Positions 1 through 64,000 of a stretch of DNA of 64,000 bases are shown here, in pieces. The notes under the pieces were generated by a model. That model saw only the letters and a program-made list of their open reading frames with translations. It searched no databases and was not told the origin of the DNA. How positions within the stretch are numbered: the stretch's first letter is position 1; each line of letters starts with the position of its first letter. The stretch lies in IMG/VR virus record IMGVR_UViG_3300037249_001000, positions 32,001 to 96,000 of that record, one strand, 5' to 3'. A program made the translations under genes and the position numbers. Source of the stretch: a virus (taxonomy: Duplodnaviria; Caudoviricetes).

Positions 1-57
1 AGTTTTACCGTTCATATTATATGTATTGGTTTTTAATATTTCATATTTCTTTTTCAT
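1..57 (-). CDS. 5' part of a gene running off the window (MKKKYEILKTNTYNMNGKT...)
   Basis: ATG at 57-55 preceded by GAAAGGA SD; frame is open to the window edge. Confidence 0.6.
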   Translation of the reverse strand, partial: MKKKYEILKTNTYNMNGKT

Positions 58-87
58 ATTCTATATTCCTTTCATATTTATAATAAG

Positions 88-122
88 AAATAAGTATAGA
101 TTATTAAAATCTATACTTATTT
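88..122. terminator. Intrinsic terminator hairpin downstream of 143..982
   Basis: AAATAAGTATAGATT / AATCTATACTTATTT perfect inverted repeat. Confidence 0.7.
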
Positions 123-142
123 CATTTTTTATATTTAGTTAT

Positions 143-982
143 TTACTTATTCGATGAATACGTTTTAGAAAAGATGATAAAGAGGTCATCATCAGAAATA
201 GAGAATACCAATGAATTAATGTTCTCAATTACACGACCTCTTTCAGGAATTGTACTCCAATACTCAGAAGCACTGTGAGCACCATCTGCTAGGAATCCAA
301 GTGCAAAAGGATTAATAACAAGATTCTTACAGCCAAGCTTAATAGTTGCTTCAATTGAATCATCAACAACCTTATGAATATATTCATATTCATTCATCTC
401 ATCAATTCCCGGTTTAGCATTAAACTTATTAGGAACTGCCACAATGACAAGATTGATTCTAAACGGTTTAGTTCTTATCTTCTTACCATTCATGAAAACA
501 TAAATATCCGGAAGATACAAAACATTACTAAACTCAGTTTTATCGTCATCGTTTAAATCAATCCATCTTTCTTTAATTTTGTCATAAACTGCTTCAAATG
601 TTGAAATATCTTTCAACCACTTGATGAAAGGATGCTCTTCAATCTTTCCTGACTTCTTTTTAGGAATTGGAATAAGAACTGTTTGTACATTGTTTTCATC
701 AATTTCAGATAAAAGTGTAATCGTCTTTTGAACAGTTGATTTATTAATGTTAGTTTCAATACGATAATCTTTTTCGTCAGAATCAATTACAATTTCTTCA
801 TTAGATGGTAGTCCTTCCAATCTACTAGCTTTAAGATTCTTTATTGACGAATTGATATAATATGCAACTCGTGTAGAAAGATCAATAATATCATCTTTTT
901 TTAGTTTCGTATTAATATCATAGTCAAAGATTCTAAAAGATGCCATTTTTAAGATTTTTGATAATGTTACTTTCTTACTCAT
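143..982 (-). CDS. Degenerate macrodomain protein resembling microbial PARG (TIGR02452/DUF2263)
   Basis: LYLPDIYVF...PFRINLVIVAVPN...LGCKNLVINPFALGFL...LVFSI parallels YSPxVxVF...P+xVxVITxAAPN...GxxxLVLGAxGCGxF...VVFAV; the GGG-x-QEE catalytic motif is absent. Confidence 0.5.
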   Translation of the reverse strand: MSKKVTLSKILKMASFRIFDYDINTKLKKDDIIDLSTRVAYYINSSIKNLKASRLEGLPSNEEIVIDSDEKDYRIETNINKSTVQKTITLLSEIDENNVQTVLIPIPKKKSGKIEEHPFIKWLKDISTFEAVYDKIKERWIDLNDDDKTEFSNVLYLPDIYVFMNGKKIRTKPFRINLVIVAVPNKFNAKPGIDEMNEYEYIHKVVDDSIEATIKLGCKNLVINPFALGFLADGAHSASEYWSTIPERGRVIENINSLVFSISDDDLFIIFSKTYSSNK

Positions 983-1007
983 TTTTTCTGTCTCCTTTAT
1001 TTAAAAA

Positions 1008-1457
1008 TTATTTATAAATCATAAAGACGGGTACAGTTATATCAAAAATAGTATCCCATGCCCGTCTTACTGTTAATGGAACGTAGAAACGGAAATTATA
1101 TTTAATATCCATATTATCAGATTTTTGTGTATTTGTTATAACTTTAATACATACTTTTTTATTTTTAATATGCGACATAAGCAATCTATCATGTTTTATA
1201 TTATTAAATAAAATTTTTGATAACTCAAATATAAGTTTATCATTAGTATTATAATAATTATTATACACAAAAAACATTGTAGACAGTTCGTAATGATTTT
1301 TATATTTATAAAAACCTAAGTTAAACTGTTTGGATAAATCATCAAGTGATGTATTATAATTGTACTTATCAAAAATGATTGTAATAATCATATCATAATC
1401 ATTAAATATTTTATCATCACTTGAAACTTCATGTTTAATGATATTATCAATAATCAT
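1008..1457 (-). CDS. Hypothetical protein
   Basis: 149-aa ORF with AAAGGAAG SD. Confidence 0.65.
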   Translation of the reverse strand: MIIDNIIKHEVSSDDKIFNDYDMIITIIFDKYNYNTSLDDLSKQFNLGFYKYKNHYELSTMFFVYNNYYNTNDKLIFELSKILFNNIKHDRLLMSHIKNKKVCIKVITNTQKSDNMDIKYNFRFYVPLTVRRAWDTIFDITVPVFMIYK

Positions 1458-1526
1458 GTTTAATTACTTCCTTTCAGTTGAATACAAGATATAATATTAA
1501 TATTTTGTATTCAACTGTTGAAAGGA

Positions 1527-1799
1527 TTAATCTGAATCAAACGTAATATCATATCCATTGTCTAAAAGATTATTTAATTCATCTATATTGAATACACTTA
1601 TATCACCCTTTCTTAATTTCTTTATAAGTTTTTCTGCAGTTTGAATATGTTCATTATATTCGTCTTCACTCATATTATTAAAGATAATATAAGTTTTAAT
1701 ATAATTAATATATTCTTCGAGAGAATCAGCAATTTTACACATCCTTTTTCTAAAATCACCATCATAATGAATTTTAGAATAATCATATTTTTTACTCAT
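1527..1799 (-). CDS. Hypothetical protein (early)
   Basis: 90-aa ORF, AAAGGAAG SD, TATATTAT at 1835-1842. Confidence 0.7.
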   Translation of the reverse strand: MSKKYDYSKIHYDGDFRKRMCKIADSLEEYINYIKTYIIFNNMSEDEYNEHIQTAEKLIKKLRKGDISVFNIDELNNLLDNGYDITFDSD

Positions 1800-1865
1800 A
1801 AAAATCTTCCTTTCATACTTTTTTATGCAAAAAAATAATATATAAATATTTGTGTCTTTTAAAAT

Positions 1866-1877
1866 AACAAATTAATA
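1866..1877 (+). promoter_or_regulatory. AR9-type late promoter AACA-N6-TA upstream of the endolysin
   Basis: AACA AATTAA TA; same pattern upstream of several structural genes. Confidence 0.55.
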
Positions 1878-1918
1878 AAAGCATATATTAATTTTTATTT
1901 TAAGAAAGGAGAATAATT

Positions 1919-3679
1919 ATGGCAACTAAAGTTATAGACGTATCCGTTCATCAGGGTACAATTAATTGGGATTTAGTTAAAAGTCAGATAGATGGTGCTA
2001 TTTTGAGATGTGGTTATGGAGATAACTATACATCACAGGATGATGCACAATTTGCTAGAAACTTATCTGAATGTGAAAGACTTGGAATCCCTAGAGGTGT
2101 ATATCTTTATTCTTATGCTACATCTGATGCTCATGCACAATCGGAGTTAGAGCATATCCTTAGATTGATTAAAGGTCATACATTCCAACTTCCTATCTAT
2201 CTCGATTGTGAAGAAGCTGGAACAGAAAGTTATGCAGCTAGAGCTTGTAACATTATTTGTGAAGGTATTAAAGCTGCTGGATATACACCAGGTGTTTATT
2301 CCAGTACTAGTTGGTGGAATACATATCTTACATCTGTAACAAAATATAGACGATGGATTGCTCATTGGGCTTCCGCATGTGGATATACTGGTACATATGA
2401 TATTTGGCAATATGGAACTTCATATATCAATGGAATCAATGGACCTGTTGATTCGAACTATTGTTATATAGATTTTAAAGATATGATTAAATCATCAGGT
2501 TCTACTGCAACATCAAATACATCTACAAAGACCAATAGTACAACAACAAAGGAAACATCTACATCTACACTGAAGATTGTACAGAATTATCTAGTTAATA
2601 ATCCATGTTATCAAATTGGTGCTAAAATTGCTGTACAAGGTCTTATGCTTCATAGTGTAGGTTGTGCTCAACCTAGTGGTCCTACATGGTGTAGAATCTA
2701 TGCTACAAATCCTAATGCATGTGTTCATGCATTTATTGATGCCAATGATGGTATTGTATATCAAACATTACCATGGAATCATAGAGGTTGGCATGGTGGC
2801 GGAAGTTCCAATGATACGCATATTGGTGTTGAGATGTGTGAGTCCTCATATATTACATATACAACAGGTGCATCATTTACAGTTAATGATAAAACAAAAG
2901 CTGTTGTAGATGCTAGAAGAGCGTATAATTCTGCTGTTGAATTATTTGCATCTCTCTGTAAGCAATATAATCTTAATCCTCTTGCTTCTGGTGTAATCGT
3001 GAGTCATTCAGAAGGTTATAGACGAGGTATTGCTTCTAATCATGCTGACCCTGAACACTATTGGACTCAACTTGGTTTGAGTTACACAATGGATGGATTC
3101 AGAAAAGATGTACAATCTAAACTTAATGGTGGTAGTGTTTCGACACCTACAACTACAACTGAATCCACTAAAACGACTACTTCTGCACAAAATACTTCTT
3201 TCCCAAAAACACCATTTACTGTAAAAGTTATTATTTCTGACCTTAATATGAGAAAATCCGCATCTATGAATGGTGCTGTTATGGGTCAGACTGGTAAAGG
3301 AACATTTACAATTACACAAGTATCTGGTGAATGGGGTAAATTAAAATCTAATGGTTACTGGATTTATCTTGGTTCATCTGAATATTGTACCATTGGTAAA
3401 ACTGTAACAACAAGTACAACAAAAACTACTACAACTACTACATCGAAAACGAAGGAAACAACTAATAAGACCACTACCTCTAAAACAACTTCGAAACCAT
3501 ATAAAGTTAAAGTAACTGCTGATGTTCTTAACATTAGAAAAGGTGCTGGTACGAATTATGCTGTAGTAGGTACTATTAAAGATAAAGGTATCTATACTAT
3601 TGTGGAAATAAAAGGAACATGGGGTAAGTTAAAATCTGGTGCTGGATGGATTAGTTTGAACTATACTAAAAAAGTTTAA
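1919..3679 (+). CDS. Endolysin: GH25 muramidase + Amidase_2 + two SH3b cell-wall binding domains
   Basis: IDVSVHQG and YLDCEE (GH25); LHSVG, VHAF, HADP (Zn amidase); Thr-rich linkers; two LNxRK...WGKLKS..W SH3b repeats. Confidence 0.9.
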   Translation: MATKVIDVSVHQGTINWDLVKSQIDGAILRCGYGDNYTSQDDAQFARNLSECERLGIPRGVYLYSYATSDAHAQSELEHILRLIKGHTFQLPIYLDCEEAGTESYAARACNIICEGIKAAGYTPGVYSSTSWWNTYLTSVTKYRRWIAHWASACGYTGTYDIWQYGTSYINGINGPVDSNYCYIDFKDMIKSSGSTATSNTSTKTNSTTTKETSTSTLKIVQNYLVNNPCYQIGAKIAVQGLMLHSVGCAQPSGPTWCRIYATNPNACVHAFIDANDGIVYQTLPWNHRGWHGGGSSNDTHIGVEMCESSYITYTTGASFTVNDKTKAVVDARRAYNSAVELFASLCKQYNLNPLASGVIVSHSEGYRRGIASNHADPEHYWTQLGLSYTMDGFRKDVQSKLNGGSVSTPTTTTESTKTTTSAQNTSFPKTPFTVKVIISDLNMRKSASMNGAVMGQTGKGTFTITQVSGEWGKLKSNGYWIYLGSSEYCTIGKTVTTSTTKTTTTTTSKTKETTNKTTTSKTTSKPYKVKVTADVLNIRKGAGTNYAVVGTIKDKGIYTIVEIKGTWGKLKSGAGWISLNYTKKV

Positions 3680-3696
3680 AAAAAATAAAAAAATAA

Positions 3697-3724
3697 AGAT
3701 GAGTTGAATAATTCAACTCATCTT
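3697..3724. terminator. Bidirectional terminator between endolysin and 3753..4190
   Basis: AGATGAGTTGAAT / ATTCAACTCATCT stem with flanking A/T tracts. Confidence 0.75.
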
Positions 3725-3752
3725 TTATCACCTTCTTTCTTTTAATAAATTA

Positions 3753-4190
3753 TCAGATTCTACTTGAAAGCCTATGAATAGAACTTTCAAGATTACTAAT
3801 ATAATTATAACCGTAACGGTCATTAATCTCACTAATACTTTTTGCTGTTACACCATAACGGAGAACAACATTCTTCACCTTCATGTATCTGATTTCAATA
3901 TCATTAAGATCAGATACGATTCCATTGTAATATCCCCAAGGATACTTACTGTAGGAGATACTTCTAACATCCTCCTTGATGTTAAGGAAATCAACTTCGA
4001 GCTGGTTAAGTGTCTCTCTTGCATATTCCTCACGGCGGTTTTCATTCTCAGCTTCTGCTACCGCACCAAGGAAGCACAATCCAGCGATTGCAATAACACC
4101 AAGACCTTCACCGATACCCTTGCCTACGTTTTTAACCGTCTCAAGCTTGCCATTGTTCTTCCTGTTGTTGTTAAATACACTATTCTTCAT
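3753..4190 (-). CDS. Early membrane-anchored hypothetical protein (start probably ATG 4190)
   Basis: AAAGGA SD before ATG 4190; hydrophobic GLGVIAIAGLCFLGAVA segment; downstream of a divergent copy of the 40-bp promoter block. Confidence 0.7.
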   Translation of the reverse strand: MKNSVFNNNRKNNGKLETVKNVGKGIGEGLGVIAIAGLCFLGAVAEAENENRREEYARETLNQLEVDFLNIKEDVRSISYSKYPWGYYNGIVSDLNDIEIRYMKVKNVVLRYGVTAKSISEINDRYGYNYISNLESSIHRLSSRI

Positions 4191-4202
4191 AAAACGTCCT
4201 TT

Positions 4203-4265
4203 CCCCACTGTTACTGTCTTGGGATGACACGCTTTGATTAAAACTCGGGATAAAGCATAACTCCC
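4203..4265 (-). promoter_or_regulatory. Predicted tandem H-type pseudoknot 5' leader
   Basis: GGGA/UCCC with loop GCUUU pairing AAAGC; then UGUC/GACA with loop CCCA pairing UGGG directly before the SD. Confidence 0.5.
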
Positions 4266-4271
4266 TTTAAT

Positions 4272-4320
4272 ATTACACTAAAATAATATATATATGAATA
4301 ATACTAAAATACGGATAAAA
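4272..4320 (-). repeat. Divergent copy of the 40-bp early promoter block
   Basis: CCGTATTTT...ATATATTATTTTAGTGTAAT on the minus strand. Confidence 0.6.
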
Positions 4321-4363
4321 CATAGATTTAATACTATTCTAATAGAGAGGACGGTGTTAAAAA

Positions 4364-5572
4364 ATGGGAATGTTTATAAATGAGCAACGAATGATAGAAG
4401 ATAATCTATTTAAATATGAAGAACGATTAAAATCACCAGTATCTCGTTTTATTGAACAAACACCAACATTTGTTACATATTATCATTTGAATAATGATAA
4501 TACAACTGTAGATGATGGTTTTAAAGATATTAGTTCATTAATTGGTTTTAGGTCTCCTTTGAGGTTTAATAAAATAGAATCTTTCCCATTATATGGAATA
4601 GAACAGATTGTGCTTAGTCTTCAAGAAATGGATCAAGGACTTGATACATCGTATGAGTCGGAAGCTATTATAGTACCAGGTTCAATTAAACCATTACCAA
4701 ATGATTTTTTCATTATTCCGTTTTTAAAAGATCCATATCTTTTTAGAGTTACAGAAATTAATTATGATACAATAATGCCTGATAACTATTATAAGATTGG
4801 ATTTAAACTTGAATATCTTGAAGATGAAAAAGTTGAAAATATAGAAAACCAAGTAAAAGAAAAATATACTTGTATTCTTCAAAATATTGGAACAGAAAAT
4901 AATTGTATTATTGAATTAGAATCAAAAGATGTGTTGGATAAAATAGATGCAATGTATGATGATATGGCATCTACATATAAAGCATTATTTTATAATGATA
5001 GACATAATTGTTTCTTAGGTGAAATTGGTCCCGGAATGTATTTGTATGATCCGTTTCAAACACAATTTATTAATGAACACCATATATTTAATAAAAAGAA
5101 TGATTTAAGTTGTTTGATGTTAACAGATCAATTTACTGATTCTAAAAGAAGAATTAAGTATGAAAAATCTATATATAGATTTGTTGAAAGACGAAATCCA
5201 AATTTAGTTAATAATTTTGCATATGATACTTATTTAGGTATGGATAATCATGAAACAACTTTTCATAGGTGGATGGAAAAAAATATTTATATATTAGATA
5301 TTCCATCAGAATTATCAGATAATGCAACAAACATATTTTCAAATGAATTTGTTTTAGCTATAAAGAGTAATGGATTTGTTAATAGTAAATATGCAGAATT
5401 TATAAAAAAATATTGTCGTGGAAAAGAAGAAATGACTATTCATGATATTCCATTAGATTTAAATGATGAATTATTATATTTAGATGGAAATATGGAAGTA
5501 TTCTTTTTTACTCCAATCATTATGTATATGATACAAGATATCGTAAATTCTTTTTTAAAAATAAAAAAATAA
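4364..5572 (+). CDS. Probable virion structural protein (jumbo-phage type)
   Basis: 402-aa ORF; AACA-N6-TA at 4319-4330; no enzyme motifs recognised. Confidence 0.5.
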   Translation: MGMFINEQRMIEDNLFKYEERLKSPVSRFIEQTPTFVTYYHLNNDNTTVDDGFKDISSLIGFRSPLRFNKIESFPLYGIEQIVLSLQEMDQGLDTSYESEAIIVPGSIKPLPNDFFIIPFLKDPYLFRVTEINYDTIMPDNYYKIGFKLEYLEDEKVENIENQVKEKYTCILQNIGTENNCIIELESKDVLDKIDAMYDDMASTYKALFYNDRHNCFLGEIGPGMYLYDPFQTQFINEHHIFNKKNDLSCLMLTDQFTDSKRRIKYEKSIYRFVERRNPNLVNNFAYDTYLGMDNHETTFHRWMEKNIYILDIPSELSDNATNIFSNEFVLAIKSNGFVNSKYAEFIKKYCRGKEEMTIHDIPLDLNDELLYLDGNMEVFFFTPIIMYMIQDIVNSFLKIKK

Positions 5573-5635
5573 AGGAATATGAGAAAGCTTATGTAAAACC
5601 GCTTTGAAGATTCTATCTCATATTCCTTTTATTTT

Positions 5636-5884
5636 TTATACAGCATAAACTTCATAGAAAATGCTAGATGCATTTTCCATGTTTATACTGTACTTTTTCC
5701 TCATTGAATTGAGGAAGAGCTCTTCTGCCTTTGTAAAGCAGAGAGAATGATTAATGAGAGAAGTAAAATACTTTCTCTCCCCGTCAGTCATTGCATTCAT
5801 CAAATGATTGCGAATAATATACAATCTGATGATATTGCATCTTGTGTGATTAACGGATTTTTTGATTGTAGAAGTAGCTTTCAT
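5636..5884 (-). CDS. Small early hypothetical protein
   Basis: AAAGGAG SD; follows the 40-bp promoter block. Confidence 0.7.
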   Translation of the reverse strand: MKATSTIKKSVNHTRCNIIRLYIIRNHLMNAMTDGERKYFTSLINHSLCFTKAEELFLNSMRKKYSINMENASSIFYEVYAV

Positions 5885-5938
5885 AGCGTACTCCTTTCTC
5901 TGTTTTTAAGTCTTTAACCAGCTGACTTATTTTATTAT

Positions 5939-5978
5939 ACACAAAAATAATATATCAATATATATATTAAAAATACGG
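5939..5978 (-). repeat. 40-bp early promoter block, copy 1
   Basis: CCGTATTTTTAATATATATATTGATATATTATTTTTGTGT, identical to 6817-6856 and 46205-46244. Confidence 0.9.
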
Positions 5979-6039
5979 GTAAAAAAAAGTATGACGACTA
6001 TAATTAGTTGTCATACATAACTATTTAGAGAATCAAACA

Positions 6040-6396
6040 TTATTCAATCATAATGTTTGATTCTCTAAATTCTTTTTCTTCTTTCAAAAATTTAACCATC
6101 TCTTTATAATACTTATTCAATATGTTCACCATAAAGTCATAATCTGATTCATTATCAATATATGACTTAGTTTTTGATATTAAATCAAAATCATGAACGT
6201 CTTCCATAAGTATGATATACTTATGTTGTGACGTATTCACATCATCTATCATTTCCTGTATGCGGGCTGAGTCAAGTGGTGAAATACTAAACTTGGTCGT
6301 AGAAGATTTGATCTTCTTGAATACAACAAACGATAAACCCATGACCGATGCTGCTGCTGAAGCAATTGCTAAATTCTTTTTTAACATAATGAACAT
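6040..6396 (-). CDS. Hypothetical protein with N-terminal TM anchor
   Basis: LAIASAAASVMGLSFVVF followed by KKIK. Confidence 0.65.
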   Translation of the reverse strand: MFIMLKKNLAIASAAASVMGLSFVVFKKIKSSTTKFSISPLDSARIQEMIDDVNTSQHKYIILMEDVHDFDLISKTKSYIDNESDYDFMVNILNKYYKEMVKFLKEEKEFRESNIMIE

Positions 6397-6496
6397 CCTT
6401 TCTTTTTTAACAATAGATAAAATAATTCAATAATATGTAATATACTCATACGCTTACATAAAAATTATATATAACTATTTTATTAATTAAAAAATG

Positions 6497-6527
6497 AATA
6501 GAAGCTGAGAAGAATAAAATCTCATCA
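6497..6527. repeat. Duplicated 3' end of the 6901..8655 gene
   Basis: 29/31 nt identical to 6904-6934. Confidence 0.8.
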
Positions 6528-6582
6528 AAATAAAAAAAAATAAATAAGCCGTGAGAGTTTTAGTTTCTCTCACGGCTATTTA

Positions 6583-6777
6583 TTAAGCCTCTTCATTATT
6601 ATTTTTCTCGATTTTTTTTTCTCTTACGGCAATTAATATATCTACCGTAAGAATTGTTGCAATACCAGCAACACCCGTAATAATCAAAGCCTTTGAGCTT
6701 CCCTTAATACCTCTTACAACTAATGATGCGGATAATGCTGTAGTAGCTGCATCTCTTACTAATTCGCTTTTCGTCAT
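6583..6777 (-). CDS. Small early membrane protein
   Basis: AAAGGTGG SD before ATG 6777; two hydrophobic stretches. Confidence 0.65.
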   Translation of the reverse strand: MTKSELVRDAATTALSASLVVRGIKGSSKALIITGVAGIATILTVDILIAVREKKIEKNNNEEA

Positions 6778-6816
6778 ATATAATACCACCTTTCTTTTAT
6801 TAATATATATATTATG

Positions 6817-6856
6817 ACACAAAAATAATATATCAATATATATATTAAAAATACGG
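6817..6856 (-). repeat. 40-bp early promoter block, copy 2
   Basis: Identical to 5939-5978. Confidence 0.9.
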
Positions 6857-6900
6857 ATAAAAAAATGAATAGGTTAGATATTCTAACCTATTCATGTAAA

Positions 6901-8655
6901 TTAAATAGAAGCTAAGAAGAATAAAATTTCATCACTAATTTTATCATCACTATATACAATTTCTTTATCCAATAATTCAGGATTATGAAATTCTACATAT
7001 GTGTATTTTGTGTTAATTAATGATGATATTATCTTCATATCATAATTTGGTTTAATTACATTAAGATATTTATGATTATCTTCTTGTAATTTCTGGAACG
7101 TATATGATTCCTGAACTTTCTCAGTAAATTTGATATTTCGTATTACTCTTGTATTAATATGGTCAACACTATTGCCGCTTATAATATAAGGTAATGCCAT
7201 TGACCTAAGTTCGTCATCTTCTTCATCACTATAGCCTAATTCGTTAATAAGCTTTTTCTTTAAGATAAGCATTAATACTATATAATCTCTTCGTCTTAAA
7301 AGATTTAAATCACGATATGAACCAAAATACTTTGCAAAATAAGATAATACTAATTGAATCTGAATATCATCTGGATGATGATTCTTAATATAAAATTCAA
7401 TCTCTTCATCACTAATTACAGTATTATATCTTTTACAAAGATAATCTAATGTAATCGGAATATTAATATCTGCCATTATAGTGATACCTTCGTCAATTTT
7501 TGATAAGTTCATCATCATTTTATCTCCACCAGACAATCCATCTCCATTTTTTGCATTAGTTATTTCAGCAAGATTTTTCTCATATTGTTCTTTCAAGAAA
7601 TAAGTAAGTTGATATTTGATAATGGTTTTGTTAAAACCAATTATGTTATTATTGAATTTATACTTAATAACATTTTCACTTATCAATACACGTCTTACGA
7701 AATCTTGAATTTTTGAATATAAATCTATACCGAAAATTTCTTGTTGTTCAAATATCGGTGAATTATTGCTATATGACTCATTAACCTTTGTTTTTACATA
7801 AACATACAACTTATTATATAGATTATACTCTGCAATATAATTAGTACTACCTACATAAATATTACCATCTTCATATACCAATTTATTTATTACATCATTT
7901 GAAATACTGCACATTACTAATCTTTTATTATGAAAATCATATTTATCATAATATTCAGTTGCTGTATTATAAACGTAAAAATAATTACCATCATTTTCAA
8001 TATAAGCTTCATCTGTATGTTTTTCTACAAGACCAAATATATCAAATAAAGGTTTATAAAATCTATAAATATTATCCGAATCCTTTTCTAATTTAATAGA
8101 ATTGATTGCGTGATAATGTAACATACATGGAGCCATTAATTTCATTGCGAAAGATATTCTCAAAAGAATCTTAACATGCTGATTCGTAAACTCTAATGAT
8201 TCTAGATGTTTTCTATCATTCTTTTGATATTTCTTTTTCTTACTATCATTTCCCTCTATATCAAAAAGATAATTGTCATCAACTAACATATTAATCTTAT
8301 TAATAATAGTATCGGTAAATAATATTTCATACAAAAATGAAATGTAAGCTTCCATATTATTTTCTGTAAAACTTCGTTTTTCATCTGTTTCAAATTTTAT
8401 TTTCAAATATGCACTTATTAATTCATTATCTGAATCATAGCAGTTAATGAAATAATTAATATACTTTGTTATTAATTCTAAATTATTTATATACGATAGC
8501 TTCTGAATATAAAATTTATTATAACGCTCCAATTTAGGTTGCTGAAACACTCTGTCAAAATGACAGAGAAAAATTTTATTATCAGGTTCAACAATACATT
8601 GACTAGACTTTGGAGTCCATTTGTCAATTTTTAATAATTTGGATACTTTTCCCAT
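6901..8655 (-). CDS. Probable promoter-specificity (sigma-like) subunit of non-virion RNAP, AR9 gp226 / phiKZ gp68-like
   Basis: 584 aa; ILLRISFAMKLMAPCMLHY resembles the KxMxP segment recalled for this family; two genes from the GroEL homolog as in AR9 (g226/g228); early promoter at 8715-8722. Confidence 0.6.
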   Translation of the reverse strand: MGKVSKLLKIDKWTPKSSQCIVEPDNKIFLCHFDRVFQQPKLERYNKFYIQKLSYINNLELITKYINYFINCYDSDNELISAYLKIKFETDEKRSFTENNMEAYISFLYEILFTDTIINKINMLVDDNYLFDIEGNDSKKKKYQKNDRKHLESLEFTNQHVKILLRISFAMKLMAPCMLHYHAINSIKLEKDSDNIYRFYKPLFDIFGLVEKHTDEAYIENDGNYFYVYNTATEYYDKYDFHNKRLVMCSISNDVINKLVYEDGNIYVGSTNYIAEYNLYNKLYVYVKTKVNESYSNNSPIFEQQEIFGIDLYSKIQDFVRRVLISENVIKYKFNNNIIGFNKTIIKYQLTYFLKEQYEKNLAEITNAKNGDGLSGGDKMMMNLSKIDEGITIMADINIPITLDYLCKRYNTVISDEEIEFYIKNHHPDDIQIQLVLSYFAKYFGSYRDLNLLRRRDYIVLMLILKKKLINELGYSDEEDDELRSMALPYIISGNSVDHINTRVIRNIKFTEKVQESYTFQKLQEDNHKYLNVIKPNYDMKIISSLINTKYTYVEFHNPELLDKEIVYSDDKISDEILFFLASI

Positions 8656-8737
8656 GACTAAAATACCTCTTTTCCATATTATTAAATAATCTATATTATT
8701 ATTTATCCTATTTTATAATATATAAATAATTCATGTA

Positions 8738-9529
8738 TCATGATTTTTTCGTAGACTTTCTAGCTCCTTTTCTAACAATACTGCGATGAGAACTAGTAGA
8801 TTTTTTGGCTACTATTTTTTCAACTCTATGAGATGACAATGATGACTTAGTAGGATGTTTTCTATGAACATCGTTTTTTCGTTTTTCTTCATGGTCTTTT
8901 AATTCTTTTTCTAATTTTTTTAATGAAGATTTAGAAAGATTCCTTAATTCTGTATTCAATGTTACTGTTTTAAAATCAGTAATTCCTTTAAAAAATACAT
9001 CTGGTTTTAATTTTCTTCCTATACCAATACCAACTTTATTAAGTACTCTAAATCGTCTTTCAGACAAATACCTACATGCATAGTAGATGGATTTATCAAA
9101 AGATAAATCCATCTCCTTTTCAATATTTTTAGGTAATTTATCAAAATACTCGGGATCTAATTTATCATATAAAAATTCAATTAAGTAATCATATTTTTTA
9201 TATAGTACTGCATATTTATAAATAAATCCAGGACTATTTGAAAAAAATTGGATATAATAATCCCGTATATGAGCTGATTTTAATAACTCTGGATTATCAG
9301 TAAAAAATCTAATAACAACATCGTGGTACACATTATCAGATTTCTGACTTTTAGATGGTATTTTTACATGGAAAAAATATGAGTCTTCCACAATAGTATA
9401 TGCAACAAGTTTAATTTTATCTCTTTCTTTTTCATAAAGGACATCTAATTCTCTTGCTTTTGGAATATTACTATTATGCATACCAAATGGATTAAAAAGA
9501 AACTGGTCTAACGTTTGGTATTTACTCAT
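8738..9529 (-). CDS. Hypothetical protein with basic C-terminal tail
   Basis: 263-aa ORF between the chaperonin and the putative sigma-like gene. Confidence 0.7.
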   Translation of the reverse strand: MSKYQTLDQFLFNPFGMHNSNIPKARELDVLYEKERDKIKLVAYTIVEDSYFFHVKIPSKSQKSDNVYHDVVIRFFTDNPELLKSAHIRDYYIQFFSNSPGFIYKYAVLYKKYDYLIEFLYDKLDPEYFDKLPKNIEKEMDLSFDKSIYYACRYLSERRFRVLNKVGIGIGRKLKPDVFFKGITDFKTVTLNTELRNLSKSSLKKLEKELKDHEEKRKNDVHRKHPTKSSLSSHRVEKIVAKKSTSSHRSIVRKGARKSTKKS

Positions 9530-9546
9530 AATATTGTTCCCCTTTA

Positions 9547-11532
9547 TTATTCAAAATTATGCTTTTGTGTAATAACCATTTGATTTCCTGAAATAAGAAG
9601 ACCAATCAGGTCAATAGTTGCAATTAATATTTCTTCATCAGTTTTTGATGAATTAATTACAACTGATACAAACTCTCTTGTTGAAACATCAAATACTTTA
9701 CCTGTACGAACAGAATGATCAATTATTATATCATGCATCGAATACGTATTTTCGTCAATTACATCTTCTTTATCTAATTCTAATACAGGTTTATCAAAGA
9801 ATTCATTAATTTCATAAAGATGATGTATCTCTTTATCATCAAATGCATTACTTAAAACAGTTTTATACACATCAGTAAAACCATCATATAATATATTCAA
9901 TAATGTAGAATAAATTGATACTGATCTCTCATCAAGGTCCGGTGATATAATACATTCAACCAATGTATCTTGAATAGCTTTCATCATATCAACATTACAT
10001 CCATTAACAACGCCATTATCAAATGCTGATGAAGCGGCTTTAATAGCATCGTCCACAGCATCTTTTAAAAGCTTTTGAGACAATTCACTATCTCCACCAA
10101 CTTCGATAACACCCATCTTTAACTTCAAAGCGTAATATCTCTGAAATGCCTGATTTACTACAAGATTGAATGTACCAAGTTTCTTATACTTTTCTTCGGT
10201 TTCTTTAAGTATCGATTCAGCATCTTTTAAAGTTGCATTATACATTTTTTCATCATAATAAAAATCTGTAAACAATGATTTTTTCAAACCAATAGAACCA
10301 TTTCCAACATAACCTAATCTAATAGCATTTGGTGAAAGAGGTAATCTTTCAATATCATCAGTTTTTTTATCATTAGCAAATCTTACGGGATTTGAATCTT
10401 TGATACCTATACAAATTAAATTAGGAATATCTGTACGATTATCAATATTAAATATATTGGTTATTGGTTCATGATTTTCAATTTCTTCATAAATAGAAGA
10501 AAGTAGAGTTCTATCAATAATCAATGTATTACACAACATTGCAAAGTCTGAAGCTAACTTTCTTGTATGTTCCGACAGTGCTTTATACGTACAAAGTACT
10601 AGATTAATTTCTTTTGTAGATTTATATTCTGCAAGTAAATCACGTCTAATTGTTTGACCTAATGCTGTTTCATCATAAGATGAAGCACAAACAATAAGTT
10701 TTCTTCCTCTCATTCTTGATTGTTCATTGAGAGGTTTGAGAATTTTTTCATATATTTCTTTTGTAATTTTTACAGAGAAGAATATAATATCTGCATTACT
10801 AACATTCATTGTGTTATCATCTGAATTAATATACAATTTATCATTTAACACAAGATCAAATTGATAACCTGAAATAATCCTTTTCTTAGTAATACCATCA
10901 GGTGCAAGTTCACAAGTAATTCCCGGAAACTGCAGTTCTTTATACATATCAGCAATGTATGATGAAATAAGTTGGTCACCGTTAGATGAAATATATACGA
11001 TCTTGTATATATTATCATATAATTCTTCAGGATTATTTGAATTAATACTTTTTACATATTTGTGTAAATTATTAATAATTCTATTTTTAATATTATTATA
11101 AATTTGAATGATATCTCTTGGCATAATAAACTTCTTTTGAAGTTCTTCCTTATGCTTGAGATAATTCTGATAAATGCTATTTGTAGCAATTACAGCAGAT
11201 GTTGTTCCATCACCTACACTATAATTAAGTCTACCACAAATATCAGAAGCCATATTAGCAATAGCTTGGTCTACCAATTGTTCTGAAGCATCCATCGAAA
11301 GATTCTTCATAATAGTAAAGCCATCTTTTGTTACATGCGAATATGGATAATTATATATTAAAGTAGGAGCACCATACGGTCCGAATGATTTAGCCAACGT
11401 ACTCCATAAAAGTTTAAATACTTTTGATACTCTTTCTTCATACATTTCTTTTGAAATAACATTTAACCTAGGTTCTTTCTTAAAAAGAACCTCTTCATCA
11501 TTTTTCATGCGTTCATTTAAAATTTCACTCAT
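9547..11532 (-). CDS. groEL: Phage GroEL-like chaperonin
   Basis: SFGPYG, VTKDG, GDGTTS, IEVGG, DAVDDAIKA motifs; no groES seen in the window. Confidence 0.9.
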   Translation of the reverse strand: MSEILNERMKNDEEVLFKKEPRLNVISKEMYEERVSKVFKLLWSTLAKSFGPYGAPTLIYNYPYSHVTKDGFTIMKNLSMDASEQLVDQAIANMASDICGRLNYSVGDGTTSAVIATNSIYQNYLKHKEELQKKFIMPRDIIQIYNNIKNRIINNLHKYVKSINSNNPEELYDNIYKIVYISSNGDQLISSYIADMYKELQFPGITCELAPDGITKKRIISGYQFDLVLNDKLYINSDDNTMNVSNADIIFFSVKITKEIYEKILKPLNEQSRMRGRKLIVCASSYDETALGQTIRRDLLAEYKSTKEINLVLCTYKALSEHTRKLASDFAMLCNTLIIDRTLLSSIYEEIENHEPITNIFNIDNRTDIPNLICIGIKDSNPVRFANDKKTDDIERLPLSPNAIRLGYVGNGSIGLKKSLFTDFYYDEKMYNATLKDAESILKETEEKYKKLGTFNLVVNQAFQRYYALKLKMGVIEVGGDSELSQKLLKDAVDDAIKAASSAFDNGVVNGCNVDMMKAIQDTLVECIISPDLDERSVSIYSTLLNILYDGFTDVYKTVLSNAFDDKEIHHLYEINEFFDKPVLELDKEDVIDENTYSMHDIIIDHSVRTGKVFDVSTREFVSVVINSSKTDEEILIATIDLIGLLISGNQMVITQKHNFE

Positions 11533-11584
11533 AGTTGTTATCCTCCTTAATTTTTAATAAATAAAACAACTTAGAAATTTGTTG

Positions 11585-12397
11585 TTAGGATTTTTGATTT
11601 CTATTTGATATCTGTTGATATCTTTCCTCTGCCTTAAATGAATCAAAATTATCAAAAAATGAACACTTAAAAACCGTGTCATTAGCTAATGCTTTTACAT
11701 CTACCTTTAATTTAGATTTATCATGAAGTTCATAATTATATCTAAGTCCATTAGCAATTAAAATTGATGACATATATAATTTATTTGCTTCTTTTATTTT
11801 ATTTACTTTTTCAATATCAGATAAAACATATGTTGAATCATTGGGAATATTTTTTATAATATTTGAAAAATCACCATAAACATATTCAACCTTTCCAGCA
11901 TGTGATGAAAATTTTAGCATGTCATCAATAAACCATTTAATACCAGGTTCATTATATTCACTATAAATCATAATACGTTTAACCATACCTGGACTATCAC
12001 TCAATAATATATTAAGACTTTTATAAAAAATTAATTTTGTATCTGCCATATATAATTCTTTATTATCACGTACGCAATTATAAAGAAATTTATTATACCA
12101 TTCGTCATTTGGTTCACCCATATTTTTATATGCTTCATCTTGTAATCCCATACTTTTAAATATATTTCTATGTTTTCTATACACATACCATTCAACCATA
12201 TTTTGTACAGAATATGAAGATATGTTATCAATTTTAAAAATTTCATTAAGTTTTTTATTATTTTTCAATATATAAGTTAAAATAAACCATGGCATTTCAA
12301 TAACATCATGAAATTCAATAAATAAACATTGAGAATTATAAAATAACGTATCCGTACTACTATGGTATATCATATCTGCTTTTACATTATCAGCCAT
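11585..12397 (-). CDS. Hypothetical protein
   Basis: 270-aa ORF, AAAGGAG SD. Confidence 0.7.
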   Translation of the reverse strand: MADNVKADMIYHSSTDTLFYNSQCLFIEFHDVIEMPWFILTYILKNNKKLNEIFKIDNISSYSVQNMVEWYVYRKHRNIFKSMGLQDEAYKNMGEPNDEWYNKFLYNCVRDNKELYMADTKLIFYKSLNILLSDSPGMVKRIMIYSEYNEPGIKWFIDDMLKFSSHAGKVEYVYGDFSNIIKNIPNDSTYVLSDIEKVNKIKEANKLYMSSILIANGLRYNYELHDKSKLKVDVKALANDTVFKCSFFDNFDSFKAEERYQQISNRNQKS

Positions 12398-12463
12398 TAG
12401 TATCTCTCCTTTATAAAAAAATTAAGAGACTGATTTTCTAAAATCAGTCTCCCATTTAATTGA

Positions 12464-13159
12464 TTAGTCAAATGGAAGAAAATCTTCCATACTATTTACA
12501 TTGGTTGTATTTGCTTGAAAATTTTGTTGTGGTGTTGAATTTTGATAATTTTGATTTGTTCTCTGATATGCTGCTTTAACCATATCATTATATTTAACTG
12601 AATGTGCAATTACAGGACTTAAATCTTTTATAGCGTATACCTTATTCATGAAATTAATAAGATCTGTTTCAACTACTACTTCTTCTGCTGAACCTGTACT
12701 TGACACATAGTTGGTGAGGTATTGCCTTTTATTGAATGTATGTTTAATAACATTACTTGCAACACCAGTTTCATTAATACCTATTGCAATTGATAAGTAT
12801 GCTATACCATCTTCATATCCTACTGTTAAAATTTTTCTTGCATCCCCGTTATCAGCACTAATAACAATAGAAACAGATCCATTGTCTTTTACACCATTAA
12901 TTGCAGGAAGTACTTCTTTTTCAAATCCAGTAATAAGAGCAATAGCATTTTCGGGTGTAATAGATGTACTTATAATTTGCGATCTATCTTCAGCATATTG
13001 TCTAAGACCGTTTGCATCTTTACCAACACACGGTTTCAAGTTAATTGACAGTTGCTTATTCCATGCACCAGCATTAAGCTGAGCAGTCTCTGAATACGAT
13101 GTATATAAACTCGTATTCAAATTAATCTCCTGACGTGAATTGTTTGATCTAAAAAACAT
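12464..13159 (-). CDS. Probable single-stranded DNA-binding protein
   Basis: Beta-rich body, Q/N-rich linker, acidic C-terminal EDFLPFD like SSB tails; AAGGAGG SD before ATG 13159; early promoter at 13203-13210. Confidence 0.55.
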   Translation of the reverse strand: MFFRSNNSRQEINLNTSLYTSYSETAQLNAGAWNKQLSINLKPCVGKDANGLRQYAEDRSQIISTSITPENAIALITGFEKEVLPAINGVKDNGSVSIVISADNGDARKILTVGYEDGIAYLSIAIGINETGVASNVIKHTFNKRQYLTNYVSSTGSAEEVVVETDLINFMNKVYAIKDLSPVIAHSVKYNDMVKAAYQRTNQNYQNSTPQQNFQANTTNVNSMEDFLPFD

Positions 13160-13226
13160 ATTTTTGTCCTCCTTATTTACAAAGAATATTATTATCAAAT
13201 TTATAATATATAAATAATTTTATCTT

Positions 13227-14027
13227 TTAATTGACACTTTCGTCAATAGTTTCTTCTTCCGGATTATTTTTTATTTCTGATTTTCTTTTTGGGTATTTCT
13301 TTAATATTTTATTTCTCACTTTACTCTCAATCTCATTTTTAAAATCTTTATTAATCATTTTTTTATACAATGGAACAAAATTTCCAGTTAATACGAATGA
13401 ATCAAATTTTTCTCTCACATATTGTAAATCCAATTGAGCATTATTATTATTTGATTCACATAAATCAAAAAATTCATCTATTGTATAATCTAACGATAAA
13501 ACGTAATTAACTATATTTGCCAAATTTGATAGTACTAATACATCGTACTCATCATTTATCTCAGATTTAAAATTTAAATAAATAACATCTTTCTTTTTAT
13601 CACAAATAGATGTTATTTCATCTTTTCTTGTATCTATAATATTACATACTATATTTACAAAATTTTTCTTTATATCATTTATAAAAAATTTATAGGTAAA
13701 ATGAATTAATTCATGCTGATTATCTTCATTATAATCGTCAATATTATCAATACCTATTTGTAGATAATTATAAAACATTTTCTCCATAAATTCTATAAAA
13801 TCTGTTTGTAAACTATCTAATTCAGCTTGCTCATATTCATACATATTTCTTACTGAAAATTCATATTTATTAATAAAGCTTTTCACATAATCGGTTTTAC
13901 GATATTCTAATGGGTCATTAAATTGAGATTTAATAGCCTCTTCTAATAGGTTTAATGGAATGGCGGATAGAAATAATTCATTTTCTATTTCATCACTTTC
14001 ATCGTAAAAAATATTGTTTACGTTCAT
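13227..14027 (-). CDS. Acidic hypothetical protein
   Basis: 266-aa ORF with GGAG SD. Confidence 0.7.
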   Translation of the reverse strand: MNVNNIFYDESDEIENELFLSAIPLNLLEEAIKSQFNDPLEYRKTDYVKSFINKYEFSVRNMYEYEQAELDSLQTDFIEFMEKMFYNYLQIGIDNIDDYNEDNQHELIHFTYKFFINDIKKNFVNIVCNIIDTRKDEITSICDKKKDVIYLNFKSEINDEYDVLVLSNLANIVNYVLSLDYTIDEFFDLCESNNNNAQLDLQYVREKFDSFVLTGNFVPLYKKMINKDFKNEIESKVRNKILKKYPKRKSEIKNNPEEETIDESVN

Positions 14028-14091
14028 TTTTTATTTTTCTCCCCTCTATATAATAATGAAAGTGTGGATGGGTTTTGGTTTTTGATTATTT

Positions 14092-15186
14092 CTATTTTAT
14101 ATTTTTATATAGTTTATTGATAATATCTTTTTCTTCAGAATGGTTGTTTAAATAATTTTCCAAAGAAATATTACCATCTTGTAATAAATAAAACATCATA
14201 TGATTACAATGATTGAATAGACTACAGATTTCTTTATGAACATCCATGTTTTCAGAAGCATAAACATTATAGACTATTATCTCACATATAGTTTTATATG
14301 TTGCTATGAAAAATCTGAAACACTTTTCACCATCAAGATATCTATCAGTATCTAAGATTTCATATGTTTTATATATTAAAGAATCAAATTCTTTCTTACT
14401 TTCATTCGATAAGTTAAACTCATATTCAAATATAATATCTTTCATTTTATAAAATACAGGATTTAGTAACTTATTTAACATTCGGTCTATTTGAATCTGA
14501 CGTCTAATTGTTAAATCGTTAGATAATACTAAATATGGTGGTTCTTTACGCATTTCATTAATTTCTTTAATATCAGGTTTTAAGTAAGAAAATTCTTTAA
14601 TTTCACTAATAGTTTCCAATAATCTAATTTTTGTTTCTATAATTTGAAATATGTTGTTTTTATATTCGTCTGGTAAATTTAATTGACCACTTATATTAAT
14701 AGCTTCATATTTCTTAAATATTTCGTGAGCTTTTTTATCACGGTCTTCTTTTTCTTTATTACTAATACTATAATTTATATCTTGTCTAAATGTCTTAATA
14801 TCATTAAGTGTAGCAGTAAGTTCATCATCATGATCTGTTTTACAAATTTTTTCAATTAATGATCTAAAATACATTATTGCATCATATTTTTTTTCTTTAT
14901 TTAAATTACTACGTGTAATATAATCAATTTCATCGACTATATCAATTTGATTAATATGATATAATTTTTTAGACAAAAATGTAGTTCTTCTACGTAATTC
15001 TTTATTTTCATCAGTTTTAAGTCTTATTTCATTATCTAAGTTTTCTTTTAATGTTAAAAACCTGTCATCTTGTTCATCAAATAACTCACACGCTTTATTT
15101 TTTTCATATCGTTTTGTTAATTCATGTGAAGCTAGTGCAATCAACGATGATGAAATTACACCAAATAAAATATTTTTATAACCCAT
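14092..15186 (-). CDS. N-terminally anchored coiled-coil protein
   Basis: ILFGVISSSLIALAS then a charged helical region; AAGGAGG SD. Confidence 0.65.
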   Translation of the reverse strand: MGYKNILFGVISSSLIALASHELTKRYEKNKACELFDEQDDRFLTLKENLDNEIRLKTDENKELRRRTTFLSKKLYHINQIDIVDEIDYITRSNLNKEKKYDAIMYFRSLIEKICKTDHDDELTATLNDIKTFRQDINYSISNKEKEDRDKKAHEIFKKYEAINISGQLNLPDEYKNNIFQIIETKIRLLETISEIKEFSYLKPDIKEINEMRKEPPYLVLSNDLTIRRQIQIDRMLNKLLNPVFYKMKDIIFEYEFNLSNESKKEFDSLIYKTYEILDTDRYLDGEKCFRFFIATYKTICEIIVYNVYASENMDVHKEICSLFNHCNHMMFYLLQDGNISLENYLNNHSEEKDIINKLYKNIK

Positions 15187-15222
15187 ATATTTTCCTCCTT
15201 TTTCTATCCCTATGTAATTATT

Positions 15223-15666
15223 TTAATGAAATCTGGGCTTTGAATTATAGTTTTCATTAATATCAAGTTGACAATCATCTGAATTTCTATTCAGTATTTC
15301 TTTAACATCATCATCAGTACAATGAGTTGTATAACAATTGCATCCACATTCATCACAGCAACCATTACTACATTTAGATTTAGGTTTTTTATTATTAAAA
15401 GAACCCCTCTTATAATATCTACACTTTCTATTATCACATTTTGTTAATCTAATACATACTTCATTATTACTATTTAATACTTTATCTAAATCATTTAATC
15501 CAGGAATACGCATACTAGGGTCATTCTTAAATGTTTCAAAATGTCCACAATTACAACATGTTATTGTAAATAATTTATGATCTATTTTTTTAAATAATTT
15601 ATTTCTTGCACCACAAACGTTGCATTTATATATAACAATTTCATGTCTAGCAAATTCTCTACTCAT
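15223..15666 (-). CDS. Cys-rich zinc-binding protein (late)
   Basis: CNVC...CCNC ribbon plus CSNGCCDECGCNC cluster; AACA-N6-TA at 15705-15694. Confidence 0.65.
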   Translation of the reverse strand: MSREFARHEIVIYKCNVCGARNKLFKKIDHKLFTITCCNCGHFETFKNDPSMRIPGLNDLDKVLNSNNEVCIRLTKCDNRKCRYYKRGSFNNKKPKSKCSNGCCDECGCNCYTTHCTDDDVKEILNRNSDDCQLDINENYNSKPRFH

Positions 15667-15768
15667 ACATATCTTCCTTTCAAAATAGTGTTTTATAGCA
15701 ATGTTTTTTGGGGTTATTATAACAAAAAAAAGAGTGTAATATAATTTTTATATTACACTCCACACTTA

Positions 15769-16155
15769 TTAACAGTATTCTTTTATACCATATCTCATAT
15801 ATGTATACGAGATAAGCTTTCGTACTTCGTCATCAAGATCTTTCAAAGTTTTGACTGTGATTCCAGCTGTTTGAAATCTCATAATATGACTGATTGTTAA
15901 TGTTGTATTAAATCCTTGTTTAATGTCGTAGTCGTTATCATCAACAATCATAAGAATTCTATTACTTTGTGATATAATGACTGGACTAAGAGTTATATCA
16001 AAATCTTGTCTCATTTTCTTAAGACATGCCATGGATTCTGATAAACTTTTAAATTGTTGTTTATACCGTGTAACAATTGTTACACTTGCTGTGACCGATA
16101 TTGTTGCAGCGGTCACAGCAGTTGACAGTGTAAATGCTAAGGTTTTTTTATTCAT
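15769..16155 (-). CDS. N-terminally anchored hypothetical protein
   Basis: LAFTLSTAVTAATISVTASVTIV segment. Confidence 0.6.
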   Translation of the reverse strand: MNKKTLAFTLSTAVTAATISVTASVTIVTRYKQQFKSLSESMACLKKMRQDFDITLSPVIISQSNRILMIVDDNDYDIKQGFNTTLTISHIMRFQTAGITVKTLKDLDDEVRKLISYTYMRYGIKEYC

Positions 16156-16271
16156 GTGTACATCCTCTCTTCAAAATAATTATTTTAAATTAAAGATAAG
16201 AAAAATTTTCTTCCTATCTTTAAAATAGTAACTAATATATATGCTTCTATAAAATTATAAAAAATCATAGT

Positions 16272-17522
16272 TTATTCCTCGCTATCGTTTGTAATATTTT
16301 CTAAATATTCTTCAACCATATTATTATACTCATCAATTGCTTCAAATTCCGATGCTACATATTTTTCTATTTTATCATCAGACAGATTATGTTGACTAAT
16401 TAATATAATATCCTGTAATAATGTATAAAAATCATCATTTCTATTATTATCACTATCATCATTTATAATATCTTCCATTTTACGTAAAATATTAGATAGC
16501 GACATTATAGTTTTAATTCGTATATCATTATCTGATATTGAATCAATATTATATAAAATAACAGGAATCAACATAGGTGTTTTGTTATTAAAGAAATTTG
16601 TTCTATTAAGGAATTTATTATCTCTAAGTCTATAATATTTCTCAAAAATTTGATAAACATCATTGATATTAATTATACAAAATTTCATATTATCATAAAA
16701 TTCTTCTATCTTTTCAAGTGTTTCTTTATCAACATCTAATTTAGAAATGTAATTTAAATCATTTATTTCATTATAATGTGTTGATTTATTAACTATCGTA
16801 CGTTTAATAAAAATGTATTCAAGAATATTATCTAAAATCGATTTATAACTAAATGCATCTTCATCATCATCTAATTCTTCTATACGATTACAAATATCTT
16901 GATACACTTCTGGTGTCATAATATCATTTAAACTCATTCTCTCAATTATAGCAGAATTTTCCTCGTCATCTTCATCTTCGTCATCATCAAAATCAGAATC
17001 ATCGATATTAAGATGAATTTGATCTTGTAAAAATGAATCCACATGTTCTTCTGGAACATCTACTTCTATTTTAATAGGTTTTTCAACAACTAAATCAATC
17101 TTACTTAATCGTTTCATTGATTTAATTAATGATTTATCATCACTTGCGTTAATACAATCTTCAGCAGCTTCTAAATAATCCTTATTTATAATATTAGCTA
17201 CTGGTTTACTCATATTAGTAAATATATCAATTGATGCGGTTTGATAATTGTCTATAAAATCAACTAGTTTTTGTCTTTCTTCTAATGAATTAGAATACTT
17301 TTCATTAACCGAAGTTAATTCTTTTTCGAGATCTTCTATTTCTTCTTCATCATTACAACACTTTGATTTTAATTTTGAATTTTCTTTTTTCAATTCTTCC
17401 ATATTTTGTTTGAATTGAAGAAATTTTTCCTCATCCTCTTTCTTGGTAAGCGTACGAGTAATCACAGCTGATGTTACAACTCCTCCCACTAAAATACCTA
17501 ATTGATAAATACTGTTGCTCAT
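16272..17522 (-). CDS. N-terminally anchored acidic coiled-coil protein
   Basis: LGILVGGVVTSAVIT, heptad region, D/E tract; early promoter at 17566-17573. Confidence 0.65.
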   Translation of the reverse strand: MSNSIYQLGILVGGVVTSAVITRTLTKKEDEEKFLQFKQNMEELKKENSKLKSKCCNDEEEIEDLEKELTSVNEKYSNSLEERQKLVDFIDNYQTASIDIFTNMSKPVANIINKDYLEAAEDCINASDDKSLIKSMKRLSKIDLVVEKPIKIEVDVPEEHVDSFLQDQIHLNIDDSDFDDDEDEDDEENSAIIERMSLNDIMTPEVYQDICNRIEELDDDEDAFSYKSILDNILEYIFIKRTIVNKSTHYNEINDLNYISKLDVDKETLEKIEEFYDNMKFCIININDVYQIFEKYYRLRDNKFLNRTNFFNNKTPMLIPVILYNIDSISDNDIRIKTIMSLSNILRKMEDIINDDSDNNRNDDFYTLLQDIILISQHNLSDDKIEKYVASEFEAIDEYNNMVEEYLENITNDSEE

Positions 17523-17638
17523 ATGACATTCTCCTTTATAAATAATTTATATTTAATATACAATGATAATATATAATTCAATAAAATAATAAATTAATTA
17601 GTATGAATAAGAATAGTTCTTATTCATACTAATATTAT

Positions 17639-18070
17639 TTAAAACTTTTTCTTTCTAATTGGGACTAGTGCAGGTTTACCATTTTCGAGCATATTAATAA
17701 ACTTTTCTCTATCTTTCCAGATAATCTTATACTTTGCATCAAAATAATCCATATCTGTCCAATATCTATTAAGTTTATTTCCTTGTGCTAAAAGTATTCC
17801 TACAATATAATTTTTTGGAAGTTCACTTTTAATTTTTTCTTCTAAAAAATTACAAACGTCTTTATTCGTAATCTTACCAAAGAATTCAGAATCATAATTC
17901 TCAGGAACAGACAAAATTAGCATATACTCGTTCTCATATTTTTTATTAATAGTTGAAACAATTTCAACGCCTAATAATTTCATAACATCAAGTATACTAT
18001 ATGCCGCTGAATCTAATCCATATTCTTTAAAAAAATTTTTTGGTTGCCTACGATGTATTATCATAAACAT
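17639..18070 (-). CDS. Hypothetical protein, paralog of 19075..19569
   Basis: LSVPENYDSEFFGKITNKDVCNF vs ITLPEFYESTFFDGITHNDIICF. Confidence 0.65.
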   Translation of the reverse strand: MFMIIHRRQPKNFFKEYGLDSAAYSILDVMKLLGVEIVSTINKKYENEYMLILSVPENYDSEFFGKITNKDVCNFLEEKIKSELPKNYIVGILLAQGNKLNRYWTDMDYFDAKYKIIWKDREKFINMLENGKPALVPIRKKKF

Positions 18071-18082
18071 TCCTCCATAGAA

Positions 18083-19051
18083 TTATTCATGAATAAATTT
18101 TTCAAGTTTATCTGTTATCAATACAGATGTATCTTGTAAATCATATTTAAAAGCCAAATCATTTACCAATGATTTATATGCTGCTTTTATTGCATTAGTT
18201 AATGATGTAGCAATATCCTCTGAATTAATATTTAAATTGTTATATTTATTATAAATTCTGTCATATAAACTAGCTAAATCACTATTAATTCCATCATCAT
18301 CAAATTGTTTCATTATTACAGTCGATAAAATATCCATTGTCTTCGTGGCAGATAGCATTGTATTATAATTAATTTCATATATATGCTTCAAATCAGATTC
18401 AGCATCTAAGTACTTTAATACTAAACTATTACTCACATCTTTATTAAATTTATCAATAGTTCTCCCTTTATCTATTAATAAAGGTCTATGCATTACGGCT
18501 CGAAATGTATTATCAACATGCATGAAAATTAGATTATACCTGTTATCAAGATGTTGATCAACTGTATCTGCTATAAAAAATAAATTTTCACTTTTTCTAT
18601 CTACTCCACCAAGTAGTATCACACTTGATTCAGTATCGGTATTTTTTTGATTATAGAGAATATAAAGTGAATTAAAAACATCCTTAGTTACTTTAATATC
18701 ATGAGAAAAAATTAAAGGTGTTTGTCCATAGTCTCTAATATATGTTTCCAATCTACTTAATTTAAGATTAAAATTCTGACTTTGCTCTATAAATGACACT
18801 AAATCATTTTTCTTAAAATACTTATCATAAAAATGTTTTTCAGCTTTATACTCCTTAAGTTCTCTAAACGTCATATTATAGATATCATTACAGATATCAT
18901 AACATTTTTCATCTAAAGGACTGTCATATAGAGCAGTCAATCTATCAATAACATTAACACAATAATATACATAATCTAATTGATTAACATAAACCCCTAA
19001 ATCATATAATTCTTTTATCATTTCCACACCAATATAATCTGTTATTTTCAT
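18083..19051 (-). CDS. Hypothetical protein
   Basis: 322-aa ORF, AAGGAG SD. Confidence 0.7.
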   Translation of the reverse strand: MKITDYIGVEMIKELYDLGVYVNQLDYVYYCVNVIDRLTALYDSPLDEKCYDICNDIYNMTFRELKEYKAEKHFYDKYFKKNDLVSFIEQSQNFNLKLSRLETYIRDYGQTPLIFSHDIKVTKDVFNSLYILYNQKNTDTESSVILLGGVDRKSENLFFIADTVDQHLDNRYNLIFMHVDNTFRAVMHRPLLIDKGRTIDKFNKDVSNSLVLKYLDAESDLKHIYEINYNTMLSATKTMDILSTVIMKQFDDDGINSDLASLYDRIYNKYNNLNINSEDIATSLTNAIKAAYKSLVNDLAFKYDLQDTSVLITDKLEKFIHE

Positions 19052-19074
19052 TTTTATTGTCTCCTTAAATTTTA

Positions 19075-19569
19075 TTATAACATATTATATTTACCAGCTA
19101 ATAAAAATCTATAAAAATCTATAAGAGAACCATCTCTTATATCTGGGTGAGAATAAGCCCATTCTTTCTGATATTTAGGTTTTTTAGTTCTTGAATTAAA
19201 CTTACCATTCTCCCAGTCATCATTAACTGATAAAAATTTTTCTTTTGTCCAAGTTTTATTATTAGCAATATCATAAATAACTGAAATGTTAAATACAACA
19301 TCATCAGATCTAATAAAATTAGCTAATGATTCTTGAATAAAACAGATAATATCATTATGAGTAATACCATCAAAAAAAGTTGACTCGTAAAACTCAGGTA
19401 ATGTTATAGAAAGAACTAATCCTTTCTCATCTGTTTTAATAAAATTATTAAACTTTGCTCCTAATACACACATCTTGTATACTGGAAGTTCTGGATGACT
19501 AAATTCTATATTCTTAAAACATTTTATGTCATAGTCATCAACAACTGCTGAACGAAATTTCATATCCAC
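19075..19569 (-). CDS. Hypothetical protein, paralog of 17639..18070
   Basis: Shared P-E-x-Y-x-S-x-F-F-x-x-I-T motif. Confidence 0.65.
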   Translation of the reverse strand: MDMKFRSAVVDDYDIKCFKNIEFSHPELPVYKMCVLGAKFNNFIKTDEKGLVLSITLPEFYESTFFDGITHNDIICFIQESLANFIRSDDVVFNISVIYDIANNKTWTKEKFLSVNDDWENGKFNSRTKKPKYQKEWAYSHPDIRDGSLIDFYRFLLAGKYNML

Positions 19570-19609
19570 GTTTACCTCTCTTTTACATATTCGATATAAT
19601 CTTGAAATA

Positions 19610-21694
19610 TTAAAATTTGATTATATTCGTTAATTTATCTGTTTTCCGATTTACACCATTTCTAGTTTTTCCCTCACATGTAAATTTATTATTAAATATT
19701 TCAAGTACTGCTTTAAAAGGAGCAATAATATTATTAACCATCGTATTTATATCAATATATGGTATTGCCCATTCAGGTATAGTTGCATTACTTGGGATAG
19801 CTAAAACTTGTAAACCTCTTTTTTTAACAGTTACATCAGAACCTTTTACCTTTGTAGTAACGAATATATTGGTATCATCATTAAATATTTTTTCAATAAT
19901 AATATTATATACTTCAGGATTCGTTTTTTTTAAATCAACAATATCATCTTCAGTAAATATATTCATTTTAACAAGACTTACTTTTGCAGGTAAATCTATT
20001 ACATTATCTGGATTTAAAATATTCCATGCTAATGCACCTCTTACTGATTGTTCACTTGCGGGGTCTTTGTATGCGGCAATTTCTTTAGCTGAACCATTTG
20101 GAAGAAATTTACGTTCTCCACTCAAAATGCTTTCTCTCACTTCATTTTCAAAATTACGCAAATCTTTAATTATATTTTTCAGTTCAATAGTTTCTGAACC
20201 AATTATATAATTTTGAATAATCTTCATAAAACGGTCTTCCGCATATTCACTACAAGTCGCTTTCTTAAAATCAAATCCTTTAATATCATTCTTCGGTGGA
20301 TTCATAAGATTACCCTCACGAAGAAGAATCTTACTAATATATCTTTTCTTTGATTTACCTACAATAAGTAGAGGCATGAAAAATTCATTCTTCATACTGA
20401 ATCTATATCTAAATTCTTCAGGTACATTTGACATCTCACCATAATACATAAGAATTTTACTAATAGCTTCAGTAATTACATAAGTAATAGAATTTACAAT
20501 AACAAATGAATTATGTTCATCGTCTCTACCAAATGTTTCTCCTTTAATAATATTATCATTAATCCAACCTACCAAAATATCTAATGAAAGAATATTTGAA
20601 TCTGTATCGATTACTGTAACTACTCTACGTTTAAAATTACGTAATCTATAAATTCTATCAAAGGATAAATATTTTGTAAATACATATTTCATTATATATT
20701 TTTTAAATATTTCGAGTTCATCTTTAATCGCATCTGGTGTTACATTAGGATTCATAAAATACTCTTTATCAACATACTCATTCCATTCTTTTACATCCAT
20801 ACCATGTGTATCAATATACTCATAATTATCATCATTTACTTTTTCTAAATTTTGTACATTTTTCATTATAGTATAAAAAATATTTTGAATAGGTTTATGA
20901 TTATCAAAAAATGAAATGATATTATTTTTATAATATAAAATTGTAACTTCATCTTCTGTAAGATTTGAAAGATAGCTATACAACAATTCATCATCATTGT
21001 AAGATTTTATAATCAACTTATCATACAATCTTTCATATGTTTCATCAACACTTTTCTTTACAATAAAATCATCTAATTCAAAATTATCTTCTTTAATAAT
21101 TTTATTCATCCAATGAATCAATTCATTAATATTTATAAAATTATAATTATCAGCCAAAAATGATTCAAAAAAGTTTTTAGCTGTACTAATAACTGATTGA
21201 GCAGTAAGTGTTGTTGCTGGACCAGAATATTCGCTATAAAACGCAGAAGATGGTGCACCACTTGCACCATAATATGAATTCGCGTTTATTTTCTGGTTCT
21301 GTTGAGACCTGTCCAAATCTTTATATTTTGGAGAATTTGTATCCTCGACTTTAAACATTTCTTTTTTTAATTTTTTTCTTGTTATAAGAAAATTATCAAG
21401 CATCTGAGCAATTGGATTTTTTGCTTCATGTTGATTCATATAAAATGTTCCATTACCTGCAACTATTGGTTTTCTTTCTATAATCCAATCTAGTGTTGCA
21501 AGTAAAGTTGTTTCTCTCTTTTCACCAGTAAAGTTATTATCTAATATTACTGATGGATTTTGAATTCTTTCTTTAATCATTTTATCAATTACTTTTTCTA
21601 TGTTTTTTTTATCCCATTCTGGATTTGCTTGCATCATAGTTTTAACCATTTCTTTTTTATATTTCTTTATAAATTTACTTTCTAATATATCCAT
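19610..21694 (-). CDS. Family B DNA polymerase, polymerase-domain subunit of a split phiKZ/AR9-type enzyme
   Basis: Motif B QKINANSYYG, motif C IDTDS, KKRY, KGFDF; no exonuclease or DxxSLYP motif seen; GGAGGG SD before ATG 21694. Confidence 0.85.
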   Translation of the reverse strand: MDILESKFIKKYKKEMVKTMMQANPEWDKKNIEKVIDKMIKERIQNPSVILDNNFTGEKRETTLLATLDWIIERKPIVAGNGTFYMNQHEAKNPIAQMLDNFLITRKKLKKEMFKVEDTNSPKYKDLDRSQQNQKINANSYYGASGAPSSAFYSEYSGPATTLTAQSVISTAKNFFESFLADNYNFININELIHWMNKIIKEDNFELDDFIVKKSVDETYERLYDKLIIKSYNDDELLYSYLSNLTEDEVTILYYKNNIISFFDNHKPIQNIFYTIMKNVQNLEKVNDDNYEYIDTHGMDVKEWNEYVDKEYFMNPNVTPDAIKDELEIFKKYIMKYVFTKYLSFDRIYRLRNFKRRVVTVIDTDSNILSLDILVGWINDNIIKGETFGRDDEHNSFVIVNSITYVITEAISKILMYYGEMSNVPEEFRYRFSMKNEFFMPLLIVGKSKKRYISKILLREGNLMNPPKNDIKGFDFKKATCSEYAEDRFMKIIQNYIIGSETIELKNIIKDLRNFENEVRESILSGERKFLPNGSAKEIAAYKDPASEQSVRGALAWNILNPDNVIDLPAKVSLVKMNIFTEDDIVDLKKTNPEVYNIIIEKIFNDDTNIFVTTKVKGSDVTVKKRGLQVLAIPSNATIPEWAIPYIDINTMVNNIIAPFKAVLEIFNNKFTCEGKTRNGVNRKTDKLTNIIKF

Positions 21695-21838
21695 ATTATA
21701 TTTCCCTCCATTATTTTTCAATGAATTTAAATTGATGTTTTTATGTATATAGATTTGAATTTTAAAAATCATATATTTTTGTTACAATATATTAAATGAA
21801 TTTCTAAAATTAATATAATTTGAAAGGTGGAAATAATT

Positions 21839-22753
21839 ATGTCTTTTTCAGATATTTTAAGAAGACCATTGCCTTCTCAATCACTTTATACAGAGTCTGA
21901 GGATGAATCAGTATTTGATGATCCTAATGCAATAAAAAAGCAATTAGATAAGGAAGTATCCGAAGATGTGGATGATTATGGTTCATCATATGGTGATGAT
22001 TTTGACTCATATTCATCAGATGATTCTGATAATTTAAGTTATGATGATGAATGTGGAGATAGTGATTACAGTAATAACTATGAATATGATGAGGGCGGAG
22101 ACTGTTCAAACTGCGAAGAAGATGCAGACTTAGATGAGGATGACATTGATGATATTGCAGATGAACTTGAGGATATTGATCTTGAAGATCTCAGTGATGA
22201 GGAATTAAGTCAGATGGAAGACGAACTCGAAAATCAAGAGATTGATAATATTGTCGGTGAACCTGAGCAAGTTGATCTTGATCCCGAGGAAGAAAAAGTC
22301 GCAGATGACCTCATGGCTGTAAGTGCTACTACAGAACTTATTAATAATGAGCTTAATGCTGAAGAAAGAGCTCAATTCTATGAATCTGCAAGAGATACAC
22401 AAATTGCTGTATATGAGGGTTTTCTTCTTGAGTCAGATATTCAAGATGGTAGAGAGATTGATGATGACTTCTTTACTGAGTCTAAGATGTGGAGAAAAAC
22501 AATGGTTCGTTTCTCCAAGGATGATAGAAAGAAACAGCTCTATTCTGTTGCAGTAAATGTATCAGCACGTGCTCACAATGACCCTCTTTATTTCAAGTAT
22601 CAGAAGATTCTTAAAGCGAGAAAACTTTATAAACGCAAGCTTGAGAAGAAGTACCATGCTGAAGCTATTAAACGTATGAAAGTATACTTCAATAGATTGA
22701 AGAATTCTAAATCTTCAGTTCTTGCTAATATTGGAAAGAAATTCAGTAAATAA
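21839..22753 (+). CDS. Probable virion (head) protein with very acidic N-half and basic C-terminus
   Basis: D/E-rich N-half with LYTE-S, FLLE-S, FFTE-S sites; TACA-N6-TA at 21783-21794. Confidence 0.55.
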   Translation: MSFSDILRRPLPSQSLYTESEDESVFDDPNAIKKQLDKEVSEDVDDYGSSYGDDFDSYSSDDSDNLSYDDECGDSDYSNNYEYDEGGDCSNCEEDADLDEDDIDDIADELEDIDLEDLSDEELSQMEDELENQEIDNIVGEPEQVDLDPEEEKVADDLMAVSATTELINNELNAEERAQFYESARDTQIAVYEGFLLESDIQDGREIDDDFFTESKMWRKTMVRFSKDDRKKQLYSVAVNVSARAHNDPLYFKYQKILKARKLYKRKLEKKYHAEAIKRMKVYFNRLKNSKSSVLANIGKKFSK

Positions 22754-22863
22754 TTATAAGTAGTGTGATATTTTTATATCACACTACTTATTTATATATC
22801 ATTTAATTGATATTCAATATCATATTCAACTTTTCATTAATAAAATTTTAAGGAGGTCATTTT

Positions 22864-23625
22864 ATGTCAGAAATGAATTTTGAAGGAGTTGTGTATCTAA
22901 ATCAATTAGCAATGATAGAAGAAAAAATATCTAATAAAAATGAGATAGGATTTCTAATAGATTTGTCTAAATTTAATAAGATTTGGTTTACTAGCGATGA
23001 ACATTTTGGTTCACAACGAGCTCTCGAATTATCTCAACGTATAGAATTTATGCCAAATAATGTTAGTAAAATGAATAACCACATTATTAGATGTCATAAT
23101 AAAAGAGTTGGTAAAAATGATTTGGTCATTCATTTAGGAGACTTTGGTATTTTTAATTATTTGACACATCTAAACGGTCAGCATATTTTAATACGAGGAA
23201 ACTATGAAATAGATGATGAATCATTTTTTGAAAAAGTACATGCTCCCGGTGTAATTGATAAGTTAGCTGGTGGAATTTCTTGTTTACAAGATAATATGTA
23301 TTTTAGCAATAACACGTTATCAAAATATTTTAGTTCTAAATTCTGTGATAAAATTGAGCTACTGTATATGACTCATAAACCAGAAGATTGTATTATAGCT
23401 GATGAATTGATAAATGTTGTTGAAGATAGTTATAAACCATTTCAGTTAATGAATGGTAATTATATTATGAATCTATTTGGACATATTCATGAAAAAGCAA
23501 AAGTAAAACCTTACGGATTAAATGTTGGCATAGATTGTCATCATTATTATCCATTTTCAACTGAAGAAGTTGAATTTTATTTAATGGCTATTCTTGATCA
23601 CTATGATAAAAATGTGTTTATGTGA
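22864..23625 (+). CDS. Calcineurin-like metallophosphoesterase
   Basis: SDEHFG, HLGD, GNYE, THKP, GHIH, NVGID motifs. Confidence 0.85.
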   Translation: MSEMNFEGVVYLNQLAMIEEKISNKNEIGFLIDLSKFNKIWFTSDEHFGSQRALELSQRIEFMPNNVSKMNNHIIRCHNKRVGKNDLVIHLGDFGIFNYLTHLNGQHILIRGNYEIDDESFFEKVHAPGVIDKLAGGISCLQDNMYFSNNTLSKYFSSKFCDKIELLYMTHKPEDCIIADELINVVEDSYKPFQLMNGNYIMNLFGHIHEKAKVKPYGLNVGIDCHHYYPFSTEEVEFYLMAILDHYDKNVFM

Positions 23626-23750
23626 TAAAAATATAATGAGATGATAAGATTATCATCTCATTATAAGCTATGGGAAAAGAAAAAGTAAAGGGGTATTTCA
23701 TTTTTCATCGTTACTTATATGTTATAGATTTGAGGTGAAAATAATTATTT

Positions 23751-24809
23751 ATGACAAATAAAGAAATAAAACAAGATATAATAGAAAAATTATTTCAGAG
23801 ACCAGGAATTTATACAAGAAAAATTAATGATAAACAATATAGAACACGATGCCCATTATGTGGTGATAGTAAAAAGAATGAAAATACTGGTCATTTCTAT
23901 ATAAAAATAGATACATCTGATAATTCACCTATAGCATATCATTGTTTTCTATGTGAAGAGGGTGGTATACTACAACCATCTCTTTTATCATTATTGGAAA
24001 TTGATGATATAGATTTAAAATCTAATTTATCAATGTTAAATAAGACATCAGATAAAATAGATAAAAAAGGTTTAATTAATAATAATCAAATAATTACATT
24101 TGATTATAAATTACCTGAAATAACACGAGGAGTAAAAACAGAATATATTGAAAAGAGACTTGGATTAAAAATAACCGACAATGAGTTTAGAAGTTTCAAA
24201 ACTATAACATCATTAAGTGATTTCTTACTCTTTAATAATATTCATAATATTACATGTAGTCCATATGTTGCAAGTAAATTAGAATCAAAATATATAGGAT
24301 TTTTATCACATGGTAACTCGCATATATTATTTAGAGATGTTACTGATACCGAAGAATTAAGATGGGTAAAATATCCTATAACACCAAAAAGTTCTAACAA
24401 TAGAATATTTTATTCTATTGAATCTGAAGTAGATATTTTCACTAAAGACAAAATAATAATAAACTTAGCTGAAGGTGTTTTAGACATCCTATCGGCTAAT
24501 TTAAATTTGAAATATAATAAACCAAATACTGTTAATATTTGTGTATCTGGTAAATATTATGATTCAATTATTATGTATTTAATATCAATAGGTTTTGTAG
24601 GTTCAAATATTGAATTGAATATATTTGCAGATAATGATGCAAAATTTAATAATAAAAATATGAATAAAACAACATCATTATCATACTATAAAAAGATGTT
24701 GAATAAATACAGGTATTTATTCAAAGATTGTAATGTATACTATAATCTTAAGAGTAAAGATATAGGCGTACCAATTGATAAGATTATACTGGAAAAATAT
24801 ACTATATAG
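23751..24809 (+). CDS. DNA primase (Zn finger + TOPRIM)
   Basis: RCPLCGDS...YHCFLC zinc finger; AEGVLD; FADND; KDIG. Confidence 0.85.
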   Translation: MTNKEIKQDIIEKLFQRPGIYTRKINDKQYRTRCPLCGDSKKNENTGHFYIKIDTSDNSPIAYHCFLCEEGGILQPSLLSLLEIDDIDLKSNLSMLNKTSDKIDKKGLINNNQIITFDYKLPEITRGVKTEYIEKRLGLKITDNEFRSFKTITSLSDFLLFNNIHNITCSPYVASKLESKYIGFLSHGNSHILFRDVTDTEELRWVKYPITPKSSNNRIFYSIESEVDIFTKDKIIINLAEGVLDILSANLNLKYNKPNTVNICVSGKYYDSIIMYLISIGFVGSNIELNIFADNDAKFNNKNMNKTTSLSYYKKMLNKYRYLFKDCNVYYNLKSKDIGVPIDKIILEKYTI

Positions 24810-24882
24810 TATTTTATATAATCTTATTTATATATTATTTTGTTGTATATGGAATACGAAATATTTTAAAGGAGTGAAAACA

Positions 24883-25056
24883 ATGAAAGTATTCAATATC
24901 AATTCTATTATTGACAGTCTCATCGAGACTGTCAGAGAAAACATTAACGAGGGGTATAGTGGCTACGATTTCGTAGCCACTGAATCCCTAAAAATCAATG
25001 ATTTGATGGACGAGTTATATCGTCCTCAATCAATGATTGAGGATGACGAAGATTAA
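24883..25056 (+). CDS. Small acidic early protein
   Basis: AAAGGAG SD before ATG 24883; TATATTAT at 24831-24838. Confidence 0.65.
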   Translation: MKVFNINSIIDSLIETVRENINEGYSGYDFVATESLKINDLMDELYRPQSMIEDDED

Positions 25057-25090
25057 TATCTTCATCTTCCGAGAGAAAGGAGGTGTGATT

Positions 25091-25120
25091 ATGTGGGAAG
25101 AGACATTCCTAGGTGAATAA
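25091..25120 (+). CDS. Possible 9-aa mini-ORF MWEETFLGE with hairpin-sequestered SD
   Basis: AAGGAGGTG SD at canonical spacing; 16-bp stem 25077-25092/25117-25132. Confidence 0.3.
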   Translation: MWEETFLGE

Positions 25121-25272
25121 TCATACCTCCTTATAGTAGTATTGGGCAAAAATCCAATACTATTCTCGTGAAAAAAATAAATGAGTTGATTTATACGACT
25201 CATTTATTTTTTTTTATTTTTTTATAATACATAGCACAATTCATTAATTAAAATTTGAAAAGAGGTAATAAT

Positions 25273-26538
25273 ATGATATATGCTATTATAAGTAATAATG
25301 ATATACCTGTAACTCAAATGCATACTTATCTTAAGAATGAAACTAATGATGATGGCGGAAATATTCCTGAAATATTTAATGACCTTGCATTGTCTGAATC
25401 GGTAAATGGATTATATGCATTTGCAATTGCATGTTTAGTAACTGATAATTTTACTAAACAATCATCATTATTTACAAATGATGAGGTGTCTATTTTGAAC
25501 TTTATTCAATATTTAAAAGGTATGGCTACCACTATTCAGAGAAAGCATAAAACTGATAATAGGTTATATGATAATTTAGTTAATACCAATCTTATTGGAA
25601 CTGCACCGACAATTTTAAATCTTGATGGTGATTTATTTAAAAATCACTATGATACTAATAAATATCATAGTAGAGAAGCTGCCGATGCTGCTGAAGATTC
25701 ATTTCCTTATTGGGTAATAAATATCATTAAAAAAATTAAAGATGTACAACCAATAATTAAACCAGAAAAAAATGTTAAATATGAGTTACCTTATTATATT
25801 CAAAATATTTCTAATGGTGACATAGAAATTATTGATAAAGACAAAAATGTTATTGGTAAGATCCCACCGTCTGGTACAGAACCTGTATCGGAAATAAATA
25901 ATGGTATTGCTAGATTAATGACTGTTCCTCGTCAGAATGCTTTTGTTGTTCTTAATGAAACAAAACTTGTACCTTGTAAACATCTTGTTTCAGAAGATGA
26001 ACTAAAGCCGAAGAATTTATTACAGATACCAGACGATGATTTATTCTATTTGAAAGCTAAGTCTAATATCAAATATAGAAAAGGTATTAATAAACACTAT
26101 TTATCAACAGAAAATAAAATTAAAAAGAATACTGTTATTGAAGTTGATAAAGCTCATGTATTTTTGGATTCGTATTATATTACAGATGATTTAGGTGTTA
26201 TTCCGATCACAAGTAATTATTTTACTATCTATAATAAACCTGAACCTAAAATTGAAGAAAAAACAACACACGAGGAACATATAAATTCAGTATCTAAAAA
26301 AAAGAAACCAGGTAAATATAAAGTTATTGTTGATATAAATAAAACTAAATATGATGGACATGGAGACCTAGTTACTGCAAAACTTCATAGTAAAGTATTA
26401 ATTGACTTGAATTATTTACTTGATAATAATACAAAATATAATAAAATTGTTTGTGGTGATTTCGATGATGAAAAATCAGCAATTGCACTTAAAAAGAAAA
26501 TTATTGCTTTAACAGGTTTTAAAGCAACTATTGAATAA
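25273..26538 (+). CDS. Degenerate glucosaminidase (GH73-like) + C-terminal SPOR-like domain
   Basis: QMHTYL...ESVNGLYAFAIACLVTDNF resembles EGVRGDIAFAQSCLETGNF with E replaced by V; C-terminal KIVCGDFDDEKSAIALKKKIIALTGFKATI is SPOR-like. Confidence 0.55.
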   Translation: MIYAIISNNDIPVTQMHTYLKNETNDDGGNIPEIFNDLALSESVNGLYAFAIACLVTDNFTKQSSLFTNDEVSILNFIQYLKGMATTIQRKHKTDNRLYDNLVNTNLIGTAPTILNLDGDLFKNHYDTNKYHSREAADAAEDSFPYWVINIIKKIKDVQPIIKPEKNVKYELPYYIQNISNGDIEIIDKDKNVIGKIPPSGTEPVSEINNGIARLMTVPRQNAFVVLNETKLVPCKHLVSEDELKPKNLLQIPDDDLFYLKAKSNIKYRKGINKHYLSTENKIKKNTVIEVDKAHVFLDSYYITDDLGVIPITSNYFTIYNKPEPKIEEKTTHEEHINSVSKKKKPGKYKVIVDINKTKYDGHGDLVTAKLHSKVLIDLNYLLDNNTKYNKIVCGDFDDEKSAIALKKKIIALTGFKATIE

Positions 26539-26542
26539 ATGA

Positions 26543-26576
26543 ATACAAACCATATGAATATTCATATGGTTTGTAT
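26543..26576. terminator. Terminator between convergent genes
   Basis: ATACAAACCATATGAAT / ATTCATATGGTTTGTAT palindrome. Confidence 0.75.
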
Positions 26577-26601
26577 ATATCATTTTTTATAATTAATAAT
26601 A

Positions 26602-27422
26602 TCAAGATTTTGAATCAGATGGTATTGTTTTATAAATTTTTGTTAACACAATTTGCTCATGAAGAGTTGGAATTATTTTATTATGTAATGTCTCATAATC
26701 TATCATATTATTTATAAAACAATAGGTTATTCGACTATATTTATTAAATGAAACATATTCCAAATAATCATCGTTATGTGCTAATACATGTTTAGCGGTA
26801 TTATCAAGTATATTATAAAAATCACCAAATTTTTATAATCTTGATATTGCCTACGATAAAACTCATAATAATTAATATCTTTATCATTATTAATAGACCT
26901 ATCCATTAAACGGGCAATTCTTTTATCTTCACTAACATATGGGTATATAACAATTATTTCAGATTCGTTATTAATTTCATGTTTTGATAAATCATAGATA
27001 TCACCAAGAGATGAGAACCATGATAATGATTGACTTTTTGAACGACCTCTAAGATGTAAGTTTATATACTTCATAAGTTGATCAATCGCACCATTACCAA
27101 TATATACATTATCTTTATCAAAATCAACTCCTGAAGAACCATAACAAACTGAATACGAATTTCCGGTTTTATCTGACATATAATATACACGATGCTCAGT
27201 TATAGTTTTTTTATGAACTTCTTCAATAAATGATTCATCAGTTAAAAATGTATAATCATCATCATTTTCACCTTCTCGTTTTTCTCTAGTTGTATATAAT
27301 TTCATTTTGTGTAATTTTTTTTGAGATAAGTTATTATCTCTATCATAAGCAATAAGTTCTTTTTGAATTGTATCTTTTCCAGAACCAGATTTTCCTGTAA
27401 TAAAAATAAGTCTACCAGCCAT
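26602..27422 (-). CDS. gmk: Guanylate kinase-like protein; C-terminus continues in the -1 frame after about 26830
   Basis: GKSGSGKDT, YTTRxKREGE, YxF motifs; 0-frame stops at 26781 but the -1 frame stays open 75 codons to TGA 26604-26602. Confidence 0.75.
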
Positions 27423-27427
27423 AATAA

Positions 27428-28879
27428 CTACTCCATTCTCATCATAAAAATTTCTTTACATTTTTTTTGTAATACTGGTTTTATACGTTTAAACATTTCA
27501 TACGTATAACCGATAGATGTATCTACTAAATAAAATAAATACGTATCTTCGGTTTCAGAATATTCTCGTAATCTTCCTCTTAACTGATCTACTAATGCAT
27601 GAGATGCAATAGGTTCAGTATTGATTAATATTCTTAAACCTTTTATATTATCTCCCTCTCCTATTCCTTTTATAGTAGAAGAAATTATATCTTTAGTTAT
27701 AGATTCATCATTCTTATCTTTACTTTGTTTACTATGAACAACACCAATAGACTTGTCCGTTTCATATTTTAATGCATTTGCAATCATTTCAACAGATTCT
27801 ATTTTTGGTGATGTTATTAAAATCTTACCTTTAAGATTTTCTGTTTTATCAATTATATTTTTTATAATTTTAATCATTGTATTTTCTTCATCATTTTTAA
27901 GAGCATAATCAATATACCTATAAGAGTTAAATCCATATGCTCCGCCAGTAATATTTTTTATTTGTTGATAGGTTGGTTTGCTATGATAAAGTACAACAAC
28001 TAAATTTATATGTTTTCTTTTTTCTTCATAATTTAAAGTTTCTTCACCAAATCTATATAAAGATGAGAAAGCTTTTTTAAATATACCAATTTCTTTTGGG
28101 TCACTTCTTGTAAAAGTTGCAGTTAAATAATAACTACGTTTTACATTAGAAAAAAAATCAAGCATCAAAGTATTTTCAAAAAATTTATGTGCTTCGTCTA
28201 TTACCTTTACACCAACTTTTAATTTCTTGAAAAATACTCTAACATTTTCCCATGAATATAATCTAGCATAGCTAGAAATAGTCTGATGATTTACTATATA
28301 AATATCGGCTTCTCTTATACCATTTATTATACTCAATATATCATTAGAACCTTCGATACACATTATTCGATCTTCTGATATATCTGTCTTAGATAGAAAT
28401 TCATCATACCACTGTTTTTTAATTCTTGATTTATGTGTTATTATAATTGCTTTCATTCCCAATTTAACTATACCAGATATCATACAGTATGTTTTACCAT
28501 CACCTGTATCTAAGTTAAGTCCATACTGAGAATAATTTAATCCTTTTTTAAATTGATTTTCTGATGTTAAAAAATCAATTGATTCTTGTTGTATTCTATC
28601 TCGTGGTTCATATTTCATATCTATGAAACTTTTAATTTTTTCTGAACTGTCTGCTTTACTTACTAATATAGGTGTTGTTTTAAATAAATTAGCAAGTAAT
28701 GTCATTGATGTTCCTCTTGGTAAATATAGCACATTATCACTTATATAAAATCCTATCTCTATATATTTATGTGTTACATTATCCCATTTAGAATAACTTT
28801 TTTCTATTTGCGGAACATCACCTTTATTATATGGATATACTTCTATATGTGTATTATAAACTTTAATTGTATATGCCAT
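27428..28879 (-). CDS. Superfamily 2 DNA helicase (UvsW-like)
   Basis: DTGDGKT, IDEAH, LTAT, EGDN, QLRGRLR motifs. Confidence 0.85.
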   Translation of the reverse strand: MAYTIKVYNTHIEVYPYNKGDVPQIEKSYSKWDNVTHKYIEIGFYISDNVLYLPRGTSMTLLANLFKTTPILVSKADSSEKIKSFIDMKYEPRDRIQQESIDFLTSENQFKKGLNYSQYGLNLDTGDGKTYCMISGIVKLGMKAIIITHKSRIKKQWYDEFLSKTDISEDRIMCIEGSNDILSIINGIREADIYIVNHQTISSYARLYSWENVRVFFKKLKVGVKVIDEAHKFFENTLMLDFFSNVKRSYYLTATFTRSDPKEIGIFKKAFSSLYRFGEETLNYEEKRKHINLVVVLYHSKPTYQQIKNITGGAYGFNSYRYIDYALKNDEENTMIKIIKNIIDKTENLKGKILITSPKIESVEMIANALKYETDKSIGVVHSKQSKDKNDESITKDIISSTIKGIGEGDNIKGLRILINTEPIASHALVDQLRGRLREYSETEDTYLFYLVDTSIGYTYEMFKRIKPVLQKKCKEIFMMRME

Positions 28880-28960
28880 TTTATCACACCTTAACAAAAA
28901 AAATATGACCAGTAATAATTTTTATTTATTACTGGTCACGTTATTATTTAATATGGAATA

Positions 28961-29275
28961 TTATCTGAACAAGCTTGAACGACTATTTCCGCCTTTTCTT
29001 CTTGCTCCATCAAACGGGTCATAACTTGAGCTTGAAGAATTATTATTCATTCCAACAAGTACCAGTGCCTTAGAAAGAATGATTACCTGTTCTTCAGCAG
29101 AGAATTTTGAAATCATCTTCTGAATATCTTTCTCGTTTGAACGCTGAAGATTATTTTCCTGCTGTCTACCAAGAATTACCTCAGCTACAAGACCTGCAGT
29201 CTTTTCAAGAATTTGATCTCTCTTTGAAAGTAAGTCCTCAATTTTTGTGTTTGCTGTTACGAATGTTTCTGACAT
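28961..29275 (-). CDS. Hypothetical protein
   Basis: 104-aa ORF, AAGGAG SD. Confidence 0.7.
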   Translation of the reverse strand: MSETFVTANTKIEDLLSKRDQILEKTAGLVAEVILGRQQENNLQRSNEKDIQKMISKFSAEEQVIILSKALVLVGMNNNSSSSSYDPFDGARRKGGNSRSSLFR

Positions 29276-29337
29276 AATTATTATCTCCTTTATTTTAAAT
29301 TAAAAATGTGTATATAATAAAATGATTTTTAATCATT

Positions 29338-31350
29338 TTATTTCCATGATTTTTTATATCTGAGAGTATTGGAATTTTCTATAAAATAATTGTGTGCATT
29401 AAATGAACCTTTTAGATGTTTCCACGTCCCATCAGATAATAATTCAAATGAATTATATTCATCTTCTTTAAAGACTTTTATAATCCATTTAATTTGTTCT
29501 ATAACATTTGAATCTTTCAAAGAGATTAATACTTCAATTCTCTTATCAAGATTTCTTGTTAATAAATCAGCAGATGAGATATAGTATTCAGGATTTTTAC
29601 TATTATAGAAATAATATATTCTTGAATGCTCTAAGAATCTTCCAACTATGCTTTTAACATATAGATTCTTTCTTGGTAATATTGAACATATACTCCTAGT
29701 AATAATATATACTTTCACTCCAGAGTCCGCTGCTTTATAAAGCTTATCTATAATAGGATCAGACAAAGAATTTACCTTAATAAATATTTCTGCTTTATGA
29801 CCTTTCTTTGCATTACGTATTTCTCTATTGATATTCTTTTCAATCGTAGAACGTAAATTTACTGGAGAATAAGATATCTTTTCCAACTTTTCATCAGGAC
29901 GTGAATGACCAGATAGGATATTGAATATATTCAACAAGTCTATTCCTATTTTACGTTTACTTGTTAAATATGAAATATCTGTATATTGCGTTGCGGTCTT
30001 TTCATTATAGTTTCCGGTTCCAACGTGAGAATAAATCTTTAACTCATCATTTTCCTCTCTTACAACGATACACATCTTACAATGTGTTTTAAGATATTCG
30101 GTACCTAAAAGAACCGTAACACCAGCATCTTTAAGTTTATCAATGAGATTGATATTATTTTCTTCATCGAATCTTGCTTTAATTTCAATAAGAACTGAAA
30201 CCTTTTTACCATTTCTTGCGGCTGTACATAAAGCATTTACTATAGGAGAATCAATACTTGATACTCTATATAAAGTTTGCTTTATTGCTATTACATGTTT
30301 ATCCATTGATGCATGCTCAATGAACCTAACAACTGTATCATATGAATCATATGGATGATGCAATAAAATATCCTCATACTTTAAGGCATCAAACAATGAA
30401 TAACAATTTTCAAATTTTTCATATTCAAATGGTTCAAAAGGTTTATAAACTTCATCAGATAATATGGGTTGCATAAATCTCTTGAATCTAAGAATTGTAT
30501 CAGATTCATAAACATGATTATTTGGAACATTAAATTCCCTCATGATAATATTTTTTAGGTCTTTATTATCTTCAATTTCGAGAAAGATTGGTTCGCTAAC
30601 TTTTCTCTTATTAAGAACATCTCTCATTCTATCAATAATAAATTTACTATTATCATGAGATAACACGAACGATGCATCTTTTATTAATCTAAAGGAACTT
30701 ATATTAAGAATTATTTCATTAATAAACAGAGTTTTATTTGCAAACTCTTTTATGATGTCCTCAATTAAAACAAATCTTTTATTATCAATTTTAATAATAT
30801 GGTCAATATCATTAGATATTGGAATAATACATAAAACATTATTATTTCCTTTTTCCAATATAACACCAATGCATAATTGACCACTCATCAAGTTTGGAGA
30901 ATAATTATCTGAATTAATAATAATCGGCGTTAATAACGGAAAGATATTATCCTGATAATAATCAAAAAGTTTATCTTTCTCTTTTTTATTCAAGTCTTTC
31001 ATTTTAACAAAAGATATATCTTTCTTTTCTTTAAGATATTTCTTCATATTATTCCATACAACTTTTTGGCTTCTCTTAAAATCAAGAATTTTATCTAAAA
31101 TTCTTTTGTATGGTTCAATGTCTTGATTCTCATATGCATAACTGAATCTAACTGATAGGAACTCATCTAAATTAGATTCTGTTATAGCTAAGAATTTCAA
31201 TCTTTCGTTTAATGGTACTTTTTTGTCATTTGCATAGTACAAAACCCTTGAGTTAAAAGAAACCCAGGAAAGCTCACGATTAATGAACTTTCCTGAGATT
31301 TTCTTTTTCTTTGGGTTTGCACTATAAGTCTCCAAATTCAGAGTCTTCAT
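29338..31350 (-). CDS. ppk1: Polyphosphate kinase 1
   Basis: NRELSW, SNLDEF, LHHPYDS, IKQTLYR, KARFDEENN, KTHCK, GTGNYN, RFLEHSR, SSAD..RNL..R.E all intact. Confidence 0.95.
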   Translation of the reverse strand: MKTLNLETYSANPKKKKISGKFINRELSWVSFNSRVLYYANDKKVPLNERLKFLAITESNLDEFLSVRFSYAYENQDIEPYKRILDKILDFKRSQKVVWNNMKKYLKEKKDISFVKMKDLNKKEKDKLFDYYQDNIFPLLTPIIINSDNYSPNLMSGQLCIGVILEKGNNNVLCIIPISNDIDHIIKIDNKRFVLIEDIIKEFANKTLFINEIILNISSFRLIKDASFVLSHDNSKFIIDRMRDVLNKRKVSEPIFLEIEDNKDLKNIIMREFNVPNNHVYESDTILRFKRFMQPILSDEVYKPFEPFEYEKFENCYSLFDALKYEDILLHHPYDSYDTVVRFIEHASMDKHVIAIKQTLYRVSSIDSPIVNALCTAARNGKKVSVLIEIKARFDEENNINLIDKLKDAGVTVLLGTEYLKTHCKMCIVVREENDELKIYSHVGTGNYNEKTATQYTDISYLTSKRKIGIDLLNIFNILSGHSRPDEKLEKISYSPVNLRSTIEKNINREIRNAKKGHKAEIFIKVNSLSDPIIDKLYKAADSGVKVYIITRSICSILPRKNLYVKSIVGRFLEHSRIYYFYNSKNPEYYISSADLLTRNLDKRIEVLISLKDSNVIEQIKWIIKVFKEDEYNSFELLSDGTWKHLKGSFNAHNYFIENSNTLRYKKSWK

Positions 31351-31361
31351 AGTGTTTCACC

Positions 31362-32090
31362 TCATTTATTATTTTCAAGTATTTTTGATAACTCGTCAGC
31401 ATTATCAAGTTCTGACAATTTAAATACATTATCTCGTTCTGATAAATATACCAAAGGTTCAGGTATCTTATCATCAGCATTATCAGTAGACTCAATAATA
31501 ACAGTCATTTTAAGACCAAGCATTTCAACCCATGCATTAAAATACTGAGTTGACATTTTTGTTTTCGTCATAAGTGCAGATTTCATATTTGAAATCATAT
31601 ACTTCTGCTTAACTCTTGACTTGTACTTGTTTAAAGAAATTGAAACCGTATTCAATACAGTTTTTATCAACTTCTTAAGAAAGTCATCTTTGTCATAAAG
31701 TACTGGATGAAATTCTTCTGAACCAGCATTTAAATCATTGATAATACTATCATCGAATGCTGGAGATGTATTTTTACTATTTACAGTTGCTTCAATAATT
31801 TCATTGGTATCAATTGAAACTATTTTATCAGCATTAAAAATACCTGTATCAGGATAACGAGAAAACTCTGTAACACCATCATCAGTAATCCACATATATG
31901 GATACTTGTTTACATCTTTTGCAGGCTTTTTAGATTTAAATATCCAAACATGATTAGTCTCAGTATTCACATATCCTTTACCATCTTCAAAATCATATTT
32001 GTTTTTAATCTCTCCATCAAAAACTCCTACAACCTGAAATGTTTGGTCAGTAAATATAAATCCTGGTAATTTCATTTTTAAGTCCTCCAT
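31362..32090 (-). CDS. Hypothetical protein (possible C-terminal HTH-like segment)
   Basis: 242-aa ORF; ..MSTQYFNAWVEMLGLKMTVII is reminiscent of XRE C-termini. Confidence 0.55.
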   Translation of the reverse strand: MEDLKMKLPGFIFTDQTFQVVGVFDGEIKNKYDFEDGKGYVNTETNHVWIFKSKKPAKDVNKYPYMWITDDGVTEFSRYPDTGIFNADKIVSIDTNEIIEATVNSKNTSPAFDDSIINDLNAGSEEFHPVLYDKDDFLKKLIKTVLNTVSISLNKYKSRVKQKYMISNMKSALMTKTKMSTQYFNAWVEMLGLKMTVIIESTDNADDKIPEPLVYLSERDNVFKLSELDNADELSKILENNK

Positions 32091-32092
32091 TT

Positions 32093-32302
32093 TTATTTTT
32101 TAATTTTTATATATGGATACAAAAGTATTCCATATACAAGTGATGTAAAAATAATATATAAAACAATTATTAATATGATTTTTATAGAATTAATAATCAT
32201 TATTCCATATATACCTAATAAAACTGTTATTAGGTATATAAGTATAATAATAATGAATGTTGGAGTATCAATAGAAATCTCCATTTTATTTTTTCTTTTC
32301 AT
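32093..32302 (-). CDS. Small membrane protein (2 TM)
   Basis: Two long hydrophobic segments. Confidence 0.6.
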   Translation of the reverse strand: MKRKNKMEISIDTPTFIIIILIYLITVLLGIYGIMIINSIKIILIIVLYIIFTSLVYGILLYPYIKIKK

Positions 32303-32309
32303 TTTATTT

Positions 32310-32609
32310 TCATCTTTTCTTAAAATGTTTACCTCTATATGCAGTTGATTTTATTTCTTTTCTTGCTTTTTTAGATACATTTCTTTTTGTCTTACTAAAT
32401 AAACGTGATACTGATATAACATATACAATGGAAGTATATATCATTAGGATACTTGTAATTATTATTTGTTCCGTGTAATTCCACCCACTATCTTTATTCA
32501 TCATACAACATATACCTATACACATATAAACTAGATATATTATACTACCAATAATAAAATCAAACCAGTAAATATCTTTCTTTTTAGAATTCTTTTTTTT
32601 CTTATTCAT
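32310..32609 (-). CDS. Small membrane protein (2 TM, basic termini)
   Basis: Two hydrophobic segments flanked by Lys-rich ends. Confidence 0.6.
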   Translation of the reverse strand: MNKKKKNSKKKDIYWFDFIIGSIIYLVYMCIGICCMMNKDSGWNYTEQIIITSILMIYTSIVYVISVSRLFSKTKRNVSKKARKEIKSTAYRGKHFKKR

Positions 32610-32986
32610 TTTAATCTTTTCTCCTTTTCATCTTTAATACACTTATAATTAAACCTTATATTCTCCTTTAATTTAATAGTATCAATTAATAAAACAAATC
32701 TACTTCCAATCCACATACTTATGTATGAAACACCTAAAGTAAATCCAATATATGCCATAATCGTGATCACAATTTCTGATACTAAGAATGACCCTGATTT
32801 AACAATACTGAATATTTTATACACTAGGTGCATTAATGATACTCCCAATATACTTAAACCAAGTATAATGGAGACATATACACAAAACGTACATATCAAA
32901 ATAAGTCCTTTCATATATAAAGAATATCGTTTGTATTCATCAAACTCATCAATTTTTCCAATTTCAGTAAATACTTCCTTAATCAT
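32606..32986 (-). CDS. Membrane protein (2 TM)
   Basis: Two hydrophobic segments; AAAGGAG SD. Confidence 0.65.
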   Translation of the reverse strand: MIKEVFTEIGKIDEFDEYKRYSLYMKGLILICTFCVYVSIILGLSILGVSLMHLVYKIFSIVKSGSFLVSEIVITIMAYIGFTLGVSYISMWIGSRFVLLIDTIKLKENIRFNYKCIKDEKEKRLK

Positions 32987-32997
32987 TATTATCTCCT

Positions 32998-33723
32998 TTA
33001 TATTTTTGGTATTCTTTCATCGGGACGTACAAAAGTTATACGACCTGGAGTAATTTTTTCAATTTCAACAGGTCTTTCTACACTGGGTGGAACTACAACT
33101 TTATCAGTTTTTTCATCATAGTATAATTTAACTATATCTATAATTTCTAATGATAAAATTGTCATATCAATTCGTTCTATCTCCCAGAGTAAATAATTCA
33201 ATTCATCATAAGTTAAATATGCATAATTCTGCATATTATTTATAAAGAATATTGCTCCCTCATATATAAGTTCTTGATTTTCTTCATCCGGAACTACACA
33301 TGGTTGTAAACGAATCATTTTTGAATTAGTTGAAATGTTCATACTTACTTCATTTACTACAGATTGATTAACAACTAATCTGTCATTTTCGTAATAAAAT
33401 AAGTTTTTATAATTTGAAAAATCACTAATGAATTTTTTCAGTGACTGTACAAATTTATATTGTCCCATTCTATTTAATGAAACACTCATATTTGCATTCC
33501 AACCTTCATTCTTACTCATTGATGAAATATCTATTACTATAAATGGATGAGGATTAATTCTTAAATAATCATTTCCATTATAGTTAAATTTGCTAATTAA
33601 TTTATTACTCTGATTGCCCAGATATTTTTTATCTTCGTCAGAACTAATAATAATACCAAATTTAATTTTCATCATTGAGTTTATTTTCGTTATTTCGATT
33701 GTCGCTCTATACATTTTTAACAC
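32998..33723 (-). CDS. Hypothetical protein (early)
   Basis: 241-aa ORF; TATATTAT at 33755-33762. Confidence 0.7.
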   Translation of the reverse strand: MLKMYRATIEITKINSMMKIKFGIIISSDEDKKYLGNQSNKLISKFNYNGNDYLRINPHPFIVIDISSMSKNEGWNANMSVSLNRMGQYKFVQSLKKFISDFSNYKNLFYYENDRLVVNQSVVNEVSMNISTNSKMIRLQPCVVPDEENQELIYEGAIFFINNMQNYAYLTYDELNYLLWEIERIDMTILSLEIIDIVKLYYDEKTDKVVVPPSVERPVEIEKITPGRITFVRPDERIPKI

Positions 33724-33816
33724 CGCCTTTATAATTTATTTGACATCGTTAAAAATAATATATAAATAATGAAGATACCTGGATGATATAATTCATCCAG
33801 GTATCTCGTTATGAAA

Positions 33817-34365
33817 TCAGTCATCAAGATCTGAGGAAATATCTTCATTATTTTTATTATCATCAGGAACACTTATATCGTCACAATCAGAAATTAAAAT
33901 TTCATAATGTCCTTCTCTTGATGTTCCAAACATTTTTACATTATCTTTTATATACTTTTGCATATCCAATAACGCATTATAAAAATCTGTTTCTGAATCA
34001 AAATCTAATTTAATGTATACGATATTAGGATTTGATTTTTTAAGTTCTTCTGCAAGATCTTTCTGAAAAAGATAAGTAAAATTATTCTTTTCTTCCGAAT
34101 CATCAAAATAAAATCCTGATATATCTCCAAACGGAGAAATTAATCCTGATGTACCTGGGTCTGAGTTTCCACACACAAGAACGTCTAATCGTCCAAGAAA
34201 TGATGGATGAACATCTCTATATTTAATTCCTATATTATTAGAGTTCTTACCACCCAATGAATGAGGTCCTTTAGATGTATATTTGAAATGACTAAAGAAT
34301 GACATATCATTTACAGACTCATCAAATCTTAAAATACCACTTGTATGCATCTTTTGTAGCAAAAT
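33817..34365 (-). CDS. nvRNAP beta subunit N-terminal half, exon 2 (joined to 34767..36035; about 605 aa spliced)
   Basis: YRDVHPSFLGRLD...SDPGTSG matches the RpoB RDVHxSxxGRxC...GLxxxL region; spliced junction reads FPGD|ILLQKM. Confidence 0.85.
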   Translation of the reverse strand: MLLQKMHTSGILRFDESVNDMSFFSHFKYTSKGPHSLGGKNSNNIGIKYRDVHPSFLGRLDVLVCGNSDPGTSGLISPFGDISGFYFDDSEEKNNFTYLFQKDLAEELKKSNPNIVYIKLDFDSETDFYNALLDMQKYIKDNVKMFGTSREGHYEILISDCDDISVPDDNKNNEDISSDLDD

Positions 34366-34766
34366 CAATTATCATTGATAGTTAGACTATATCTTCATCT
34401 AATATATTTTGTTACTAAATATATTAAAGCCTCCCGTTTCACTTTAATGGATTTACGTTAGACTAATCTCATCTAACTACCAGCCAAGTATTGGCGTTAC
34501 TCTACTCACTTCGTGTAGATATTTCAATCTACCTTATTTTCAAACCATATATTTCTATATGATTGTATAGCTTTCGATAGTCGTTGAACTCATACCTTAT
34601 CATTGTAAGATACTTCGTTGCGTCGATTGTCACAACATCAATCTTGTTACTATACCTTTGGAGTTACCCATTGCCACTATAATATCACTTATAGTTTAGT
34701 AATTGATGTTTATGTGTACTTCCCCGCAATTAGAGAGGTTTAAAGGGGACAATTGCTACATTGTTT
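34366..34766 (-). ncRNA. Group I intron (401 nt, no homing endonuclease) in nvRNAP beta-N
   Basis: P1 GGGGAU/GUCCCC with U.G at the 5' splice site; P10 UGUAGCAA/UUGCUACA; R GUUCAACGACUA; S GAAGAUAUAGUCU; terminal G; splicing restores the frame. Confidence 0.9.
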
Positions 34767-36035
34767 ATCCCCTGGGAATTTAAAGAAATCTTTATAGTTA
34801 TCGTGAGTAGCTTTATCTCCTAGTTGAATAATTTTATTAAGTCTTTTAGAGAACTCCAATGTGAGCAAAGAACTAATAACTTCATTACATCTAAGACGTT
34901 TATTCTCTAATGCTAAATTGTCTTTCAGTCTCAATGAAGTAAATTCTTGCATCATCCATCTAATCAGTGTATAAATATCTTGTTTATGATACTGATGTAT
35001 CTTAACTGTTTTCTTCGTCGTTTCATCTAATAAACGTCCAAAGAAATTCAATATATCAACACCTTTATCATAATTATTAATACCCGAAATTTTCTTTATC
35101 CATATTCTTGGGTCATCAAAACTTTGAATAGTCAATCTATTTGTAGATACATGTAAAATACCACCAACTATACTTTGTAAATATGGATATTTAAGAAACA
35201 ACTTTTTATTCACTTTCAAATAACACTTTGTTGATATCTGAAAATAAATATTATATTTATCATTTAAATCAGGTTTAGTTACCAATTCAATAGAATTAGA
35301 AACACCTAAGAAATCCATTGCATTATCAAATCCATCTTTAAGATAGAAAAGTATAATAGGTATTTCTTTTCGGAACACAGTAACATTATATACTGGTAAA
35401 TTATATTCGTTACCGTCAATATCTAAAACATCAGCTGTATCGTTAATTACTTCTTCATCACTAATATTGTTATCCATTAATGCGGTTGCTTTAATAACAT
35501 CACGTTTAACTGCAATCGGCATCAATGATTTTAAAGTAACTGATGCTTTAGAAGTATAAGTTGATTTTTCAACCATCTGATAAATCAGATAGTATTTCTT
35601 TCCATGAATATAATAATATCCATTTTCATCCTGTAATGGAATGAGCATTTCTTTCTTATGCTTATAAACGTGCTTAACAAGTTTTCCTGTTTCTTTAAGC
35701 TTACCTTCTTCATCTTCTACTTTTTCTTTTTCCATTAAAGTTACTTCAAGGAAAACTGTAAGTTTACCGAAACGATTATCTTCGAGAAATTTATAATCAA
35801 ACTTCTCATTTTTCTTTTTCTTCTTTTCCCTTTTAAAAATATACTTGTTAATATCAATTTCTGACTGCTTTTCAGTGTATTCATAGCCAATAAATTTGAT
35901 ATTCTTAACAACTTCGAGACTCTTCCACGAGTCTACTACATAATTTACCAAGCTATCATCAGCTGTTTTATTCATTAGTGAATAATTTAAACTTGGTTCG
36001 AATTCAGATGAATATGATTTCAATAATGATTTCAT
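34767..36035 (-). CDS. nvRNAP beta subunit N-terminal half, exon 1
   Basis: IPLQDENGYYYIHGKKYYLIYQM (RpoB-like IPxxT..GxFxINGxERxxVxQ); DNLALENKRLRCNE; early promoter at 36081-36088. Confidence 0.85.
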
Positions 36036-36176
36036 ATTATTACCCCCTTAGAAATTCTATATTGTATTGTATTCAAAAATATAATATATTACTATTTGTT
36101 AATCTTCCAAAAAAATAGATTACGTGTTGAATAATACAGCACGTAATCTATTAAATATTAGTTTAAATTTTATTAA

Positions 36177-36878
36177 TTAGTCGTCTTCTCTATTTGCCTT
36201 ACTATCGTTTTTCAGCAACAGTTTTGAAGCGATTGATGGGATAAGTGTAAACTCATCTTTTCCATCTTCTTCACCCTCACGACATATTGCCTCAAACCAA
36301 ATAAGGTTTACAGACAATTCAAACTCGTCTTTTTCTCTTCTACGAATCTTGATATAATTAATGATTGATTCATAAAAGATTATAAAGATTGGCATAATAA
36401 TTTCATTATTAGCTAACTGAATATCCACATCTTTCAATGCTTTCACAGCTTCAATCGTCATTGATCTAATAAGAGAAGGATTTTCAATAATATTTTCCGC
36501 GTTCCACTGAACTATGCGTTCAATGTTTGTTACAGTCGGGTCATCTTGATTTTCCGTTTTAATCGATTCGTGTAGATGTTTCATGTATACCATGAAGTTT
36601 CCTGCTTTTTCATTATCTTGATCAAGATTATTTGTGAATCCTATCAATAATCTATTTGCAAGATTAATTTCAAATGAATCATATTGGTCTTCAAGACTTA
36701 CAAGTTTCTTAAGAAATGTCTCGAAGATTTTAATGAAACAAACTGTTGTTAATTCATGACCCTCAATAGGTATGTTAAATCTTTCACGAATAACTGCAGC
36801 AGCAGTTTCAGCAATATCACGAATTTCTTCTTTGTCCTCATGAATTGTTTCCTCATAATAAGCTAACCATTTTTCCAT
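36177..36878 (-). CDS. Acidic hypothetical protein, possibly two HU/IHF-like repeats
   Basis: Two helix-helix-strand repeats ending FTLIPSIASKLLLK; AAAGGAG SD; early promoter at 36925-36932. Confidence 0.5.
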   Translation of the reverse strand: MEKWLAYYEETIHEDKEEIRDIAETAAAVIRERFNIPIEGHELTTVCFIKIFETFLKKLVSLEDQYDSFEINLANRLLIGFTNNLDQDNEKAGNFMVYMKHLHESIKTENQDDPTVTNIERIVQWNAENIIENPSLIRSMTIEAVKALKDVDIQLANNEIIMPIFIIFYESIINYIKIRRREKDEFELSVNLIWFEAICREGEEDGKDEFTLIPSIASKLLLKNDSKANREDD

Positions 36879-36938
36879 TGTTATTATCTCCTTTTTTATA
36901 TTTAATATAATGGTAACCAATGATATAATATATAATTG

Positions 36939-37361
36939 TTACGCTTTCTCTAAAATTTTAACCATAGATTCGATAATGGTTGGAAGATATTTTTCAATAC
37001 TTGTAACAGGATTAAGTGAAATTAATCTATACAAAATTTTTTGCATATGATCTTCACCATTAATTATGCTTACAGATATATTCCCTGTAGGAATATCTTG
37101 GAACATAATAATATGAATTCTACGACGTGATGATGGATACATATGGTCATCACTAGCATATTTAAGTAAGGTAAGAGTTAATATTGTGTTTGAATGTTCA
37201 CTATTACATTTAATATGTCTTTCAATACCTGGTAAATCATTTGTATACATGTTTATTATATCTGACACTCTATCAACTAAATGATCCATAATTGATATTG
37301 TTGAGTCTGATGAAATGCTATAAAAATTATTATCCATTTTATTCATAATTATTACCTCCAA
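36939..37361 (-). CDS. Hypothetical protein
   Basis: About 135-140 aa ORF, GGAGG SD. Confidence 0.65.
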   Translation of the reverse strand: MEVIIMNKMDNNFYSISSDSTISIMDHLVDRVSDIINMYTNDLPGIERHIKCNSEHSNTILTLTLLKYASDDHMYPSSRRRIHIIMFQDIPTGNISVSIINGEDHMQKILYRLISLNPVTSIEKYLPTIIESMVKILEKA

Positions 37362-37367
37362 TTATTA

Positions 37368-38258
37368 TTAATCAGTAGAAGAAACTACACCGAGACTAAG
37401 CATATCAACTAATGCATCATGAACACGATTAACACAGATAATGTCATGAATGTTATAAGATAGATTATCATTTTTATCACCTATATTATAAACAGGCATT
37501 TTTTCAGGAATTATCACGATATTATTTTCATTTAATTCTATCATAGGTCTTTCTTTTAATAAAGTAGCAAAAGAATGCTGAAATCCCCATTGTTCTTTTG
37601 CTATTGTTAGATAAGATTTACCATAATTATGTCTATGGTAATCCAATAATTTAATTTCATGCTCATCAGTTATTTCAACTATAAAAACACCAACACAATA
37701 TGTGTTGTATATGCTTGCTTTCCTTTCATCATGTAATTTAAAAATTTCTACTTGATGCCTGCCAGAAAAACTTGCCTCATCTGTTCCCTGAATAAAATAA
37801 GAACCAGGTTCAACTTCGCTTAAAAATGTTGTACCAGATAACTCCAAATAATACTGATTCAAATCAAGTGTTATCGAATTATTTAAATTATTCAATTTAT
37901 TTGTTGTATTATTTTGATTCATGATAGTTGATGTTATACCATCACATGTTTCCTTAAGTTTAGTATTTTCCTTCGCTATATTAGAGATAGTTTCAGTTAG
38001 TATTTTATCAGTTGTTTCATTAACAACCTTTTCTACATGTAAAATCTCTTCAGACTTTTTGAATCTTTCATCTGAAATAAGAAGTTTCTTTACATAAGGC
38101 TTTCTATTCTTAAAGAACTTCTTATCTTTTGCAAAGATAATTACATCACTCTGATTTGATTTAATGACATATTTATATTCATTAAATTTTCCATTAGTAA
38201 AAACCGTTTCCGGATTCTCATAACGTTCAATCTGATTTTTAAATTTAATATTTGACAT
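37368..38258 (-). CDS. Hypothetical protein
   Basis: 296-aa ORF. Confidence 0.7.
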   Translation of the reverse strand: MSNIKFKNQIERYENPETVFTNGKFNEYKYVIKSNQSDVIIFAKDKKFFKNRKPYVKKLLISDERFKKSEEILHVEKVVNETTDKILTETISNIAKENTKLKETCDGITSTIMNQNNTTNKLNNLNNSITLDLNQYYLELSGTTFLSEVEPGSYFIQGTDEASFSGRHQVEIFKLHDERKASIYNTYCVGVFIVEITDEHEIKLLDYHRHNYGKSYLTIAKEQWGFQHSFATLLKERPMIELNENNIVIIPEKMPVYNIGDKNDNLSYNIHDIICVNRVHDALVDMLSLGVVSSTD

Positions 38259-38268
38259 ACAAACACCA

Positions 38269-38643
38269 TTAACCTTTCTTCATTAAGTTCTTAATTTCAG
38301 ATTTTCTACTTGTGGATAATAAACGATAAGCAAGAATAACATCTTGCTCATCGTCTTTAAGATTATAAAACTTCTCATGTTCTTTATAAGAATCAGGAGA
38401 TAATGTTGTGATGTCAGATTCATCATCAACTATAGCATTTATGAATACAGACATATCAATACCTAAAACTTTTGATATTTTGTTAATGGTCTTGATACTG
38501 GGAAGTGTTCTTCCTATTTCATAATATGCATATGTACTTCTTTTAAGGTTTAACGCAGAAGAAATCTGACTCTGCGTTAAACCTGCATTCTTTCGTTTTT
38601 GTTTCAAAAGAATAGCAAAATTGGTTTCTGGTTTTCTTTTCAT
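38269..38643 (-). CDS. XRE/Cro-C1 family HTH transcriptional regulator
   Basis: LKQKRKNAGLTQSQIS...RSTYAYYEIGRTLPS; early promoter at 38698-38705. Confidence 0.9.
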   Translation of the reverse strand: MKRKPETNFAILLKQKRKNAGLTQSQISSALNLKRSTYAYYEIGRTLPSIKTINKISKVLGIDMSVFINAIVDDESDITTLSPDSYKEHEKFYNLKDDEQDVILAYRLLSTSRKSEIKNLMKKG

Positions 38644-38708
38644 ATTGATTGCTCCTTTATATTATATATTCTATAAGATGGATTGGCTTACCACTAAATA
38701 ATATATAA

Positions 38709-40817
38709 CTATTTAGCAAATTTATTGATTAAGTTTTTTGATATATAATTTAGAGATTCATCAATAGAAATAATCGGTATACCATATTTTTCAGCTTTTG
38801 ATACTTTTGATGATTTAACACCAATCATTGGAACAACCAATAAATCAGTCTTTTTAGTTACACTATCTGTAACCTCACCACCATTATCAACAATATATTT
38901 TTCAATCGTATCATTCCTTACTTTAGTAAAACAAACTGAAAAACGTCCATGTTTATTAACAAATGGAATTAGAACCAGTTCATCTTCAAGTGTATGGATC
39001 AATGATAAATTTTCTTTAATACCATCAACAATTTTAATCGCTGTCTTTTCCTTAATACCATTTACAGCTATTAAAGTATTAAAAGCTTTTATGTCATTTT
39101 TCTCTTCGCAAAGTTTTATTAACTCATCATAAGAAATTTCCCATAATACTTTTTCAAATGTTTTAGTACTAATGCCCTCGATTCCAATAGAACCTAATAA
39201 TTGTTGTTCTGGAACTTCTCTGTTTTGATTAATAGATTCAATCATTAATTTAACAGATTGCTTTCCGAATCCTTCTAACTTTTCAATCTCTTTTCGATGT
39301 TTCTCCAATTTATAAACATCTTCAATTGATTTAAGAAATCCTTCGTTATATAGTACATCAACGGTTGCATATGAAATTCCATCAATATGCATTTTATTAA
39401 AATAATTAAGAATTCTTCCTTTCTTTCTGCAAGGACATTTCTTATTCGTACAATATAAGATTGCTCCATCATCTTTTAATTCCAATTGCTCTCCGCATTC
39501 AGGACAATTATCAGGAGCTTCAAACGGTACATTATCAGAACGCTTACAATTTTCATCGCTTTCATCCATAACACAATAAGGTATTATGTCATATAACACT
39601 TTTACTTTATCACCTTTTGCAAGATTCAACTCATTAAACCTTGCTATGGAACCTAATGAAATATTTTGTATAGTATTTCCTTTTAACTTAATTGGTTTGA
39701 TTTCAAGTACAGGATTTACGCTACCAAATAATCCCATAGTAAACTTAATATTTTTTACTTTGGAATAACCTATTTCTTCAGTAAATTTAAATGCCACTTC
39801 AAACTTTTGCTTATTATTTTCACGTCCTAAAATTTTTTGTATTTCGGGATTTATAATATAAATAACAGCACCATCACATCTCAAACCATCAATATTTTTA
39901 TGGGCAAATGCAAATTGTTTAATCTTTTCTGTATCAGATAATTTACATCTTAGAAATGGTTGATTAAATGCACCTGCTGTTAATGATTGAAGTGATTCTT
40001 CATTGTCTTCTAATACTGATTCACGTAAAGACATTATTTTTAAATATTTGACTCTATTATCTTTCTCGTCCGAGTTCATTATTGATGAGACGATTGAACG
40101 TGAATTTTTATAATTAGTTTTATATAATTCATTATATATTTCCAAATCATCTTCACTCATCATTATTTCTGTCTTAATAGCATATTCGTTATGCTTTCCA
40201 TAAAAATTACTGTCAGGATTTAATTCTTTTTCAGCCCAACCCTCAAATATATGAGTTACTATCTGAGCTTCGTTAGTTTCTGTAAATCCTCTGGTCAATG
40301 CTCTTTCAAGTTTATCATTTTTAAATTCAAAAATACATGATACGCCGTCCCATTTAGGAAATACATAAACTTCTTCATCCCAGAGATTAATATTCTTTCC
40401 TATAGTTGATTTAATTTTTCTTTCAGAAGTTGCAACCCATTCAGGTAAACCTCGTCTTGATTTATTAACTACACTTTCTCCATCTTCTTCAGTAAGATAA
40501 TATATTTTATCTAAAGTTCCTCTTAATGATGGAAATTTATGATAACCTATTTTACCATCTACGACTGGAGTTGTAATTAATGTATTGGATTCATTCTGAT
40601 CTAATTTTTCATAAAGAACGTCATATACTTCATCAGTTATTCCAGTATCATTACCAGAATAATTATAAACTGATTGTGCCATTGAGATAATTTCTTTTAA
40701 TCTATCAATTTCTTCTTCTGATAGATTATAATTGTCTGAATGCATATTTAAAAATTTTGATATCCATTCTTGTGTTTTCTTTGAGTGTAGTTCATTGATC
40801 ATTTCATTAATATCCAT
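38709..40817 (-). CDS. ligA: NAD-dependent DNA ligase
   Basis: PKWDG adenylation motif, ALTRG, CDGAV, AFKF, IIP, C4 Zn finger, HhH, C-terminal BRCT (SVTKKTD...SSKVSKAEKYGIPII). Confidence 0.93.
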   Translation of the reverse strand: MDINEMINELHSKKTQEWISKFLNMHSDNYNLSEEEIDRLKEIISMAQSVYNYSGNDTGITDEVYDVLYEKLDQNESNTLITTPVVDGKIGYHKFPSLRGTLDKIYYLTEEDGESVVNKSRRGLPEWVATSERKIKSTIGKNINLWDEEVYVFPKWDGVSCIFEFKNDKLERALTRGFTETNEAQIVTHIFEGWAEKELNPDSNFYGKHNEYAIKTEIMMSEDDLEIYNELYKTNYKNSRSIVSSIMNSDEKDNRVKYLKIMSLRESVLEDNEESLQSLTAGAFNQPFLRCKLSDTEKIKQFAFAHKNIDGLRCDGAVIYIINPEIQKILGRENNKQKFEVAFKFTEEIGYSKVKNIKFTMGLFGSVNPVLEIKPIKLKGNTIQNISLGSIARFNELNLAKGDKVKVLYDIIPYCVMDESDENCKRSDNVPFEAPDNCPECGEQLELKDDGAILYCTNKKCPCRKKGRILNYFNKMHIDGISYATVDVLYNEGFLKSIEDVYKLEKHRKEIEKLEGFGKQSVKLMIESINQNREVPEQQLLGSIGIEGISTKTFEKVLWEISYDELIKLCEEKNDIKAFNTLIAVNGIKEKTAIKIVDGIKENLSLIHTLEDELVLIPFVNKHGRFSVCFTKVRNDTIEKYIVDNGGEVTDSVTKKTDLLVVPMIGVKSSKVSKAEKYGIPIISIDESLNYISKNLINKFAK

Positions 40818-41012
40818 TTTTTAATTCCTCCTGAATATTTAATATATTATTTTAGCATAAAAATAATATATAACTTATTTATAGTTTAAAAGAAGCATCA
40901 AGGTATTTTATTAACCTTGATGCTTCGTCCGTAATATAGTAAGTATCACTATTATATTATATTAGTAATTAGAAATAATTACCTTTTTGTTCTTGAAAAA
41001 ATAAAAAATAAT

Positions 41013-41453
41013 TCAAATGATTCCTTCCAGAATCATTATTTCATTTAAGATATCTTTTATTTGATTTACATTATATACGTTTACAATATTATTTTTTAAT
41101 GTAAACTCTGTTATAGATGAACAATGATTGAGTCTCAACAACTCAAACCATAATTCGGTTGTACTATAAATATCATATGATAATCTTTTGGGATTATATT
41201 TATATTTTCTAGTCATTTTATCATCAAATTTTACTTTTACAATAAGATTTGGTATTCCACTGAGTATATGTCTATATTTTGATATAATTGACATATAAGG
41301 AATTGTTATAGTCTTATCATATTTTATACCACCATTATCTCCAGTTATATTTTTATTATATGTAATATCAGCAGTATTATGAAGATTTCTGTAACTAATT
41401 TCTAAACTTTTTAAATCAGAAATTTGTTCACCCATTGATGCAGGTATATCCAT
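41013..41453 (-). CDS. Baseplate wedge protein (T4 gp53-like)
   Basis: YNPKRLSYDIYSTTELWFELLRLN signature. Confidence 0.65.
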   Translation of the reverse strand: MDIPASMGEQISDLKSLEISYRNLHNTADITYNKNITGDNGGIKYDKTITIPYMSIISKYRHILSGIPNLIVKVKFDDKMTRKYKYNPKRLSYDIYSTTELWFELLRLNHCSSITEFTLKNNIVNVYNVNQIKDILNEIMILEGII

Positions 41454-41468
41454 AATAAATCACCTCAC

Positions 41469-42329
41469 TTAAATATAAATATTGTTATTATAACACAATT
41501 TATCTAGTCTACCGTTTATTGCATGACATTCTAATTTATCTCCAATATCAATACAATTTTTATTGTATGGTGGAGTCCATATATAAGAGTATAATGAATT
41601 ATTGAATGTATTTACATTACAAGATAATTCTTCTCCACTTTTTTCGAAAGAAGTATCATTTGCAACTCTATATACATAAACATTTCCGTATGTATCAATT
41701 CTTGAAAATATTTCAGTATGAGATTTACTACCAACAATATCTCCAGTCTGACAATCATACCAACTAGTGAATGGTTTATATGTAAAATTGTATATAGTTT
41801 TCATAATACCTGTAGATTCAGACATTGCTTGACAAATAAAATTATATTCACGTCCTGTATATAATTTTAAACATGCTATTATAAATCCACCACAATCTGT
41901 TCTTAAATTCATAGTTTCATCACCAATTACTATTTGGGTTGTCATTGGATTTAAATATTTTACATTGTTAATTTCTGATATAACATTTTTGACATTTTTT
42001 ACAATATTTATCCATTTAGTTTTATTTTTATCAGTATCATCATCAATAACCCAACTTGTGTTATTTTCAAGTCTAGCTGTTATATAATTTTGTGTTTTGA
42101 TAGTAGTTTGTGTTTTGGGTCTACAACTATTATCATTTAAAAATGTTTGATAACTTCCAGGACTTATTATTCCTGATGATACATCATCACTTTTATTTAT
42201 ATTTAGCATTAATAATGGAATATATATTTTTAGTGATTCTCCCATTACAGGAGCATTTTTTCTACGTTCCTGGGAGAATGCTAACAGATTTTTCTCCATA
42301 TCAAATGGTAATTTCAAATTAGTTATCAT
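41469..42329 (-). CDS. Probable baseplate/tail protein with NlpC/P60-like peptidoglycan hydrolase domain
   Basis: RTDCGGF...GDIV...HTEIF (Cys-His-Glu); AACA-N6-TA at 42364-42353; GAGGAGG SD. Confidence 0.55.
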   Translation of the reverse strand: MITNLKLPFDMEKNLLAFSQERRKNAPVMGESLKIYIPLLMLNINKSDDVSSGIISPGSYQTFLNDNSCRPKTQTTIKTQNYITARLENNTSWVIDDDTDKNKTKWINIVKNVKNVISEINNVKYLNPMTTQIVIGDETMNLRTDCGGFIIACLKLYTGREYNFICQAMSESTGIMKTIYNFTYKPFTSWYDCQTGDIVGSKSHTEIFSRIDTYGNVYVYRVANDTSFEKSGEELSCNVNTFNNSLYSYIWTPPYNKNCIDIGDKLECHAINGRLDKLCYNNNIYI

Positions 42330-42407
42330 ATTAATTGTCCTCCTCACTTGTTTATTTTTTTGTTTTTTAATATACTTTTTATTAAGACTTAAAAAGGAAG
42401 TGTTCTT

Positions 42408-43604
42408 ATGGGTATTGAATTAAATAAAGAACAAATTTATGCAGTATACCAAGGTGAGTCTTGGTTTAGAAGTCAAACAAATCAAGTATTTGAAATTTCT
42501 GGTCCTGCCGGAAGTGGTAAGACTACTTTAATTTTATATTTAATAGAGCAACTTGGTTTAGATTTAGACCAAGTATTATTTGTAGCATATATGGGTAAAG
42601 CTGCTTGTAGAATGGCTTTAAATGGTCTACCTGCTAAAACAATTCACTCTGCTATATATAAATATGAAAAAGTTATAGCAAGAGATGAAGATGGAAAAAT
42701 AATTTATACAGAAAACGGAAAAGTTAAAAAAGTAGGAAAATTTGTTTTAAAAGATAGAATAGGAAAAGGGATAAAATTAATTGTATTAGACGAGGGTTCT
42801 ATGGTAAATGAAGAAATTGCTACTGATTTATTATCATTTGGCATTCCTACAATTGTATTGGGAGATTTAAATCAGTTACCACCTGTTTTTGGTAAACCTT
42901 ATTTTCTTAGAGAACCTGATGTTATATTAAAACAAGTTATGAGACAAAATGAGGGTAATCCAATAATTTATCTATCTCAACAAGTTTTAAATGATAAAAG
43001 ATTAAATATTGGTGTTTATGGTTCTTCTGAAATAATTCCTAAAAGTGAAATAAAAGATTCTCATTTTTCTAAAGCTAGTATTGTTTTAACTGAAACAAAT
43101 AGACTTAGATGGAATATTAATAATTTCTTTAGGGAAGAACTTCGTGGCTATAAACAATTAGATTATCCTCATATAGGTGAAAAAGTTATATGTAGAAAAA
43201 ATAATTGGTCACGTTGTGTTGATAATGGAATTTATTTAACTAATGGAATGTGTGGTTTTGTTGATGATATCTTTAAAGATACATATAATAAAAAAACAAT
43301 GACAATGGATTTTAGACCTGATTTTACTAAATCGGTATTTAGAAATGTTACTTTCAATTATCCTTATATGTATGCTATACCATCGTCGGTATTAGAAGAA
43401 GAATTACAAGAAATACAAAATTATGATATATTTAATGATAGGTTTGAATATGGATATGCTATAACTACACATTTATCTCAAGGAAGCCAATATCAAAAAG
43501 TTTTATATCTAAATGAAAATATGATGAGAACAAAAGAAGATAGAAGACGTTTATCGTATACAGCTATAACTAGGGCAATTAATTCAATTACTATAGTTGT
43601 GTGA
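42408..43604 (+). CDS. SF1 helicase (RecD/Dda-like)
   Basis: GPAGSGKTT, TIHS, LDEGSM, GDLNQLPPV, VMRQ, YAITTHLSQGS, YTAITRA. Confidence 0.9.
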   Translation: MGIELNKEQIYAVYQGESWFRSQTNQVFEISGPAGSGKTTLILYLIEQLGLDLDQVLFVAYMGKAACRMALNGLPAKTIHSAIYKYEKVIARDEDGKIIYTENGKVKKVGKFVLKDRIGKGIKLIVLDEGSMVNEEIATDLLSFGIPTIVLGDLNQLPPVFGKPYFLREPDVILKQVMRQNEGNPIIYLSQQVLNDKRLNIGVYGSSEIIPKSEIKDSHFSKASIVLTETNRLRWNINNFFREELRGYKQLDYPHIGEKVICRKNNWSRCVDNGIYLTNGMCGFVDDIFKDTYNKKTMTMDFRPDFTKSVFRNVTFNYPYMYAIPSSVLEEELQEIQNYDIFNDRFEYGYAITTHLSQGSQYQKVLYLNENMMRTKEDRRRLSYTAITRAINSITIVV

Positions 43605-43665
43605 ATATTTATATACTATTATTTTGTAGTAAAATATAATTTTATACTAAAAGGAGAGAATAAAA

Positions 43666-44265
43666 ATGTTATTGTATTCAATCAATCAAACAACCTTGCA
43701 CATTTCAACAAAAGATGGTGATGTTGAAAGAATACCAAAAGATTTTTTCTATGATAATTTTAGAAATAGTCGTTTGAAAAAATCAATTAATGAAATATGT
43801 ATTAGTGGAAAAATAAGTGGAATTGGAGAATCTGCATTTAGGAATCTTCCAAATTTAAAAATTGTTAGACTTATACCAGACATTATTTGTAACATAGCTA
43901 GCAATGCGTTTTCTGATAATATGCAGCTACTTAATGTTGAAATGAATAATAATATTTTATCACTTGGACCATCATCGTTTGAGCATTGTCCTAGTTTGAT
44001 AAATGTTAAATTTTCAGAAAGTTTAGTTATTATAGGTCATAGAGCATTTGCTGATGATGTATCATTACATTATAAGAATATTAATATTCCTTATACACTT
44101 AACTTTTGTGATGAAAGTGCATTTGACGGATCATCTATCGATATGAGCGTTTATTTAGAAGATATACACCGTAGTGTACGTTGCAGAAATGAATCTATTA
44201 ATACAACAACACCTGCAGGTTTACACTATAAAGAAGTAAGTAAATATAAGAGAGAGGTTAATTAA
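43666..44265 (+). CDS. BspA-type leucine-rich repeat protein
   Basis: IGESAFRNLPNL, IASNAFSD, LGPSSFEHCPSL, IGHRAF repeats. Confidence 0.75.
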   Translation: MLLYSINQTTLHISTKDGDVERIPKDFFYDNFRNSRLKKSINEICISGKISGIGESAFRNLPNLKIVRLIPDIICNIASNAFSDNMQLLNVEMNNNILSLGPSSFEHCPSLINVKFSESLVIIGHRAFADDVSLHYKNINIPYTLNFCDESAFDGSSIDMSVYLEDIHRSVRCRNESINTTTPAGLHYKEVSKYKREVN

Positions 44266-44266
44266 T

Positions 44267-44599
44267 ATGGCTAATAATAGAAACACGTATCAGCAAACAT
44301 ATAATGTTTCAGTTCCTAAAGCTGAATTGTTAGATTTTGTAGTATATAATCAAGAACTAAATAAAAAAGACTATAAAATCTTTTTAATGCTTTTAACTGA
44401 ACTGGATGGATATTCTAAATCATCAAACAGTAAAGAAGACCCGAGGAATTTTACAAAAATTGATACAGAGCAAATATCAACAAAGCTTTGTATCGATGAA
44501 TCCGATGTAAAGAAGTCAATTAAAAAATTGACTAAAGAAGGTATTATTGAAAAAGGTAATACAACGAATATGAAAAATGGGTATAGATTTAGATTTTAA
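44267..44599 (+). CDS. Winged-helix DNA-binding protein
   Basis: EQISTKLCIDESDVKKSIKKLTKEGIIEK. Confidence 0.7.
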   Translation: MANNRNTYQQTYNVSVPKAELLDFVVYNQELNKKDYKIFLMLLTELDGYSKSSNSKEDPRNFTKIDTEQISTKLCIDESDVKKSIKKLTKEGIIEKGNTTNMKNGYRFRF

Positions 44600-44619
44600 T
44601 GTGAAAGGATAAATAAATA

Positions 44620-45039
44620 ATGAAACAATATCATTCATTTAGTAACTTTAGTAAGGGATATTACCTCATGAATATACTTAGTAATATATCAAAACTCTCT
44701 AAACAAAAAACTTTATATGACATAGATGATCAACTCAAGACTAAAATTGAAAAGTTCTTAGTTATAATGAATTTAGATTATTATAATGATTATTACAACA
44801 CTAAAGCCATGATTTCCATAATCATGCGAATACTAAATAAACGATTGTCTGAAGAGCTACCTAATGATATAAAAGACAAATATTTATCTTTAAGAAAACT
44901 AATAGCCCTTCACCAACGTGTTATGTGTAGTCTAGAGTTAGAAAGAATAAATAAATATACTGAACTATATGGTCAAAATTCAATTAGAGAATTATCAAAT
45001 GATATTGAAAACTATCTTGAGTTATTACAAAATATTTAA
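44620..45039 (+). CDS. Hypothetical protein
   Basis: 139-aa ORF, GAAAGGA SD. Confidence 0.65.
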   Translation: MKQYHSFSNFSKGYYLMNILSNISKLSKQKTLYDIDDQLKTKIEKFLVIMNLDYYNDYYNTKAMISIIMRILNKRLSEELPNDIKDKYLSLRKLIALHQRVMCSLELERINKYTELYGQNSIRELSNDIENYLELLQNI

Positions 45040-45060
45040 AAATAAAAGGAGATAATAATT

Positions 45061-45669
45061 ATGGAAAACAAAGATTTAGAAAAAGTAGTGGTTGAAAATA
45101 ATGATCATAAAGATATGTATATTAAAAGAGTAATTGACGAAGATCCCAATCGTATTGATATGGTTGCAGCAGACATATTGTTGTCGATTGAAAACTTAAA
45201 AAGTAGACATATTTCATTCCAAGCATTATCTATTTCCTATCTTCAAGTTGCAAATGAAATTAAAGAATTTTTAGATTGTATTGGTTTAAGATATAACCGC
45301 CTTTTATTAGGATATGCATATAACCAATATGAAGTTAATGATCCTGGGGTAGATATTTCTGAAATAATAGCATTTCTCAGTAAATGCTATAATGATGATA
45401 AGTTTACTACTGATGAACAATACAAGTTTAATGCTAGTGTAAAATATCTTATATACTATCATCAATTAATTCATAACCAATGTAGATCTGATCTTTATAA
45501 ATATTTTAAATCTGAATCTAATGTAATAGATAGATTAATGAAATTAAGAGATAATCTAAATTCATTAATTGAGAACCATGGTGAAGAACTTAAGAACTAT
45601 AGTGAAGAACTTACTCAAATGGTTCTAAGTTCAAAACAGATATTGAAAAATAATACTGAAAACATGTGA
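45061..45669 (+). CDS. Hypothetical helical protein
   Basis: 202-aa ORF; C-terminal ELTQMVLSSKQILKN shared with the next gene. Confidence 0.7.
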   Translation: MENKDLEKVVVENNDHKDMYIKRVIDEDPNRIDMVAADILLSIENLKSRHISFQALSISYLQVANEIKEFLDCIGLRYNRLLLGYAYNQYEVNDPGVDISEIIAFLSKCYNDDKFTTDEQYKFNASVKYLIYYHQLIHNQCRSDLYKYFKSESNVIDRLMKLRDNLNSLIENHGEELKNYSEELTQMVLSSKQILKNNTENM

Positions 45670-45762
45670 ACCTAATATAGAGTTATATGTTTAGTTATAT
45701 ATTATTAAGTTGATATGAATATATTATTCATAAATATTTTTAATTTAAAGGAGATAATAATT

Positions 45763-46101
45763 ATGGCAATTTTCTTTCAACCCTCAGAAGACGATGTAAA
45801 GGTACTTAAGGAGAAGAGTGGAATTTCATTCCCACCATCACTCGAAGACTTTGAGATACTTACGGAAAGGTATAACATGGTTAAGGAGAACATTGATAAC
45901 CTTGATACAATGGACTTTTCAAGTGAGATTAAAGGTAGTTTTCGAATGATTTTCGATTTAATCTCTAAAGATTATAAGGAGATCGAAAGATGTGTTTCCG
46001 AGAATGAAGACTGTATAGTCCTTAAATACAGAGACGTTTATAAACGACTTGGCGAACTGATTCAATTAATGCTTAGTTCAAAACAGTTGTTGAAAAATTA
46101 A
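45763..46101 (+). CDS. Hypothetical early protein
   Basis: AAGGAG SD before ATG 45763; TATATTAT at 45698-45705. Confidence 0.65.
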   Translation: MAIFFQPSEDDVKVLKEKSGISFPPSLEDFEILTERYNMVKENIDNLDTMDFSSEIKGSFRMIFDLISKDYKEIERCVSENEDCIVLKYRDVYKRLGELIQLMLSSKQLLKN

Positions 46102-46204
46102 TTATTAATAACAATCAATAAAGTTCATTTTAAAGTTGTCCATAAAAATAAAGTGAAATTAAATTATAACCATTAGTTATATAAATTTCACTTTATTTTT
46201 TTAC

Positions 46205-46244
46205 CCGTATTTTTAATATATATATTGATATATTATTTTTGTGT
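46205..46244 (+). repeat. 40-bp early promoter block, copy 3
   Basis: Exact reverse complement of 5939-5978 and 6817-6856. Confidence 0.9.
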
Positions 46245-46280
46245 CATAATATAAAAATATATAAAAAGGAGGATAAGATT

Positions 46281-46487
46281 ATGACAGGATTTGAATATGG
46301 AAGGAGATTTGAAGGTTTTGATCCTTCAAATAACCAGGAGAAAATTAAAATTGTGACAGTTGTCATTGATGGTAGGAGGGTTGCTATTCCGGAGGAGCAA
46401 ATCCTTAGAGCATTTGCTCCTAAAAAGAAAAAAGAAGAATCGTGGATTCCAGAGAAAGCTTCTACTGAGGAGTTCTGGAAAAAGTAA
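46281..46487 (+). CDS. Small early hypothetical protein (68 aa)
   Basis: AAGGAGG SD before ATG 46281. Confidence 0.7.
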   Translation: MTGFEYGRRFEGFDPSNNQEKIKIVTVVIDGRRVAIPEEQILRAFAPKKKKEESWIPEKASTEEFWKK

Positions 46488-46492
46488 TAATA

Positions 46493-46538
46493 AAAGAGAG
46501 TTAAGAAAGGAGGTGAAAACCAACTCTCTTTTTTTTTA
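46493..46538 (+). terminator. Terminator with AAAGGAGGTGA (SD) in its loop
   Basis: AAAGAGAGTT/AACTCTCTTT stem plus U tract; near-identical to 49117-49156. Confidence 0.8.
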
Positions 46539-46587
46539 TTTGTCTTAAAACTTTTTAATAAATTCATAATTAGGAGGAAATAATATT

Positions 46588-47394
46588 ATGGGTAAAAATT
46601 TTTTAATTGATGCATTAAGAACAGCTAATCCTAAATCATCTATGTTTACAGGTGATGCTTCTGTTTTATCTTATAAAACAGGATTTCCTATTTTAGATTA
46701 TTATTTAGGTTACTTAGTTAATGTACATGATGAGAACAATCAGATTGTAGAACAATATCCAAGTATTGGTATTGCCGCAGGTTGTTATCTTACATTTATA
46801 GGTAAGCCATCTACAGGTAAAACAACATTTGCTGTTCAAGTTGCGTCTAATATTGTAAGACCATTTGATAATGGTTCTGTGATTCATTATGACCTTGAAA
46901 AAGCAATGAACTATTCAAGAATTCAAATTCTTTCTAAGTTTAATATGAAAGAAATGAATGAGGGAAAATATATACTTAAACAAGAGAAAACATCTATTCA
47001 GGATATTAAATCTGCTATTATGCAAATTTATAAAGAGAAAACAAGAAATCCTGAATTGTATAAGTATAGTACAGGAAAGAAAAATGAATTTGGTGATGAA
47101 ATTTTTTTATATGAACCAACGGTTGTTATCATTGATTCTATTCCTATGCTTAGTTCTGCTATAAATGAGAATGATAAAAAAGAAGCAGCTAAACTTGAAG
47201 AAATTTCATCACAAACCGATAGAATGAGACTAACTGCTGAAATAGGAAGATTTTATTCAGAACTTCAGCAGTATATTAAAGAAGCAAATATAATAGTTAT
47301 TTCCATTAATCAGATTAAAACTAACCCTGACATGGGTATTGTTAAATCACCATCTGAAATCCTTTATTTGAGTACTAACGAATCTCTGCCTGGT
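46588..47394 (+). CDS. recA: RecA/UvsX recombinase, exon 1 (joined to 47788..48213; about 410 aa spliced)
   Basis: GKPSTGKTT, YDLE, IIDSI, INQI; spliced LPG|GKAPQFLAN matches the RecA TPGGxALKFY motif. Confidence 0.9.
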
Positions 47395-47787
47395 AAACAA
47401 ATCTGCCACAAAATAGCGTAAGCTATTGGACAAACTCTCCTAATTACTGGGAACTTCTATTAATAGGACAATCAGTAACGAAGTATCTTACTACGATAAG
47501 ATATGTGTTCAACGACTATCGGAAGCTATACAATCATATAGAAATGTATGATTTGAGAATAGTGTGAGTTGAAATACTTGCATGAAGTGAGTAGAGTAAC
47601 GCCCAAGTTATTGGGGTTGGTAGTTAGATGAGATTAGTCTAACATAAACCCATTAAAGTGAAACGGAGAGCTCCAGTATATTTGGTAACAGAATATATTG
47701 GATGAAGATATAGTCTGAACGTTTATAGAAATATAAAGAAAGTATTTATACTTGTATGAGTCTAACGAACTCGTATTAACATTTTTG
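47395..47787 (+). ncRNA. Group I intron (393 nt, no homing endonuclease) in recA
   Basis: P1 UGGU/GCCA with U.G; R GUUCAACGACUA (47507-); S GAAGAUAUAGUCU (47704-47716); terminal G; splicing restores the frame. Confidence 0.9.
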
Positions 47788-48213
47788 GGAAAGGCTCCGC
47801 AATTCCTTGCAAACTATTTATTTAAATTTGTTGCAGTTGGTGGTGAAAAATTTACAGATGAAGATGATGGTTTTGATGGTTTTGGTTTAAAGATGCTTAT
47901 TGTTAAATCAAGAACAAATCAAGCTGGTCAGACAATTCATTTGCTATATGATAAAGTAAGAGGAGTAGATTCTCTACGTTCCTCTGTTGAATACTCAAAA
48001 GAACAAGGATATTTGAATGGAAATAAAAATGGATATTATTTTGTAGACGATAAAGAAAATAAGTTTACAAAAAAGAATATGCATGAAGATTTTAAGAATA
48101 ATAAAGAACTTTATAAAAAATTATATTCTTTAATTATTCCTGAATTAACAGAGAGATTATCAGCTATTAGTGTAGAAGAAATGGAAATAGTCGATGATGA
48201 AATGGATTATTAA
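47788..48213 (+). CDS. recA: RecA/UvsX recombinase, exon 2
   Basis: GKAPQFLANY...IVKSRTNQAG. Confidence 0.88.
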   Translation, partial: GKAPQFLANYLFKFVAVGGEKFTDEDDGFDGFGLKMLIVKSRTNQAGQTIHLLYDKVRGVDSLRSSVEYSKEQGYLNGNKNGYYFVDDKENKFTKKNMHEDFKNNKELYKKLYSLIIPELTERLSAISVEEMEIVDDEMDY

Positions 48214-48676
48214 GGAGAGAATAAAAGTGCCAGTTATAGATTTAAGAGAAAATAAAGGTAATATGACTATACCTGGAATAGTTCCAAAACCACATGTAGA
48301 AGATGATTCTATAAAATATAAAAATATTAGACAGCTACCATCTAGTAATAACGATCAAGCAAAAATTATAATAAATATAGTTTACAAAAACTTTTCTGAA
48401 TTATTTGAATTATCTCAATATAATAATACAGAAATTCCACAAAAAATATATAAAGAATATCATGAAATTGTTTATTTATTAATAACACATAGAAGAAATG
48501 GTTGGGATTATTATTTTAATACAATTAATGGATATGGAAGAGATAGATTAGATGACTTTAATGAAGAATTACTTAAAGGTATAGATGCATTTAAAAATGA
48601 TGATTTGTTTAATAATATGGTAAATCTTGATAATTTAATTAAGGATAAAATTGTATATAATGGTGTAAAAGACTAA
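48194..48676 (+). CDS. Hypothetical protein (true start uncertain)
   Basis: About 145-160 aa ORF after recA. Confidence 0.6.
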   Translation: MMKWIIKERIKVPVIDLRENKGNMTIPGIVPKPHVEDDSIKYKNIRQLPSSNNDQAKIIINIVYKNFSELFELSQYNNTEIPQKIYKEYHEIVYLLITHRRNGWDYYFNTINGYGRDRLDDFNEELLKGIDAFKNDDLFNNMVNLDNLIKDKIVYNGVKD

Positions 48677-48708
48677 ATGAAATACGGATAATAAATATTA
48701 TTTATTAT

Positions 48709-48750
48709 CCGTATTTTTAATATATATATATTGATATATTATTTTTGTGT
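48709..48750 (+). repeat. Early promoter block, copy 4 (one extra TA)
   Basis: CCGTATTTTTAATATATATATATTGATATATTATTTTTGTGT; its 5' part is the 3' arm of the upstream terminator hairpin. Confidence 0.88.
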
Positions 48751-48793
48751 ATATGAAATTTCATAGAAAAATAAAAACAAGGAGGTAAAAACT

Positions 48794-49108
48794 ATGAAAT
48801 ATACAACAATTGCATTCCTCATGAAAGTGAGGAATACATATAAAAGAAATAAAACAAGTAGAGAGAATTTTCTGCCTATTTGGGCAGATAAATTGTTACA
48901 AGATATCGGAAACATGGAGGACGTGTCCGATGAGTTCATTAACTTCATGAGCATAGTGGTTCAAAAGGGGAGTCCTTTATGGAATCCCCTTAAGGATTCA
49001 ATAATTGATTCAGATAATCCCAATCCTTACATGGAGTGGGAGTATGATGATATTATTATACCAGGGGGGATACCAGGTTTCCTGTATCCATTCTGTTTGT
49101 TGATGTAG
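48794..49108 (+). CDS. Early hypothetical protein
   Basis: AAGGAGGT SD; follows the promoter block. Confidence 0.7.
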   Translation: MKYTTIAFLMKVRNTYKRNKTSRENFLPIWADKLLQDIGNMEDVSDEFINFMSIVVQKGSPLWNPLKDSIIDSDNPNPYMEWEYDDIIIPGGIPGFLYPFCLLM

Positions 49109-49116
49109 GAGAAGAG

Positions 49117-49156
49117 GAGAGTTGTGAAAGGAGGTGAAAACCAACTCTCTTTTTTT
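49117..49156 (+). terminator. Terminator with AAAGGAGGTGA (SD) in its loop
   Basis: GAGAGTTG/CAACTCTC stem plus U tract. Confidence 0.8.
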
Positions 49157-49202
49157 ATTTTTTTATAGTTATATATAATTTAGGTATACATATTAAATAT
49201 TC

Positions 49203-49260
49203 GGAGAGCAACACTCCTACGACTAATTAAAGTTGCAGTCACCCAAGACGTTAAAATGGG
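49203..49260 (+). promoter_or_regulatory. Predicted tandem H-type pseudoknot 5' leader
   Basis: GGAG/CUCC with loop GCAAC pairing GUUGC; then GUC/GAC with loop CCCA pairing UGGG. Confidence 0.5.
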
Positions 49261-49276
49261 AGAAACGGAGATTATT

Positions 49277-50350
49277 ATGATTAGACATTATGAAGGAAAA
49301 TTAGGAGTATTTGATTATGATGATACTGAATGGGAAATTACAGAAACTGGTAGTAATCCTTATACACATGGTCGCTGTAAAGAAAGTCTTCGCTATATTG
49401 GAGATAAAGTTGAAGGTGAAGATATTATAATTCCCTTTGGAGTTAGTGATTGCTCTTATATGTTTGCAGGGTGCACATCTCTCACAACAGCACCTACGAT
49501 TCCTGAAGGAGTTAGTGATTGTGACTGCATGTTTATGGGGTGTACATCTCTTACAACAGCACCGATTATTCCAGATGGAGTAAGAGCTTGTTCAAGTATG
49601 TTTCATGGGTGTACATCTCTTACAACAGCACCTACGATTCCTGAAGGAGTTAGAGACTGTTGGGCAATGTTTAAGGGGTGCACATCTCTCACAACAGCAC
49701 CTACGATTCCTGAAGGAGTTACTGTTTGTGAATGCATGTTTATGCGGTGTACATCTCTTACAACAGCACCTACGATTCCTGAAGGAGTTAGAGAGTGTTG
49801 GGCAATGTTTGCAGGGTGCACATCTCTCACAACAGCACCTATAATTTCCAAAGGAGTTACTGTTTGTGAATGCATGTTTATGCGGTGTACATCTCTTACA
49901 ACAGTACCTATGATTCCTGAAGAAGTTGTAGACTGTTGGGCAATGTTTAAGGGGTGCACATCTCTCACAACAGCACCTACGATTCCTGAAGGAGTTATTA
50001 ATTGCTCTTATATGTTTGATGGGTGCACATCTCTCACAACAGCACCTACGATTCCTGAAGGAGTTATTGATTGTGACTGCATGTTTTGTGACTGTTCATC
50101 TCTTACAACAGCACCTCAAATTCCCGAAGGAGTTACAGATTGTTCATGGATGTTTAAGGGGTGCACATCTCTCACAACAGCACCTCAAATTCCCACAGGA
50201 GTTAGTGATTGCTCTTATATGTTTGCAGGGTGCACATCTCTCACAACAGCACCTACGATTCCTGAAGGAGTTATTAATTGCTCTTATATGTTTGCAGGGT
50301 GCACATCTCTCACAACAGCACCTGAAATTCCTGAAGCATACACATACTAA
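49277..50350 (+). CDS. BspA/DUF285-like LRR protein with 13 near-identical 23-aa repeats
   Basis: GVxxCxxMFxGCTSLTTAPxIPE x13; GGAG SD before ATG 49277; no signal peptide. Confidence 0.85.
   Translation: MIRHYEGKLGVFDYDDTEWEITETGSNPYTHGRCKESLRYIGDKVEGEDIIIPFGVSDCSYMFAGCTSLTTAPTIPEGVSDCDCMFMGCTSLTTAPIIPDGVRACSSMFHGCTSLTTAPTIPEGVRDCWAMFKGCTSLTTAPTIPEGVTVCECMFMRCTSLTTAPTIPEGVRECWAMFAGCTSLTTAPIISKGVTVCECMFMRCTSLTTVPMIPEEVVDCWAMFKGCTSLTTAPTIPEGVINCSYMFDGCTSLTTAPTIPEGVIDCDCMFCDCSSLTTAPQIPEGVTDCSWMFKGCTSLTTAPQIPTGVSDCSYMFAGCTSLTTAPTIPEGVINCSYMFAGCTSLTTAPEIPEAYTY
49439..50335 (+). repeat. Coding tandem array, 13 x 69 bp
   Basis: Unit core ...TGYACATCTCTYACAACAGCACCTACGATTCCTGAAGGAGTT... Confidence 0.95.
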
Positions 50351-50474
50351 TAATAAAGTTGTACAGATAATAGATTTATTTCTATTATCTGTACAACTTT
50401 TGTTTAAAACTTACTTTGATTATATATTATTTTTTTGTTTTGAAAATGTATTTTAATAAAAAGGAGATAATAAT

Positions 50475-52760
50475 ATGGCAGAAGTACAAAAGTATTCATT
50501 AAAAGAAAAATTAACAGAAGCTGACAAAAGTTTATATAGGTCACCTTCTCTTTATGGTATGAGTGCTTTAACTATACCACGTTACATCAATTCAATGAGG
50601 TCGGTTATGTTTACTAACCACCTCAAACAATTTTTAACTCCACTTGACCCTGATTATCCATTTGTATTTACAAATGCAGAAAATCTTGTTGGTGAACATA
50701 GTAGTGGTTATAGGAGAATAAAACATGAATCCGAAGTATACCGAAAAGTTGTTAAATATGAAGATATACTTGGTAGTGATGCAAACGTATACAAACTTTT
50801 TATTCTTGATAAAAAGAAAAAGAAGTTTGATGTAATTGAAAGAAAAGAAGTTGAAGACCTTACAGAAAATTTCGGTTTTAATTATAATAATGAAGAAATT
50901 GATAAATATTCTGAAGGTGATACTATAAAGAAAGATACCGTTCTTTATAAATCGACTTCTTATGACGATGATATGTTTTATGGTTATGGAAAGAATACAA
51001 CTGTAATGTATACATTAGACCCATATACATCTGAGGATGCAGCAGTTGCTCGCAGAGGTTATGCTGATAACTATAAAACTATTGAAACAGAAGTTATTCA
51101 AATTAAATTAAATGATAATGATTTTCTGTTGAATCTTTATGGTGAGGAAGATGGGGAATATAAACCTCTTCCAGATATTGGTGAAACATGCACTGGCATT
51201 CTTGGTGCAATAAGAACCCAATTCAATGATCAACTACTTTATGATTTTAAATCATCTTCATTAAATAAAATTCATGACGGTGATAGAATTATTTATGTAA
51301 ATGATACAAATGAAATTGTAGATATTACGATATTTTCTAATAACGAAGAAATTGTTGATACAATTTTCAATACTCAAATTAATAAATATCTTGAGTCTCA
51401 AAATAAATATTATCAAGAGATTTATGATACATGTAAAGAAATAGTTGAATTTTGTGATTTTAATGCAGGATATTCATATTCACAAGAAATAGATTATTTG
51501 TATAAACGTTCTGGTGAAATGTTGGATACTAAAAAGAGATGGAAAGAGGGTGACACATCTTTTGCTAATATGGTAATTGAAATAGTCATTCGCAAGGAAG
51601 TTCCTTTACGTAAAGGCTGTAAATTGAGTGGACGCTATGGGAACAAATCCGTTATCTCAGAAATTAGAGACGATGATAAAATGCCATTTACTGAAGATGG
51701 AAAGCCTGTTGATTTACTTCTCAATCTTCTTGCTATTATTAACAGAACAACTTCATTTGCTATCTATGAATTAATTATAACATCTATTTGTTATAAAGTT
51801 CGTCAGAAAATGAAAACATTAAATTCTTATGAAGATAAAGAAAAATTAATGTTCGATATAATTAATGAATTTAACGAAATTCAGTATGAAGACATGATAA
51901 AGAGTTATAACAAATTATCTGATTCTGAAAAGAAATTAGTTATAGATGAAGCAATAACCGAAGGCATCTATATTAATCAGTCACCTGTAAAAGAAACCAA
52001 ACCTATCTTTTATCGAATTAAAGATATTCTTGATAAATATGATTGGCTTCAACCAGATTTTGTATATATTAAAGATAGCAATGGTAGAAAGATTAAAACT
52101 CTTTCTCGTCATTGGATTGGAGATATGTACATTATTAAATTAAAGCAGTCTGATAGAAGAGGATTTAGTGCACGCTCTACTGGTACTGTTGATATTAAGG
52201 GAGTACCAACTCGGTCATTTAAATCGAAAAATCATATGGAAAAACACTCAGATTCTGCGATCCGTTTTGGTGAATCAGAGACATTGAACTTTTCTATAGG
52301 TGTTCCAAGTGAAGATATTGCATTATTTAATTCTGTTTATCGCACATCAATAAAAGGAAGAGAGCAACTTGTAAAAAGTATGTTTAATTTTGATGGAAAG
52401 AATAATGAAAATAAAACTAAAATTGATTCTGCATATACATCTCGTGTTGCAGAAATATTTGCAGTATTCTTTAAATCATTGGGACTTGAAATTGATTTTG
52501 TTGATGAAGATAGCGTTGTACGAGGTTATGATAATAATGAAATTAAACTTCATACTACTGATGATGGGGAAACTCTTCTTTGTACAGATTATGAGTTTTT
52601 CTTGAAACAGAGATATGATGAAATTAAAGAAGAGATTCTTAAAGAAAATATTATTATGACTGATGAACAACTTAAATCAGAAATTGAAGCAAGACTTAAA
52701 GAAAGGAAATTCATTAATGGACCGTTGTATGATGAAGATGGTTCATTATTGTTTGAATAA
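50475..52760 (+). CDS. nvRNAP beta subunit C-terminal half
   Basis: SEDA, KLSGRYGNKSVIS, MPFTEDGKPVDLLLN, YIIKLKQ, RFGESE; early promoter at 50423-50430. Confidence 0.9.
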   Translation: MAEVQKYSLKEKLTEADKSLYRSPSLYGMSALTIPRYINSMRSVMFTNHLKQFLTPLDPDYPFVFTNAENLVGEHSSGYRRIKHESEVYRKVVKYEDILGSDANVYKLFILDKKKKKFDVIERKEVEDLTENFGFNYNNEEIDKYSEGDTIKKDTVLYKSTSYDDDMFYGYGKNTTVMYTLDPYTSEDAAVARRGYADNYKTIETEVIQIKLNDNDFLLNLYGEEDGEYKPLPDIGETCTGILGAIRTQFNDQLLYDFKSSSLNKIHDGDRIIYVNDTNEIVDITIFSNNEEIVDTIFNTQINKYLESQNKYYQEIYDTCKEIVEFCDFNAGYSYSQEIDYLYKRSGEMLDTKKRWKEGDTSFANMVIEIVIRKEVPLRKGCKLSGRYGNKSVISEIRDDDKMPFTEDGKPVDLLLNLLAIINRTTSFAIYELIITSICYKVRQKMKTLNSYEDKEKLMFDIINEFNEIQYEDMIKSYNKLSDSEKKLVIDEAITEGIYINQSPVKETKPIFYRIKDILDKYDWLQPDFVYIKDSNGRKIKTLSRHWIGDMYIIKLKQSDRRGFSARSTGTVDIKGVPTRSFKSKNHMEKHSDSAIRFGESETLNFSIGVPSEDIALFNSVYRTSIKGREQLVKSMFNFDGKNNENKTKIDSAYTSRVAEIFAVFFKSLGLEIDFVDEDSVVRGYDNNEIKLHTTDDGETLLCTDYEFFLKQRYDEIKEEILKENIIMTDEQLKSEIEARLKERKFINGPLYDEDGSLLFE

Positions 52761-52866
52761 TAATTAATTGGTTGGGGCAATAAAAAAATATTGCCCCAAT
52801 TGGTTATATATTATTTTTTGGACTGCGTAGAAATATGTAGAATTTATAAATAAGGAGATAATAATT

Positions 52867-54099
52867 ATGGGTAAGAAACAATCAGTGCATATTAGACGTC
52901 TTAATTGGGACATTTCCTTTTATGCCGATATGCTAGACGGTAACGGATTTCAAATAATTGAACCATCTGGTATTTCGATTAATGGTATGAAGAAAAAATC
53001 ATTATATGGTGCTTCATCACCATTATATGGTACAAGTTATGAAGATGAACAATCGTTTATTGAACGATATAGATGTTCATGTGGTGAATTTAAAGGTAGA
53101 TTATTTGAAGGGGAAGAATGCCCACTTTGTCATACTAAAGTAGAATATAAATCTAGTAATATTAATGTTACTGGATGGATTTCTTTAGGTATTAAAAGAT
53201 GCATTAATCCATACTATTTCAATATTCTTCTTTCAGCAATAGGTAAAAATGTATTTACTGAAATTATATTTAGTAAATATCGTGTTACTACAGACGGTCA
53301 GAGAAAGAAATTAACAGCAGATGACCATATGGATGTAGTACCGGAATCAATTTATTCGTTTATTGGTATGAATGAGTTTTATAATAATTATGAAGAAATT
53401 CTCACATATTTTAAAAATAAGAAGAAAAATAAAGCTCACACTTTTGATGTTTTATTAAAAGAAAAAAGAGCTGTATTTACTTCTCACATACCAGTATATT
53501 CGACAATGTTAAGACCACAATCAATTACATCCGATACATTTTATTTTGGTAGTATTGATAAAATTATTAATACATTATATTCACTTAGTGAACACTTAAA
53601 AGATGCAACAGATGTAGAAGAAGATTATATTCTGGAAAGAATCCAGAAAAAAGTTAATAAAATGTGGGACATTAACCTTGAATTAATCAATGGTAAAGAA
53701 GGATGGGTAAGACATCAATTGCTCGGTGGTTCAATGAACTATACTGCAAGAAATGTAATTATTCCCGATCCGACTCTTCATGATAATGAAGTTGATTTAT
53801 CATATAATACATTTTTGGAGATGTATAAGTATAAGATTATTTATTATATCATGCAACTTGATAATACATCATTGTCCAGAGCATATGAGACATGGAAAGA
53901 TGCATTTAGATTTGATGAAAAAGTGTATCAAATTATGTTACATGTATTGGATAAAGAACAACCAAGATTATTGATAAATCGAAATCCTACATTGAATTAT
54001 TACTCAATGATATTAATGAAAATAAGAACTATTAAAAAAGATATCACCGATTATACCCTGTCAGTTCCGCTTAGCATACTGCCAGGTCTTAATGCGGAT
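52867..54099 (+). CDS. nvRNAP beta' subunit, exon 1 (joined to 54456..56786; about 1187 aa spliced)
   Basis: CSCG...CPLC Zn finger, LRP, GKEGWVR, ARNVI, NRNPTL, GLNAD|FDGD; early promoter at 52807-52814. Confidence 0.9.
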
Positions 54100-54455
54100 C
54101 AACTTTCAAGGTCCGAGAGCACAGTAATGTGTTTCTATGTACGTTGTGAACTCCTAACAAGAGGTGTGACGAAAGTTGCTAACGGTATCAGTTAAATAAG
54201 TCACTTAAGTTTAACTTAAGTAGAGCGAATACACTGACTAAGAAAGCCTGAGGTCCTGAAAAGGATAGCTTGGTAATACCGTGCTGTTATTTTTAAAAGT
54301 GATTTAAAAATAGTAGTGTAGAGACTAACAAAAGCAATTTTAAATTGTAAGTAGGGTAGGTTTTAGTTTGAGGGCTAGAATCGAAGTGCAACGCCCCTAT
54401 ATTAATATAGGGTGAAGATATAGTCCACGCTGTATCGAAAGATATGGGTTTCGTG
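54100..54455 (+). ncRNA. Group I intron (356 nt, no homing endonuclease) splitting NAD|FDGD
   Basis: P1 CGGAU/GUCCG with U.G; P10 UCAAG/UUUGA; R GUAGAGACUA; S GAAGAUAUAGUCC (54414-54426); terminal G; splicing restores NADFDGD. Confidence 0.92.
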
Positions 54456-56786
54456 TTTGACGGTGATATCTTAAATATAATAGGTCTTATGAATAAAGCA
54501 TTTGTATTCATGTTTAGAAAATATGACCCAGTAATGAGAATGATTATTAGTAGAGATTCACGTCTCATCAATGAATACTTTTCTATCAATAAAGGTCAGT
54601 TAATTGATTTGTATACATTTGCAACTTATGATGGTGAAGATGGTTGTAATACTGAAGAATATTATCCTGAAGAAGAAACTATTCAGAAAGATAAGTTTAG
54701 TCTTTTAGTAGATTCACCTATTATAAATAATACAAGAGAATTAAAAGCATGGTTAAAAGATATATATATCTTAGAGGATTATTTAGAGTCATATGAACAA
54801 TATAGAATATTCCAGACTAAGATTTATAATATTCTTAAAGGCTGTTTTGTAATTCCTCAGTGTAGAGATTATCCTATAAGATTTAAATTTACGGCTAATT
54901 CAAAAGAATATGTATTACCATTAAGATTGTTTATAATAAATACTATTCTTTGGTATCCATTTGTAGAACTTAATGGAATAAATGTTTTAGATGAATCGTT
55001 TATCATATTTAATCCAGAAGTATTACCTAATATTGAAAATTATCTTAATGATAATTTAATTAGTATCCTTACTGAGTATCATGTTAAGCCTTCAAGTATG
55101 AACTATGCTATTTCAGAAGTTTTGTACAATCTTAGAGGTATTTCTAATGATTATTCTATTATTCTTGGTTTGGATTTTAATATTCCTATGTTTACAAAAC
55201 TTTATTCTGAAAATGATAGAATACGAGAAATAATGGAGTGTCATTTTGAAAATGATGCTCAACCACATGAAATTGAACAAGAATTATCTGTATTGGAAAA
55301 GGAATTTATCGGTATTGTTACTGGATTGAAAGATAACCATTTAGGTATTGCATTAAGAGCTCAAACAGGTATTAAACATAAACAGCTTACAGAGTTTGCA
55401 ATATCTGAAGGACTTAAACCAGATATATCTGGTAGAACTATTCCAATTCCAATTCAAACATCAACATTGATTGGTGGTACTAATACACCTAGTGCACAAT
55501 ATATTGATGCAGCTGCAGCTCGTAAGTCATTGATTATGAATAAAAAGGTTATGGGTATTGCAGGTCATTTTGGTAAAACAGTTCTTATGAGTGCTCGTAC
55601 TCTTAGTATGAGTACAGAAGTCTCAGATTGTGGAACAAAACATCTGGTTGCTTATGATGTTTTGAATAAAACTATTCTTAAGAAACTTACTGGTAAATTT
55701 TATAGACTTACAGATGACCCTGAAGAAGAATTAAAACTTCTTAATGCAAAGAAAGATAAAAATCTTATAGGTAAGACAATTTATGTACGTTCCGCTGCAA
55801 CATGTGCTTGTAGAAATCAACATCATGTATGTGCTAAATGTGTTGGATTAACTGCTGTAATTAATGCAGATATTTCAGATGGTATTTCAGCATTTGAATC
55901 AGAAGAAATTACAAAAGTTGTTAATCAGAATATTCTTTCTGCAAAACATTTGTTGTCAACAAATTCTGAAGAGATTAAATTCAATAAAGAATTTTATGAT
56001 TTCTTTACAATTGTAGGTGGTGAAATAAATCCGATTGTTAATGAAAATTCTAATGTTAATATAAAGGATTATGCTATTTATGTTGACCCAAGTGATATTG
56101 TAAAGATGGAAGAAATGGATGATGATTCATTGTACAATACAGTTATTGAAACTGGTAGATTCTTCATTCGTAATATCAATGATCCATCTGAACCTGATAT
56201 TGTTATTCAAGTAGAGGGTGAGAAAGAAATCTTTATAGAGGAAAGTATATTGGCTTTATTAAGATCTGGTAATAACATGATTAAGTTTACAGACCTTGAA
56301 GATGATGATAAACTCTTTGAAGTTATTATTATGAATAATGAGTTGACAAAACCATTGTATGAGTTGATGCATTTGTTGGATAAACAGAGTAAGGATACTA
56401 TTAATATTGATATTGATTATATTAGTAATAAATTCCTTAGTTTGGTAATTGATGCAAAGATAGATGTATCTGCTATCGCATGTGAGCTTATTATTAATAG
56501 ACTTATTCGTTCAGCTGAAGATATTTATCGCCGTCCTGATTTCTCAAAGGATACGTTAGAACCATATGTAATTTTTACAGTGAGAAAATCATTGGAAAAG
56601 AATCCATCACCTTTGATGGGGATAGGTTTCCAGAATATTAAACGTCAGTTGTTATCGAATGATTTGTTTGAAAAGAGAACTGAAACATCATATATTGATA
56701 ACTTCTTTAAACCAACAATATCAACGGAGAATTTGTCTAAATATGCTGTTTATTATGATGAAAACTCATTAAACAGTCCTAAATAA
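54456..56786 (+). CDS. nvRNAP beta' subunit, exon 2
   Basis: FDGD, ARKSL...AGHFGK (bridge-helix-like), DCGT, RSAATC...CAKC, QNILSAKH (trigger-loop-like). Confidence 0.88.
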   Translation, partial: FDGDILNIIGLMNKAFVFMFRKYDPVMRMIISRDSRLINEYFSINKGQLIDLYTFATYDGEDGCNTEEYYPEEETIQKDKFSLLVDSPIINNTRELKAWLKDIYILEDYLESYEQYRIFQTKIYNILKGCFVIPQCRDYPIRFKFTANSKEYVLPLRLFIINTILWYPFVELNGINVLDESFIIFNPEVLPNIENYLNDNLISILTEYHVKPSSMNYAISEVLYNLRGISNDYSIILGLDFNIPMFTKLYSENDRIREIMECHFENDAQPHEIEQELSVLEKEFIGIVTGLKDNHLGIALRAQTGIKHKQLTEFAISEGLKPDISGRTIPIPIQTSTLIGGTNTPSAQYIDAAAARKSLIMNKKVMGIAGHFGKTVLMSARTLSMSTEVSDCGTKHLVAYDVLNKTILKKLTGKFYRLTDDPEEELKLLNAKKDKNLIGKTIYVRSAATCACRNQHHVCAKCVGLTAVINADISDGISAFESEEITKVVNQNILSAKHLLSTNSEEIKFNKEFYDFFTIVGGEINPIVNENSNVNIKDYAIYVDPSDIVKMEEMDDDSLYNTVIETGRFFIRNINDPSEPDIVIQVEGEKEIFIEESILALLRSGNNMIKFTDLEDDDKLFEVIIMNNELTKPLYELMHLLDKQSKDTINIDIDYISNKFLSLVIDAKIDVSAIACELIINRLIRSAEDIYRRPDFSKDTLEPYVIFTVRKSLEKNPSPLMGIGFQNIKRQLLSNDLFEKRTETSYIDNFFKPTISTENLSKYAVYYDENSLNSPK

Positions 56787-56919
56787 TTTTTCATTTAATA
56801 GTAACAGTATAATAAAAAAATCTTTTTGTTTTTCAAATGACATTACCTTCCTAAATAATTATAAAAAAAGAAAGATATGATACTGACCATCATATCTTTC
56901 TTTTTTCTTTTACCCATAA

Positions 56920-56931
56920 AACATTAGAATA
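56920..56931 (+). promoter_or_regulatory. AR9-type late promoter heading the 56966-61949 operon
   Basis: AACA TTAGAA TA. Confidence 0.55.
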
Positions 56932-56965
56932 AACCAGATTATATCAAAATAAAGAAGGTGACTTA

Positions 56966-57844
56966 ATGTATAATTTTGATAATGATCTAATAGACAAATA
57001 TGAACAGATTAAACATAAAATTTATGTTGAATATTGTAATAATAATATCACCCTTAATCAAAGAGAGATATTACTTAAACGTGCTCAAAATGATATTTTT
57101 AATAATGAATTTAATTTTATAATCGAATCTGATGAAAATGGAACTTCATCAGATATCATAGAACAAAAGCAATTAAAATCTATGGCAATAGGTAGAATGT
57201 TAGGAAAATTAGCATCAGAAAAAAAAGATTTGATCGAAGAATCAATAAAAAATATAGATGAAGAAAAACGAAACGATATTCATTTTATTTTTTTAAATCG
57301 TGACGATGAAGTTAATTCAATTATAAAAATATTAGATTATTTTTATAAATTTATTACAGATCCATCTAGTGATTCCGAAAATTATAATCATAGAAAAGAT
57401 GATTTAATTGCTGAATTAAATCATTCTTGTAAAAATGTTAAAATTGAATCATATTCGATAAATTCATATATTAATAAATTTAAGGTAGAATTTAATGATT
57501 CTGAAATTAATCAGTATGAAAAAAAGTATAATATGGCTTTTAGTAGTTCACATATAAAAGATATTTTAGAAAAATATCCAGATAATGTCGCAATTATTAA
57601 AAATTCATATACTGATTTTTTTCGTTGGTTTGATGTATTACTTGGATATAAGAATATGTATTTTAACCAAATGTGTAGATCAGTAAAAATTTCAGAAATA
57701 TATCAGAATCAATTATATGAAGATTATAATAATAACAAGAGTTCTTATAGTGATTTAAGAAGTGGTAACACATTATTACAAAAATTATTTCAATCAGTTT
57801 ATAAAGAATATTATGATGTTATTAATTCAAAATTTGAATATTAG
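56966..57844 (+). CDS. Probable virion/internal head protein with SHOCT-like leader
   Basis: KIYVEYCNNNITLNQREILL...FIIE-SD. Confidence 0.55.
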   Translation: MYNFDNDLIDKYEQIKHKIYVEYCNNNITLNQREILLKRAQNDIFNNEFNFIIESDENGTSSDIIEQKQLKSMAIGRMLGKLASEKKDLIEESIKNIDEEKRNDIHFIFLNRDDEVNSIIKILDYFYKFITDPSSDSENYNHRKDDLIAELNHSCKNVKIESYSINSYINKFKVEFNDSEINQYEKKYNMAFSSSHIKDILEKYPDNVAIIKNSYTDFFRWFDVLLGYKNMYFNQMCRSVKISEIYQNQLYEDYNNNKSSYSDLRSGNTLLQKLFQSVYKEYYDVINSKFEY

Positions 57845-57856
57845 AGGTGATAGTTT

Positions 57857-58324
57857 ATGACTCAAAAAGATCTTGTTATATTAGAAATATATAATAGATA
57901 TTCTCGTGGAGAAATAACGACCGAACAACGTGATTTATTATTTGATAAATGTGAAGAAGTATTTGATGAAAAAGGTTTGTTTAGTAAGAAAACAAATCCA
58001 TATGCTCAAGCATTTATGGATGATAATAATAAATTTATGCAAGACCAATTAAAACAACGTCAAGCTGCTGTATCACAATTACAAAGTTTAAATAGTACTT
58101 TAAAAAATCAAGAAAATAGTTCTAATAATAGATATTCTATGAGTAAATATGAATATGAATTAAAAAATCTTGATATGCAAATAAAAATGTGCAAAGAAAA
58201 AATGAAGAATCCATCTTCTAAAGAAGAAAAAAAGAAATTAGTTGATACTTTAAAAAATCTTACAACAGAATATAGACAAAAACAAAATGAATATAAAAAA
58301 ATACAAAAACAAGCAAAGAGGTGA
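57857..58324 (+). CDS. Probable internal head protein with SHOCT-like leader and coiled coil
   Basis: LEIYNRYSRGEITTEQRDLLFDKCEEVFDE. Confidence 0.6.
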   Translation: MTQKDLVILEIYNRYSRGEITTEQRDLLFDKCEEVFDEKGLFSKKTNPYAQAFMDDNNKFMQDQLKQRQAAVSQLQSLNSTLKNQENSSNNRYSMSKYEYELKNLDMQIKMCKEKMKNPSSKEEKKKLVDTLKNLTTEYRQKQNEYKKIQKQAKR

Positions 58325-58330
58325 TTTTTA

Positions 58331-59530
58331 ATGGAGAACCTATACGATATCAGTAAAGAAATTAGAATACTTGATAGTGAAATAAATCGATATTCTTTTT
58401 TATTAGAATCGGATGAAAGTACTATTGATAATTATTATTTAACTGGTGATTCTTTATTTATAGAAGCTGATGATTCTAATAAGAGACCATCTATTTTAGC
58501 TTCAATAATCAATGCAATTAAAAGATTTATTACAAAATGTAAAGCTAAATTTTTTAAATTAATTGGATCTGATAAATATAAAGAATATGAAAAAGAGTTA
58601 TCTGAAAATAAAAAACTTGCTAATAAAGAGGTTAAGTATAATCCTAGAACTAAAGAATTTGATGTTATTAATAAAGATACAAAAGATATTAATGAAATAA
58701 TCAATAAAATTAAAAATGGAACAGCAACTGATGAAGAAATTTCAAGATTAGAAGAGCAAGTTCATAAGCATAAAGGATTAAATATAGGAGGGATTGCAGC
58801 AGGTGCAGGATTAACCGCATTTACTTTATATCAATTATTTAGTGAAGTCAAAAAAAGACAAAATGAAAAAGAAAAAATAACTGACGCTGATTTTCAGTTT
58901 ATATATCAGCCGAGTTTATTAGATCCGAATAAAACAGCGTTTTCTGATGAGCAGATTAGACAACTCCAAAAAGCATTTGCAATTGCTAAAGAAAATATTG
59001 AAGAACGAAATACCTTACTTTTGAAAACACAACAAGATATGGATGCTATATTAGATAGTGAAATGAAAGAACTTTTATCAGCACATGCTGAATCATCGTA
59101 TGACGCACGAAAACTTGCTGAAAAACAAGTTGGTATTGGTAAGAAATTTAAAGAAAATAAAAATAATGATATTAATAAATTTAGAAATCAACACATATCT
59201 AGTGATAATCAATTAAATAATTATGATAATGATATTAAAAATAAGTCTAATACAGAAAAACAAAATATAGCAAGAAAATTAAGAAATGAAATTGATGAAA
59301 ATGATGATTATATGCATTCTAAAAGTTTAAAACAAAATTTAAAAGATAAAGCTAATGTTGCAGCAGATCATATCATTTATCATGCGGATTATAAACAAGA
59401 AAAAGAAAAAGAGAGAGAAGACGCTAAAGAACGAAAAAAGAAAGAAAAAGAAAGAAAACGTGCAGCTAAAGAAGAAAATAATAAAATGAAAAGAATGTTT
59501 AGAGAGGGTGTTAATTATTATGATGACTAA
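58331..59530 (+). CDS. Probable internal head/ejected protein
   Basis: FLLE-SD and LFIE-AD sites, amphipathic ILASIINAIKRFI helix, GGIAAGAGLTAF segment, coiled coils. Confidence 0.55.
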   Translation: MENLYDISKEIRILDSEINRYSFLLESDESTIDNYYLTGDSLFIEADDSNKRPSILASIINAIKRFITKCKAKFFKLIGSDKYKEYEKELSENKKLANKEVKYNPRTKEFDVINKDTKDINEIINKIKNGTATDEEISRLEEQVHKHKGLNIGGIAAGAGLTAFTLYQLFSEVKKRQNEKEKITDADFQFIYQPSLLDPNKTAFSDEQIRQLQKAFAIAKENIEERNTLLLKTQQDMDAILDSEMKELLSAHAESSYDARKLAEKQVGIGKKFKENKNNDINKFRNQHISSDNQLNNYDNDIKNKSNTEKQNIARKLRNEIDENDDYMHSKSLKQNLKDKANVAADHIIYHADYKQEKEKEREDAKERKKKEKERKRAAKEENNKMKRMFREGVNYYDD

Positions 59531-61205
59531 AGAAGAAAAAAATTCCATTGCTTCTATTATTTATGAAAGATATTCTGTTGGAGAAATTTCATTAGATGAA
59601 CGAGAGGATTTACTTAAAGAATTAAATAATAAATATATAAAAGAGAATACTCTTGTAGAAGATTTTGAAATAGACGAAGATGTTTTGGATAAATTGAATA
59701 TGTTTAAGGAATCAGTATACGATAAGTATGCTAGAGGTGAAATTACATTAGAAACAAGAGAAAAATTAATTACTAGAGCTAACGAAGAATTTGCTGATAT
59801 GTATATGGAGTCGGACCAAGTAAATATCTTTAAGAAAAAAATGGATGAACTCCGAAGAAAAAATTCACATAAACGTGATGATTTTAAAAAGAAAAAAATG
59901 AATAAATTTAATAATAATGCTATTGCTGCTATAAAACAAATTATAGAAAAGAATGAACGTAATTTAAAAGGTTTAATTTTTTGCTATCCTCATTATACTC
60001 ATTTAATGAGAAAAGATGCGGCAGACGCTGTTAAACAACTTCGTGACATTATTGAAGAAATCGATCCTGTACAAAAAAGTGTAGAAGAAAATAAAGATGT
60101 TGTTAATAAATATAAAAAAACATCTGATGAAATTGGAAAAACATTTAAAAAATACGAAGAAGGAATTAAGGGTTATATGATACAAGTTCATGTTGGTGAA
60201 TTTTATAAAAATTTATGTGAATTTGCTAAACATATGACAGACGATATTAACTGGTTAGAATCAATAGATAAAAATATGTACGACATTGTGACAGCCAGAT
60301 CTAAAAAAATTAAAGATAAAGCGATATATAATGCATTAAATTCTATGTATTCTGATTATTGTCAATTCTCTTTATTTATATTAGATTTATATACGACAGA
60401 AATTTATTCTTATCTTAGAGGTATAAGCATTTTAAATAAATATAATAAACAGCATAAAGAACATGAATTGACCCCTGAAGCTCAACGTATAAAAAATGTT
60501 GATAACGATCCAATGTTGAATAGTTTGATGAAAAAAGGTTCTAAGAATAAAAATGGATATTATTTAGATTTTACTGATGATAGTAATCCGAAAGATAGTT
60601 ATACTACAAGAAAGTATAATTTATACACAAATGACAGTGATGACCATATAAAAGAGTCCGCTTATGAAAGATATTACAATGGTGAAATTTCTTTGGATGA
60701 ATTTATTACAGAGGGATTTATTAAAACAAAAATAGATGAAATAAAAGCAAAGAAAGATAAGAAAAATGAACTAGAAATTGAGTATTCTATTAAAAACGCG
60801 GCATCATCTGATTTAGATAAATTTTATAAAAATTGTGATTTTGCTATATTTACAAATAAAAAATTTAATGATAAAGATGCTAAAAATTTATCAAAAAAGT
60901 TATATAGTATAGATGGTTTTAATAAATCTATAAAAACAATTAATTTCTTTATAGTTGATGGAAAAACCATGAATAAAAAGTATGATTTAAATGCTTCGAA
61001 ATATAAAGATAATGATATATTAATTATTTTTCCATTAAATTTATTTAAAACAACTAATAGTATAGTTATAGCTAAGCAAATGACAAATTCAAGATATTTT
61101 AATGATATCGTTGATAATAATGAATACAGAGAAGTTCAAGCTGGTCATCATAAAATGAGTGAACAGGTTGAACATATTGATAAATATTTTAAATCATTAA
61201 AATAA
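59523..61205 (+). CDS. Probable internal head protein with three SHOCT-like repeats
   Basis: IYERYSVGEISLDERE, VYDKYARGEITLETRE, AYERYYNGEISLDE. Confidence 0.6.
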   Translation: MTKEEKNSIASIIYERYSVGEISLDEREDLLKELNNKYIKENTLVEDFEIDEDVLDKLNMFKESVYDKYARGEITLETREKLITRANEEFADMYMESDQVNIFKKKMDELRRKNSHKRDDFKKKKMNKFNNNAIAAIKQIIEKNERNLKGLIFCYPHYTHLMRKDAADAVKQLRDIIEEIDPVQKSVEENKDVVNKYKKTSDEIGKTFKKYEEGIKGYMIQVHVGEFYKNLCEFAKHMTDDINWLESIDKNMYDIVTARSKKIKDKAIYNALNSMYSDYCQFSLFILDLYTTEIYSYLRGISILNKYNKQHKEHELTPEAQRIKNVDNDPMLNSLMKKGSKNKNGYYLDFTDDSNPKDSYTTRKYNLYTNDSDDHIKESAYERYYNGEISLDEFITEGFIKTKIDEIKAKKDKKNELEIEYSIKNAASSDLDKFYKNCDFAIFTNKKFNDKDAKNLSKKLYSIDGFNKSIKTINFFIVDGKTMNKKYDLNASKYKDNDILIIFPLNLFKTTNSIVIAKQMTNSRYFNDIVDNNEYREVQAGHHKMSEQVEHIDKYFKSLK

Positions 61206-61226
61206 TGAAGAAAGGGATGAGATAAT

Positions 61227-61949
61227 ATGAACCTTTCTGAAGTTATAACTCGTATTAAATTAAAATTAGGTATTATGAATATTGCTGCTCCAATACAAAA
61301 TCTCGATGGTACTATTTCAACTATTATTAAAGAAATAACTATTCCAGATTTTTCTTTGTATAATCCCGATAAACAAAATATTCGTTTAGAATTAAAGGAT
61401 TTAGAAAGATTAGAACATACAAATAGTTACGATACATATCTTTTACCTGATTTTAAAACGAAGAAATTGTTATATGTATTTAATGTATACTATGATGATT
61501 CTACATTAGCAGGATTTGGTCATTATGGTGGAGCATTACCTATGGTAGGTGGTCATATGATGGCTCAAGCTTTATCATCTAATGCTGCTGCTAATTTATA
61601 TAATTTAATGATGCCTAAGATGACATTTGAATATATTCATCCACGGCGTATTAAAATATTTAATCAATATTCAGAATCTAAATTAGTTTTTGAATTAGGA
61701 TTCCAACATGATGTATCATTAGCATCTATTCCTGAAACATGCAGAACTTCTTTTATGGAATTAGCTTTACTTGATGTTAAAGAAAATTTATATCCTATTT
61801 TTAAAAATTATACAAATTTGTCAACCGCTATTGGTAATATTGATTTAAAGATAGAATCATGGGAATCAGCAGAAAGTGACCGTAAAGAATTAATTAATAC
61901 ATGGAACAATAGTTATCATTTAGATTTTACACCAATGTATTATGCTTAA
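61227..61949 (+). CDS. Probable virion structural (neck/head-completion-like) protein
   Basis: Last gene of the late operon; RIKLKLG start, ASIPETCR..FMELALLDVK. Confidence 0.45.
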   Translation: MNLSEVITRIKLKLGIMNIAAPIQNLDGTISTIIKEITIPDFSLYNPDKQNIRLELKDLERLEHTNSYDTYLLPDFKTKKLLYVFNVYYDDSTLAGFGHYGGALPMVGGHMMAQALSSNAAANLYNLMMPKMTFEYIHPRRIKIFNQYSESKLVFELGFQHDVSLASIPETCRTSFMELALLDVKENLYPIFKNYTNLSTAIGNIDLKIESWESAESDRKELINTWNNSYHLDFTPMYYA

Positions 61950-61958
61950 ATATAAAAA

Positions 61959-61997
61959 TATGAAGACAAGTATGGATTATCCATACTTGTCTTCATA
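61959..61997. terminator. Terminator between the late operon and the convergent tRNA cluster
   Basis: TATGAAGACAAGTATGGAT / ATCCATACTTGTCTTCATA. Confidence 0.8.
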
Positions 61998-62055
61998 AAT
62001 AGGAAAATTAAAAGCGGTTTACTATAGGAAATAATAATATAGAAATTCTGTAACG

Positions 62056-62144
62056 TGGTGCCGGTGACGAGATTTGAACTCGTACGGGTTATACAATCCG
62101 AGGGATTTTAAGTCCCTTGTGTCTGCCTATTCCACCACACCGGC
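62056..62144 (-). tRNA. tRNA-Leu(UAA)
   Basis: GCCGGTG acceptor, CT-TAA-AA loop, long variable arm, TTCAAAT T-loop, encoded CCA. Confidence 0.93.
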
Positions 62145-62176
62145 AAATATTTATTTCCTATGTATATATAATTAAG

Positions 62177-62248
62177 CTGGGCTGGCGAGATTCGAACTCA
62201 CGGATGACGGAGTCAAAGTCCGTTGCCTTACCACTTGGCGACAGCCCA
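62177..62248 (-). tRNA. tRNA-Gln(UUG)
   Basis: TGGGCTG/CAGCCCA acceptor, CT-TTG-AC loop, TTCGAAT. Confidence 0.93.
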
Positions 62249-62269
62249 TTATATTAGATGTTTTACTAA

Positions 62270-62335
62270 TGACTCAGTTGGATCTACGTATAGGATATAG
62301 GAGTTGTCAAATAATATATCTAACCAACTGAGTCA
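62270..62335 (-). ncRNA. Structured RNA candidate within the tRNA cluster
   Basis: 12-bp TGACTCAGTTGG/CCAACTGAGTCA stem enclosing a GATATA/TATATC stem. Confidence 0.3.
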
Positions 62336-62367
62336 AATTTTTCATTACGACTCTCTATTGAGTTGTA

Positions 62368-62443
62368 TGGTGAACCATCGGAGATTCGAACTCCGGACAC
62401 CTTGATTAAAAGTCAAGTGCTCTGCCTACTGAGCTAATGATTC
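62368..62443 (-). tRNA. tRNA-Lys(UUU)
   Basis: CTTGA-CTTTTAA-TCAAG anticodon arm, encoded CCA. Confidence 0.93.
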
Positions 62444-62452
62444 ATATAATAG

Positions 62453-62527
62453 TGCAGCCTCAGGGACTCGAACCCTGGACCAACCGGTTATGAGCCGGTA
62501 GCTCTAACCAAACTGAGCTAAGGCTAC
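62453..62527 (-). tRNA. tRNA with CAU anticodon, probably Ile2 (lysidine type)
   Basis: ACCGG-CTCATAA-CCGGT arm resembles Firmicute tRNA-Ile2; no initiator GGG/CCC. Confidence 0.85.
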
Positions 62528-62541
62528 ATTTTTTTTGTCAT

Positions 62542-62553
62542 TACTTTTATGTT
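62542..62553 (-). promoter_or_regulatory. AACA-N6-TA promoter heading the tRNA cluster
   Basis: AACA TAAAAG TA, about 15 nt before the first tRNA. Confidence 0.5.
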
Positions 62554-62726
62554 ATGTTATAAATAATTTTTTATTTAATTAAATTATTTATTTTCGAGAT
62601 TAATTATGTGTTAGTACTATAATAAAAAATTATTCGTTTTTATTATAAGAGAAATATTTTAAATATTGAAAAATAAAAAATGAAGCTACACTTATTTAAC
62701 CAAAAATGAACGAGGTGATAATATAA

Positions 62727-63962
62727 ATGACAAATATAAATCACAAAGATCTTATTATATTAGAAATATATAATAGATATTCTCGTGGAGAAATAACAAC
62801 CGAAGAACGTAATATGTTATTTAATAAATGTGATGAAGTATTTAATGAAGCTGGTAATATATTACTTAATGAAGATAGAGTAGAATATAATTGTGATACA
62901 TTGAGACCCAATTCAAATAATAATATTTTATTTATTACCGGATTTTCTGGTTCGGGTAAATCAACGTTGATGGACGAACTTTATCAAAAATATCAAGATA
63001 AAATTATTATGGTTTCAGGTGATTTCTTTTTTATGACATGTAGATATAAGTATAGAAAAGATATGTCAGCAAAATATGGAAATAAAAATTTTAATTTTAA
63101 CAGAAATGAAAAATTTGGTTTCGATAGTGAAAAAAGTAGACAGTTTCTTGGACCTATAATAACTAGATATTTTGATATCTACTATGATTCAATCACACTA
63201 TCATATGACAAATTTAGTAATCCAGAATTAATAAAATATTGGGAACATTTTGTTCTTTGGTTATATGATGATATCAATAAAAATAAATATTTATACAGAG
63301 ATAAAATTATTGTTGCAGAAGGAACGCAAATCTGCAATTCAAACCCAGAATTATATAAAGATCATGCAGTAATAATTACAGGAACATCTGCATTGGTTTC
63401 ATATGCTCGTAAAGCTAATAGAGATATCATTATCCCTAAAAAATATGATTGGAAACATATGAAAACATTATTAACAATGATTCCTGTATATATAAAAGAT
63501 ATGGGAAATATAAATAGATTACAAAAAACTATGGAAATGTTTGATGAATCTACTAAATATGATAAATATTTAAATGATGTGAATGAAATAATATCTAAAC
63601 TATCTAAAGAAGAATCAAATTATATTGGCAGAGGACAATGGGTTGATTCTGAATATGTTATATATAGAAAAGTTGAATATAACGATAATATACCAATAGC
63701 TTTTATTGATGTATATTTGATGCCTAAATATGAAAATACCGGATTAATAGTTATTGCTGTTTCTAAAGATGCTCGTGGTAAAGGTATTGGAAAGAAACTT
63801 GTGAAAGGAGCTATTAATTCTCTTAAAAGTAATAAAGATATTGATAGATTACGATGGAAAGTTGATTCTAATAATAAAATATCTATAAATATGGCAGAAT
63901 CGTTAGGTTTCGAATTATCTGAAACTACTAAAAAGGAAAAAATTTATTATTATAATTTATAA
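62727..63962 (+). CDS. SHOCT-like leader + P-loop kinase + GNAT acetyltransferase fusion
   Basis: Leader 91% identical (nt) to the 57857 gene; GFSGSGKST and IVAEG; AVSKDARGKGIGKKL and NKISINMAESLGF; TACA-N6-TA at 62687-62698. Confidence 0.75.
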   Translation: MTNINHKDLIILEIYNRYSRGEITTEERNMLFNKCDEVFNEAGNILLNEDRVEYNCDTLRPNSNNNILFITGFSGSGKSTLMDELYQKYQDKIIMVSGDFFFMTCRYKYRKDMSAKYGNKNFNFNRNEKFGFDSEKSRQFLGPIITRYFDIYYDSITLSYDKFSNPELIKYWEHFVLWLYDDINKNKYLYRDKIIVAEGTQICNSNPELYKDHAVIITGTSALVSYARKANRDIIIPKKYDWKHMKTLLTMIPVYIKDMGNINRLQKTMEMFDESTKYDKYLNDVNEIISKLSKEESNYIGRGQWVDSEYVIYRKVEYNDNIPIAFIDVYLMPKYENTGLIVIAVSKDARGKGIGKKLVKGAINSLKSNKDIDRLRWKVDSNNKISINMAESLGFELSETTKKEKIYYYNL

Positions 63963-63980
63963 AGTAAAGGAGATATAATT

Positions 63981-64000
63981 ATGAATGATTTTTATTGTGA
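63981..64000 (+). CDS. Start of the next gene (truncated by the window)
   Basis: AAAGGAG SD then ATG AAT GAT... Confidence 0.55.

Follow-up and report, generated by a model that had tools for sequence, protein, structure and literature searches.

The window analysed here, a stretch of 64,000 nucleotides, forms part of a 139,539 bp phage genome fragment (G000) with a G+C content of 27% and a CheckV completeness of 58%. The phage encodes the split β and β′ subunits of its own multisubunit RNA polymerase (positions 50475-56786 of the window) and is therefore considered to be of the jumbo-phage type. The window also contains a cassette, here called A, in which an early promoter is followed by a structured leader and the gene for a leucine-rich-repeat (LRR) protein (Table 1). 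The leader contains two interleaved, H-type pseudoknots in tandem and ends in the Shine-Dalgarno (SD) sequence, with 16 nt between the last paired base and the AUG at 49277. An in-frame AUG at 49256 was rejected as the start of the gene, since it has no SD and its counterpart in another copy of the leader (copy C, below) opens a frame of only four codons.

The tandem leader is present in three copies in G000, each before an unrelated early gene: the LRR gene (copy A), a 145-aa ORFan gene (B) and a 73-aa one (C). There is, in addition, one leader with a single knot, found directly after the early promoter at 5928-5976(-) and before an 82-aa gene at 5636-5884. The interleaved helices of leaders A and B were re-derived by script from the sequence, and both read exactly as given in the preliminary description of this DNA. 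Also in agreement with that description, the leaders are GC-rich islands, having 45% G+C in a window of 27%. Copy C differs from copy A only in the 14-nt linker that makes up loop 3 of pseudoknot 1. A strict descriptor of pseudoknot 2 gave four matches in G000, all at copies A, B and C (B in two registers), and none in three mononucleotide shuffles. Nested minimum-free-energy folding of the leaders was not significant (z = -0.02 and -0.8), as expected for structures that are pseudoknots.

Table 1. Features of the leader-bearing cassettes and related elements. Positions are those of the window unless prefixed G000.
Feature	Position	Strand	Details
Intrinsic terminator of preceding cassette	49117..49156	+	GAGAGUUG / CAACUCUC stem, SD-like loop, then U run
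Early promoter, cassette A	49157..49196	+	Diverged copy; -10-like TATACAT 49185-49191
Pseudoknot 1, leader A	49203..49236	+	GGAG/CUCC interleaved with GCAAC/GUUGC, 14-nt loop 3; GGAG 49203-06, A, GCAAC 49208-12, A, CUCC 49214-17, GUUGC 49232-36
Pseudoknot 2, leader A	49238..49260	+	GUC/GAC interleaved with CCCA/UGGG, member of GUCA...AAGAC family; GUC 49238-40, A, CCCA 49242-45, A, GAC 49247-49, GUUAAAA, UGGG 49257-60
Tail box, SD and spacer, leader A	49261..49276	+	Tail box AGAAAC, SD GGAG
LRR gene, cassette A	49277..50350	+	357 aa, leucine-rich-repeat (BspA-like)
Early promoter, cassette B	4266..4312	-	GTATTTT box, TATATATTATTTT, then -10-like AGTGTAATA
Pseudoknot 1, leader B	4231..4265	-	GGGA/UCCC interleaved with GCUUU/AAAGC; GGGA 4265-62, GUUAU, GCUUU 4256-52, A, UCCC 4250-47, 11-nt linker, AAAGC 4235-31
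Pseudoknot 2, leader B	4204..4229	-	UGUC/GACA interleaved with CCCA/UGGG; UGUC 4229-26, AU, CCCA 4223-20, A, GACA 4218-15, GUAACAG, UGGG 4207-04
SD and ORFan gene, cassette B	3753..4203	-	SD GAAAGGA; AUG 4190; 145 aa, predicted membrane segment
Leader copy C	G000:126202-126284	-	Outside window; before 73-aa ORFan gene
Single mini-pseudoknot leader	5894..5927	-	Stem 1 AAGUC/GACUU, loop CUG / tail CAG
Four-tRNA cluster	62059-62527	-	Sole Rfam matches in window at gathering score

The early promoters of G000 have a long (~45-nt) conserved motif, seen in at least 13 strict copies and mostly before single small genes. It consists of GTATTTTTAAT, about 10 nt, (G/T)ATATATTATTTT and then TGTGT(C)ATAATA, so that its 3′ end takes the form of an extended -10-like TGTGnATAAT. 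Copies within the window include, besides the promoters of cassette B and of the single-knot leader, those at 6806-6854(-), 46207-46250(+) and 48711-48760(+). The promoter of cassette A, with its putative transcription start, was recognised by eye against the 13 strict copies. The leaders start roughly 0-7 nt past the -10-like end of the promoter motif; for B and C the distance is about 7 nt, and leader A, behind its diverged promoter, has about 7 nt more. Pseudoknot 1 would thus sit at the 5′ end of the mRNA. The suggestion that a cis-acting RNA element recurs right after early promoters is borne out by the three tandem copies and the promoter motif. The majority of early promoters, however, are followed by short, unstructured, AT-rich leaders with a AAAGGAGG SD, so that a knot is not required for expression as such. 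Every cassette has its own terminator at its end. The one immediately upstream of the cassette A promoter was absent from an automatic terminator scan because its loop is long; an SD-like AAAGGAGGUGAAAA is displayed in that loop.

Pseudoknot 1 was found only in the clade of G000. Comparison of copies A and C with copy B shows that its helices are kept through compensatory change, as had been claimed: GCAAC/GUUGC against GCUUU/AAAGC in the 5-bp stem amounts to three double changes, and GGAG/CUCC against GGGA/UCCC in the 4-bp stem to either two double changes or a one-base slip. Among five variants of the A type, none of the 18 stem positions varies, compared with eight of the 17 loop positions (Fisher p = 0.001). 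When pseudoknot 1 segments were shuffled, an H-type knot with Watson-Crick pairs only and stems of at least 4 and 5 bp was obtained in 0.25% (A) and 0.5% (B) of cases; with G-U pairs allowed, 26% of shuffles reach copy B, which taken alone is then unremarkable. The compensatory differences between copies and the confinement of variation to loops thus lend the predicted pseudoknot 1 a moderate degree of support, the sequences being effectively of two independent types. Two other pairings were tried and rejected. A hairpin formed by GUUGCA with loop 3 of pseudoknot 1 has six of seven possible pairs in A and C but only three of seven in the relative L358. Sequestration of the SD by CUCC was discarded as a conserved property, since A and C have the same CUCC and different SDs.

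Pseudoknot 2 has a much wider context: it is the CCCA/UGGG variant of a widespread family of phage mini-pseudoknot leaders. The family pattern is N-GUC-A-[loop]-AA-GAC-N′, followed by an A/U-rich loop 3 of 6-8 nt (typically 7), a tail complementary to the loop, AGAAAGG (the SD) and AUG. The box at the SD has the general form (A/G)GAAA(G), and the loop pairs with 2-5 nt just 5′ of AGAAAGG. The start codon comes about 15 nt after the knot, with some 16 nt separating it from the last paired base. Copies A, B and C and the single-knot leader all show this arrangement. In a metagenome scan the core and tail of pseudoknot 2 had five matches, at least four of them between genes in AT-rich DNA, with an SD and AUG following directly and no pseudoknot 1. 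A covariance model of these matches also found, as a weaker match, the single-knot leader of G000, and with it the counterpart in a 66% relative (AAGUC-AGCUG..AA-GAC-UUAAAAA-CAG-AGAAAGG). Two scans of IMG/VR, with GUCA, AAGAC, loop 3 and AGAAAG fixed and the loop and tail left free, then yielded about 30 true leaders before small unrelated ORFans. The exact core of pseudoknot 2 produced only chance matches in coding regions of IMG/VR. Likewise, a scan of reference bacterial and archaeal genomes with the CCCA/UGGG type alone gave nine matches, all of them chance occurrences in coding DNA.

The carriers of the family include phages of 160-215 kb without a phage RNA polymerase, in which there are 1-3 copies per genome and no matches to the reversed control pattern. 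Among 25 IMG/VR relatives that have the polymerase a true copy was seen in one. Such a patchy distribution is as expected for a mobile regulatory module. The preliminary description had regarded the element as a class belonging to this phage group, which holds for pseudoknot 1 and the tandem layout, both specific to the clade, but not for pseudoknot 2, which is found in unrelated phages and only patchily among relatives. In a 250-kb IMG/VR phage (G001) whose RNA polymerase β subunit is 62% identical to that of G000, no copy of the leader was detected by BLAST, descriptor or covariance model, and the CCGTATTTT promoter was also missing. Across the family, the end of the knot lies 14-16 nt from the start codon in 25 of 32 leaders, a regularity due in part to the inclusion of the SD in the search pattern. 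In most members the SD is left free by stem 2, which in several subtypes is only a 2-bp GG/CC helix.

Covariation among homologues, which had been put forward as a check, is seen in the loop/tail helix of the mini-pseudoknot and in the outer pair of stem 1. The loop and tail pair as GGUU/AACC, GG/CC, CUG/CAG, GUG/CAC, CGU/ACG, AGU/ACU, CU/AG or CCCA/UGGG, the pairing being absent in one lineage (L246/L276). Their complementarity averages 2.54 bp, as against 1.44 +/- 0.17 bp when tails are swapped among members, and none of 5000 permutations reaches the observed value. The outer pair of stem 1 is AU in nine leaders, CG in eight, UG in four and UA in two, with six other or unpaired. Its covariation score of 0.200, compared with 0.073 +/- 0.030 for shuffled data, was reached in none of 500 shuffles and collapses in slid registers. 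The four U-G pairs would fit an RNA of the sense strand rather than a DNA cruciform. The core GUC/GAC is near-invariant even if left free in the search (7/7), as are loop 3 and the adjoining A and AA. Since the inner GUC/GAC is invariant, it neither supports nor contradicts stem 1, for which the evidence is confined to the outer pair and one variant with a replaced stem. The latter (L354, position 3489) has AAGGU/ACCUU together with CUCAG/CUGGG, keeps the AGAAAG tail box and stands behind a promoter of the G000 type. This stem-swapped pseudoknot leader is common to two small genes (L354:3360-3490 and 3680-3810; L356).

The modularity of the cassettes is best seen in relatives of the source phage. 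Close relatives were found neither among GenBank phages nor in IMG/VR, where a scan with the promoter pattern also retrieved none, and the GenBank phage collection held no DNA similar to cassette A, cassette B or a mainstream family member; closer relatives are known only from ENA and Logan contigs. Some of these carry the leaders almost unaltered: leader C with one change, in loop 1 (L166), leader A with a further, third sequence in loop 3 (L358), and leader A with a G inserted in loop 1 (L354:4142). Others have exchanged them. In L175 a gene 95% identical to that of cassette B has the same promoter and a different, longer leader (L175:1480-1591), and in L163, an 87% relative, the slot of cassette A is filled by other small genes with plain leaders. 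L354, an ENA contig of 108 kb, contains two LRR genes in tandem (L354:4142-5912), of which the second (L354:4908) is preceded by GUUGCA and pseudoknot 2 only, the 5′ part of pseudoknot 1 being missing. The junction between the two genes thus falls inside the leader, indicating recombination within it.

Three observations on relatives were made in passing. In the L175 leader nothing but UUCCCAAUGGGAGGAAAGG is retained, perhaps as what is left of a collapsed pseudoknot 2. In two independent Logan assemblies (L167 and L168) the contig end coincides with the first base of pseudoknot 2, as would be expected if assembly had broken at a repeat. Finally, in a 92% relative (L162) a gene for a GIY-YIG endonuclease is inserted between two genes of RNA polymerase subunits (L162:3988-4692), at a site where G000 has an intergenic gap only (window ~54196-54443).

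Such exchange is reminiscent of the PeSL cassettes of RB49 and phi1, phages of the T4 type, in which a conserved early promoter, a structured element and an SD likewise stand before ORFans. As in L163, L175 and L354 here, closely related phages differ in which of these cassettes they have, and recombination takes place inside them. This raises the question of whether the promoter-leader block acts at the level of DNA, as a PeSL-like homology patch for the shuffling of ORFans, with the RNA fold being incidental. Besides the precedent (PMC2839356), the different cassettes at the same slot in close relatives and the junction inside the leader of L354 are in line with this, as is cassette B of the relative L171, where promoter and leader are identical at 150 of 150 positions while the coding part has diverged (410/438). 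We nevertheless consider it improbable, because it leaves the compensatory changes in two helices, the U-G pairs and the fixed distance to the start codon unexplained, and because the family occurs in unrelated phages with different promoters. The stem-loop of a PeSL, a GC hairpin situated within or around the promoter, serves as a terminator (PMC2839356), whereas the structure in G000 is a covarying pseudoknot in the transcribed leader, 3′ of the -10 and without a U run.

Comparison with Rfam 15 agrees with the earlier supposition that no known family is involved. At the gathering threshold only the four tRNAs were matched in the window, where group I intron models gave nothing; at E<10 there was nothing relevant on leaders A and B or on the family locus L321, and among 14 family loci the only matches, to group I introns and GP20-a, lay elsewhere. 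The GUCA...AAGAC mini-pseudoknot is a phage leader RNA family absent from Rfam, although it may be included in a published catalogue of about 8,500 candidate IMG/VR RNAs (PMC10690425). Closest in architecture is the preQ1-I riboswitch (RF00522), an H-type aptamer (PMC7038950). Both are H-type knots of about 30-34 nt with an A-rich loop 3, and in both the hairpin loop pairs with a tail past loop 3 so that the 3′ strand comes to lie at the SD. This topology, read from the sequences and backed by covariation, shows a likeness of build and not membership. The phage family has no RF00522 match at E<10, and its conserved nucleotides are a different set, GUCA...AAGAC. Its SD is mostly outside stem 2, and downstream there are no queuosine or 7-deazaguanine genes but the LRR gene and ORFans without a PHROG function.

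The resemblance brings into play a regulated switch, in which the mini-pseudoknot would serve as aptamer or operator, its stem 2 being formed only upon binding of a small molecule, a ribosome or a host or phage protein, so timing or throttling the translation of early ORFans; the tandem knots of this phage would then represent two inputs or alternative pairings. Size and topology like those of preQ1-I-type aptamers speak for it, as does the strong conservation of unpaired and junction nucleotides over unrelated phages. The CUCC/UCCC strand of pseudoknot 1 has a second possible partner in GGAG/GGGA, at the 3′ margin of pseudoknot 2, and this choice makes a switch conceivable. Yet the downstream genes have no common function, where a metabolite riboswitch normally tracks a pathway, and the position of the SD outside stem 2 in most members is equally unfavourable. 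A partner protein specific to one phage is hard to reconcile with a family that crosses unrelated phages, and CUCC could pair with the SD of A but not with that of C, despite an identical pseudoknot 1. Such a switch is therefore possible but, in our judgement, somewhat unlikely.

Other folded leaders offer further points of comparison. The rpsO (S15) operator pseudoknot and the 5′ stabiliser stem-loops of Bacillus mRNAs border a ribosome-binding site on its 5′ side or occupy the 5′ end of the message, and affect 30S docking or decay; their sequences and partners are other than those of the phage leaders. The rpsO case is mentioned in a paper cited above (PMC7038950). The gene 32 mRNA leader of T-even phages also starts with an H-type pseudoknot, in which the two stems are stacked coaxially. 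That pseudoknot nucleates the binding of gp32 over an A+U-rich operator, well upstream of the ribosome-binding site (PMC3014915), and is tied to one gene, whereas the present family is gene-independent, abuts the SD and precedes unrelated ORFans.

The proximity of a conserved purine box to the SD might alternatively mark a site at which an mRNA-inactivating endonuclease or a translational repressor, comparable to RegB or RegA, turns early genes off, the GGGAGAAA / AGAAAGGA box being the target presented by the knot. T4 RegB does cleave early mRNAs at GGAG within their SD regions, with a preference for A-rich sequence on the 3′ side (PMC3014915). However, GGAG is missing from most family members, which have just the SD, and RNA structure protects against RegB (PMC3014915), so that this reading strikes us as very improbable.

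The interpretation that we favour, tentatively, is that the leader is a constitutive module of shuffled early-gene cassettes, which would protect the 5′ end of the message and insulate and present the SD. A block to RNase J, enhancement of translation and a switch, the roles suggested in the preliminary description, are all candidates. Two H-type pseudoknots acting in cis would be transcribed from the conserved early promoter in cassettes of promoter, leader, ORFan and terminator. Folded compactly in the cell, they would shield the 5′ end from decay that depends on it, prevent the SD from being paired off by the variable leader sequence upstream and hold the SD single-stranded at the edge of the stacked helices. 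The net effect on message stability and translation would be strong, context-independent expression of any ORFan shuffled into the cassette. A general expression module is preferred over a pathway-specific sensor because use of the leader is independent of the gene, because it is positioned at the 5′ end of the mRNA with its 3′ edge at an exposed SD, and because it is spread over unrelated phages and freely exchanged with unstructured leaders. Against a constitutive stabiliser stand the near-invariant unpaired nucleotides, which are more typical of a ligand- or protein-binding site, but invariant nucleotides in junctions and loops could equally reflect base triples needed to fold so small a knot. 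More speculatively, the GUCA...AAGAC knot may be a new, horizontally mobile device that is read by a conserved host component and sets the timing or level of early ORFan translation across many unrelated phages, a proposal that we regard as unlikely. Candidates for such a component would be the 30S platform, a ribonuclease or a small ligand, and the presence of a second knot here would make a two-part switch.

Small leader pseudoknots adjacent to ribosome-binding sites are familiar chiefly as riboswitches or autoregulatory operators that serve a single gene. In the present family, a covarying knot of about 30 nt accompanies promoters in many unrelated phages, whatever the ORFan that follows. 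Should it enhance or gate expression, it would represent a general rule of phage early-gene design and also a compact, portable expression-control part for low-GC hosts. The natural variants, with tandem knots, one knot, a swapped stem or no knot, constitute a ready-made mutational series.

Structured leaders of other kinds are also present. Two further promoters outside the window, at G000:31353(-) and G000:120947(-), are followed by a plain hairpin, GUUAUGCUU(A/G)AUC...AAAAGCA, and this GUUAUGCUU...AAGCA hairpin is homologous to the 5-bp stem of pseudoknot 1 in leader B. The first of them offers a further pairing, between CUAUU in the loop and the AAUAG that immediately precedes the SD. Lastly, a GUCUA(U)...(A)UAGAC-GAAG hairpin stands right before a gene start both in G000, outside the window (123060, -), and in G001 (212494, +), and may be a separately conserved leader.

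Follow-up and report, generated by a model that had tools for sequence, protein, structure and literature searches.

How giant phages choose the dozens of proteins that they pack and eject is an open question, and the roles of the SPN3US propeptides are stated as unknown (PMC10052503). The question is raised here by a 64,000-nt stretch (the window; positions 32,001 to 96,000 of IMG/VR record IMGVR_UViG_3300037249_001000) from an uncultured giant gut phage, in which unrelated neighboring proteins carry the same module of about 45 residues, forming two helices. The sequence-only reading of this DNA took the module to be a SHOCT-like leader that ends at a prohead-protease site and loads cargo into the capsid. 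Our analysis supports a revised form of that proposal: the module is probably a removable tag for loading enzymes into the capsid, a role predicted from sequence.

Six module copies in a late region of the window

Six copies of the module, with the pattern Y-x-x-Y-x-x-GEI(T/S), were found in four neighboring plus-strand proteins and nowhere else in the 139.5-kb contig. The features of the region are as follows (window coordinates; a slash marks a putative cut).

56863-56907, no strand assigned: terminator-like hairpin with T-run after an RNAP subunit gene; upstream operon boundary
56920-56931, plus strand: exact AACA-N6-TA (AR9 late-promoter consensus), 46 nt upstream of the 56966 ATG
56966-57844, plus strand: gp56966, 292 aa; loose module at aa 6-50 (56981-57115), then FIIE/SD at aa 52-57
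57857-58324, plus strand: gp57857, 155 aa; module at aa 1-41 (57857-57979) ending at VFDE, then a coiled-coil-like tail
58331-59530, plus strand: gp58331, 399 aa, without a module; FLLE/SDE at aa 23-29 and FIE/A at about aa 44
59508-61205, plus strand: gp59508, 565 aa from a GTG (the sequence-only reading began at the ATG at 59523); putative sites YME/SD following module 2 and FITE/G following module 3
59520-59651, 59676-59807 and 60621-60752, plus strand: gp59508 modules 1 to 3 (HMM and motif matches)
61227-61949, plus strand: gp61227, final gene of the operon; homolog of the AR9 g112 "virion protein"
61959-61997, no strand assigned: 18-bp hairpin terminator closing the 56966-61949 operon
62687-62698, plus strand: TACA-N6-TA, a one-base variant of the late consensus, 40 nt upstream of the 62727 ATG
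62727-63962, plus strand: gp62727, 411 aa; module at aa 1-44 (62727-62858) ending at VFNE

Five instances of the exact pattern Y..Y..GEI[TS] are present in the contig: one each in gp57857 and gp62727 and three in gp59508. In a six-frame search with an HMM of the copies the looser gp56966 copy scored 70 bits, the next-best contig match scoring 8.6 bits. These are the four proteins that the sequence-only reading had named, with gp56966 as the looser case. The near-identical leader pair that it had described was also reproduced: 57866-57970 and 62745-62849 share 96 of 105 nt, with only 1 to 7 matches in the flanking 15-nt blocks, and the identity stops exactly at VFDE/VFNE. Its term "leader" suits the N-terminal copies, of which all four proteins have one, but not the gp59508 copy at aa 372-415, which is internal. 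We also considered gp56966 and gp59508 as wider paralogs, and rejected this since their alignment is confined to the module. The module-free gp58331 has a hydrophobic segment near aa 160-180.

The late-promoter consensus AACA-N6-TA comes from AR9 (PMC5312081). All of these genes had been placed behind ACA-N6-TA late promoters; one exact AACA-N6-TA was found for the whole 56966-61949 operon, and 62727 has only the variant. The final gene product of that operon, gp61227, is also homologous to phrog_18911, "virion structural protein." In gp62727 the module is followed by a P-loop NTPase-like region and then a GNAT acetyltransferase (Pfam scan), and this gene is the first of an operon in which thioredoxin-like and NrdD genes follow at spacings of 18 and 23 nt. 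An Rfam scan of 54000-64000 gave four tRNAs and nothing else.

The module family and its kinship to SHOCT

A profile built from the six copies retrieved 116 protein clusters at an E value of ≤1e-3 from metagenomes comprising 1.84 billion proteins. An HMM scan of the genome and its relatives had been proposed as a check on portability, and in the metagenome relatives the module was indeed found on varied partner domains. Its partners include GNAT, P-loop, SUKH, HAD, NUDIX and transglutaminase-like domains; P0090, P0120 and P0046 (1170 to 1959 aa) combine GNAT with further regions, several module proteins contain hydrophobic, membrane-like segments, and many small ones consist of two modules and nothing more. 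The notion of a purely N-terminal leader did not survive this survey: the 116 clusters mostly show a tandem pair, placed N-terminally, internally or often C-terminally, most distant members carry the module internally or at the C terminus, and C-terminal pairs can stand >1000 residues from catalytic domains. Residues Y0, G6, I8, R13 and E14 are near invariant (in ungapped columns, G6 in 170/185 modules and I8 in 173/185), which fits a specific conserved partner.

The family is absent from Pfam and PHROGs, whether whole proteins or single modules were scanned. Cultured AR9-like phages gave no sign of the module, with tblastn against 50,697 phage records returning nothing, and DNA and tblastn searches of GenBank phages with gp59508, P0064 and P0058 gave tRNA matches only or none. 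No matches came from a related-locus search of IMG/VR with gp57857, gp61227, P0090 and P0046, or from a metagenome scan with P0037. A degenerate DNA pattern recovered a single syntenic relative of 2 kb, and a pattern scan of genome contigs yielded 120 stretches with zero true modules, the look-alikes being weak and archaeal.

The label "SHOCT-like" holds at the level of profiles and not as a Pfam match. Pfam SHOCT (PF09851) gave nothing at E≤10 against the six window copies, and the whole contig was likewise without a match; at its gathering score of 27 bits it passed among the retrieved proteins for P0117 (42 bits) and P0127 (33 bits) only, that is, for 2/61 in the Pfam tally of retrieved proteins of at least 200 aa. 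However, the six-copy profile A2 recovered these bona fide SHOCT proteins from the 1.84 billion with E values of 1.6e-5 and 6.6e-5, indicating that the module is a distant SHOCT relative. In the AlphaFold model, two confidently predicted hairpins (pLDDT >90) are connected by a disordered linker, the hairpin running as helix 3-18, loop, helix 24-42. Together with the ungapped columns, the model describes a SHOCT-type element, namely, a short helix-turn-helix with a conserved turn Gly and no core indels. As in SHOCT, two amphipathic helices flank a conserved Gly-x-Ile-Thr turn, and the element occurs in many unrelated architectures, mainly at a terminus; unlike SHOCT, the module has Arg13 and Glu14 instead of the Glu-aromatic pair, and its helices are longer. 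Foldseek with the two-module model returned only generic hairpins (E>1), the ESM Atlas yielded no usable match, and the AlphaFold model of gp62727 (mean pLDDT, 38) was unusable.

Glutamate motifs border the modules

The sequence-only reading listed aromatic-type Glu sites (FIIE-S, YME-S, FITE-G, FIE-A, FLLE-S and FFTE-S), all of which we found in the translations. In the family, hydrophobic-x-Glu-(Ser/Ala/Gly) motifs border modules on both sides: they precede the first non-N-terminal module in 52/73 cases (26% expected) and follow modules in 82/154 (18% expected), Asp and Lys control motifs being flat. Within this genome, we counted 16 hydrophobic-hydrophobic-x-E-S-[DE] sites, where shuffles gave 4.3 ± 2.2; of the 16, 12 fall in the first 100 residues, for which 1.4 ± 1.2 would be expected. 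None of 300 shuffles reached either count, so the recurrence of such sites goes beyond chance. This motif was partly picked after seeing examples; an unbiased scan of all 400 dipeptides after hydrophobic-hydrophobic-x in the first 100 residues put ES at the top, with 29 occurrences against 10.1 expected (z, 5.8). These 29 N-terminal sites include 22 in the 57 genes of late-motif operons and 2 in the 42 early-only genes, and in two site-bearing proteins the PHROG virion-protein match is restricted to the part downstream of the site.

Sites of the phiKZ type, [ASG]-x-E, were rejected as the motif of this genome, where [ASG]-x-E-[SAG] is depleted (42 versus 66.5 expected). In the distant phage G001, the hydrophobic-hydrophobic-x-ES enrichment was not replicated and only hydrophobic-KES was raised (15 versus 8.0). 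Since Glu and Ser abound in the module linkers, and a Ser after Glu is a possible helix cap, the motif signal may be partly structural. In T4-type targeting propeptides, a site for a Glu-specific protease separates the tag from its cargo; the counterpart here is present as a sequence feature only.

A head maturation protease and virion genes near the module genes

The relevance of T4/phiKZ-type prohead proteases had been assumed, and such a protease is encoded: L001:1360-2241 matches phrog_3014 (1.8e-18) and phrog_207 (1.3e-10) as a T4/phiKZ-type head maturation protease, with Pfam Peptidase_S77 at 17 bits, under its cutoff. The protease gene occupies contig positions 125046-125927, and a 257-aa protein is encoded upstream of it (124221-124994). 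The phrog_3014 protease is also present in all three other module-bearing IMG/VR contigs (G001 to G003), where its gene lies about 1 kb from a module protein. In AR9, g112 adjoins the prohead protease and major head protein genes. Virion-gene context is known for these three contigs and the operon described here.

Recombination at the modules

Among close relatives, leaders 85 to 98% identical were found on P-loop plus GNAT, P-loop alone, GNAT alone, SUKH and coiled-coil proteins, with recombination junctions directly after FITE, VIE and VF(D/N)E. Deletions between modules and the chimeric leader of P0029 point to recombination at the modules, bearing out the suggestion of a portable, recombinationally mobile leader. 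We propose that the repeated modules act as homology patches, so that cargo could be exchanged behind them. That the modules lack a shared function and simply reflect a recent duplication or gene conversion at the 5' ends of neighboring genes is very improbable: the 96/105-nt identity, a common ribosome-binding site and the chimeric leader would suit it, but it is contradicted by a module with near-invariant residues in 116 clusters, at identities down to <30% and in many architectures.

Possible functions of the module

We tentatively favor the view, with somewhat less than even confidence, that the module is a cleavable prohead-targeting cassette working on the T4 capsid-targeting principle in AR9/phiKZ-like giant phages. 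Observed in its favor are the module family and its partners, the border motif with its statistics, traces of recombination, a protease gene and a setting among head genes; the steps that we infer are prohead binding, cleavage, packaging and injection. Late in infection, module-bearing proteins would use the hairpin to attach to a conserved constituent of the prohead core during its assembly, and any domain fused to it (GNAT, P-loop, SUKH, HAD or others) would be copackaged. A protease of the T4 gp21/phiKZ gp175 type would then cut after Glu, at hydrophobic-x-Glu/(Ser, Ala or Gly) on both module sides, releasing the cargo and leaving the tags as small acidic peptides. Several points speak against the cassette: gp62727 shares its operon with the thioredoxin-like and NrdD genes behind a variant late motif only, mini-proteins of just two modules are hard to explain by a pure tag, the motif signal may be partly structural, the hydrophobic-hydrophobic-x-ES enrichment was not replicated in G001, and the tblastn search gave no module in cultured AR9-like phages.

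Alternatively, the module could be a general SHOCT-type docking or localization domain with no capsid link, joining late accessory enzymes to one another, to an adaptor or to the membrane, its borders being acidic linkers and helix caps that are never cut. The kinship to true SHOCT proteins at profile level, the hydrophobic segments and the resemblance of tandem pairs and free two-module mini-proteins to adaptors agree with this, as does gp62727 lying within the NrdD operon. For SHOCT itself, binding or localization has been raised as a possible function, and the sole published SHOCT oligomerization test, which counts against docking, was negative (PMC3581485). A docking domain also leaves unaccounted for the enrichment of Glu, rather than Asp or Lys, on both module sides, the motif at N termini of module-free late-operon proteins and the proximity to head-protease and virion-protein genes. 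We regard it as rather unlikely, although it is the strongest competitor of the cassette.

The protease-type motifs flanking the modules and the potentially self-harmful nature of the cargo enzymes would also suit a removable prodomain, a safety catch on host-directed enzymes until the head protease acts, with no targeting role. This is improbable: a single small hairpin is an unlikely inhibitor of GNAT, P-loop, HAD, SUKH and coiled-coil proteins alike, C-terminal pairs stand >1000 residues from catalytic domains, some mini-proteins are free, and the linker is predicted to be disordered.

More broadly, and with less assurance, a SHOCT-derived hairpin with head-protease borders could be the general cargo-loading signal of uncultured giant gut phages across a large clade. 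If so, a scan for the module would reveal from sequence alone which effectors these phages inject, the widespread yet functionally unexplained SHOCT superfamily would acquire a first concrete role, as a tag for docking or localization, and the module could be used as a transplantable tag for giant-phage capsid loading. With its predicted cut sites, a module so conserved, portable and sharply bounded makes the question of protein selection experimentally simple, and it offers a sequence handle on candidate injected counterdefense enzymes of uncultured phages.

Comparison with known systems

Small helical elements are sufficient for cargo loading in the C-terminal helix-turn-helix of P22 scaffolding protein and in encapsulin cargo-loading peptides. 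Those tags differ from the module in having no bordering protease sites, and Foldseek linked the module to generic hairpins only.

Polyvalent proteins and MuF-fused toxins likewise join several effector-type domains (GNAT, peptidase-like, nucleotide-acting) in one late phage protein, and polyvalent proteins are presumed to be packaged and injected (PMC5512222). The partner domains here are effector-type, and by analogy fit the kinds known from such proteins thought to be packaged. The P-loop plus GNAT arrangement of gp62727 resembles them, as do the GNAT combinations of P0090, P0120 and P0046, with virion-gene context limited to this operon and G001 to G003. What is shared here, unlike in those proteins, is the hairpin module, and no MuF, portal or MPTase domain was found in any Pfam scan of module proteins.

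The phages phiKZ, 201phi2-1 and SPN3US are also giant phages with multisubunit RNAPs, in which a gp175/gp245-type protease cuts after Glu, Ser is favored at P1' and long propeptides are cut at several sites; in SPN3US the cut follows A-x-E with Ser at P1' (PMC10052503). Their P3 residue is Ala, Ser or Gly, whereas P3 is hydrophobic in this genome, and their propeptides share no portable domain.

A further likeness, drawn by description and not by sequence comparison, is to the T4 capsid-targeting sequence (CTS) of IPI to IPIII and Alt, a short tag common to unrelated proteins that is followed by a hydrophobic-x-Glu site and removed by gp21 (PMC7411985), and the protease of this phage belongs to the gp21 family. 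The CTS has 10 to 20 residues and is single and strictly N-terminal, whereas the module folds into a hairpin of some 45 residues, commonly in tandem, lies at either end or internally and has sites on both sides. At the T-even IP loci the tag region is a hot spot of cargo exchange, to which we liken the module.

The module and its operon

The observations described here on the two-helix module would be most simply accommodated if the module were a cleavable cassette for docking to the prohead, a model that we propose tentatively and with somewhat less than even confidence. Its main rival, that the module is a docking or localisation domain independent of the capsid, we consider somewhat less likely.

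In the entire contig the exact pattern Y..Y..GEI[TS] was matched five times, confined to gp57857, gp59508 (three copies) and gp62727 (proteins are named by window start position). The copy in gp56966, described in the sequence-only reading as a looser variant, was indeed missed by this pattern and scored 70 bits with an HMM of the module copies, and a six-frame scan of the contig with the HMM gave nothing above 9 bits apart from the known copies. The four proteins were also correctly described as otherwise unrelated, showing no alignment to each other outside the module, and the reported match of 57866-57970 to 62745-62849 was reproduced at 96 of 105 nt, with identity collapsing on either side. 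Eight codons differ in this patch, seven of them non-synonymously; the changes are mostly of the Asp/Asn and Glu/Gln type.

Late-phase features referred to here are as follows.
56920-56931, exact late motif AACA-N6-TA, ahead of the operon
56966-61949, operon, flanked by two hairpin terminators, with one exact late motif upstream
Contig 125046-125927 (L001:1360-2241), head protease gene

The motif is the AR9 late-promoter consensus (PMC5312081). Late promoters had been claimed for all module genes, which holds for the operon, but gene 62727 has a TACA variant only. The product of this gene combines the module with P-loop and GNAT domains, and downstream of the gene, after gaps of 18 and 23 nt, come one for a thioredoxin-like protein and one for NrdD, the anaerobic ribonucleotide reductase (window 62727-64000 and L176, contig 95981-98277). 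An NrdD operon is an odd partner for a presumed virion cargo, and this position would be accounted for by a capsid-independent docking domain.

Portability of the module

As had been expected of a portable leader, the partner domains vary in both close and distant relatives. In close relatives, leaders of the gp62727 or gp57857 type are followed by P-loop plus GNAT, by either of these on its own, by a SUKH immunity-type domain or by other tails of unknown kind. Past the third module, proteins of the gp59508 family have either the window's 147-aa domain or one of roughly 280-340 aa with HExxH, the switch being located exactly after FITE; two deletion variants (P0019 and P0020) fuse module 2 to module 3. 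The leader of another metagenome protein, P0029, is a chimera of the gp62727 and gp57857 types, suggesting ongoing gene conversion. In distant members the other regions include GNAT, P-loop kinase-like, transglutaminase-like, HAD, NUDIX and TPR domains.

A family related to SHOCT

The six-copy profile, searched against 1.84 billion representative proteins, retrieved 116 proteins at E<=1e-3, of which 26 also reached E<=1e-10. Mapping of the module on these showed that a tandem pair is typical, located N-terminally, internally or near the C-terminus (30-55 residues from it) in proteins of up to 1959 aa, so that the earlier description as an N-terminal leader is not general. In about fifteen clusters the protein is a mini-protein of 95-128 aa with two modules and nothing more, a form that a capsid-independent docking domain would also explain. 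The core is strongly conserved (Tyr0, 182/185; Gly6, 170/185; Ile8, 173/185; Arg13, 171/185; Glu14, 164/185), with Cys or Tyr at position 3. AlphaFold predicted two helices per module, the first of 16 and the second of 19 residues, with a five-residue turn between them (pLDDT above 90); the linker from one module to the next is disordered in the model.

Scans of whole proteins and modules found no model for the module in Pfam or PHROGs. Since the profile retrieved two true SHOCT-repeat proteins (42 and 33 bits versus a cut-off of 27), the family is, judged by sequence, a divergent relative of SHOCT, a domain of no known function (PMC3581485). All members come from metagenomes and none has a functional name; their source contigs, where known, are phage-sized (up to 297 kb), and three IMG/VR contigs of 67-155 kb bear the module. 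No true member was present among the 120 matching stretches listed from bacterial and archaeal genomes, and tblastn of GenBank phage records found the module in no cultured relative.

Head protease and Glu sites

Among the genes of the contig is one for a head maturation protease of the T4 gp21/phiKZ gp175 kind. Its C-terminal part contains YKE↓S about 85 residues from the C-terminus (arrows mark predicted cuts after Glu) and, at a distance of about 47 residues, (I/L)ME↓SFDL, a motif invariant between proteases that share only 50% identity; self-cleavage may occur at either site. The T4 head protease site is L/I-x-E. Proteases of the T4 and SPN3US type cleave after Glu (PMC7411985, PMC10052503), and SPN3US gp245, whose site is A-x-E with Ser at P1', cuts off its own C-terminal propeptide (PMC10052503).

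Among the contig proteins, hydrophobic-hydrophobic-x-E-S-[DE] occurs 16 times versus 4.3 expected, and 12 times versus 1.4 within the first 100 residues. When all 400 dipeptides after hydrophobic-hydrophobic-x were scanned without bias, ES ranked first in N-terminal regions (29 versus 10.1, z 5.8). The 57 genes of late-motif operons account for 22 of the 29 sites, and the 42 early-only genes for 2. The enrichment was not replicated in G001, a module-bearing relative of 37% G+C, where hydrophobic-KES alone was enriched. PHROG virion structural matches lie downstream of such sites in gp21827 (residues 217-296 only, after FFTE↓S at 215-219) and in a 342-aa protein (residues 32-335 only, after LME↓SD at 16-20). 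Contig 132003-137241 (L164, L165) encodes four paralogous proteins, one of which gave a match to the virion structural protein phrog_23545. A conserved YK-(V/I)-(V/I)-(T/K)-E↓SGTKED is common to three of them (residues 41-55), whereas LME↓SD is present near residue 20 of the other.

Similar motifs border the modules across the family. Over cluster representatives from the profile search, which are not fully independent and so inflate binomial p-values, [hydrophobic/A/T]-x-E-[SAG] was found 8-30 residues ahead of the first module that is not N-terminal in 52/73 proteins (26% expected) and 22-36 residues past the core Tyr in 82/154 (18% expected). KES alone precedes 29/73 modules (4% expected), and when P1 was changed to Asp or Lys no enrichment was seen in the same representatives. 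Part of the motif may reflect helix capping in a Glu/Ser-rich linker; module column frequencies suggest a two- to four-fold excess, by rough hand estimate rather than computed test. A capsid-independent docking domain leaves unexplained both the Glu-specific borders and their link with late N-termini. A cleavable prohead-docking cassette would share its working principle with the T4 capsid targeting sequence, from which it would differ in being a folded, repeatable SHOCT-like hairpin.

Neighbourhoods were read for the present operon and three other IMG/VR contigs. The last operon gene product, gp61227, is homologous to the AR9 "virion protein" g112, which adjoins prohead protease g114 and major head protein g117, and in the three other phages about 1 kb separates the gene for a 953-966-aa module protein from that for the head protease. 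A conserved family of 480-960-aa module proteins (P0160 at L024:3884-6745, P0051, P0052 and P0065), for which the present fragment yielded no full homologue, combines two modules, the second preceded by AKE↓S, with a hydrophobic membrane-like segment between them and with coiled-coil repeats; in three giant-phage contigs of IMG/VR a gene of this type adjoins that for the head protease.

Phage affiliation and promoters

The source is one linear 139,539-bp IMG/VR contig, 58% complete (CheckV), with about 25% G+C; the window covers its bases 32001-96000. Since its split RNA-polymerase subunits share 25-28% identity with their counterparts in Bacillus phages AR9 and PBS1, the Staphylococcus jumbo phages and phiR1-37, the contig represents part of the genome of an uncultured giant phage of AR9/phiKZ-like type. 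The density of AACA-N6-TA in non-coding sequence is 3.8-fold that in coding sequence. In sense orientation the motif lies upstream of 32 genes, the head protease gene among them, mostly 33-53 nt ahead of the start codon; the antisense control gave 12 genes.

A 250-nt non-coding gap separating two RNAP subunit genes (54196-54443) looks relatively G+C-rich by eye and contains no early promoter motif, exact late motif or Rfam match. A long inverted repeat (gactcagttgg ... ccaactgagtc; 62249-62367), with no tRNA or Rfam call, lies between tRNA-Gln and tRNA-Lys in a minus-strand tRNA cluster. The AR9 early-promoter core ATATATTAT recurs upstream of early-type genes, for example the RNAP beta-type subunit genes 50475 and 52867, and is kept in this distant gut phage.
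50350-50474, region with the early-promoter core, before RNAP beta-type subunit gene 50475
52760-52866, region with the early-promoter core, before RNAP beta-type subunit gene 52867
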